Position numbers and translations under genes: made by a program. The notes under the pieces were generated by a model that was given only the letters and a program-made list of their open reading frames with translations, was not told where the DNA came from and made no database searches. From a virus (Duplodnaviria > Caudoviricetes), in IMG/VR virus record IMGVR_UViG_3300006922_000083, positions 1-34,116 of that record: DNA of 34,116 nucleotides. One strand, written 5' to 3'. How positions within the stretch are numbered: position 1 is the stretch's first letter; each line of letters opens with the position of its first letter. Positions 1 to 34,116 of the stretch are shown here, piece by piece.

Positions 1-2
1 AA

Positions 3-137
3 GATTACTGGACATTTGACAATGCAAGTGGACTAGAACCTTTTACCTTTGACGGAATGTTTATGTGGGTACGTTTTAAGTACGAAGCAGACGCAGGAAA
101 CCAAGGAACACTTGACAAAGTGCTATTTAGAAGTTAA
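3..137 (+). CDS. 3' end of hypothetical phage protein (partial)
   Basis: Open frame from the window start, DYWTFDNASG...GTLDKVLFRS, ending TAA at 135-137. Confidence 0.75.
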   Translation, partial: DYWTFDNASGLEPFTFDGMFMWVRFKYEADAGNQGTLDKVLFRS

Positions 138-140
138 ACT
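112..140 (+). promoter_or_regulatory. sigma70-type promoter for primase (predicted leaderless)
   Basis: TTGACA-17nt-TAAACT; ATG follows 6 nt later with no SD. Confidence 0.7.
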
Positions 141-146
141 GTATAT

Positions 147-1166
147 ATGATAGTTTTAGATTTTGTACGCCAGAGTATTCCTGGTGGCTGGAAACAGTCC
201 CCAAGTGGATGGATAAGTGGTAATTGTCCAATGTGTAACACTCGTGGACACGGTAGAGATACTCGTGGCCGTGGCGGTTTGGAATTTGATATAGACCGTG
301 TACGATACAACTGTTTTAACTGTGGTTACACAACAGGCTGGAGCCCTGGTAAACGTATCAACAAAACACTAAACGATTTGTTAGTTGCATTTGGTGCAGA
401 TCCTGCACAAGTACAGCGTGTTAACTTTGAGCTACTTAAAGAGAATGAAAAAGACCAAGTAGCACAACAGTTTATAAAAGCAAGTGAAGTTAAGCATAAA
501 ACTAAAGTTAATTGGCTGGGTATGAAGTTGCCCAAAAATTCAAATACATTTAAAAATGTACAAACACACCATCTTAATCCAGGACAACTGGAAAGTTTTG
601 TGAAAGCAGTACAATACGTTGAAGATCGTGGTATGAGTTTTTATAGTGAATGGCGTTGGACACCAGAAAGCCATTTTAAGAATCGTATCATACTGCCGTT
701 TTATTATAAAAATAAGGTAGTTGGGTATACTGCTCGTTGGGTGGGCACACCTCCAGATAAAGCTACACCAAAATACTATCATCAGATGCCTAAAAACTTT
801 ATATATGGATTGGACACACAACGTAAACATAAGTATACGATCGTTACAGAGGGGCAAATGGACGCATTGTTAATAAATGGTGTCAGTGTTGGGGGTAATA
901 CTCCTAGTAATGTGCAGTGTGACATTATTGACGATTTAAAAAAGAAAGTTATAGTTGTGCCTGATGCAGATAGTGCAGGCATGGACTTAGTAAATGCAGC
1001 TATTCGCAGAGGATGGAGTGTTAGTTTTCCTCCTTGGGAAGGATGCAAAGACGCCGCAGATGCGGCATTAAAATATGGTAGATTATTCACAGTGAGGAGT
1101 ATATTAGATAGTGCCGAGACAAATACCACGAAAATACAACTACTTGCAAAATCCTATTGTAGATGA
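147..1166 (+). CDS. DNA primase (T4 gp61-like)
   Basis: Zn ribbon CPMC...CFNC, TOPRIM motifs VTEGQMDA and PDADSAG; upstream of helicase. Confidence 0.9.
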   Translation: MIVLDFVRQSIPGGWKQSPSGWISGNCPMCNTRGHGRDTRGRGGLEFDIDRVRYNCFNCGYTTGWSPGKRINKTLNDLLVAFGADPAQVQRVNFELLKENEKDQVAQQFIKASEVKHKTKVNWLGMKLPKNSNTFKNVQTHHLNPGQLESFVKAVQYVEDRGMSFYSEWRWTPESHFKNRIILPFYYKNKVVGYTARWVGTPPDKATPKYYHQMPKNFIYGLDTQRKHKYTIVTEGQMDALLINGVSVGGNTPSNVQCDIIDDLKKKVIVVPDADSAGMDLVNAAIRRGWSVSFPPWEGCKDAADAALKYGRLFTVRSILDSAETNTTKIQLLAKSYCR

Positions 1167-1209
1167 TTATAATATAAGAGATGAAAATTTTTGGAGACAA
1201 GTAGATAAG

Positions 1210-1437
1210 ATGAAACATATTAGTGCGTACACTAATTTACACAATTATTGGACCAAGCATTTTGCTTGGTGGCCAACTCGTAGTGATCACAGCGGAAAGT
1301 TTATCTGGTTGACAAGTTATTGGGAATACGCTATAACTATGGATATGCATGGTAAAGTACCACTCAAGGGTGACGCCTGGCGAATGATCTACACTCGAGA
1401 GGAATATATATTGAAGAAGTTAACAAATAATGAGTGA
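1210..1437 (+). CDS. hypothetical Trp-rich protein
   Basis: ORF between primase and helicase; ATG 1210 preferred because it avoids overlap with primase; start uncertain. Confidence 0.65.
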   Translation: MKHISAYTNLHNYWTKHFAWWPTRSDHSGKFIWLTSYWEYAITMDMHGKVPLKGDAWRMIYTREEYILKKLTNNE

Positions 1438-2815
1438 AGAGTACACAGAAGATTTACAAAAGTTATATCTAGAGTTTTTACTTGCTGACAAAGATTTGTT
1501 TGTGCGCTGTAATGCGATTACAAATAGCAAATACTTTGTACGTAAGTATCAGCCTGTTATGGACTTTATACAAGAACATGTTGATGGTTATGGTGATTTG
1601 CCAACACATGAACAAATTAAAGCCAAAGTAAGAATTGAATTTGACAATGTCAGAGATAAGATTACTGATGACCATAAAAAATGGTTTATGGATGAATACG
1701 AAAAGTTTTGTAGACACAAGGCACTTGAAGGTGCTATCTTGGAAAGTGCTGATAAATTAGAACGGCATGAGTACGGAAGTGTTGAGCAACTGATTAAAGA
1801 TGCTGTTGGTATTGGACTAGCAAAAGACTTTGGGCTTAACTACTGGGACGATCCAGCAGGACGTATACAAGCAATTAAAGACAATCGTGGACAAAACAGT
1901 ACTGGTTGGGAAAGCCTTGATAAAGTATTGTATGGTGGATTTAATCCAGGAGAACTAAACATCTTTGCTGGTGGTAGTGGTAGTGGTAAGAGTTTGTTTA
2001 TGCAAAACATGGCACTCAACTGGAGTTTGGCTGGCAAGAACGTAGTGTATGTTAGTTTAGAGCTTAGTGAAGAACTATGTAGTATGCGTATTGATGCTAT
2101 GCTTACAAACCAAAGTACTAAAGATGTTATGCGTAATGCTGATGATACAGCACTTAAAGTTAAAATGTCTAGCAAAAAAGCAGGCATACTACAAATGATA
2201 CAGATGCCTAACGGCGCAACTATCAATGACATCAAGGCATATATTAAAGAATATCAAATACAAAACGACATTAAGATTGATGCATTATTTGTAGACTATT
2301 TGGATCTTATGATGCCTGTTAGTGTTAAAGTTAATCCAAGCGACCAGTTTATTAAAGACAAGTATGTAAGTGAAGAACTACGTAACTTGGCTATTGAGCT
2401 TAACATATTGTTTGTTACAGCCTCACAGTTAAATCGTGGTGCTGTTGATGAAGTAGAGTTTGATCACAGTCACATTGCAGGTGGTATTAGTAAGATTAAT
2501 ACAGCAGATAACTTGATTGGTATTTTTAGTAGCCGTGCAATGCGTGAGCGTGGTAGAGTACAGATCCAGTTTATGAAAACACGTAGTAGTAGTGGTGTTG
2601 GCAGTAAACTAGACTTGGGCTATAACATGGAAACACTACGTATTACAGATTTAGATGAAGATGAACAAGGTGAAGATGGACAAGTAGCAAGCATTTATCA
2701 GAGCTTGAAAAATAAAGCAACAGTTAGTCCAGCAGGTCAAGATAGTGCACAGCCCACAACACAAGCAGTTAATAATGCTGAGCGATTACAAAGTTTACTT
2801 AAAAGAAGAGAATAA
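1430..2815 (+). CDS. replicative DNA helicase (DnaB / T4 gp41-like)
   Basis: Walker A GGSGSGKS, LFVDYLDLM, TASQLNR, KTR motifs. Confidence 0.93.
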   Translation: MSEEYTEDLQKLYLEFLLADKDLFVRCNAITNSKYFVRKYQPVMDFIQEHVDGYGDLPTHEQIKAKVRIEFDNVRDKITDDHKKWFMDEYEKFCRHKALEGAILESADKLERHEYGSVEQLIKDAVGIGLAKDFGLNYWDDPAGRIQAIKDNRGQNSTGWESLDKVLYGGFNPGELNIFAGGSGSGKSLFMQNMALNWSLAGKNVVYVSLELSEELCSMRIDAMLTNQSTKDVMRNADDTALKVKMSSKKAGILQMIQMPNGATINDIKAYIKEYQIQNDIKIDALFVDYLDLMMPVSVKVNPSDQFIKDKYVSEELRNLAIELNILFVTASQLNRGAVDEVEFDHSHIAGGISKINTADNLIGIFSSRAMRERGRVQIQFMKTRSSSGVGSKLDLGYNMETLRITDLDEDEQGEDGQVASIYQSLKNKATVSPAGQDSAQPTTQAVNNAERLQSLLKRRE

Positions 2816-3960
2816 TGAAAACCTGTAATCATACATTCAATCATCTTGCACAAGTGAATAAATCTGGAAATGTTGTGCCTTGTTGCCATATCTCTGTTCA
2901 TAACGAAGAAGTAGAATTTAATTTATCAAACATAGAATCACTGGATGGAATATTAAACTCGAATTATTGGAAAACGCTCAGAGAAGATATAAAAACTGGC
3001 GACAATGAAGCATGTAATAATTGCTGGCGTGTAGAAAATACAGGCGGACACAGTAAACGAATGTGGTCAAACGAAAAGCCTGTTAACACTCCGTATGTTA
3101 TTGAAGACTTAGAAATAGCATTGGATACAACTTGTAATATGATGTGTAGAATGTGTCAACCATCACAAAGCTCTAAGTGGGCCAGTGCAACAGATGTATT
3201 AAAAAAACTAGACAAACTAGAACGTCATTATGGTGATCGATATAACCAAGAAAAACTCAATCCTACTAATCATAATGACATTATGCGTGTGCTTAATAAT
3301 ACTGATCTAAGTCATATAAATGCAATAAACATAGTGGGCGGTGAGCCTTTTTATAGTAAGAATTTATTACCGTTACTTGAACTTCTTGATAGTCAAGCAG
3401 GCATTGAAAATATTACATTAGGATTTAACACCAATGGAAGTATTTTTCCAAAGGACAAAGTACTGGATATATTATCTAGAGCTAAAGACCTATGCATTGA
3501 TTTTAGTATCGATTCTATTGGTGACTTAGCAACAGTAACTAGACATGGCATAGACTGGAATACTATTGATAGTAATATACAAAAGTTTATTTCATATTTT
3601 GGAAAAGACAAAATTAGAATACACAGTGTTATTAGCCTGTTAAATGTTAACCGTATACAAGAACTATATGATTATAAAGAAAATTTACAACTGCGTTCTT
3701 GGACATGGCAATTCCTGTCGGGACCACAGTATTTGTCAGTATACCAAATACCATCAGAGATAAGAAAAAAATGGCAAATCAAAGCCGACAAACTTAAAGT
3801 AGGGACAATGTATAATGCAGAATTAATGTCTACAGTAGAAGCAAAACAAATGTTTGGATCGTTCTTACAATCTACAAGCATTATCGACACATATCATGGT
3901 TGCACTTTTGAAAGTGTTAATCCTGAAATGTATAATTTAATTAAGGTGTTAAACCAATGA
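2815..3960 (+). CDS. radical SAM protein with N-terminal SPASM/twitch-like Cys cluster
   Basis: CNMMCRMC (CxxxCxxC), GGEPF, NTNGS; N-terminal PCC...CNNCW. Confidence 0.88.
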   Translation: MKTCNHTFNHLAQVNKSGNVVPCCHISVHNEEVEFNLSNIESLDGILNSNYWKTLREDIKTGDNEACNNCWRVENTGGHSKRMWSNEKPVNTPYVIEDLEIALDTTCNMMCRMCQPSQSSKWASATDVLKKLDKLERHYGDRYNQEKLNPTNHNDIMRVLNNTDLSHINAINIVGGEPFYSKNLLPLLELLDSQAGIENITLGFNTNGSIFPKDKVLDILSRAKDLCIDFSIDSIGDLATVTRHGIDWNTIDSNIQKFISYFGKDKIRIHSVISLLNVNRIQELYDYKENLQLRSWTWQFLSGPQYLSVYQIPSEIRKKWQIKADKLKVGTMYNAELMSTVEAKQMFGSFLQSTSIIDTYHGCTFESVNPEMYNLIKVLNQ

Positions 3961-4156
3961 TGCCGTTGACCTTATGTGTATCTAAATATGATGTACGAAC
4001 AACGGGCGAAGATATAGGCCTGAATGTTGCCCGCATCCCATAGTTGGTAATAATTCTTATTGCCTATGGATCCTAAGTTCACTATCAGGAAATGCAAAGT
4101 TGCCATAAGTACTATCCATCATTGGTTTAACAACAATATTTATAAATAGTAGTGAT

Positions 4157-4393
4157 ATGAAACGTAAAACGAGATCTATATTAGAAGAAATTAATGCTAT
4201 GTCACCAAAGCGTGATAGAAGGCAACTAGTTGAGGCTAATGCTGAACAAGTAATTGTTACAGCAATTAACCTTATTGAAATGATTAATGAAACATTTGAT
4301 GTTGAAACAGCGGCAGATTTAAACAAACGCTTGATCAATTCAATTCGCACTAAAGATCCTCGAAAATTTAAAAGAGGGGTATCAAAGCTGTGA
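4157..4393 (+). CDS. hypothetical protein, first gene of late cluster
   Basis: ORF behind TATAAATA at 4141-4148; overlaps the next start. Confidence 0.8.
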   Translation: MKRKTRSILEEINAMSPKRDRRQLVEANAEQVIVTAINLIEMINETFDVETAADLNKRLINSIRTKDPRKFKRGVSKL

Positions 4394-5178
4394 AGGTTCG
4401 GGATATTATAGGCGGTACAAGTAAACGTAAACTACGTCGTGGTAGCCGCATCAAAAGATTAAGACAGGAAAATTTCCACATTAAAGAAGGTGGTAATGTT
4501 TTTCCTGATAGCGTGAGTTTTGATCACAGTCAAATTCCAGCTATCATGAAAACTGTTAATAGTGTGCTACAAAAAACTGGAAGTACTGCTATTCCAATTG
4601 GTAGTGGTGCTACACCTACGCCAGGTAAAGTAAGCGGCGACTTGGATATGATTGTAGACGTAGATCAACTGAAACAACATTTCAATATGGAAGATGCCAA
4701 AGATGCTGAAATCCGTAAAAAACTACGTCAAGTATTTGACTTAACTGGACTTAATACAGGACAAAGTGGTACTAGTGTGCATGTTGAAATACCATTGGAC
4801 GATAAAACACACCAAGTAGATATTATGGTTGTGCCAAATGCTGGTAATGCCGCAAAGTTTCATACACACAGTATTCCACAAGGTAGTAAGTGGAAAGGTG
4901 TAAACAAACAGATTGCACTAGCTAATTTAGCTAAAAAGAAGAATTTATTATGGTCGCCATACCAAGGCTTGTTTAAGCGTTTAGAAAATGGTAAAAAAGA
5001 TCCAAATGGATTAGTAACAGACAACATTGATAAAGTAGCACAAGTATTATTAGGCCCAAATGCCACAGGACAAGATATTGGCAGTGTAGAACAAATTATG
5101 GCTGCATTGGGTACAGAAGCAGGCGATGCACTACTTGCAGATCTACGCAGTGATCCAAACTGGAAAGAACTAGAATGA
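4390..5178 (+). CDS. putative nucleotidyltransferase (Pol beta fold)
   Basis: IGSG...SGDLDMIVD...QVDIM matches the GS / DxD / D signature. Confidence 0.65.
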   Translation: MKVRDIIGGTSKRKLRRGSRIKRLRQENFHIKEGGNVFPDSVSFDHSQIPAIMKTVNSVLQKTGSTAIPIGSGATPTPGKVSGDLDMIVDVDQLKQHFNMEDAKDAEIRKKLRQVFDLTGLNTGQSGTSVHVEIPLDDKTHQVDIMVVPNAGNAAKFHTHSIPQGSKWKGVNKQIALANLAKKKNLLWSPYQGLFKRLENGKKDPNGLVTDNIDKVAQVLLGPNATGQDIGSVEQIMAALGTEAGDALLADLRSDPNWKELE

Positions 5179-6251
5179 GAGCCCGTCAATTTTTAGCAGA
5201 AGCCGCCAAAGTAGGTCGTGAGTATCAGCACCTAGAAGATTTGGTGTTTGCGGAAGGCAGTGCCGGCGCCCTACGAGCGGCGAGTATATTACAAAGGCTC
5301 GGACAAGATTCAAATGATGTAGCTATCAAATGGGATGGGAACCCTACTATCTATTGGGGAAGAGATACAGACGGACAGTTTGTACTAACTGGTAAAAATG
5401 GCTGGGGTAAAAACAAAAGTACTAGTAGTGATGATCTAAAAGCATTTGTTATGAGTACTGGTAAAGGTGAGGACTGGAGACAGGACTTTGCTAATAATAT
5501 GGGTGATGTATTTGACATCATGCAACGTAATACACCAAATGACATGCGTGGCTTTGTATACGGAGATTTATTATATTCTCCCAGCAAGCCGTATGTTGGC
5601 AAGGACGGTGCTTATCAGTTTGAGCCAAACAATGTATTATATACAGTAAATGCTGATAGTGAACTGGGGCAACGTGTTGGTACCAGTAGTATTGGTATTG
5701 CAGCACACAGTTATTTTGATGCTTTTGGTGACAAAAATGGTACAAGTATTGGTGACACAAAACGATTAAACACTAATGAAGTTGTAGTAATGGGGCAAAC
5801 ATATGTTCCACATCAAGCAAAAGTAGATACTAGCCATGTACAAGACATTATTCAAAATGCCAAGTCTAATGCACAATTAATTGACAACTGGCTAACACCT
5901 GAAAAGGGACTTAGCAACAAAGGCGGCATCATTTACACTTATGTAAATCAAATGGTAAAGCAGGGCAAACTAAATCAATTACAAAAAGGTTTTTTCGATT
6001 GGTTAAAAACTAGTAAAGTAAGTACTGGTCAACAAGCAAAATTGATGGCCGGAGATAGTAAAGGCTTAAACGCCATACTTGGATTAGTTGTACAAATCAT
6101 GACAGTAAAAAATGAGATTATTGATCAACTTGATAATGCACCTGCTGATGTAACAGCAACGACAAAAGGACAAAGCGGCGGAGAAGGATATGTTGTGGGT
6201 AGAGACAAGATTAAACTTGTGCCAAGACATCGCTGGACACCAAACTTATAA
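5175..6251 (+). CDS. putative ATP-dependent ligase-fold protein (DUF6267-like)
   Basis: KWDG (motif I KxDG), GDLLY, GEGYVV (motif IV), KLV (motif V). Confidence 0.6.
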   Translation: MRARQFLAEAAKVGREYQHLEDLVFAEGSAGALRAASILQRLGQDSNDVAIKWDGNPTIYWGRDTDGQFVLTGKNGWGKNKSTSSDDLKAFVMSTGKGEDWRQDFANNMGDVFDIMQRNTPNDMRGFVYGDLLYSPSKPYVGKDGAYQFEPNNVLYTVNADSELGQRVGTSSIGIAAHSYFDAFGDKNGTSIGDTKRLNTNEVVVMGQTYVPHQAKVDTSHVQDIIQNAKSNAQLIDNWLTPEKGLSNKGGIIYTYVNQMVKQGKLNQLQKGFFDWLKTSKVSTGQQAKLMAGDSKGLNAILGLVVQIMTVKNEIIDQLDNAPADVTATTKGQSGGEGYVVGRDKIKLVPRHRWTPNL

Positions 6252-6259
6252 ATACTAGC

Positions 6260-7045
6260 ATGGAAAAATATACAGCAAAACAATGGGCAGAAATTGAAGG
6301 TGGACACACAATGAGTGAAGAAAAGCAACCAGCTTTTGGATTTATTAGTGACCTTAATGAAGCAAGTAAAATGTATCGTACCAAACAAATGGTAGATACA
6401 GCAGACATTCGTGACACACTGAATTTTGCTTTTATTAATTTATTAACAATGCAGATACTTTACAGTGACTATAACACTGCACCGATTGCACAAGACTACG
6501 CAAAAAGAACACTAGTAGGCGGCGGTAACTTTAAAAACTATCGCAGAGACGGAACAGACTTATATCATGCACTGCATAAAATTACATCTAATGCATCTAA
6601 TAGTGACAAACGTTCTCGAATTCAAGCGGCCAAATTGGCTGTTCCAGAAACACAATTAAAACAATATTTGAGAGCAATGGCAACTGGACAAAAAATACCA
6701 GGTACTAGTGGATTGTTTATGCGTATGGAAAGAGGTCTTGATATTACTGAGGCCAACTATAAAGCAATGAGGCGTTTAGCTGTAAACTGGAATAATTTAC
6801 CAGCAGGACAAAAATCACTTTTAGCAACTCGTATGTTACAGTATTACAGAGCTAATGCTATACGTGGTGAGTTATATAATCCGTTTAAAAGGTTTTCATC
6901 AGCTGGTGGATTTATTGATCCTGCAATCGACAATGCGGAAAAAGGTATTACGGCACGTAAAATTGCAACTAGAGCGGCGGCAGGCACAGCTGCAGCAGTA
7001 GGTGGTTTTGCTGTAGGTAGGAAATTTGGCCGCAGTCTAGTATAA
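6260..7045 (+). CDS. hypothetical protein, probably virion-associated
   Basis: 261-aa ORF behind TATAAATA; Ala/Gly-rich C-terminus. Confidence 0.8.
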   Translation: MEKYTAKQWAEIEGGHTMSEEKQPAFGFISDLNEASKMYRTKQMVDTADIRDTLNFAFINLLTMQILYSDYNTAPIAQDYAKRTLVGGGNFKNYRRDGTDLYHALHKITSNASNSDKRSRIQAAKLAVPETQLKQYLRAMATGQKIPGTSGLFMRMERGLDITEANYKAMRRLAVNWNNLPAGQKSLLATRMLQYYRANAIRGELYNPFKRFSSAGGFIDPAIDNAEKGITARKIATRAAAGTAAAVGGFAVGRKFGRSLV

Positions 7046-7053
7046 GGTGACAC

Positions 7054-7458
7054 TTGCACAACAACTATATAGCCTATACGTTAGTTGACATTACAGACAT
7101 TAACAAGCCTAGTAATACGCCATCGTATAATCAAAAACAAAATCTAAACACATTCATACAGCTGGCTGGTCTGCGATCCCAACCGTTATCTTTTGTAGTG
7201 ACTGAAATAGAAGCACAAGATCTAGTTGGATTCCGCTTTGGAAAGCAGTATAAAGGACTACATCGTGTGTGGAAAATTGAGTTTAGTGTAGAGCATAGCG
7301 ATGTTTATACTCATAATGATAATCCAGTGCATTTTTTAGAGAACGACTTTGACCAAGTACCATTTATCCCTTATCTTAATGAAACAGTAAACTTTATTGA
7401 TAGTACATTTGAAACATACGATGAAAAAACATTAAACATATACTTTCAGATGCGTTAG
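7054..7458 (+). CDS. hypothetical protein
   Basis: TTG start with AAGGTGA upstream; fills the gap in the operon. Confidence 0.75.
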   Translation: MHNNYIAYTLVDITDINKPSNTPSYNQKQNLNTFIQLAGLRSQPLSFVVTEIEAQDLVGFRFGKQYKGLHRVWKIEFSVEHSDVYTHNDNPVHFLENDFDQVPFIPYLNETVNFIDSTFETYDEKTLNIYFQMR

Positions 7459-7622
7459 AATCTAATAAATAATAGTGTGAAAAAGGCACAATAACAACAC
7501 AGGCACTAACATAGGCACAAGAATACGGAGTTCGCCACAAGCCTCCGAAATCAAAAGGCTACATAAAAGGCTACTGTTAACAAGGTACAACGATGTACTA
7601 AAGACGCAGTTGAGTGAGAATT

Positions 7623-7919
7623 ATGTCTATAGCGACAATTGGGACAACCCAGTTAGAGAAACAGAATTTAGAAGCGCACGTTGACCTGTGCGCTGAGAGG
7701 TATCGTGTCTTGGAAGAAAAAGTTAATAATATTGATACTCGCTTAAACAATATCGAAAAGGGCGTCTTTCAAATGCGTGAAGAAGGCATACGTGAGTTTG
7801 CCAAGATGCGTGAAGAAATGATCAAAGCCAACGCAACAACAAATAAAATAATGATGGGAACTGGCGGTACAGTTCTTGCAGGTCTACTAACACTAGTAGC
7901 AACATTATTAATGTCATAA
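7623..7919 (+). CDS. coiled-coil protein with C-terminal transmembrane helix
   Basis: Heptad pattern LEEKVNNIDTRLNNIE; hydrophobic tail GTVLAGLLTLVATLLMS; ATG 7623 preferred over GTG 7614. Confidence 0.75.
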   Translation: MSIATIGTTQLEKQNLEAHVDLCAERYRVLEEKVNNIDTRLNNIEKGVFQMREEGIREFAKMREEMIKANATTNKIMMGTGGTVLAGLLTLVATLLMS

Positions 7920-7938
7920 AAATCTAATAAATAACTAT

Positions 7939-8226
7939 ATGAACTTAAATGAACTCACATCAGAAGAACCTGTTGTTGAAGCACAACTAGTCTGGGCTCG
8001 CAAAGGTAAAAAAATTGTACGTAAATTTCGTTGTAGTGTAGGACAGCGAAAAGGTAGAGTTGTGAGCGACCCTGCACAATGTTCCAAACCTATCGATATT
8101 AAAAAGCGTATAACATTACGTAAAACAAAAGCAAGAATGGGCGGAAGACTTGCAAGAAAAGCACAGCGTACAAAACGTATGAACCCAGCAAGTAAAGCAG
8201 TACAACGACTGAACAAGGTAAAGTAA
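7939..8226 (+). CDS. small, highly basic protein
   Basis: K/R-rich after a short acidic N-terminus; TAAATA-N5-ATG. Confidence 0.8.
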   Translation: MNLNELTSEEPVVEAQLVWARKGKKIVRKFRCSVGQRKGRVVSDPAQCSKPIDIKKRITLRKTKARMGGRLARKAQRTKRMNPASKAVQRLNKVK

Positions 8227-8227
8227 C

Positions 8228-8587
8228 ATGAAGATATTTGATATTGTCACAGAAGACAAAAAAACATGGATGAAAGACGGCGTTGAAATGTGCAGCAAAG
8301 ACTGTTGCGGTCAACCTATTACTGAATGTGAATGCGGTCCAGATTGCAAGCATTGTGATTGTTACAAGTTAAATGAAAGATATGGTCTTCAGAAGGGCAA
8401 CGCAGGTGCCGCTAAAATGGGATCCAGTCAAAAGAATACTACCAACCGTTATAACGCCAAAGTAGCCGACCAAAACCGTGAAGCTGGTATTAAAGCACAA
8501 CAACAGTATAATAAAGAAAAGCGTAGTGCAAAACGTGTTGCAACTGGTATTCCAAATAGACCAGCACCACAACAAGGACTAGTTTAA
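8228..8587 (+). CDS. hypothetical protein with Cys-rich segment
   Basis: CSKDCCGQPITECECGPDCKHCDC. Confidence 0.8.
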   Translation: MKIFDIVTEDKKTWMKDGVEMCSKDCCGQPITECECGPDCKHCDCYKLNERYGLQKGNAGAAKMGSSQKNTTNRYNAKVADQNREAGIKAQQQYNKEKRSAKRVATGIPNRPAPQQGLV

Positions 8588-8814
8588 TGAGAGCATTTGT
8601 AACAAAGGGCGGGTTCCCAACATTTATCAATATTCGTGAAAGTGATTTTTTAGATAAACATTTTCCACAAGATATTATCTTAGAAAAAAAATCACTAAGT
8701 GAACGTGAGCAGTATGTTGCTCAAAACCTAGTTAGTCGTGGCGTACTAGATAAAGTAGTTGACGGCAAAACAGCAGGTTATAAACTTAATATTAACAATT
8801 ACGGTAAATTATAA
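8587..8814 (+). CDS. hypothetical protein
   Basis: TAATG coupling on both sides. Confidence 0.8.
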   Translation: MRAFVTKGGFPTFINIRESDFLDKHFPQDIILEKKSLSEREQYVAQNLVSRGVLDKVVDGKTAGYKLNINNYGKL

Positions 8815-9281
8815 TGGCTAGATCACTCAAAGATATCCTTACACATCAGGTAGAACAAACATCTGCATTACTACATGAGGCGGCAGAAACTGACGTCGAT
8901 TTAAAAGTTGCTATGACACAAACTATAACAGAACAATCAATCACAGTACAAAACTATCGTATTGACATTGTTAAAGAAGAGTTTGCTGGCAGACAGAAAA
9001 ACTTTTACAATATAGTTGAAGGCAAACAAGTAATACACAGTGACTTAGCATTGTTTGAAACAGCAATGGGTATTGTTAAAAAATATATCACTAATAAAAC
9101 ATCAGGAATTAAAGAACTAGAACAGTATGACAATGATTATAGTAATTCACTATATGAAACTTGGGCACAACAGTCTAGAGCAAATAAGGGCGGTATTAAT
9201 GAAGATATTGCCATTGCTAAAGCCAGTAGGGCAAAGCAAAAAGTACAAGAAGCAAAGCAAAGAATTTTATCACGTCTATAA
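8814..9281 (+). CDS. hypothetical protein
   Basis: Coupled ORF, 155 aa. Confidence 0.8.
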   Translation: MARSLKDILTHQVEQTSALLHEAAETDVDLKVAMTQTITEQSITVQNYRIDIVKEEFAGRQKNFYNIVEGKQVIHSDLALFETAMGIVKKYITNKTSGIKELEQYDNDYSNSLYETWAQQSRANKGGINEDIAIAKASRAKQKVQEAKQRILSRL

Positions 9282-9321
9282 CAGATGTGCATAAATATAA
9301 TAAACAACGGGGAATTATACA

Positions 9322-10389
9322 ATGTATTTAAACGATTTAAACTCAGCTGCCCATAATGTAGAAAAAATTAACAAGGTTCTAGCGAATACGTTTGGACATA
9401 GTGTTAATATTTCTGAAATGAGCACAGATGCATTAGGACGTATGCTAACAGCAACTAATGCAAAAATTACACAAATTAAAGAAAGCAACAGTGCGTATTG
9501 GGAAAACCCAACGTACAATAAACTAAACTTAATCCAACATTCATTGCGCACATACATCAATGAAGTTGCACCAACACGTAACGATGGTAAGAAAATGAAA
9601 GCTAAAGTTAAAGAATCAGCAGAACTAGAGCAAGCAGAAGTAATGCTAGCTGCACAAGAGTTAGTTGATGAGCTACAAAAAATGGTTGAAAACTTAGCAG
9701 GAATGCAAGTACAAAAACTTATGCCAATTGTAGATGCAATGAAAGAGCAAGTAGGTTTTGAACAAGCTGAAGCATATAATGCTAATGTAGATGCGGCACT
9801 AGGCACTTTACTAGACGCTTCAAAAGCAACAAAAGACGCTGTTGAAAATGCAACAATGGCGGCACGTGGTGAAGCACCAGCTGCTGCACCAATGCCAACA
9901 GACATGGCACCAGCACCAGAACTAGACGGCACTGATGTAGACATGGGTGACGACGAATTTGGTGGTGACGATGCTGCTGCAGGTGACGACAACCAACTTG
10001 GTAGAGAACTAAAAGGTGAAAGTGCTCTAGCTAATATGGAGAAGGGTGCGTTAGCCGAAAAAAAGTTTCTAGAGAGTAAAGACAAGCTCTTTAAAATGGT
10101 CGAAAGCGGAACTATGTCACATGATCAGTTTATTAATATCATTAATGAATTAAGTAGTGGTACACCAAGTGTACGTATTGATCAAGATCCAAGTGAATAT
10201 GGTAACACTGGCAAAGACTATAGGACTATGCCGTACAATCCAATGCCAAAACAAAAACCTAAAGTAGGAATGCCTGCAATGAAGAAACCAAGAAGTGCAG
10301 GCGGTTTACAAACAATGGAATTGAGACCAGGTGATGCAGGACACAGTGCCACAATGGGTATGATTAATCGTATGAGGAATGCCAAGTAA
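9322..10389 (+). CDS. hypothetical protein, possibly prohead core/scaffold-like
   Basis: Helical Glu/Ala-rich region and acidic low-complexity linker; TAAATA and GGGGA SD upstream; function is inferred. Confidence 0.7.
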   Translation: MYLNDLNSAAHNVEKINKVLANTFGHSVNISEMSTDALGRMLTATNAKITQIKESNSAYWENPTYNKLNLIQHSLRTYINEVAPTRNDGKKMKAKVKESAELEQAEVMLAAQELVDELQKMVENLAGMQVQKLMPIVDAMKEQVGFEQAEAYNANVDAALGTLLDASKATKDAVENATMAARGEAPAAAPMPTDMAPAPELDGTDVDMGDDEFGGDDAAAGDDNQLGRELKGESALANMEKGALAEKKFLESKDKLFKMVESGTMSHDQFINIINELSSGTPSVRIDQDPSEYGNTGKDYRTMPYNPMPKQKPKVGMPAMKKPRSAGGLQTMELRPGDAGHSATMGMINRMRNAK

Positions 10390-10703
10390 TGGTTATTAGT
10401 GAAGTTATCACAGAGGGACAGGATTTTGTACTCAATGGCATTGAAGAACTTATTGTTCGTGCCAAAGCACGTGGTATGACTTCACTAAAAACACCAGTCG
10501 TACAGGCAAAACTAGAAGCTAGTGGTTATTTTGTAGATATAAAATCACTAGTACGTATGTTAAACAGTATTGATGCCGTTGGCAGTGCTAACCGTGAAGA
10601 AATTAAATTAGACTCAGCTCTACCCGTTGACGCTGAAAAAGATGACGACACAGTTAGTAAAATGGCATCAAAACAACTTGCTAGAAAAGAGAAGAAACTA
10701 TGA
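10389..10703 (+). CDS. hypothetical protein
   Basis: Coupled ORF starting MVISEVITE. Confidence 0.8.
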   Translation: MVISEVITEGQDFVLNGIEELIVRAKARGMTSLKTPVVQAKLEASGYFVDIKSLVRMLNSIDAVGSANREEIKLDSALPVDAEKDDDTVSKMASKQLARKEKKL

Positions 10704-11041
10704 GCTTAAATTTTAATGCACAACAAGCCAGAAATTTAGCAAGAGCTGACCTTACTATTTTTAATGAGTGTTCAGCAATCATGAATCAGATTATCCAGGA
10801 TGCTGGAAATGGATTGTACCAAACTATTATTAGTGATGGTACAACGATGACTGAGAGTGACCCAACACCAACTGCTGATGCACAGGCATTTTTCAGTGTA
10901 TGGCAAGGTGCACTTAGTAATACTGCCAAATTGGATCAAATGAAGCAAGTGTTGGCCTATTTTGAGCGTTTAGGATATACTATATCACGCCAAACAAATA
11001 CTGGCACAAATACTACATTTAAATGGGTAATCGACTATTGA
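10700..11041 (+). CDS. hypothetical protein
   Basis: ATGA-coupled ORF, 113 aa. Confidence 0.8.
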   Translation: MSLNFNAQQARNLARADLTIFNECSAIMNQIIQDAGNGLYQTIISDGTTMTESDPTPTADAQAFFSVWQGALSNTAKLDQMKQVLAYFERLGYTISRQTNTGTNTTFKWVIDY

Positions 11042-11066
11042 CATTGTGACCAATTAGTGTTACACT
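11038..11066 (+). promoter_or_regulatory. sigma70-type promoter (predicted leaderless)
   Basis: TTGACA-17nt-TACACT; ATG follows 6 nt later with no SD. Confidence 0.7.
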
Positions 11067-11072
11067 GTACAA

Positions 11073-11747
11073 ATGTTAAATATTACCACACCTTATCCTT
11101 ACAAAGAATTTAAACGCAAGAGTGTAAACGGTAAACGTTTATACGAGAACCCATATGGCGAGCCAGTGCCTAGTGTAACAACTATACTGGACAAAACAAA
11201 GCCATGGGAAAAGCGTCAAGCACTCAACAACTGGAAAAAACGAGTTGGAGAAGCGAAAGCACAACAGATAACAACCGAAGCCGCTGGCGTAGGTACTGTT
11301 ATGCATGAAATGTTGGAAGCCTGGAGCCTCAATGAGGAATACACAGGCAAAACCTTACTGCAAGCCAAAATGATGGCTGAAACAGTTATTAAAAACATTG
11401 AATCTGATGTAAATGAAGTATGGGGTAGTGAAGTTAACTTGTGTTACCCTGGCTTATATGCAGGTACTACTGATTTGGTTGGTATGTATAAAGGACGTCC
11501 TACAATCATGGACTTTAAACAAACTAACCGGCCCAAGAAACGTGAATGGATCGACGATTACTTCCTTCAAGCGGCCGCATATGGTATGGCACATAATGAA
11601 ATGTTTGAGACTAAAATTGAACACGCTGCAATCTTTATGTGTAGTAGAGAATGTGAATGGCAACTATGGGAGGTAGGCCCAGAAGAGTTTAAAGAATGGG
11701 AAGAAAAATGGGCACAACGAGTTGCTGAGTTTTATAACCTGTCATAA
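11073..11747 (+). CDS. PD-(D/E)xK exonuclease
   Basis: PSVTTIL, GTxxH, YAGTTDL, IMDFKQ, LQAAAY. Confidence 0.88.
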   Translation: MLNITTPYPYKEFKRKSVNGKRLYENPYGEPVPSVTTILDKTKPWEKRQALNNWKKRVGEAKAQQITTEAAGVGTVMHEMLEAWSLNEEYTGKTLLQAKMMAETVIKNIESDVNEVWGSEVNLCYPGLYAGTTDLVGMYKGRPTIMDFKQTNRPKKREWIDDYFLQAAAYGMAHNEMFETKIEHAAIFMCSRECEWQLWEVGPEEFKEWEEKWAQRVAEFYNLS

Positions 11748-11770
11748 ATACATTATAGAGGAAACAACCC

Positions 11771-12433
11771 ATGGCAGACACACGAATTAGTAAAATTAAA
11801 GTAAGGCAAGGCAACTTTGCAGATTTGCCTATGCTTGATCCTGGCGAAGTAGGATACGCAACAGACGACCAGCGTTTGTTTATTGGAAACACAACTATTA
11901 ATGTAGGTACAGGTAATGGTGCACTTACACAGTTTGTTGTTCCAAACACGTTACCCTATCCAAATGGCGTACTAGCAGTATTTGTTGACGATGTACAAGT
12001 AAATGCCGCTGATTATGACATTATAGGAACCACACTAACGTTTGCATCAGCACCAACTGGTGTTATCACTGTAAACTTTAATAGTGAAATCGTGTTAGAC
12101 CGTCATGAAACATTTCCACGTAGTATTTCCTTATCTGCAAACGGCTCAAATGCCGCAACTGGGTTTAGTATTGATACGTTACAATACAATGTTGTAATAA
12201 TTGATTACACACTGGAAAGTGCAAACGGTGTACGTGTTGGCCAAATCAGAATGGCAACAGATACTAGTGCAAGTACTAGTGCAATTGATGACAACTATAC
12301 TGAAACAGCAACAGTGGATATAGTTTTCGGTGCGGATATTAGTGTAGCAAATAAACTTCGGTTGATGTACACTGATAACGCAAATATTATAACAAAATTT
12401 AAGTATACATATCAACTTTGGAACAGCAATTAA
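11771..12433 (+). CDS. virion structural protein (Mtd-N-like N-terminus)
   Basis: IKVRQG...LPMLDPGEVGYATDDQRLFIG; beta-rich, Thr-rich. Confidence 0.7.
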   Translation: MADTRISKIKVRQGNFADLPMLDPGEVGYATDDQRLFIGNTTINVGTGNGALTQFVVPNTLPYPNGVLAVFVDDVQVNAADYDIIGTTLTFASAPTGVITVNFNSEIVLDRHETFPRSISLSANGSNAATGFSIDTLQYNVVIIDYTLESANGVRVGQIRMATDTSASTSAIDDNYTETATVDIVFGADISVANKLRLMYTDNANIITKFKYTYQLWNSN

Positions 12434-12870
12434 ACCATCGAGCCTGGTATGAATCACCTAGCAAGCGATTGAGCATGTGGCGTGAGTTCAGAAATGGCTT
12501 AGATACAAAAAATACCGTTGAGGTGTGCGAAACTGTCATTAAATGGTGGATTAGTGCACCCTTAGTAAATATTGCCATTGATCCTGTCAATAGTGATCAG
12601 TGGCCAACACCGTGGGAAATGTTACATCAGGGAGACTTTTGTAACAATAGTTTAGCACTAGGAATGGCATACACTATATACTATGCCAATCCAGATATTG
12701 AAAATGAACTAGTTTACATTACTTGTCCTGATACAAGTGTGCAAAAACTTTGTGCATTAATAGACAATAAACACTTGCTTAACTTTGATCATGGCCGTAT
12801 AAGTACATTACCTGATGAAAAAAAGTGTTTCATCAGTTACCGATCTAAAGTTAAAAACATAGTCAAATAA
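12418..12870 (+). CDS. hypothetical protein, possibly transglutaminase-like Cys protease fold
   Basis: WPTPWEMLHQGDFC resembles the W.TP.E...GDC motif; start uncertain. Confidence 0.55.
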   Translation: MEQQLNHRAWYESPSKRLSMWREFRNGLDTKNTVEVCETVIKWWISAPLVNIAIDPVNSDQWPTPWEMLHQGDFCNNSLALGMAYTIYYANPDIENELVYITCPDTSVQKLCALIDNKHLLNFDHGRISTLPDEKKCFISYRSKVKNIVK

Positions 12871-12931
12871 TAATAAAGTGATGACTTTCGAGGAGTCGAC
12901 ACATAGATATAATCGTAAGGACGCAAATAAT

Positions 12932-15250
12932 ATGAGCAACATTCAAGTAACAAAAAGAGATGGAAGTAAAGAGGCAATTGACCTCGAAAAGCTACACAAA
13001 GTAGTATTTTATGCATGTGAAGGCATTAACGGCGTAAGCCCTAGTCAGGTAGAAATGAAAAGTAATTTACATTTTTACAATGGTATTACTACTGGCGACA
13101 TCCAAGAGACACTTATTAAAAGTGCCTCAGAGTTAATTGAAGAAGACACACCAAACTATCAATGGGTCGCAGGACGCCTTATTGTATATCATTTACGTAA
13201 ACAAGTATATGGTAGCTTTGAACCCTGGCATATCTTAAAACTAATTACCCGTAACGTAGATGAAGGATGGTATGATCCAGCATTGCTCACTGATTATACT
13301 GAATCGGAATGGGACGAACTTAATAACTATATTAAACACGATCGTGATCAAGACTTTACATATGCCGCCATGGAACAATGGCGTGGCAAGTACCTTGTAC
13401 AAAACCGTGTAACAGATGTAAAACTAGAAACTCCACAAATGGCATATATGCTAATTGCGGCTACACTATTTGCTTCATACGACAAAGACACAAGATTAAA
13501 ATGGGTTAAGGATTATTACGATGCTATTAGTAACTTCGATATTAGTTTACCTACTCCTGTTATGGCGGGCGTCCGTACTCCACAGAGACAATTTAGTTCA
13601 TGCGTTCTTATTGAAACTGGCGATAGCCTTGATAGCATTAACGCAACTACTAGTAGTATTGTCAAGTACGTATCACAAAAAGCAGGTATTGGTGTTGGAG
13701 CAGGAAGTATTCGTGCTCTCGGCTCCCCCATACGTAAAGGTGACGCATATCATACCGGGGTCGTTCCTTTCTACAAAATGTTCCAGGCTGCTACCAGATC
13801 ATGTAGCCAAGGCGGCGTGCGAAACGGAGCAGCAACATTATATTACCCGATTTGGCATCTCGAAGCAGAAGATTTACTAGTTCTTAAAAACAACAAAGGT
13901 GTAGAAGACAATCGTGTACGTCATATGGATTATGGTGTGCAGTTTAACAAATTAATGTATGAGCGTCTAATTCAAGGCGGAGATATCACACTGTTTTCAC
14001 CTAGTGATGTTCCAGGCCTATATGATGCGTTTTTTGCAGATCAAGACGAGTTTAAACGTCTGTATGAAACAGCAGAGCGCAATACTAGACTACGTAAAAA
14101 GACTATGAAAGCTATTGACTTGTTTAGCAAGTTTATGGGAGAGCGTAAAGACACTGGTCGTATCTACTTGCAAAATGTTGATCACAGTAATGAACATGGT
14201 AGTTTTAAACCACAACATGCACCTATTAAACAAAGTAACTTGTGTTGTGAGATTAATTTGCCAACGAAACCATTGAATGACTTTAATGATCCAGATGGTG
14301 AGATTGCACTATGTACACTAAGTGCTGTTAATTGGGGCAATGTACGTAAACCAACTGACTTTATCCGTATTGGTAAACTAGCAGTACGTGGACTTGATGC
14401 ACTACTCAGTTATCAGAACTATCCAGTAATTGCCGCTGAAATGGCAACCATGGGCAGACGTCCACTGGGTGTAGGTATTATCAACCTTGCATATTGGATG
14501 GCACGTAACAATATGACATACAGTAACCCTAATCTAGCACTAATTGATGAATATGCAGAAGCATGGAGTTATAGTTTAATTAAAGCAAGTGCTGACTTAG
14601 CACAAGATCAAGGTGCATGTTTGTGGAACGACCAAACAAAATACAGTGATGGTATCCTACCTATTGATACATACAAGAAAGATGTAGATGAACTAGTAGC
14701 ACATCAAGAACGTATGCCATGGGCAGAGCTAAGAACACAGTTAGCATCAACAGGTATACGTAACTCAACACTAATGGCTCTTATGCCTGCTGAAACATCA
14801 GCACAGATTTCAAATGCTACAAACGGTATTGAACCACCACGTAGTTTAGTAAGTGTTAAGCAAAGTAAACATGGTGTATTAAAACAAGTTGTGCCTGGTA
14901 TCCATCATCTTAAAAACAAGTATGAACTGTTGTGGGATCAAGAATCTCCAGAGGGATACTTACAAATTATGGCAGTGCTACAAAAATATATCGATCAAGG
15001 AATTAGTGTTAATACAAGTTATAATCCACAGCACTTTCCAGATGAAAAGATTCCAATGAGTAGCATGTTACAGCACTTAATGATGTTCTATAAGTATGGC
15101 GGTAAGCAGTTGTATTACTTCAACACTTATGACGGTGCTGGTGAAATAGATATTGACAAACTAGAACAATCAAGTATAGTGGATAAAAGTCAGGACGACT
15201 TTGAAACACAAGAAGAATATGACGACTACTGCGAAAGCTGTGTAATTTAA
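12932..15250 (+). CDS. nrdA: ribonucleotide reductase class Ia alpha subunit
   Basis: ATP cone VTKRDG, PTP, SSCVL, SNLCCEI, YYFNT, C-terminal CESC; ATG 12932 with AAGGA upstream. Confidence 0.97.
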   Translation: MSNIQVTKRDGSKEAIDLEKLHKVVFYACEGINGVSPSQVEMKSNLHFYNGITTGDIQETLIKSASELIEEDTPNYQWVAGRLIVYHLRKQVYGSFEPWHILKLITRNVDEGWYDPALLTDYTESEWDELNNYIKHDRDQDFTYAAMEQWRGKYLVQNRVTDVKLETPQMAYMLIAATLFASYDKDTRLKWVKDYYDAISNFDISLPTPVMAGVRTPQRQFSSCVLIETGDSLDSINATTSSIVKYVSQKAGIGVGAGSIRALGSPIRKGDAYHTGVVPFYKMFQAATRSCSQGGVRNGAATLYYPIWHLEAEDLLVLKNNKGVEDNRVRHMDYGVQFNKLMYERLIQGGDITLFSPSDVPGLYDAFFADQDEFKRLYETAERNTRLRKKTMKAIDLFSKFMGERKDTGRIYLQNVDHSNEHGSFKPQHAPIKQSNLCCEINLPTKPLNDFNDPDGEIALCTLSAVNWGNVRKPTDFIRIGKLAVRGLDALLSYQNYPVIAAEMATMGRRPLGVGIINLAYWMARNNMTYSNPNLALIDEYAEAWSYSLIKASADLAQDQGACLWNDQTKYSDGILPIDTYKKDVDELVAHQERMPWAELRTQLASTGIRNSTLMALMPAETSAQISNATNGIEPPRSLVSVKQSKHGVLKQVVPGIHHLKNKYELLWDQESPEGYLQIMAVLQKYIDQGISVNTSYNPQHFPDEKIPMSSMLQHLMMFYKYGGKQLYYFNTYDGAGEIDIDKLEQSSIVDKSQDDFETQEEYDDYCESCVI

Positions 15251-15263
15251 AGAGAGAGATAAT

Positions 15264-16391
15264 ATGAGTGTTTTTAATATAAAAAATAGAAGTGACCATA
15301 CAAAAAACTTGGCATTCCTTGACCCGTCAGGTGGTGTAACTATTCAACGATATGATACAATGAAGTATCCTAGCTTTGATAAGTTTACTGACAAGCAATT
15401 AGGATTCTTTTGGCGTCCTGAAGAAGTTGATACTTATCGTGATGGTAAAGACTTCAAACAGTTGACTGATCACGAACAACACATCTTTACAAGTAATCTT
15501 AAAAGACAAATCTTGTTGGACAGTGTACAGGGTCGTGCACCTGCTGAAAGTTTTGGCAGTATTGTAAGTTTGCCAGAACTAGAAAACTGGATTATTACTT
15601 GGACATTTAGTGAAACAATTCACAGCCGCAGTTACACACATATTATTCGTAATGTGTATAATGATCCCAGCATTATTTTTGACGAGCTAATGGACATTCC
15701 AGAGATTATAGATTGTGCTGGAGATATTTCCAAGTACTATGATGACTTGATTGAAAACGCTAGTTATTACAATCTATTGGGCGAAGGTACACATACAGTA
15801 AACGGCAAGAAAGTTGTAGTTGATATGTATGAACTTAAAAAGAAACTATGGCTTGCACTAATGAGTGTAAACATTTTGGAAGGTGTTCGCTTCTATGTAT
15901 CATTTGCATGTAGTTGGGCATTTGCTGAACTTAAAAAGATGGAAGGCAATGCTAAGATTATTAAGTTTATTGCTCGTGATGAAAACCTACATTTAGGATC
16001 AACACAGCTATTACTTAAAACACTGAAAAAAGATGATCCAGCATTTGAACGAATTGCTCGTGAAACAGAAGCCGAATGTATTCAAATGTTTGTTGATGCG
16101 GTAGATCAAGAAAAAGCATGGGCTGAGTATTTGTTTAAAGATGGTAGTATGCTTGGCTTAAACAAAGAACTACTAAGTCAGTATATTGAGCACATTGCAA
16201 TGAAACGCATGAACAATGCAGGGCTACCAAAAATTTATAACCAAACAAGTAACCCATTACCATGGACACAAAAATGGATTGCAGGAGGCGATGTACAAGT
16301 TGCACCGCAGGAAACAGAGATTACCAGTTACATTAATGGTGGTACAAAACAAGATGTAAACGAAGATACGTTTAAAGGATTTAGTTTATAA
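15264..16391 (+). CDS. nrdB: ribonucleotide reductase class Ia beta subunit
   Basis: FFWRPEEV, ETIHSRSY, EGVRFYVSF, DENLH, APQETEI. Confidence 0.97.
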   Translation: MSVFNIKNRSDHTKNLAFLDPSGGVTIQRYDTMKYPSFDKFTDKQLGFFWRPEEVDTYRDGKDFKQLTDHEQHIFTSNLKRQILLDSVQGRAPAESFGSIVSLPELENWIITWTFSETIHSRSYTHIIRNVYNDPSIIFDELMDIPEIIDCAGDISKYYDDLIENASYYNLLGEGTHTVNGKKVVVDMYELKKKLWLALMSVNILEGVRFYVSFACSWAFAELKKMEGNAKIIKFIARDENLHLGSTQLLLKTLKKDDPAFERIARETEAECIQMFVDAVDQEKAWAEYLFKDGSMLGLNKELLSQYIEHIAMKRMNNAGLPKIYNQTSNPLPWTQKWIAGGDVQVAPQETEITSYINGGTKQDVNEDTFKGFSL

Positions 16392-16669
16392 TGATCACAG
16401 TATATAGTAAAAATTTATGCGGCTATTGCGATATGGCCAAGGATTACCTCAAAAAGAACGGATTTGAGTTTGAGGAAATTAATGTAGAATCGAATCCAGA
16501 TGCACGTGAGTTTCTAATTACAGAAGGTCATAGAACAATGCCACAGATTTATCATGATGGCAAATTATTAGTAGAAGGCGGAGGTATGGCGTTAGTAAGA
16601 TTACAACCCCAAACTGTACGTGAACTCATAGGAGAAGTAGACTTAAATGTTAGTAATTTCAAACTTTAA
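16391..16669 (+). CDS. glutaredoxin
   Basis: CGYC, RTMPQI, GG; follows nrdB. Confidence 0.9.
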   Translation: MITVYSKNLCGYCDMAKDYLKKNGFEFEEINVESNPDAREFLITEGHRTMPQIYHDGKLLVEGGGMALVRLQPQTVRELIGEVDLNVSNFKL

Positions 16670-16952
16670 AAAAGGTGACATTATGACTATTAAATGTAGT
16701 ACTGGCGAAGAAGTCGTTACTAGATTTGATTCAGATAATGATAACGAACTAAAAGTAGTTAAACCAACAGTACTTACGATTAATCCAAATGATGGCAAAG
16801 CAATGCTCATTCCTTGGCTTATGAGTATTGATACAAAAACAAATGAACCAGTTATTGTTTCTAAAACACAAGTACTGGCTATTACAAAAACTGAGAAGAG
16901 CTTGGCTGACGGATATATACAAAGCACTACTGGTATCCAATTGGCACTTTAG
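16647..16952 (+). CDS. hypothetical protein (beta-rich, possibly Sm-like)
   Basis: 101-aa ORF with GGAG upstream; overlaps glutaredoxin by 23 nt. Confidence 0.75.
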   Translation: MLVISNFKKGDIMTIKCSTGEEVVTRFDSDNDNELKVVKPTVLTINPNDGKAMLIPWLMSIDTKTNEPVIVSKTQVLAITKTEKSLADGYIQSTTGIQLAL

Positions 16953-16969
16953 TTGCAATAAATACGTGT

Positions 16970-17269
16970 ATGAACTTTGTACACAGAAATAATGACAAGA
17001 GACTATGTGGAGCATCAACTAGAGCCACAGTCAATAATGTTAGAGTAAACAATCAATTTATTAGTACAGAGGGCGACCCCAACACACATGGAGGGGGCGC
17101 TCTTCAAGCCACTGCAACTAGTGGTAGAACTCGTGCTGGCGGCAAACCTATTATCATTTTAAATGATCCTGCATCACGTGATAGTTATTGCGGACGACCA
17201 GGTTATGGTCCTGAACACTGTGGACCATCAGCAACAAGTGCAAGCGGCGATGTAAGAGCCGGAGGGTAA
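16970..17269 (+). CDS. PAAR-like spike tip protein (T4 gp5.4-like)
   Basis: Small and Gly-rich with repeated VRVNN / GKPI...D units and His/Cys ligands. Confidence 0.7.
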   Translation: MNFVHRNNDKRLCGASTRATVNNVRVNNQFISTEGDPNTHGGGALQATATSGRTRAGGKPIIILNDPASRDSYCGRPGYGPEHCGPSATSASGDVRAGG

Positions 17270-17270
17270 C

Positions 17271-19814
17271 ATGGTAGACTTTACTGATTTTAAAAATGGA
17301 TTACAAGATGCTAATGAGTATCTAGATACTAAACACCATCTTAGTGGCACATCAGCACTGGGCAATAGTAATCTACGAGCAGTAGCACAAGCAGAATATA
17401 GTTTTACACTACGTGAATTACTATGTGGTGTGCTAGGCGGCAATGGAATAAAACTTCCAAACATTCAAATATGTATGAGTGCAAATATCAATGCACTACT
17501 TGGCATCCCAAATTTACAAGCTGAACTTTTCGATGCACTAACACAACTAGATGGTGCAATGAACGACTTTATGGATCACACCAAGTTAGACAGTGTACTT
17601 GGACGTCTTAATGGTGTATTAGCAGAAGCACAAAACGTTGCTAACATGATTAATTTTTGTAGTGCACCTGTTGATCCTATTGCTATTCCAAATATGTTGG
17701 AACGAGCAATGGGTAGTTTTCTTGGTGCTGGTAAAAACTTAATTGACCAAGTTGGCAGTATTGTGCCTGGTCAAGTGTGTGCTTGTATAGGCACAGGTGG
17801 ATTTAATGGTAATGTATTTAATGGCGGCATCTTAGGCAACATTGCTAATAACATTGATAACATCAACGCAGGATCGCTTGGTCAGAGCGTCTTAGACAGT
17901 ATCAGACAAGATATTCAAGGTGTTAGTGAAGGCATATCAAATTTAATTAATTTTGAGAATAACATTAATGGATCATATAGTTTAGGCGGAAGCCAGTTTG
18001 CTACACCTGATCCAAGTTGTAATAGTGGCGTTGGTGTTATGCATAACCCGCAAAACGGCAGTATTGCTGCTAATGCAAGATTAGCATCAAGTATGAAAGG
18101 TTTATATGATAAACTTGCTGGATATCCAGTTACATATAGACCAGGAACTTCTCTTGGTGGATCAAACGGCAGTGTACCAATTAGTGCAAGTAACCTCGAT
18201 GCAGATAGTTCACAACCAATTGAATATGAAAATATATTTAAACTACTGTTTGACGATGACTTCTTAACGTTATTAGATCAAGCAGATGACCCACAAAGTA
18301 ATGTAGATAATCAGATACCAGTATACGATTATTGTGGTACAATTATTGGTTATACCACAAATGTAGTACAACGAGAAGCACAACAAAGTGCAGGCAGTGA
18401 TCCAACAATACCCAATAGCCCAGGCTACTTGGCAGGTGGATTAAACACTAGTGACGGTAACAATGCAACTAATTCAGAAACAGTAGCACAAGGTAGTATT
18501 ACTGTTAACCAAGGAAGTGGTGCAAATGTCTATTTGGTCAATAGTGAACAAGCACAGTTAGCATTACAGACAAATACAAATGACTTGGTTGTAAGAACAG
18601 ATATCTTAACTATATTTGCACGTTTAGATACCAGTGTATACAATCTTGGTACTATGCTAGATTACCAACAGAGTAGTGTAACATTTACTGCATTTGGTAA
18701 AAATGTAAACGAATTAACTGGTGCTGGATTTGTAGCAAAAGACGGTACTGTGGCAGTTGCAAGAAGTATACAAGGCACAGCTAACCAAATAACAGTGTTC
18801 AATGGAAATGGTGCTGGTGGCAATCCAATTATTGGAATTGCAGATAATCCGCAACTGCCTGGACAAGGAAGTGTTCGTGTTCCAAATGGTAACGGTTCTG
18901 AAAGATCTAATTTACCTCAAGGAGGTATGGTACGTTATAATAATGACTCACATGAAATAGAAGTATACTATGCTGACATAGGAATGTGGAGAGACATTGC
19001 AACGATTAATGATGTTACAGTGCAAACTGGCGTCAATATCAATATTGGGTCTGGTGCAGAAGTTTACAAACAAAAGAACACCAATAACGAGCAAGAGTTT
19101 AGAAAATTAAATGCCAGTGGCGGTGTAACAGTTACACAAAATGCTGATGATATTACTATTGGTGATGTAATTACAATGAGTAATCAAGCAACTGGTGCAC
19201 AAGTGTTTAAACAACGAACCGCCAATGACTTTGAATTACGTACACTAAAATCAAGTGGTGGTGGAGTAACAATAACACAAGACACAAACGACATTGATTT
19301 AAACATACCAGGTGTTGCTAGATCAACATTAACAACTACTAATAATTCGTCCACTCCAGTTACATTCAACGGATCAGAATTATCTCCAGACACAAATAAA
19401 TCCTGGTTCTTTAAAATATATGTACTAGCAGGTCGTGGCACAACTAAGCGAGCCTGGCAACTTCAGGGAGTGGTACAAAACGATAGTATTACTGACGATT
19501 TTGTTGGTGATGTAAGACGTATTGATTATCAACGTAATACTGGCGAAGCATTTATAACACCTTGGAACTCAGGTTCTGGATATCCTGTTGCAACACAAGT
19601 AGAACACGATTTGATTATCTATGAATCAAACACAATTATTTCTAGTGGAAGTACTAGTAGCTACACTTCACCAGACAGCAATGGAGATTGGACTGTAACA
19701 GACGCTGGCTGGAATGCCAGTGTAATTATTAATAGTAATGCTATGTCTATTAGAGTACGTGGTGATTCACTTGCTGTAGACTGGAGTATTAAACTAGAAT
19801 ATGTTGAATTATAA
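17271..19814 (+). CDS. large virion structural protein (baseplate/tail-associated)
   Basis: 847 aa, G/N/T-rich, with internal repeats; follows the PAAR gene. Confidence 0.7.
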   Translation: MVDFTDFKNGLQDANEYLDTKHHLSGTSALGNSNLRAVAQAEYSFTLRELLCGVLGGNGIKLPNIQICMSANINALLGIPNLQAELFDALTQLDGAMNDFMDHTKLDSVLGRLNGVLAEAQNVANMINFCSAPVDPIAIPNMLERAMGSFLGAGKNLIDQVGSIVPGQVCACIGTGGFNGNVFNGGILGNIANNIDNINAGSLGQSVLDSIRQDIQGVSEGISNLINFENNINGSYSLGGSQFATPDPSCNSGVGVMHNPQNGSIAANARLASSMKGLYDKLAGYPVTYRPGTSLGGSNGSVPISASNLDADSSQPIEYENIFKLLFDDDFLTLLDQADDPQSNVDNQIPVYDYCGTIIGYTTNVVQREAQQSAGSDPTIPNSPGYLAGGLNTSDGNNATNSETVAQGSITVNQGSGANVYLVNSEQAQLALQTNTNDLVVRTDILTIFARLDTSVYNLGTMLDYQQSSVTFTAFGKNVNELTGAGFVAKDGTVAVARSIQGTANQITVFNGNGAGGNPIIGIADNPQLPGQGSVRVPNGNGSERSNLPQGGMVRYNNDSHEIEVYYADIGMWRDIATINDVTVQTGVNINIGSGAEVYKQKNTNNEQEFRKLNASGGVTVTQNADDITIGDVITMSNQATGAQVFKQRTANDFELRTLKSSGGGVTITQDTNDIDLNIPGVARSTLTTTNNSSTPVTFNGSELSPDTNKSWFFKIYVLAGRGTTKRAWQLQGVVQNDSITDDFVGDVRRIDYQRNTGEAFITPWNSGSGYPVATQVEHDLIIYESNTIISSGSTSSYTSPDSNGDWTVTDAGWNASVIINSNAMSIRVRGDSLAVDWSIKLEYVEL

Positions 19815-19832
19815 ATAAATGTAAGAAAACAC

Positions 19833-19861
19833 TTGACAAGTGAGTCGTTTTGCCGTATATT
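19833..19861 (+). promoter_or_regulatory. sigma70-type promoter
   Basis: TTGACA-17nt-TATATT. Confidence 0.7.
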
Positions 19862-19942
19862 ATACAAAGTAATAGGTTATGGTAAGACGTCATGGCAAAA
19901 AACACTGTAACTTAACGATAGGCAAACGAAAGGCAAAAAATT

Positions 19943-20233
19943 ATGAGATCAAAAGACACTGGCAATGGCCGTAAAATTATGGCAAAAGTAGAAGTACCCT
20001 TAGGGGTGGATGACATTACATTATACGCATTAAGATATCTTGCTGAGATTGGCGACAACGATCCACGAGAAACAATATTATCCAGTAACAAGCGTGAAAT
20101 ATTTGGATATGCAAAACGTGCAATATTTTTGCATGGAGCAAATGAACCCAAAAATTATGTTACACAAAAACTTAATGGACAAGTAAAAGTAATACGAAAA
20201 ATTGTAGATTATAAATTTCCGGAATGTGATTAA
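19943..20233 (+). CDS. hypothetical protein
   Basis: ORF behind a promoter, coupled to the next gene. Confidence 0.75.
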   Translation: MRSKDTGNGRKIMAKVEVPLGVDDITLYALRYLAEIGDNDPRETILSSNKREIFGYAKRAIFLHGANEPKNYVTQKLNGQVKVIRKIVDYKFPECD

Positions 20234-20460
20234 TGAGTAATGTAATAGACTTTGTAGTTGAGAAAGCTGTACGTCAACGAGGTATATCTAGAGAACTTGC
20301 AAAGCAAATGATAGCTGACGGATTCGATCCGCTTGACCCTAGTGATATAGGCGAACACGGAGACTGGTTTAGCGTCTCTGGTGAACTTGAAATAGAGCAT
20401 ACTTGGACACAGGATGCACTTGATAAGCTATTAAAAGATCTTAAAGATCTTACTGACTAA
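20233..20460 (+). CDS. hypothetical protein
   Basis: TAATG-coupled ORF. Confidence 0.75.
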   Translation: MSNVIDFVVEKAVRQRGISRELAKQMIADGFDPLDPSDIGEHGDWFSVSGELEIEHTWTQDALDKLLKDLKDLTD

Positions 20461-20491
20461 ATACCTATAAAGTAGAAATGGAATAGCTAGA

Positions 20492-21022
20492 ATGGGCGAT
20501 ACGCTTGTTTTAAATGCAGATGCACAGCCTGTTAGTTTCTTACCATTAAGTGTGGTACAATGGAAAGAAGCAGTAATGTATATGTACCACGATAAATGCA
20601 CAGTACTCGACTGGTATGATGATTGGGTTGTCCGATCTCCTAGTTGGGAAACAAGAGTGCCAGCAGTTATTATGCTGAAAGATTTTATGCACAAAACACG
20701 TAGACCCCGATTTAGCAAAAACAATTTGTATTTGCGAGATTTATATGAGTGTGGCTACTGTGGTGAAAGACATCTGAAAAGTGAACTTACAATGGACCAT
20801 GTCACGCCTGTATCAAAAGGCGGCAGGACATCCTGGACCAATTGTATTACAGCATGTAAATCCTGTAACTGGAGTAAAAGTGATAAAGTAGGACCAAATT
20901 GGCGCCCACTATATAAACCTTACCAACCAGGATATTACGAACTTGTACGTAAACGTAAGCAATTAGATTTTGCAGTGCGACATCCAAGCTGGTATCAGTG
21001 GCTTGATTTACAAAATACTTAA
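20492..21022 (+). CDS. HNH endonuclease
   Basis: LVLNAD, RDLYECGYCG, TMDHVTPVSKGG, WTNCITACKSCN. Confidence 0.92.
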   Translation: MGDTLVLNADAQPVSFLPLSVVQWKEAVMYMYHDKCTVLDWYDDWVVRSPSWETRVPAVIMLKDFMHKTRRPRFSKNNLYLRDLYECGYCGERHLKSELTMDHVTPVSKGGRTSWTNCITACKSCNWSKSDKVGPNWRPLYKPYQPGYYELVRKRKQLDFAVRHPSWYQWLDLQNT

Positions 21023-21029
21023 AAACTTC

Positions 21030-21058
21030 TTGACAACTTATAACATTTATGTTAGTAT
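21030..21058 (+). promoter_or_regulatory. sigma70-type promoter
   Basis: TTGACA-17nt-TAGTAT. Confidence 0.65.
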
Positions 21059-21125
21059 GGTGAAGTTGTGTGACTGTTCACACACCGGGAGACATAACCC
21101 GTAAAACCTAAAAGGAGATAAAACT

Positions 21126-21356
21126 ATGGATATTCTTAAAAAGATTAAAGGATGGGCTGCTGGCCTAACAGATGTAGGTCTTTCAATTGTAGCATTATTG
21201 CTAGTTGTTGAACTACTAGGATTGGGAGCAATTCCGTTCTTCCCAGAAACAAGTGTAGTAGCAAACGTATCGGCGATGCTAGGCACACTAAGCGCAGAAG
21301 GCCTAATGGGCTTGATTGCTATCTGGGTACTATATGCTATTTGGAATAGAAAATAG
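21126..21356 (+). CDS. small membrane protein
   Basis: AAGGAG SD; two hydrophobic helices. Confidence 0.85.
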   Translation: MDILKKIKGWAAGLTDVGLSIVALLLVVELLGLGAIPFFPETSVVANVSAMLGTLSAEGLMGLIAIWVLYAIWNRK

Positions 21357-21391
21357 GCAGGCTTTAATTTAAAAAAAATTATAACCTATTG

Positions 21392-21420
21392 AAAACGCAG
21401 GAAACCTTTTCTGCGTTTTT
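21392..21420 (+). terminator. intrinsic terminator
   Basis: AAAACGCAG...CTGCGTTTTT hairpin. Confidence 0.65.
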
Positions 21421-21474
21421 GCTTGACACCAAGACGTATTGGTGCTATATTGTATGTATAAGTTAAACAAAAGG
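21421..21474 (+). promoter_or_regulatory. repeated early promoter, copy 1
   Basis: TTGACA-CCAAGACGTATTGGTGC-TATATT; near-identical to copy 2. Confidence 0.85.
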
Positions 21475-21482
21475 AACTATAC

Positions 21483-21725
21483 ATGTCAAATTATGCAACA
21501 TTAACAGAATCAATTAACACTGCAACTTTCGATTCAGACAACTGGAATGCTGATGGTAGCATTAACTGGAGTTTTGTTGATGCAGATGCATATGCTGATT
21601 GTTTTGATATGTATAAAAACACTGAAGCATTTTACAATGACTTTAATGAAATCGTAAACAGTATAATTGCTGAAATGCGTGAAGAAGCAGACGCAGAAGC
21701 ACGTTTTGAAATAGCAACTTCTTAA
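21483..21725 (+). CDS. small acidic hypothetical protein
   Basis: AAGGA SD; directly behind the promoter. Confidence 0.8.
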   Translation: MSNYATLTESINTATFDSDNWNADGSINWSFVDADAYADCFDMYKNTEAFYNDFNEIVNSIIAEMREEADAEARFEIATS

Positions 21726-21741
21726 TAGGAGAATAGGTACT

Positions 21742-21936
21742 ATGCATACTAAAAAAGAATATGTATTCGACAATGAATCAGATGCACAAACATTTGCAGA
21801 TGAAAGACGTGTACCATATGATCCAAGTGCAGACGTATATGTAGGTGGACCATTTTATCGTGACGGTGTTCCAAAGTATGACTTTCAAGAACAAGAAGAA
21901 CCTTATTGGGCTGTTACTGTAGAAATTTACAAATAA
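21742..21936 (+). CDS. hypothetical protein
   Basis: AGGAG SD. Confidence 0.78.
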   Translation: MHTKKEYVFDNESDAQTFADERRVPYDPSADVYVGGPFYRDGVPKYDFQEQEEPYWAVTVEIYK

Positions 21937-21938
21937 AG

Positions 21939-21994
21939 GCTTGACACCAAGACGTATTGGTGTTAAAATAGCAGTATAAGTTAACAAAACAGGA
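21939..21994 (+). promoter_or_regulatory. repeated early promoter, copy 2
   Basis: TTGACA-CCAAGACGTATTGGTGT-TAAAAT. Confidence 0.85.
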
Positions 21995-22001
21995 GTCAAT
22001 T

Positions 22002-22322
22002 ATGCAAGTAGCAGTTATCCACAAAGCGTTCGAAGATACCCCACGTACAGTAGCATTTGTTACGGTTCCTGATGGAACAGTTCATGAAGAAGCATTAGAG
22101 TATGCATACCGTTGGACTAACAATGTAATGGGTTCGTGGTCAATTAAAGAAGAAACTTTCTCAAACGGAGAAGCAAACGGCGACTTTAATGAAAATGTTA
22201 CACGTATGGCACCACTACATGAAGGTGGTATGGGATTACGTTCAACATCAATGGGCGACCAGATGCTTGTTGGCAATAAGAAATATGAAGTCGCAATGTG
22301 CGGCTTTGAAGAGGTAGCTTAA
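22002..22322 (+). CDS. hypothetical protein
   Basis: AGGAG SD; contains RSTSMGD motif. Confidence 0.82.
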   Translation: MQVAVIHKAFEDTPRTVAFVTVPDGTVHEEALEYAYRWTNNVMGSWSIKEETFSNGEANGDFNENVTRMAPLHEGGMGLRSTSMGDQMLVGNKKYEVAMCGFEEVA

Positions 22323-22519
22323 TGCTTAGAATTTTTAACAGTGCATACTATACAGATACTGGTGCAGAACGTCTAATACCTTTAGAAGAAGCCAGTATTA
22401 TAGAACAAAAAATAGATGCAAGGGGCCGTCCTTTTATATTCTTTGAGCATAAAGATTATCCATTGGGTGGTCTTCGTGCTTGGTATGACGGCACTTATTG
22501 GCAATGTGATTTGGATTAG
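22322..22519 (+). CDS. hypothetical protein
   Basis: TAATG coupling, GAGG SD. Confidence 0.78.
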   Translation: MLRIFNSAYYTDTGAERLIPLEEASIIEQKIDARGRPFIFFEHKDYPLGGLRAWYDGTYWQCDLD

Positions 22520-22528
22520 GAGTAAACG

Positions 22529-22792
22529 ATGAGTAATATAGATGAACAGTTACCAATAGATATTGTTAATGAGCTTGGAGAAAACGTTACGTATGACCAA
22601 ACACATGGTTATCCATATGATCGTGGTGGTGCTGACAGTTACTATGGACGAGAGTTTGATCCACATTACTGGCCAGAAGGAACTGGAGTGGGGGTACGTG
22701 TTGAAATGAAAGACATGACTCCACTAGATATTACTGCTTATACTAAAGGCTATAATGATAATGAAGATGCCGGTATGTTTAAAGAGTGGTAA
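22529..22792 (+). CDS. hypothetical protein
   Basis: AGGAG SD; HGYPYDRGGADSYYGR motif. Confidence 0.82.
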   Translation: MSNIDEQLPIDIVNELGENVTYDQTHGYPYDRGGADSYYGREFDPHYWPEGTGVGVRVEMKDMTPLDITAYTKGYNDNEDAGMFKEW

Positions 22793-22800
22793 TTTATTAC

Positions 22801-22829
22801 TTGACAAATGTAGTTATAATCTATATATT
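22801..22829 (+). promoter_or_regulatory. sigma70-type promoter
   Basis: TTGACA-17nt-TATATT. Confidence 0.7.
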
Positions 22830-22850
22830 GTTGAGTAAGGAGTGTTTATT

Positions 22851-23075
22851 ATGGCTACGTTTGAAATTGAAACAATTGAATACAACAAACATGGAAGTGT
22901 TAAAAAAGAGTGTGAACTATTTGGTAGTAAAAAAGAAGCTATCAATCACATGAGAAAGAAAATTAAAGATCGTCACGGCTTACTACAACGAGGTGAGATT
23001 AAAGACGGCGAAGTTAAACTTTTAGATGAACGAGGAACTGTTCGACAGGAAATTAAATTCGGACAGTTACTTTAA
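22851..23075 (+). CDS. hypothetical protein
   Basis: AAGGAG SD 8 nt before ATG 22851. Confidence 0.78.
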   Translation: MATFEIETIEYNKHGSVKKECELFGSKKEAINHMRKKIKDRHGLLQRGEIKDGEVKLLDERGTVRQEIKFGQLL

Positions 23076-23093
23076 CCTTAAGAGGCAAGCAGA

Positions 23094-23591
23094 ATGAAAA
23101 AACTTATCATGGCAGCTATGTTGTTTTTTGCGGCTACTCCAGCACCAGCATTAGCAACAGACTTTGATCTAATTGACGAATTTCCTGAAGTGCATTGTTT
23201 GGCACTTAATGTTTACTACGAGGCACGTGGTAGTAACCTAGCAGATAAAGCAGGAGTGGCAGATGTAGTAATTAATCGTGTAAATGACTCACGTTATCCA
23301 GACACAGTTTGTGGTGTAGTCAAGCAAGGTTTACAAGATGCTAACGGAAACATGCGTCGAAACAAGTGTCAGTTCAGTTGGTATTGTGACGGAAAACATG
23401 ACAGGCCACAGGATGAAGATCGTTGGGCAGAAGCACAAATGATTGCTTGGAACATGTATGAGTTTTATAAGTTTAGAGGTATTACAGAAGGTGCCACACA
23501 TTATCATGCTACATATGTAGAACCGCAGTGGGCATCATCATTACAGTTGGTAGGACGTATTGGTGCGCATATCTTTTATCGTTGGGAGTAA
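23094..23591 (+). CDS. cell wall hydrolase (SleB / Hydrolase_2 family) with signal peptide
   Basis: CLALNVYYEARG, VVINRV, YPDTVCGVV, CQFSWYCDG, ATHYHA, IGAHIFY. Confidence 0.93.
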   Translation: MKKLIMAAMLFFAATPAPALATDFDLIDEFPEVHCLALNVYYEARGSNLADKAGVADVVINRVNDSRYPDTVCGVVKQGLQDANGNMRRNKCQFSWYCDGKHDRPQDEDRWAEAQMIAWNMYEFYKFRGITEGATHYHATYVEPQWASSLQLVGRIGAHIFYRWE

Positions 23592-23609
23592 GAATGTATA
23601 AATATATGT

Positions 23610-24305
23610 ATGAAAATAAACGAAGTTATATCAATACCACTTGATGAGGGTCCAAATGACCCTCATATTTTTAAAGCGGTGTTTATGGCCGGTGGACCAG
23701 GATCTGGAAAGTCTTATGTGGCTAGAAAGATGCTTGCCGCTACTGGCCTTAAACCTGTCAATAGTGATGAGATTTATGAATACCTAGCAAATAAAAAAGA
23801 ATTGGATCTTGGAGATCCAGCGGTTGTTGGTAGTCCAGATGGACAAGCAGTACGTAACAGAGCTAAAGATCTTACAAACAAAAGACTTACTGGTTATCTG
23901 CACGGAAGACTAGGTGTTATTATTGATGGTACAGGTAAAGATGTTGCTAAAGTAAAAAAAGATAGCGACAGATTAAAGTCATTGGGATACGAAACAATGA
24001 TGATTATGGTAAACACAAGTCAAGAAGTAGCACAAGAACGTAATAAGCAACGTGCTAGAAGTATTCCAGCTGAAATGGTTTCCAATATGTGGAAGCAAGT
24101 TCAAGATAACTTAATGCAATTTCAGCAAGTTTTTGGTGCAGCAAACTTCCACGTAGTTGATAACAGTGGGGGTCAAGAAAACCCAGACCGTGAGCAAAAC
24201 TTTAATCAAGTATTCACAAATGTACAAAAGTTTTTAAATAGTCCACCACGTTCAAGAACAGCTCAAGCGTGGCTGGCCAGTATGAAACCAGGCCAGGACA
24301 AGTAA
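23610..24305 (+). CDS. P-loop kinase (zeta toxin / polynucleotide kinase-like)
   Basis: AGGPGSGKS, VNSDE, IIDGTG, RNKQRAR lid. Confidence 0.8.
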   Translation: MKINEVISIPLDEGPNDPHIFKAVFMAGGPGSGKSYVARKMLAATGLKPVNSDEIYEYLANKKELDLGDPAVVGSPDGQAVRNRAKDLTNKRLTGYLHGRLGVIIDGTGKDVAKVKKDSDRLKSLGYETMMIMVNTSQEVAQERNKQRARSIPAEMVSNMWKQVQDNLMQFQQVFGAANFHVVDNSGGQENPDREQNFNQVFTNVQKFLNSPPRSRTAQAWLASMKPGQDK

Positions 24306-24306
24306 T

Positions 24307-24654
24307 ATGTACGAATACAAGTGTATAACAATACGGGTTATTGATGGCAGTACAATCGATGCCGAAGTAGATTTAGGATTTAATGTATTAGTACGTCAAC
24401 GTATTAAATTACATGGTGTAAATGCTCCTGATGTCAGAAGTGCTGACCCAGCCGTAAAAATAAAAGCGCAACAAGCAAGAACAAGACTTAGTGAGCTTAT
24501 AGGAAAAGAGTTCTATTGCAATACAATAATGAACAAACGTGGCAAGGCAGGCAGAACACTTGGGCATGTATATGTTATAGACACAAATGAAAATCGTATC
24601 GATATAAATCAAACACTTATTAGTGAAGGCCTCGCCGCACGATACGGAGATTAA
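24307..24654 (+). CDS. SNase/thermonuclease-like protein
   Basis: RVIDGSTI, RIKLHGVNAPD, KAGRTLG, INQTLISEGLA. Confidence 0.8.
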   Translation: MYEYKCITIRVIDGSTIDAEVDLGFNVLVRQRIKLHGVNAPDVRSADPAVKIKAQQARTRLSELIGKEFYCNTIMNKRGKAGRTLGHVYVIDTNENRIDINQTLISEGLAARYGD

Positions 24655-24658
24655 AACT

Positions 24659-26770
24659 ATGCTATTTGGAATTTTAACATTATTGGTAGCTCTCACCATC
24701 AGTGGTGTCGCTATATATTATTCAGTTGCAGGATTGGTAGCAATCTTTGCCGCCGCCGCTATACCTATTATAATTATGGGTGGTGCACTGGAAATAGGTA
24801 AATTGGTAGCGGCTGTTTGGTTACACCGTTATTGGGATAAAGCACGTTGGTGGTTAAGATTATATCTAGCTGTTGCAGTACTTGTACTCATGTTTATTAC
24901 AAGCATGGGCATCTTTGGTTTCCTATCAAAAGCACACATTGAACAAACTAGTGCGGCAACTGAGCAAGTTGCTACAATACAAAGATACAATGATGAGATT
25001 GGCAGAGAGCAAGAAATTATTGCCAGAGCAGAACAACGTATTGCTAAAGCAGAAACTGATGCAACTGCTGAAGATGTCGGTATACAAGAAAAAATAGACA
25101 AAGAACAACAGCGTATTGATAGTGCATACACAAGACGCCAGCCTAGTATACTTGAACAATTAGATATCATTGAAGCACAGGAACTTGCACTTGATGAAAG
25201 AGTTGCAGTATTTGAAGATGAGATTACTAGTTTAGATACAGAAATAAGCAGGCTAAATGGTCTAGTTTCTGAATACAGAACTGAACTTTCTAATACAAGT
25301 GTTGCTAGTGTTGAAGAACAAATACAACCTTATCGTGATCAAATAACACAACTTGATTCTGACATTGCTAGATTGGATGAACAAGCAGCATCATATGAAG
25401 TTCGCATTAGTGATCTAGTACCAGATTACAGTGCAGTTGATACACTTAAAGATCAGATTACTGCAATTGAACAAAGTATAGTTGTAACTACAAATAAATT
25501 ACAAAGTACAGAACGAGCTAAAGTTAAAGAAGGACAAGCTGTAATAGGTGTTACTAGTGATGGATTATTTGGTAGTAATACAACTCGTGCATTAAATGCT
25601 TGGGTAACAGCACAACAAGCTCGTATTGCAGACTTACAGTCACAAGAAACAGAACTAAGAGCACAAGCACAATTAGTTATTAGTACTGAGCGAACTCGTT
25701 TAACTGGACTAGTTACTGGATTACGTGGAACACAAACTGAAAGTGTACAACAACGTAAGCAAGGGTTATTGGACACAATTGACACAATACGAACAGATGC
25801 GGCTAGTAATTTACAAACTGCACGTAGTAATATACAAACAAAGATAGATTTAGTACTGGATACAGATATACCTGCTGTTAGAGATCAACGCAAACTAGCA
25901 CAAGAAAGTATCACACAGTTACGTAATTCACCAGATCGTAAAATTGAAAATGCACAAGCAGAAATGGCTAGACTACGTGAACTGGCAGAAGCAGAAATCG
26001 CACAGTCACAAAGTGTTATTGAACGTCTAAGAAACGAAATACAAATAGGCGATGATGTAGATTTAGACGTATTAACTGACGCACAGTTAGCTAGAATTAA
26101 AACAGCAAACGATAATATTGATCGTATTACCAATCAAAAGTTTGCACTACAAGCAGAAGCTAGAAAACTAGAAGCAGAAGTAGGACCTGTTAAGTATTTG
26201 GCAGAGTTTATATATGAAGATGCAGACCGTACAACACTAGAAGATGCTGTACGTTGGGTAATACTTATTATTATATTTGTATTTGATCCACTGGCAGTTG
26301 CATTACTTATTGCGGCACAGTATATATTTGAATGGCGAAGGGAAGAACGAAATGGTAGAACTACTAAACCTACAAATCGCAGTGTACAAGATGACAATGT
26401 GGAACCTAATGAACGAAATGGAAAAGCCAATGATGAGGCAAGTGTTCCAAAACGGAGCACAGTGGAGACAGTTAAAGAACCAGTTCTTGACAGTGCATCA
26501 GACGAATTGGCCACTCTCTTAGAAAAAGCAGAACCCGAAGTACTAGAGCAAGTAGCAAAAGAACTAGAGGGTTGGGAAAAAACTGCCGCAGGGTCAAGTG
26601 GCATGCCAAATCCAGGCAAAAATAAACTTGACAAAATAGAATATAACCCGTATACTGATACAAGACCAACTAAAGAACTAAACAAAGAGGAACAAACTAT
26701 TCGTGATACAGCATGGCCAGAAGGTTATGATGGGAAACTTGTTCCACCTAAACCGTTTAAAGAGGATTAA
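24659..26770 (+). CDS. membrane-anchored long coiled-coil protein
   Basis: Three N-terminal TM helices, long coiled coil, C-terminal TM (IIFVFDPLAV). Confidence 0.85.
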   Translation: MLFGILTLLVALTISGVAIYYSVAGLVAIFAAAAIPIIIMGGALEIGKLVAAVWLHRYWDKARWWLRLYLAVAVLVLMFITSMGIFGFLSKAHIEQTSAATEQVATIQRYNDEIGREQEIIARAEQRIAKAETDATAEDVGIQEKIDKEQQRIDSAYTRRQPSILEQLDIIEAQELALDERVAVFEDEITSLDTEISRLNGLVSEYRTELSNTSVASVEEQIQPYRDQITQLDSDIARLDEQAASYEVRISDLVPDYSAVDTLKDQITAIEQSIVVTTNKLQSTERAKVKEGQAVIGVTSDGLFGSNTTRALNAWVTAQQARIADLQSQETELRAQAQLVISTERTRLTGLVTGLRGTQTESVQQRKQGLLDTIDTIRTDAASNLQTARSNIQTKIDLVLDTDIPAVRDQRKLAQESITQLRNSPDRKIENAQAEMARLRELAEAEIAQSQSVIERLRNEIQIGDDVDLDVLTDAQLARIKTANDNIDRITNQKFALQAEARKLEAEVGPVKYLAEFIYEDADRTTLEDAVRWVILIIIFVFDPLAVALLIAAQYIFEWRREERNGRTTKPTNRSVQDDNVEPNERNGKANDEASVPKRSTVETVKEPVLDSASDELATLLEKAEPEVLEQVAKELEGWEKTAAGSSGMPNPGKNKLDKIEYNPYTDTRPTKELNKEEQTIRDTAWPEGYDGKLVPPKPFKED
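26628..26656 (+). promoter_or_regulatory. intragenic sigma70-type promoter upstream of the IF3/bS21 genes
   Basis: TTGACA-17nt-TATACT. Confidence 0.6.
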
Positions 26771-26779
26771 GTATACCCT

Positions 26780-27217
26780 ATGAGGGAAAACAGTATATAC
26801 CATATCACCCCACCTGATATGAAATTATTAGATGCGGGACCAATTATTACAGTACTAACACATGATAACCAATTTTTAGATGACATTGAAAGACTACATG
26901 AAAATATGTATAAAAGTGTACCTGTGGTTATATATCACGCTAACGGCCCCATCAATGATAACAACATTGCTTGGATGGTAAGTGTTATGCGACTTAGCGA
27001 TAACGTTTTTGTCGATCTAGACACAGTTACACAAACAGAACTAGTTGCAAGTTTAATGAACGAATCTAACGTGACTTACTTCAGCTACAAAAACCGCCAG
27101 CCTGACATATTGAAACTATTCAATACTAGGGAAGGATATACAGTATACGAAAATACTGATCAGTTTTCCATGATGGCACAACATGAATATTCAAATAGGA
27201 GGAATAATGATTACTAA
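26780..27217 (+). CDS. hypothetical protein
   Basis: 145-aa ORF. Confidence 0.8.
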   Translation: MRENSIYHITPPDMKLLDAGPIITVLTHDNQFLDDIERLHENMYKSVPVVIYHANGPINDNNIAWMVSVMRLSDNVFVDLDTVTQTELVASLMNESNVTYFSYKNRQPDILKLFNTREGYTVYENTDQFSMMAQHEYSNRRNNDY

Positions 27218-27222
27218 TCAAT

Positions 27223-27768
27223 ATGCAGGAACATATGAGAAAGTTTAACAAACCAGAACCACGAACCCCCATTAACGCTCAGATACGTTATAACGAACTG
27301 AGAGTAGTTGACGAAAAAGGTCAACTGGGTGTAATGCACAAAAATCAAGCAATTAAAATTGCCGAGAGTAGAGGATTAGATTTAGTAGTAATAACTGAAT
27401 CTGCAAGACCTCCTGTCGCAAAGATTTTAGATGCGAATAAATATCTCTATGAACAAAAGCGGCGTGAAAAAGAACAAGCTAGAAAGCAACGTGAAAGCCG
27501 CATTGAGATCAAAGAGATCCAATTCAGACCTGGTATTGGTGATCATGACTTCGATACAAAATTAAAAAACATTGAAAAGTTTCTTTCAAAGGGAAACAAA
27601 GTTAAACTTATGGTACGTTTCAAAGGTCGGGAAAATGCCAATAAGCACTTGGGCTTTGATATACTTAATCGTGTAGCAGAGACACTTGAGGAAGTAGAAT
27701 GGGATGCAAAGCCTAGCTTAAACGGAAACCGACTTATAGGGATATTGAAACGAGGTAAAAATGGATAG
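27223..27768 (+). CDS. infC: translation initiation factor IF3
   Basis: INAQIR...GLDLVVI...PPVAKILD..KYLYE; KEIQFRPGIGDHDFDTK, GNKVKL, FKGRE; start is 27223 or 27235. Confidence 0.95.
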   Translation: MQEHMRKFNKPEPRTPINAQIRYNELRVVDEKGQLGVMHKNQAIKIAESRGLDLVVITESARPPVAKILDANKYLYEQKRREKEQARKQRESRIEIKEIQFRPGIGDHDFDTKLKNIEKFLSKGNKVKLMVRFKGRENANKHLGFDILNRVAETLEEVEWDAKPSLNGNRLIGILKRGKNG

Positions 27769-28009
27769 ACGACAAAAAAGATTTAATAATAATAATAAAT
27801 TTGAGGCTAAAGGCCTACACGTAGAAGTACACAACAATGATGTTAGTCGTGCACTGCGTAAACTAAAGAAAATGGTTAACAACGATGGCTTACTTAAAGA
27901 GCTACGTGATCGTGAATACTACGAGAAGCCCAGTCTAAAGCGCAAGAAAGCAAAGGCGGCTGCCCGTAAGCGGTGGTTAAAACAACAAGAAAAAAATACC
28001 AATAGATAG
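27761..28009 (+). CDS. rpsU: 30S ribosomal protein bS21
   Basis: ALRKLKK...GLLKELRDREYYEKPSLKRKKAKAAARKR. Confidence 0.93.
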   Translation: MDRRQKRFNNNNKFEAKGLHVEVHNNDVSRALRKLKKMVNNDGLLKELRDREYYEKPSLKRKKAKAAARKRWLKQQEKNTNR

Positions 28010-28010
28010 C

Positions 28011-28039
28011 TTGACAAACAGTACCGTATGTATTATATT
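28011..28039 (+). promoter_or_regulatory. sigma70-type promoter
   Basis: TTGACA-17nt-TATATT. Confidence 0.7.
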
Positions 28040-28176
28040 AGTATTACGATAAGAACTGCCACTCAATGCGCAAAAGCGTCAAGTGAGCATGATAAGAAAT
28101 ACAAATACAGAACTACGGGTTGCTACGAAATAAGCACGTGGTAGGCAATGGTTAGCCTACCGACACATAAATAACA

Positions 28177-28233
28177 GTGGATGCCAATTATGGGTCCGCA
28201 AATTAACATCTTGCTTAACAAAGGAGATATAAG
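28177..28233 (+). promoter_or_regulatory. ROSE-like RNA thermometer in the hsp20 5'UTR
   Basis: ATCTTGCTT-AACA-AAGGAGAT hairpin sequesters the SD with a bulged G (UUGCU motif); a second hairpin lies at 28177-28199. Confidence 0.7.
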
Positions 28234-28677
28234 ATGAATAGATTAACAACGATTGACTTAAATAAACTCACCCCCCACAGTGTTGGACTAGAAAGAATGT
28301 TTAACGACATGTTTAGATATGTTGAACATCCGCAAAACGCTGGATACCCACCATATAATATTGTGCAGGACGGTGAACGTTTCCAAATTGAAATGGCCCT
28401 TGCTGGTGTACAAATGGATGACGTTAATATTGAAGTCGCTGATGGAGTATTAACCGTTACTCATGACCCAGTAGAAATTACAGACAAACCTGAATCTGCT
28501 GTTAGATGGGTGCACAAAGGTATTGCACAACGTAAGTTTGACCGTAGCTTTACCCTTGCAGATGATGTAGTGGTACAGGGTGCGAGGATGGAAAACGGCA
28601 TGTTATACATAGAACTTGAGCGTATCATCCCAGAAGAAAAGAAACCTAGGAAAATAGAAATTTCATACGCAGGTTAA
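28234..28677 (+). CDS. small heat shock protein (Hsp20, IbpA-like)
   Basis: YPPYNI, IEMALAG, HKGIAQRKFDRSFTLAD, MENGMLYIEL, PEEKKPRKIEI. Confidence 0.95.
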   Translation: MNRLTTIDLNKLTPHSVGLERMFNDMFRYVEHPQNAGYPPYNIVQDGERFQIEMALAGVQMDDVNIEVADGVLTVTHDPVEITDKPESAVRWVHKGIAQRKFDRSFTLADDVVVQGARMENGMLYIELERIIPEEKKPRKIEISYAG

Positions 28678-28689
28678 TACAACAAATAT

Positions 28690-28716
28690 AAAAGGGGTGG
28701 TAACCTACCCCTTTTT
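28690..28716 (+). terminator. intrinsic terminator
   Basis: AAAAGGGGTGG...CTACCCCTTTTT. Confidence 0.75.
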
Positions 28717-28750
28717 ACTCTCAACAATTTAGTATAGTTTAGGTAAAGTA

Positions 28751-29050
28751 ATGAGCACAGAATTAGCATCGAAGATTGATACAACGTTTATATTTAAACG
28801 GCCTAAAAAGTACAAAGTCATTTTGATGAATGATGATTTAACTCCCATGGAGTTTGTAATTGAAATACTTATTGGTATTTTCAACAAAAGTTCAACCGAG
28901 GCACAAGAGATTACGTATGCAGTGCACCATAATGGTTCGGGCATTGCTGGTATATTCAATTATGAAGTAGCAGAGCAGAAAGCTCATGAAGCTACTAATA
29001 TTAGCAGAAACGCAGGTTTTCCGCTATCACTTAAATTAGAAGAAGAATAA
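28751..29050 (+). CDS. clpS: Clp protease adaptor ClpS
   Basis: [32 protein letters not shown]. Confidence 0.93.
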
Positions 29051-29051
29051 A

Positions 29052-30191
29052 ATGAGAATTGAAAACGAAATCCTTTTGGACTACAGCGATGTCTTGATTC
29101 GTCCAAAGCGTAGCACATTAGGTTCACGCAAAGAAGTAAATTTAGAACGTGAATTTATGTTCCGCAACTATAATAACCAAGACGTTATGGTTGGAGAATA
29201 TGATTGGAAAGGTGTTCCAATTATGGCAAGTAACATGGATGGTGTTGGTACATTTGAAATGGCAGACAAACTTGCTGAAGGACACATCTTTACGTGTCTA
29301 GTTAAAACATATAGTGAAAAAGATTTAATCAAATACTTTACATCTGATTTACCTGAGCGTAGTGACTTTGTTGCTATGAGTATCGGTATTCAGGACCGTG
29401 ACTTAAACAAATTTGAACAAGTATATGCGGAGTGTAAAGAAAATTTAAAATACGTTTGTATTGATGTGGCAAACGGATATAGTCAACGTTTTGTGGAGTT
29501 TGTGGGAGAATTTAAATTCCGCTTCCCCAAAGTAGTAATTATAGCAGGTAACGTAGTTACCGCAGATCAAACACAGGAGTTAATACTAAATGGAGCAGAT
29601 ATTGTTAAAGTGGGCATTGGTCCCGGGTCTGTTTGCACTACTAGGATTCAAACTGGTGTGGGATACCCGCAACTATCTGCGGTCATCGAGTGCGCTGATG
29701 CAGCACACGGACTTGGTGGTCACATCATTGCTGACGGTGGGTGTACTTGCCCTGGAGATGTCGCTAAGGCCTTTGCAGGTGGAGCAGATTTTGTTATGCT
29801 CGGTGGTATGCTTGCTGGCCATGATGAAGGCGGCGGCGAAGTAATTACTAAGATTTACGAAACTAATGAAGTGACTAAAACAGATGATGAATTCTTTGAG
29901 TCTGTTTATGAAGAAAAGCAGTTTATACAGTTCTACGGGATGAGTTCAGATGCAGCAAACACAAAACACTTCGGTGGACTTAAAGAATACCGATCAAGCG
30001 AAGGAAGAGAAGTTCTTGTTCCTTACAGAGGCTCAGTGGCTACCACTGCTCAAAATATATTGGGTGGCGTGCGTAGTACTTGTACTTATGTTGGAGCCAA
30101 TACACTAAAGCAACTTAGTAAGTGTACAACTTTTATTCGTGTAAACAATCAGTTTAATCGAACATACGAGTCTACAACAACTAAGATGTAA
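29052..30191 (+). CDS. guaC: GMP reductase
   Basis: [48 protein letters not shown]. Confidence 0.95.
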
Positions 30192-30221
30192 TAAATACTA
30201 ACACTGGAACAGGATAGTATT

Positions 30222-31034
30222 ATGAGAGCAACAGAATTATTAGATGAAGGCGTTGGGCAAGCAGGCGTTGATTATGAAAACCGTGTAGCACAGGCAATTA
30301 CTGATGCTAATTTAGATTTTTTACAATTAACCAAAGCTGGCGGTGCGGCGTTTAGTAGTCACGATGCAGCCGATATTGAAGCATCGTTAAATGGTAAGCC
30401 ATTTTTAGTAGAATGTAAAAGTAGTACAACAGATACTATGGGTAGCTTTCTTATGATCTACCGTGACGGAAATTTTATTCCTAGTAGTAAAGCTCTAATG
30501 AAAGTTGAAGAAGAAGATTTAGAAACTGCACTTGAGGCTCTTGAAGAACGCAAGCCTGCAATTGATGCATATTTAGACGAACTGTCAACACGTGAGCCAG
30601 TACAACTACACCAGTTAGCAAAAGGTAACATTCCTTTTATTGCAGATTATGACGTTAGACTCGCTATGGTACAAGATGGTTACCAAAAGGCTATTCAACA
30701 AATGGTAACTGCAAGTTCAAGTTTCATTAATAATCTATACAACAGTAAACAAGTCTACTATATGCAAGTAGGCGGTGCTGGATTATTTTACATGGGAAAA
30801 GACATCTATAATCTAGGTGTGCCGCCGTATGAAGGCGAAGTAAAGATTGAGATACGTTTAAAAGCGGCTGGTGATTCAACTGGCTCAATTAGTAAGCGTG
30901 TAAGCAATCAAATTGGCAGAGAAGCTGAATATAGAAAAGTTGATTTAGCATGTAGTGGAAAAATATCTACTAAAAACAAATCACCATTCAGCCTTGATGA
31001 TCCTGAAAGTATCCGTACATTATTTAATCAGTAA
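30222..31034 (+). CDS. putative PD-(D/E)xK nuclease-fold protein
   Basis: YENRV...ADIEA...LVECK pattern; own TAAATA at 30192-30197. Confidence 0.55.
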   Translation: MRATELLDEGVGQAGVDYENRVAQAITDANLDFLQLTKAGGAAFSSHDAADIEASLNGKPFLVECKSSTTDTMGSFLMIYRDGNFIPSSKALMKVEEEDLETALEALEERKPAIDAYLDELSTREPVQLHQLAKGNIPFIADYDVRLAMVQDGYQKAIQQMVTASSSFINNLYNSKQVYYMQVGGAGLFYMGKDIYNLGVPPYEGEVKIEIRLKAAGDSTGSISKRVSNQIGREAEYRKVDLACSGKISTKNKSPFSLDDPESIRTLFNQ

Positions 31035-31051
31035 TATGCACTAAACGCATA
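31035..31051. promoter_or_regulatory. LysR-type palindromic box, copy 1
   Basis: TATGC-N7-GCATA. Confidence 0.6.
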
Positions 31052-31202
31052 ACGAGTATTTGTGAAATGCATTGCCATTTTGTTATATACTATGATAAAT
31101 ATTGACGGCCAGAAACGAGATTACATCAAGAATCAAACCTGACACGTTGAAAAGACAACGGGCGCTCGCCTTATCAAGCATCATTACATATTGGAGAAAA
31201 CA

Positions 31203-31394
31203 ATGATAACTATAGCAGATATGCTTGGTAGTGTAATGACTGCGGTCAGACTACCAAAAAGAACAACAGGATTGAAAAATATCAATCAAAATCTTGAAAC
31301 TTATGTTAAGACAGAATTTAACAAAGGTGATCAGGCATACGTCTTAGAATGTATGCGTAGTGGCTTTCCACTAGATAGACGTAACATCGTTTAA
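31203..31394 (+). CDS. small hypothetical protein
   Basis: GGAG SD before ATG 31203. Confidence 0.75.
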   Translation: MITIADMLGSVMTAVRLPKRTTGLKNINQNLETYVKTEFNKGDQAYVLECMRSGFPLDRRNIV

Positions 31395-31396
31395 GG

Positions 31397-31413
31397 TATG
31401 CGTTAGGCGCATA
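31397..31413. promoter_or_regulatory. LysR-type palindromic box, copy 2
   Basis: TATGC-N7-GCATA. Confidence 0.6.
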
Positions 31414-31526
31414 TCGTGTTCAACTAGAACACAGTAGTAATTCATAAGAATTCATGTTAAATAAAAGTGTGAGCAAAAATAATGCTCACACTATACACAT
31501 ATACATATACATAGGAATATAAGAAA

Positions 31527-31787
31527 ATGACAGCTTTAGTAGCAAATACATTTAACTGGTTTGGCTTTATGGGTGCCGCCAACTGGTTTAAAAAATTAGG
31601 CACCGAGTTACACAGACGTAAAAACATTCGTCACACAATAAATGAACTTTCAAAACTTACAAACCATGAGCTAAATGACATTGGTATTGCACGTGGTGAC
31701 ATTTATCATATTGCACATTCGTCATATCCAAGAGCACTAGGTGGCGAAGCTGTAGAAGCAAACCGCAACTTGAGAGGTTGGGTATAA
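31527..31787 (+). CDS. DUF1127 domain small protein
   Basis: RHTINELSKLTNHELNDIGIARGDI. Confidence 0.88.
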   Translation: MTALVANTFNWFGFMGAANWFKKLGTELHRRKNIRHTINELSKLTNHELNDIGIARGDIYHIAHSSYPRALGGEAVEANRNLRGWV

Positions 31788-31975
31788 TGGAAGCAGTAGG
31801 AAATACACCAGTATCAACACCAAAGTTTATCAAAACACTTGGAAAATACCTTGTTGCAATTGCTATGGGCGTATGGGCTTTTGGTGAATCAGCAGGCAGA
31901 GCAAGAGCCGCTGAAGCACTTTGGAGAGAAGGTTTCCACGAAGAAGCAAAACGTTTAATGTTGGAGAACAAATAA
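31787..31975 (+). CDS. small hypothetical protein
   Basis: TAATG coupling with GAGG upstream. Confidence 0.78.
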   Translation: MEAVGNTPVSTPKFIKTLGKYLVAIAMGVWAFGESAGRARAAEALWREGFHEEAKRLMLENK

Positions 31976-32109
31976 TGTTTAAGAAATTTATTAAAGCAAT
32001 GGAATACAGAAGTTACTGTATGGCAATCCGTGAACTAAGAAACAGAGGCTACTATAGAAAAGCTGATGAGATATCTGAGTTCAAACACAAGATGTATCCG
32101 AGCTACTAA
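31975..32109 (+). CDS. small hypothetical protein (44 aa)
   Basis: TAATG coupling, GGAG SD. Confidence 0.72.
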   Translation: MFKKFIKAMEYRSYCMAIRELRNRGYYRKADEISEFKHKMYPSY

Positions 32110-32171
32110 TGTTAGACCCAGATCACACTTACACACGGCCCAAGGGCGAGAAGAAAAAAGGCGGCAAGTAA
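32109..32171 (+). CDS. candidate 20-aa microprotein MLDPDHTYTRPKGEKKKGGK
   Basis: TAATG coupling; ends just before the terminator. Confidence 0.5.
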   Translation: MLDPDHTYTRPKGEKKKGGK

Positions 32172-32189
32172 GCCATATTACAACAGAGT

Positions 32190-32212
32190 AAAGCACCGCA
32201 TGGTGCTTTTTT
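32190..32212 (+). terminator. intrinsic terminator
   Basis: AAAGCACC-GCAT-GGTGCTTTTTT. Confidence 0.75.
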
Positions 32213-32264
32213 CTTGACTAATTAACTATCAGTGCTATAAATATAGTTAACACACGGAGGCTAT

Positions 32265-32483
32265 ATGCAACATTCTATTGAGGATCTTTTAAGAAGACTT
32301 GAAGTAATGAAAGACAAAGCGATTCTGTTACATCGTGTACGGAATGAATTTAGTGAAATATCATATAAAAATTATGATAAAGCAGCCTGTCAAAATATTA
32401 TTGACGATATACAAGCAATGGCATTAAGTATTGCAATGGACAAAGAAGGTACTGATATTATTACTGAGATGGAATATAAATGA
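32265..32483 (+). CDS. hypothetical protein
   Basis: GGAGG SD; TTGACT and TATAAATA upstream. Confidence 0.8.
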   Translation: MQHSIEDLLRRLEVMKDKAILLHRVRNEFSEISYKNYDKAACQNIIDDIQAMALSIAMDKEGTDIITEMEYK

Positions 32484-33034
32484 ATACAACTGGTAATTTT
32501 CTAGTTAGTATACCCAGTATTAATACTGGAACGTTTAATCGTAGTGTTGTACTCATGAGCGACCACACAGGTGACGGTGCACATGGCTGGATAGTTAATA
32601 AGCAACTAGATGATAAAATAACACAACGTTTACGTAAAGGTATGAATTTACATCGTGATATACCATTGTACTTTGGTGGTCCAGTAGATGTAAACAATGC
32701 AGTTGTTATACACAGTAATGATTTAAAATTACCTAGTACAAAAAAACTAAACGATACACTAAGCATTACAAAAGACAAAAGCATTGTCAATGTAATGAAT
32801 ATTGGACAGTTTCCTGAATACTGGAGAGTAATTGTTGGTAGAAGTTCATGGGGTGCTGGACAACTGGAAAGTGAAATACTTGGCAGTCGTAGTAACGGTA
32901 TCAGTAGTTGGATGACTGTTGATTATAGTGATCAATTAATGTGGCAAACTATGCCAAGCAATCAGTGGGAACGTAGTATTGAGATCTCCGCTGAGAATAT
33001 GACAAGCAATATCCTAAACACACAAAAAACATAA
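32480..33034 (+). CDS. YqgE/AlgH (DUF179) family protein
   Basis: FNRSVVL..H...GAHGWIVNK, YFGGPV, GRSSWGAGQLESEI. Confidence 0.88.
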   Translation: MNTTGNFLVSIPSINTGTFNRSVVLMSDHTGDGAHGWIVNKQLDDKITQRLRKGMNLHRDIPLYFGGPVDVNNAVVIHSNDLKLPSTKKLNDTLSITKDKSIVNVMNIGQFPEYWRVIVGRSSWGAGQLESEILGSRSNGISSWMTVDYSDQLMWQTMPSNQWERSIEISAENMTSNILNTQKT

Positions 33035-33097
33035 ATGTTAGCGTTTAACATTTTCTTTATGTGTAAATAAGACATTGCACAATAAAGGAGTGTCCAA

Positions 33098-33316
33098 ATG
33101 GTTGCAACCAAAATAGCAGATCTAACTGAAGATGAACTAAAATTTATGGAAGATTTATTACTAAAAGAGTTTAGTAAAGAAACTGAAAAAGCCAAAACTT
33201 GGCAAACAAAAAACCATTATCAACTTCCATATGCAAAACAAAATAGAATACTATCTTGTTTAAGTGCAATCCGTAGCCAAACGCAACTTAAAAAGACACT
33301 AGCTACTAAGTGGTAA
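33098..33316 (+). CDS. hypothetical protein
   Basis: AAGGAG SD; converges on the tRNA-Pro 3' end. Confidence 0.78.
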   Translation: MVATKIADLTEDELKFMEDLLLKEFSKETEKAKTWQTKNHYQLPYAKQNRILSCLSAIRSQTQLKKTLATKW

Positions 33317-33317
33317 T

Positions 33318-33394
33318 TGGTCGGAGTAGTAGGATTCGAACCTACGACCTTTCGCTCCCAAAGCGAACGCACTACCAGGCTGTGCTATACTCCG
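33318..33394 (-). tRNA. tRNA-Pro(UGG)
   Basis: CGGAGTA acceptor; anticodon arm TTCGC-TTTGGGA-GCGAA; GTTCGAAT T-loop; encoded CCA; 77 nt. Confidence 0.96.
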
Positions 33395-33398
33395 TAAT

Positions 33399-33472
33399 TG
33401 GCATCGGTGCAGGGAGTCGAACCCCGGCTTGCGGTTTTGGAGACCGCCGTGCTACCATAACACTTCACCGAC
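33399..33472 (-). tRNA. tRNA-Trp(CCA)
   Basis: GTCGGTG/CACCGAT acceptor; GCGGT-CTCCAAA-ACCGC; GTTCGACT; G73 and CCA; 74 nt. Confidence 0.95.
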
Positions 33473-33486
33473 ATAACTTTTTTTAA

Positions 33487-33562
33487 AACTACACTATCTT
33501 TGACCCTTTCGAGGTCTCTGTCTCTGCAAAGACACCTTATTGCAGTAAGGCGTAGTGTAGTC
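33487..33562 (-). ncRNA. candidate cloverleaf (4-way junction) structured RNA
   Basis: Closing stem ACTACACTA/TAGTGTAGT encloses three hairpins. Confidence 0.6.
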
Positions 33563-33564
33563 AT

Positions 33565-33599
33565 AAAAAAAGCCCCGTAACATTTCTACTACAGGGCTT
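33565..33599 (-). terminator. intrinsic terminator (attenuator 3:4 hairpin)
   Basis: AAGCCCTGTAGTA-GAAA-TGTTACGGGGC followed by T7. Confidence 0.85.
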
Positions 33600-33628
33600 G
33601 CAATGAGTAAGTTCGTTAAGAAGTCACA

Positions 33629-33685
33629 TCAAGGCATACCCCAGTTTCCTGGACACCAACTTGGTTTGTACATTCCTTGTAACAT
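33629..33685 (-). CDS. putative leader peptide MLQGMYKPSWCPGNWGMP
   Basis: AAGGAG SD 5 nt before ATG; promoter directly upstream; terminator downstream. Confidence 0.72.
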   Translation of the reverse strand: MLQGMYKPSWCPGNWGMP

Positions 33686-33707
33686 ATTAACTCCTTTGTT
33701 ATACTTA

Positions 33708-33738
33708 TATTTATACAGTAATCTTTTCAGTAAGTCAA
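33708..33738 (-). promoter_or_regulatory. promoter for the leader-tRNA operon
   Basis: TTGACT-17nt-TATAAA, overlapping TATAAATA. Confidence 0.75.
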
Positions 33739-33757
33739 GCACTTTTTTTACTTTTTT

Positions 33758-33859
33758 TGGCTCCAGGGGGAGGATTCGAACCTCCACGGTTAAATACTTT
33801 GCGAGCTATTAACCACACGATAAACAGTCGTGCGTGTCTACCAATTTCACCACCCTGGA
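33758..33859 (-). tRNA. atypical tRNA-Asn(GUU) with long variable arm
   Basis: TCCAGGG/CCCTGGA-G-CCA; D-arm GGTGAAATTGGTAGACAC; CACGA-CTGTTTA-TCGTG; 30-nt variable region; GGAGG-TTCGAAT-CCTCC. Confidence 0.85.
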
Positions 33860-33864
33860 TCAAT

Positions 33865-34116
33865 TTATGCAGCCAGGGCAATCTTTCCTTGTTTGTCCAG
33901 TGCCGCAATCATTCTTGTCATACCAATACCGCCGCCTACTCTAGGAAAGAAGTCAAATTTTAGGAACTCTTCTAGTTCTGCTTCCACACGTTCTTTACCA
34001 AACAGTTTGTATAGTAACTGTGCATACTCGCCGTCTACAATACTATGGAATGTATCACGCATCATATCAACATCACAACTACGCTCTGCTGATCCAATAG
34101 TTTCCATACCACCTAG
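33865..34116 (-). CDS. class II aaRS catalytic-core homolog (Asn/Asp-tRNA synthetase-like or asparagine synthetase-like), C-terminal part
   Basis: GMETIGSAER and motif-3-like PRVGGGIGMTRM; frame is open to the window edge. Confidence 0.75.
   Translation of the reverse strand, partial: LGGMETIGSAERSCDVDMMRDTFHSIVDGEYAQLLYKLFGKERVEAELEEFLKFDFFPRVGGGIGMTRMIAALDKQGKIALAA

Follow-up and report, generated by a model that had tools for sequence, protein, structure and literature searches.

A putative leader-peptide attenuator upstream of tRNA genes in a marine phage and its relatives

Why phages carry tRNA genes is a long-standing question, and the main answers are codon bias and the replacement of host tRNAs that have been destroyed. 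The closest described regulators are the leader-peptide attenuators of amino-acid operons, including trpL, hisL, pheL, thrL, and ilvL of Escherichia coli and trpL/rnTrpL of S. meliloti, and the attenuator of E. coli pheST, in which a leader peptide responds to the level of charged tRNA and controls a synthetase. T-box riboswitches also contain a terminator/antiterminator switch that is set by tRNA charging; these bind the tRNA directly and involve no leader translation.

According to the accessible parts of two reports, the tRNA-Tyr of the T5-like phage SP15 counters retron-Eco7, which was ascribed to a strong promoter (PMC11555353), and Anabaena PCC 7120 has a horizontally spread, inducible tRNA L-array that stays silent as long as translation is not impaired (PMC8421152). 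The terms "attenuat" and "leader" have no occurrence in the accessible text of PMC11555353, PMC8421152, and PMC3556154, and a literature search that lay largely outside subscription journals and supplements found no description of a leader-peptide attenuator of tRNA genes. The element described here is real and conserved; sequence tests identify it as a putative trp-type attenuator that falls outside the trp-operon leader family and would govern tRNA genes.

The locus and its relatives

The window, which is the whole stretch of 34,116 nucleotides that was analyzed, is a 34-kb fragment of a large, uncultured marine phage. It contains genes for a primase, a helicase, a ribonucleotide reductase, and a DUF1127 protein, and the host was guessed from gene content to be an alphaproteobacterium. 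A host-like gene cluster on the + strand (27223-30191) encodes IF3, ribosomal protein S21, Hsp20, ClpS, and a GMP-reductase-like enzyme. The candidate attenuator lies on the - strand, downstream of a synthetase-like gene and an odd tRNA. The latter (33758-33859, - strand) has a GUU anticodon, with U in position 37, and its variable arm is long; ARAGORN miscalls it as Asp. The terminal part of a class II synthetase-like gene lies upstream of it (33865-34116, - strand); the homolog in locus L011 has 280 aa and PF00152 only. The pairing of such a gene with the odd GUU-anticodon tRNA was found again in many loci. The order of parts given by the initial annotation (promoter, AAGGAG, 18-codon ORF, terminator, structured RNA, tRNA-Trp, and tRNA-Pro) was recovered in full, with every part in place:

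33710..33738, - strand: predicted sigma70-type promoter (TTGACT at 33738-33733, 17 nt, TATAAA at 33715-33710)
33691..33696, - strand: Shine-Dalgarno AAGGAG, seen in the sequence; an AGGA-type motif belongs to the family rule
33671..33697, - strand: 5' strand of the outer protector helix (Shine-Dalgarno and start codon), pairing with 33636-33617
33629..33685, - strand: leader ORF of 18 codons, MLQGMYKPSWCPGNWGMP, with 2 TGG, 2 CCA, and 1 CCT; homologs in 76 distinct loci
33656..33658, - strand: Trp10 codon, conserved in relatives, putative sensor codon
33649..33653, - strand: segment 1, UCCAG (Cys11/Pro12 codons), pairing with the first bases of the G-run to form the inner protector hairpin
33634..33642, - strand: segment 2, GGGGUAUGC, 5' strand of the antiterminator, from pairing analysis
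33593..33601, - strand: segment 3, GCAAGCCCU, common to antiterminator and terminator, from pairing analysis
33564..33599, - strand: predicted intrinsic terminator, 3:4 hairpin of 13 bp and U-tract, from folding against shuffles
33487..33562, - strand: optional structured spacer RNA, predicted four-way junction, from folding against shuffles; no Rfam family
33399..33472, - strand: tRNA-Trp(CCA), from tRNA prediction
33318..33394, - strand: tRNA-Pro(UGG), from tRNA prediction

The leader promoter, whose -10 box has no final T, was not listed by a consensus promoter scan of the window; TTGAC..TAnnnT boxes were present at the equivalent site in 67/76 relatives. The initial annotation had named an independent promoter between the terminator and the tRNAs as a finding that would speak against attenuation. 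No promoter-like site lay there in the window, and among the long terminator-tRNA spacers of relatives only weak matches in 2/15 were detected. The enrichment of the leader in Trp and Pro codons that had also been claimed was borne out (5/17 codons, P=0.0012 against window codon usage, post hoc), except that W15 and P18 are excluded as positive sensors because they fall within segment 2 or on its border.

Relatives were first gathered by neighbor-gene searches and then by two pattern scans, each covering one half of the locus and blind to the other. The terminator-plus-tRNA scan recovered leaders without any selection for leaders. The leader-only motif, consisting of the leader end and the 5' arm of the terminator, gave 98 analyzable viral matches in 99 loci, and tRNA-Trp(CCA) was located downstream in 97/98 (56/57 distinct); the one exception was a GC-rich chance match. 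The Trp family was defined by the first tRNA, a short ORF led by a Shine-Dalgarno motif, and the terminator arm, with no criterion set on the Trp codon. It comprised 76 distinct loci, with leader homologs of 15-22 codons. An in-frame TGG was found in 75/76 of these loci, compared with 1 and 6 in the other two frames, so that the conservation of the Trp codon that the initial annotation had called for was confirmed; Trp was present in all leader peptides and TGG occupied the aligned position in 64/64 leaders. The distance from Trp to segment 2 was only 7, 10, 13, 16, or 19 nt in the 64 leaders, i.e., it changed in steps of three. A TGG that is invariant, in frame, and suitably spaced from segment 2 supports the proposed sensing of Trp. 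The conserved block before the stop codon was in frame with the start in 69/71 called loci. In three Trp-family members (L007, L167, and L280), the leader frame was shifted relative to this block, and the nucleotide motif was intact.

A scan of GTDB with the family motif returned 29 matches, none with a terminator and tRNA. Among the matches listed for cultured phages, the leader and spacer RNA of the Trp family had no match, and only the tRNAs and the synthetase-like gene were matched. Rfam searches, run with gathering as well as E-value thresholds, matched neither a leader nor a T-box nor a spacer family. Membership of the trp-operon attenuator family was rejected, given no match to Rfam Trp leaders and downstream genes that are tRNAs, as was membership of the T-box class, since Rfam and the alignment gave neither a stem I with a specifier loop nor a T-box antiterminator bulge.

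The conserved UGG could alternatively pair with the CCA end of uncharged tRNA, as in T-box sensing, instead of being read as a codon. The UGG-CCA-CC of many leaders does resemble the T-box motif UGGNACC. This explanation is nevertheless extremely improbable: there is no T-box match in Rfam and no room for stem I, the UGG shares its reading frame with the start and stop codons, about half of the leaders have UGG-UGC, and UGG is mostly absent from leaders that precede arrays without tRNA-Trp.

The spacer RNA of the window was more stable than its shuffles (z -3.93). The distance between terminator and tRNA was <=60 nt in 61/76 relatives, and spacers of >60 nt, of more than one type, were found in 15/76 loci; the spacer RNA is thus optional, and it is dispensable for the proposed switch. 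Of the viral matches to a spacer pattern, 28/29 lay between such a terminator and a tRNA block containing tRNA-Trp. Loop 1 of the spacer RNA, CUGCAA, could pair with UUGCAG. Homologs in RNA-library contigs of X1 and X2 were flanked by a tmRNA-like 3' end upstream and a tmRNA-like 5' end downstream, which we take to resemble the intervening segment of a permuted tmRNA. In the RNA-library runs, shares were all <=0.08 and contigs lay elsewhere than the leader ORF, and these runs therefore have no bearing on expression, ends, or habitat.

RNA pairings of the leader

The pairings 1:2, 2:3 (with one A.A mismatch), and 3:4 that had been proposed from the sequence are all present in the window. No shuffled sequence was as stable as the terminator (z -4.51; 0/200), and the leader region as a whole was no more stable than its shuffles (z -0.05). 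Only 0.55% of random window 20-mers formed a duplex as good as 2:3, and only 1.85% of random 30-mers matched the start:stop duplex (-14.1 kcal/mol). The window alone is suggestive, and the case against chance rests on conservation.

Helices were evaluated in 67 aligned leaders. Three frame-shifted or odd-tail loci and one with an N were dropped in helix tests, which left 64. In the 67 leaders, 94.3% of terminator cells were paired, and the terminator covaried, as seen from 28 double changes (0/500 shuffles). The antiterminator together with the inner hairpin was paired in 87.7% of cells, compared with 36-57% when slid. Of the covariation that the initial annotation had suggested checking, that of the terminator was clear, whereas that of the antiterminator within the family was weak (few double changes; score reached by 35/500 shuffles) because its core hardly varies. 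Within the family, antiterminator pairing was -14.18 with the own arm and -13.87 with a swapped one. In unrelated loci, which are described below, the upstream window paired at -13.4 kcal/mol with its own terminator arm and at -9.3 kcal/mol with that of another locus. Own-arm pairing was also found in the metagenome control set (p 1e-4), partly because some of its loci are leader-like although they did not pass the ORF rule.

Two protector helices compete with the antiterminator. The inner hairpin, proposed earlier as 1:2 (CCAG-GAAA-CUGG), holds beyond the window, forming in 62/64 relatives with a mean of -6.6 vs. -4.2 kcal/mol for shuffled sequences. The earlier protector scheme had missed the second, outer helix, in which the start codon pairs with bases after the stop codon. 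This helix covaried (25 double changes; 0/500 shuffles): AUG was combined with U in 50 leaders and GUG with C in 17, with no exceptions among the 67, and the start codon changed at least 13 times on the tree. In the window, it also covers the Shine-Dalgarno motif. No signal for a start:stop helix was obtained in unrelated leaders (p 0.10), which indicates that the helix is family-specific. From the full alignment, RNAalifold recovered nothing beyond the terminator and a 3-bp hairpin.

Masked folding, in which a ribosome mask was placed on transcripts cut in the terminator loop, predicted that segment 3 is paired upstream, as in the antiterminator, at 0.83 when the ribosome stalls at or before Trp, at 0.45 two codons further on, and at 0.13 four codons on. 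The drop persisted, shifted, with ribosome footprints of 6-15 nt. These values suggest that the invariant Trp is at about the last stall position that is able to open the antiterminator. With the ribosome at the stop codon, segment 3 was still paired upstream at 0.66 in the window, compared with 0.15 in the family, and with no ribosome the antiterminator reached 0.75 in the family vs. 0.16 in the window. The stop state of the window and the no-ribosome state of the family thus deviate from the textbook attenuator scheme.

In the full transcript at equilibrium, the terminator stood at 0.97-1.0 in every state, and since it wins at equilibrium, the choice of the switch must be kinetic. A terminator that dominates at equilibrium would also fit a constitutive terminator, or one bypassed by a phage antitermination factor, with the ORF being a small peptide or small RNA whose codons only reflect the help of the neighboring tRNAs in its translation; the accessible literature on S. 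meliloti rnTrpL and peTrpL indicates that attenuator RNAs and peptides can act in trans. However, the leader peptide is free to vary except for Trp, Pro/Cys, and the RNA-constrained tail, and 2/71 loci keep the nucleotide motif with a frameshifted tail. Complementarity between the G-run and the terminator arm is maintained (87.7% of cells paired, against 36-57% slid). We therefore regard this explanation as improbable and favor attenuation mediated by the ribosome.

Leader codons and downstream tRNAs

The correspondence between leader codons and tRNAs was evaluated in 54 distinct complete arrays, from five codons before to three after Trp, with Trp excluded. These arrays are the 76 family loci minus 15 with <300 nt downstream and minus duplicates; locus L233 was left out of both sets. 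Leader codons matched downstream tRNAs 132 times, compared with 93.1±5.7 in permuted data, and none of 20000 permutations reached 132. Leader codons therefore do change with the downstream tRNAs across relatives, which was a check proposed by the initial annotation. Because relatives share both traits, nearest-neighbor pairs that differ in tRNA set were also used; in disjoint pairs, the own tRNA set fitted better in 16, worse in 3, and equally in 8 (p 0.002).

Ile was the clearest case. AUA made up 28/31 Ile codons when tRNA-Ile(UAU) was downstream, compared with 15/54 otherwise, and at least two AUA codons were found in 9/10 leaders with tRNA-Ile(UAU) in the array vs. 2/44 without it. On a weak tree, the state of tRNA-Ile(UAU) changes six times or more. 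The independent pairs agree in direction, but number only four, and when amino acids were taken one by one, such tree-based pairs were too few to reach significance. In L028, L063, L238, and other loci, the downstream tRNA-Ile has 94 nt, a UAU anticodon, and a long variable arm, and the AUA codons of the leader match it. Cys codons tracked tRNA-Cys (29/29 vs. 18/25), Gly codons tracked tRNA-Gly (5/5 vs. 3/49), and Ser and Gln codons also tracked their tRNAs in the 54 arrays. Met (0/6) and Arg (2/6) codons did not.

Pro codons near Trp were present in 24/24 leaders with tRNA-Pro and in 27/30 without it (p 0.28). The initial annotation had taken Pro as a separate input, with Pro8 as a stall site; this part of the model was not supported, and Pro8 as a family-wide sensor was rejected, since Pro at the Pro8 position is no family trait in aligned relatives and Pro codons do not track tRNA-Pro. 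In 62/64 leaders, the G-run of segment 2 pairs with C's from the codons that follow Trp, which explains the Pro codons without Pro sensing; they probably serve RNA pairing.

Other loci with a terminator and tRNAs were also collected, in which the short ORF was picked by position and pairing and its codons were not looked at. In 29 viral loci outside the family, the matched fraction was 0.292 vs. 0.145±0.02, and in 14 viral loci that failed the short-ORF rule it was 0.065 vs. 0.052. The same rules applied to 118 metagenome loci gave 59 with terminator and tRNA (13 of the Trp family, 22 with a leader, 15 controls, and 9 without an ORF). The matched fraction was 0.325 vs. 0.150±0.024 in the 22 leader loci and 0.101 vs. 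0.095 in the 15 controls; the viral and metagenome samples are not fully independent, as at least three leaders recur. Many individual loci outside the family showed little codon-tRNA match. Wholly different leaders preceded Leu/Ser/Tyr, Gln, and Pro/Leu/Gln arrays. In the metagenome control set, attenuator-like leaders rich in Ala/Phe (L365) and Leu/Ser (L406) were found before a single detected tRNA (Asp and Cys, respectively), to which they are unmatched.

The layout occurs twice in the cultured phage phiCbK, each time as an ORF followed by an annotated terminator, the terminators being near record positions 49745 and 51465. The first ORF has 32 codons, is rich in Val, Gln, and Ile, and precedes Phe/Val/Ile/Gln tRNAs; the second, gp083, has 45 codons, is rich in Ser, Leu, Pro, and Lys, as well as in Ala and Thr, and precedes Pro/Lys/Leu/Ser tRNAs. 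Upstream of the tRNA-Phe, reading by eye revealed a tRNA-like gene that lacks an annotation and has the anticodon GUA (Tyr) (L490:11545-11630); Tyr tRNAs are stated to be absent from phiCbK in the accessible text of PMC3556154. Among 301 genomes of one bacterial phylum, six pattern matches were obtained, of which two had the layout, possibly of prophage origin. In one of these two bacterial assemblies, a Phe-rich leader precedes a lone tRNA-Phe (L338, G062:C25), and in the other, a leader layout precedes an 11-tRNA array beside a YitT gene (L337, G004:C45).

A translation-coupled attenuator could instead read general ribosome activity, such as slow elongation, pausing at Trp-Pro-Pro, or a shut-off of translation, and no specific tRNA. 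W-P-P and W-C-P contexts are indeed dominant with or without tRNA-Pro downstream, the family model without a ribosome favors the antiterminator, and general stress on translation reportedly switches on the tRNA array of Anabaena (PMC8421152). This explanation, which we consider unlikely, leaves unexplained both the tracking of synonymous codons (AUA with tRNA-Ile(UAU)) and the different leaders before Leu/Ser/Tyr, Gln, and Pro/Leu/Gln arrays.

Proposed mechanism and comparison with known systems

Several hallmarks of ribosome-mediated attenuators are present as predicted features: a short ORF led by a Shine-Dalgarno motif, cognate control codons, a 3:4 terminator, a mutually exclusive 2:3 pairing, and a competing protector. 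The parts, their conservation, and the pairings thus lend support to the attenuator layout that the initial annotation had claimed. We conclude that the leader is probably a ribosome-mediated transcription attenuator that exerts feedback control on tRNA supply, with Trp10 as the likely sensor codon. Host RNA polymerase would initiate at the sigma70-type promoter and be followed by a ribosome. When charged tRNA-Trp is ample, the ribosome would pass Trp10 and, while it is between about codon 12-13 and the stop codon, cover segment 2, the 3:4 hairpin would form, and transcription would end at about 33565. When charged tRNA-Trp is scarce, the ribosome would wait at Trp10 and cover segment 1, leaving segment 2, 13 nt further on, free; 2:3 would then form ahead of the synthesis of segment 4, and transcription would continue into tRNA-Trp and tRNA-Pro. 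In relatives, codons just before Trp may add inputs (Ile-AUA, Cys, Gly, Ser, and Gln). The circuit would operate as a homeostat of tRNA supply with negative feedback, because the product is the sensed molecule.

More tRNA cannot cure a shortage of amino acids, and by this reasoning tRNA loss, through cleavage by host defense or decay during infection, is tentatively suggested as a likelier selective trigger than amino-acid starvation. The rescue of infection from tRNA-cleaving defenses by phage tRNAs, as reported in the accessible text of PMC11555353, supports this reasoning. More broadly, many unrelated phages and some bacterial tRNA arrays could conceivably carry programmable codon sensors that are rewritten to match the downstream tRNAs, by which a phage detects the destruction of specific host tRNAs by defense nucleases and switches on the exact replacements; we put this forward as a possibility somewhat short of probable. 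If so, the leaders would be a readable record of the tRNAs that hosts attack. If the switch operates as proposed, phage tRNAs would be an on-demand reserve, the switch would name the tRNAs under pressure for each phage-host pair, and attenuation would reach beyond the supply of amino acids and act as feedback control on the adaptor molecule. Since a cultured phage, phiCbK, has the layout, the question can be tested directly.

The locus shares with the attenuators of amino-acid operons a promoter, a short ORF with control codons, a protector, an antiterminator, and an intrinsic terminator, as well as the position of the control codon immediately before segment 2; in both, there are also multivalent leaders that serve more than one amino acid. 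It differs from them in that the regulated genes are tRNAs, which are the sensed molecules, that it is encoded by a phage, that it has a single Trp codon and an extra helix between the start codon and the stop region, and that it matches no Rfam leader family. Both this element and E. coli pheST would control the translation apparatus by the level of charged tRNA, whereas the target of pheST is a synthetase and not tRNA genes. A terminator/antiterminator switch is shared with T-box riboswitches, whose own features are absent here. As in phage SP15, a phage tRNA would replace a cleaved host tRNA, although the accessible text ascribes the effect there to a strong promoter (PMC11555353). The Anabaena L-array is bacterial rather than phage-encoded, and the accessible text mentions no attenuator, leader, or terminator for it (PMC8421152), whereas the tRNA genes described here are preceded by a candidate for all three.
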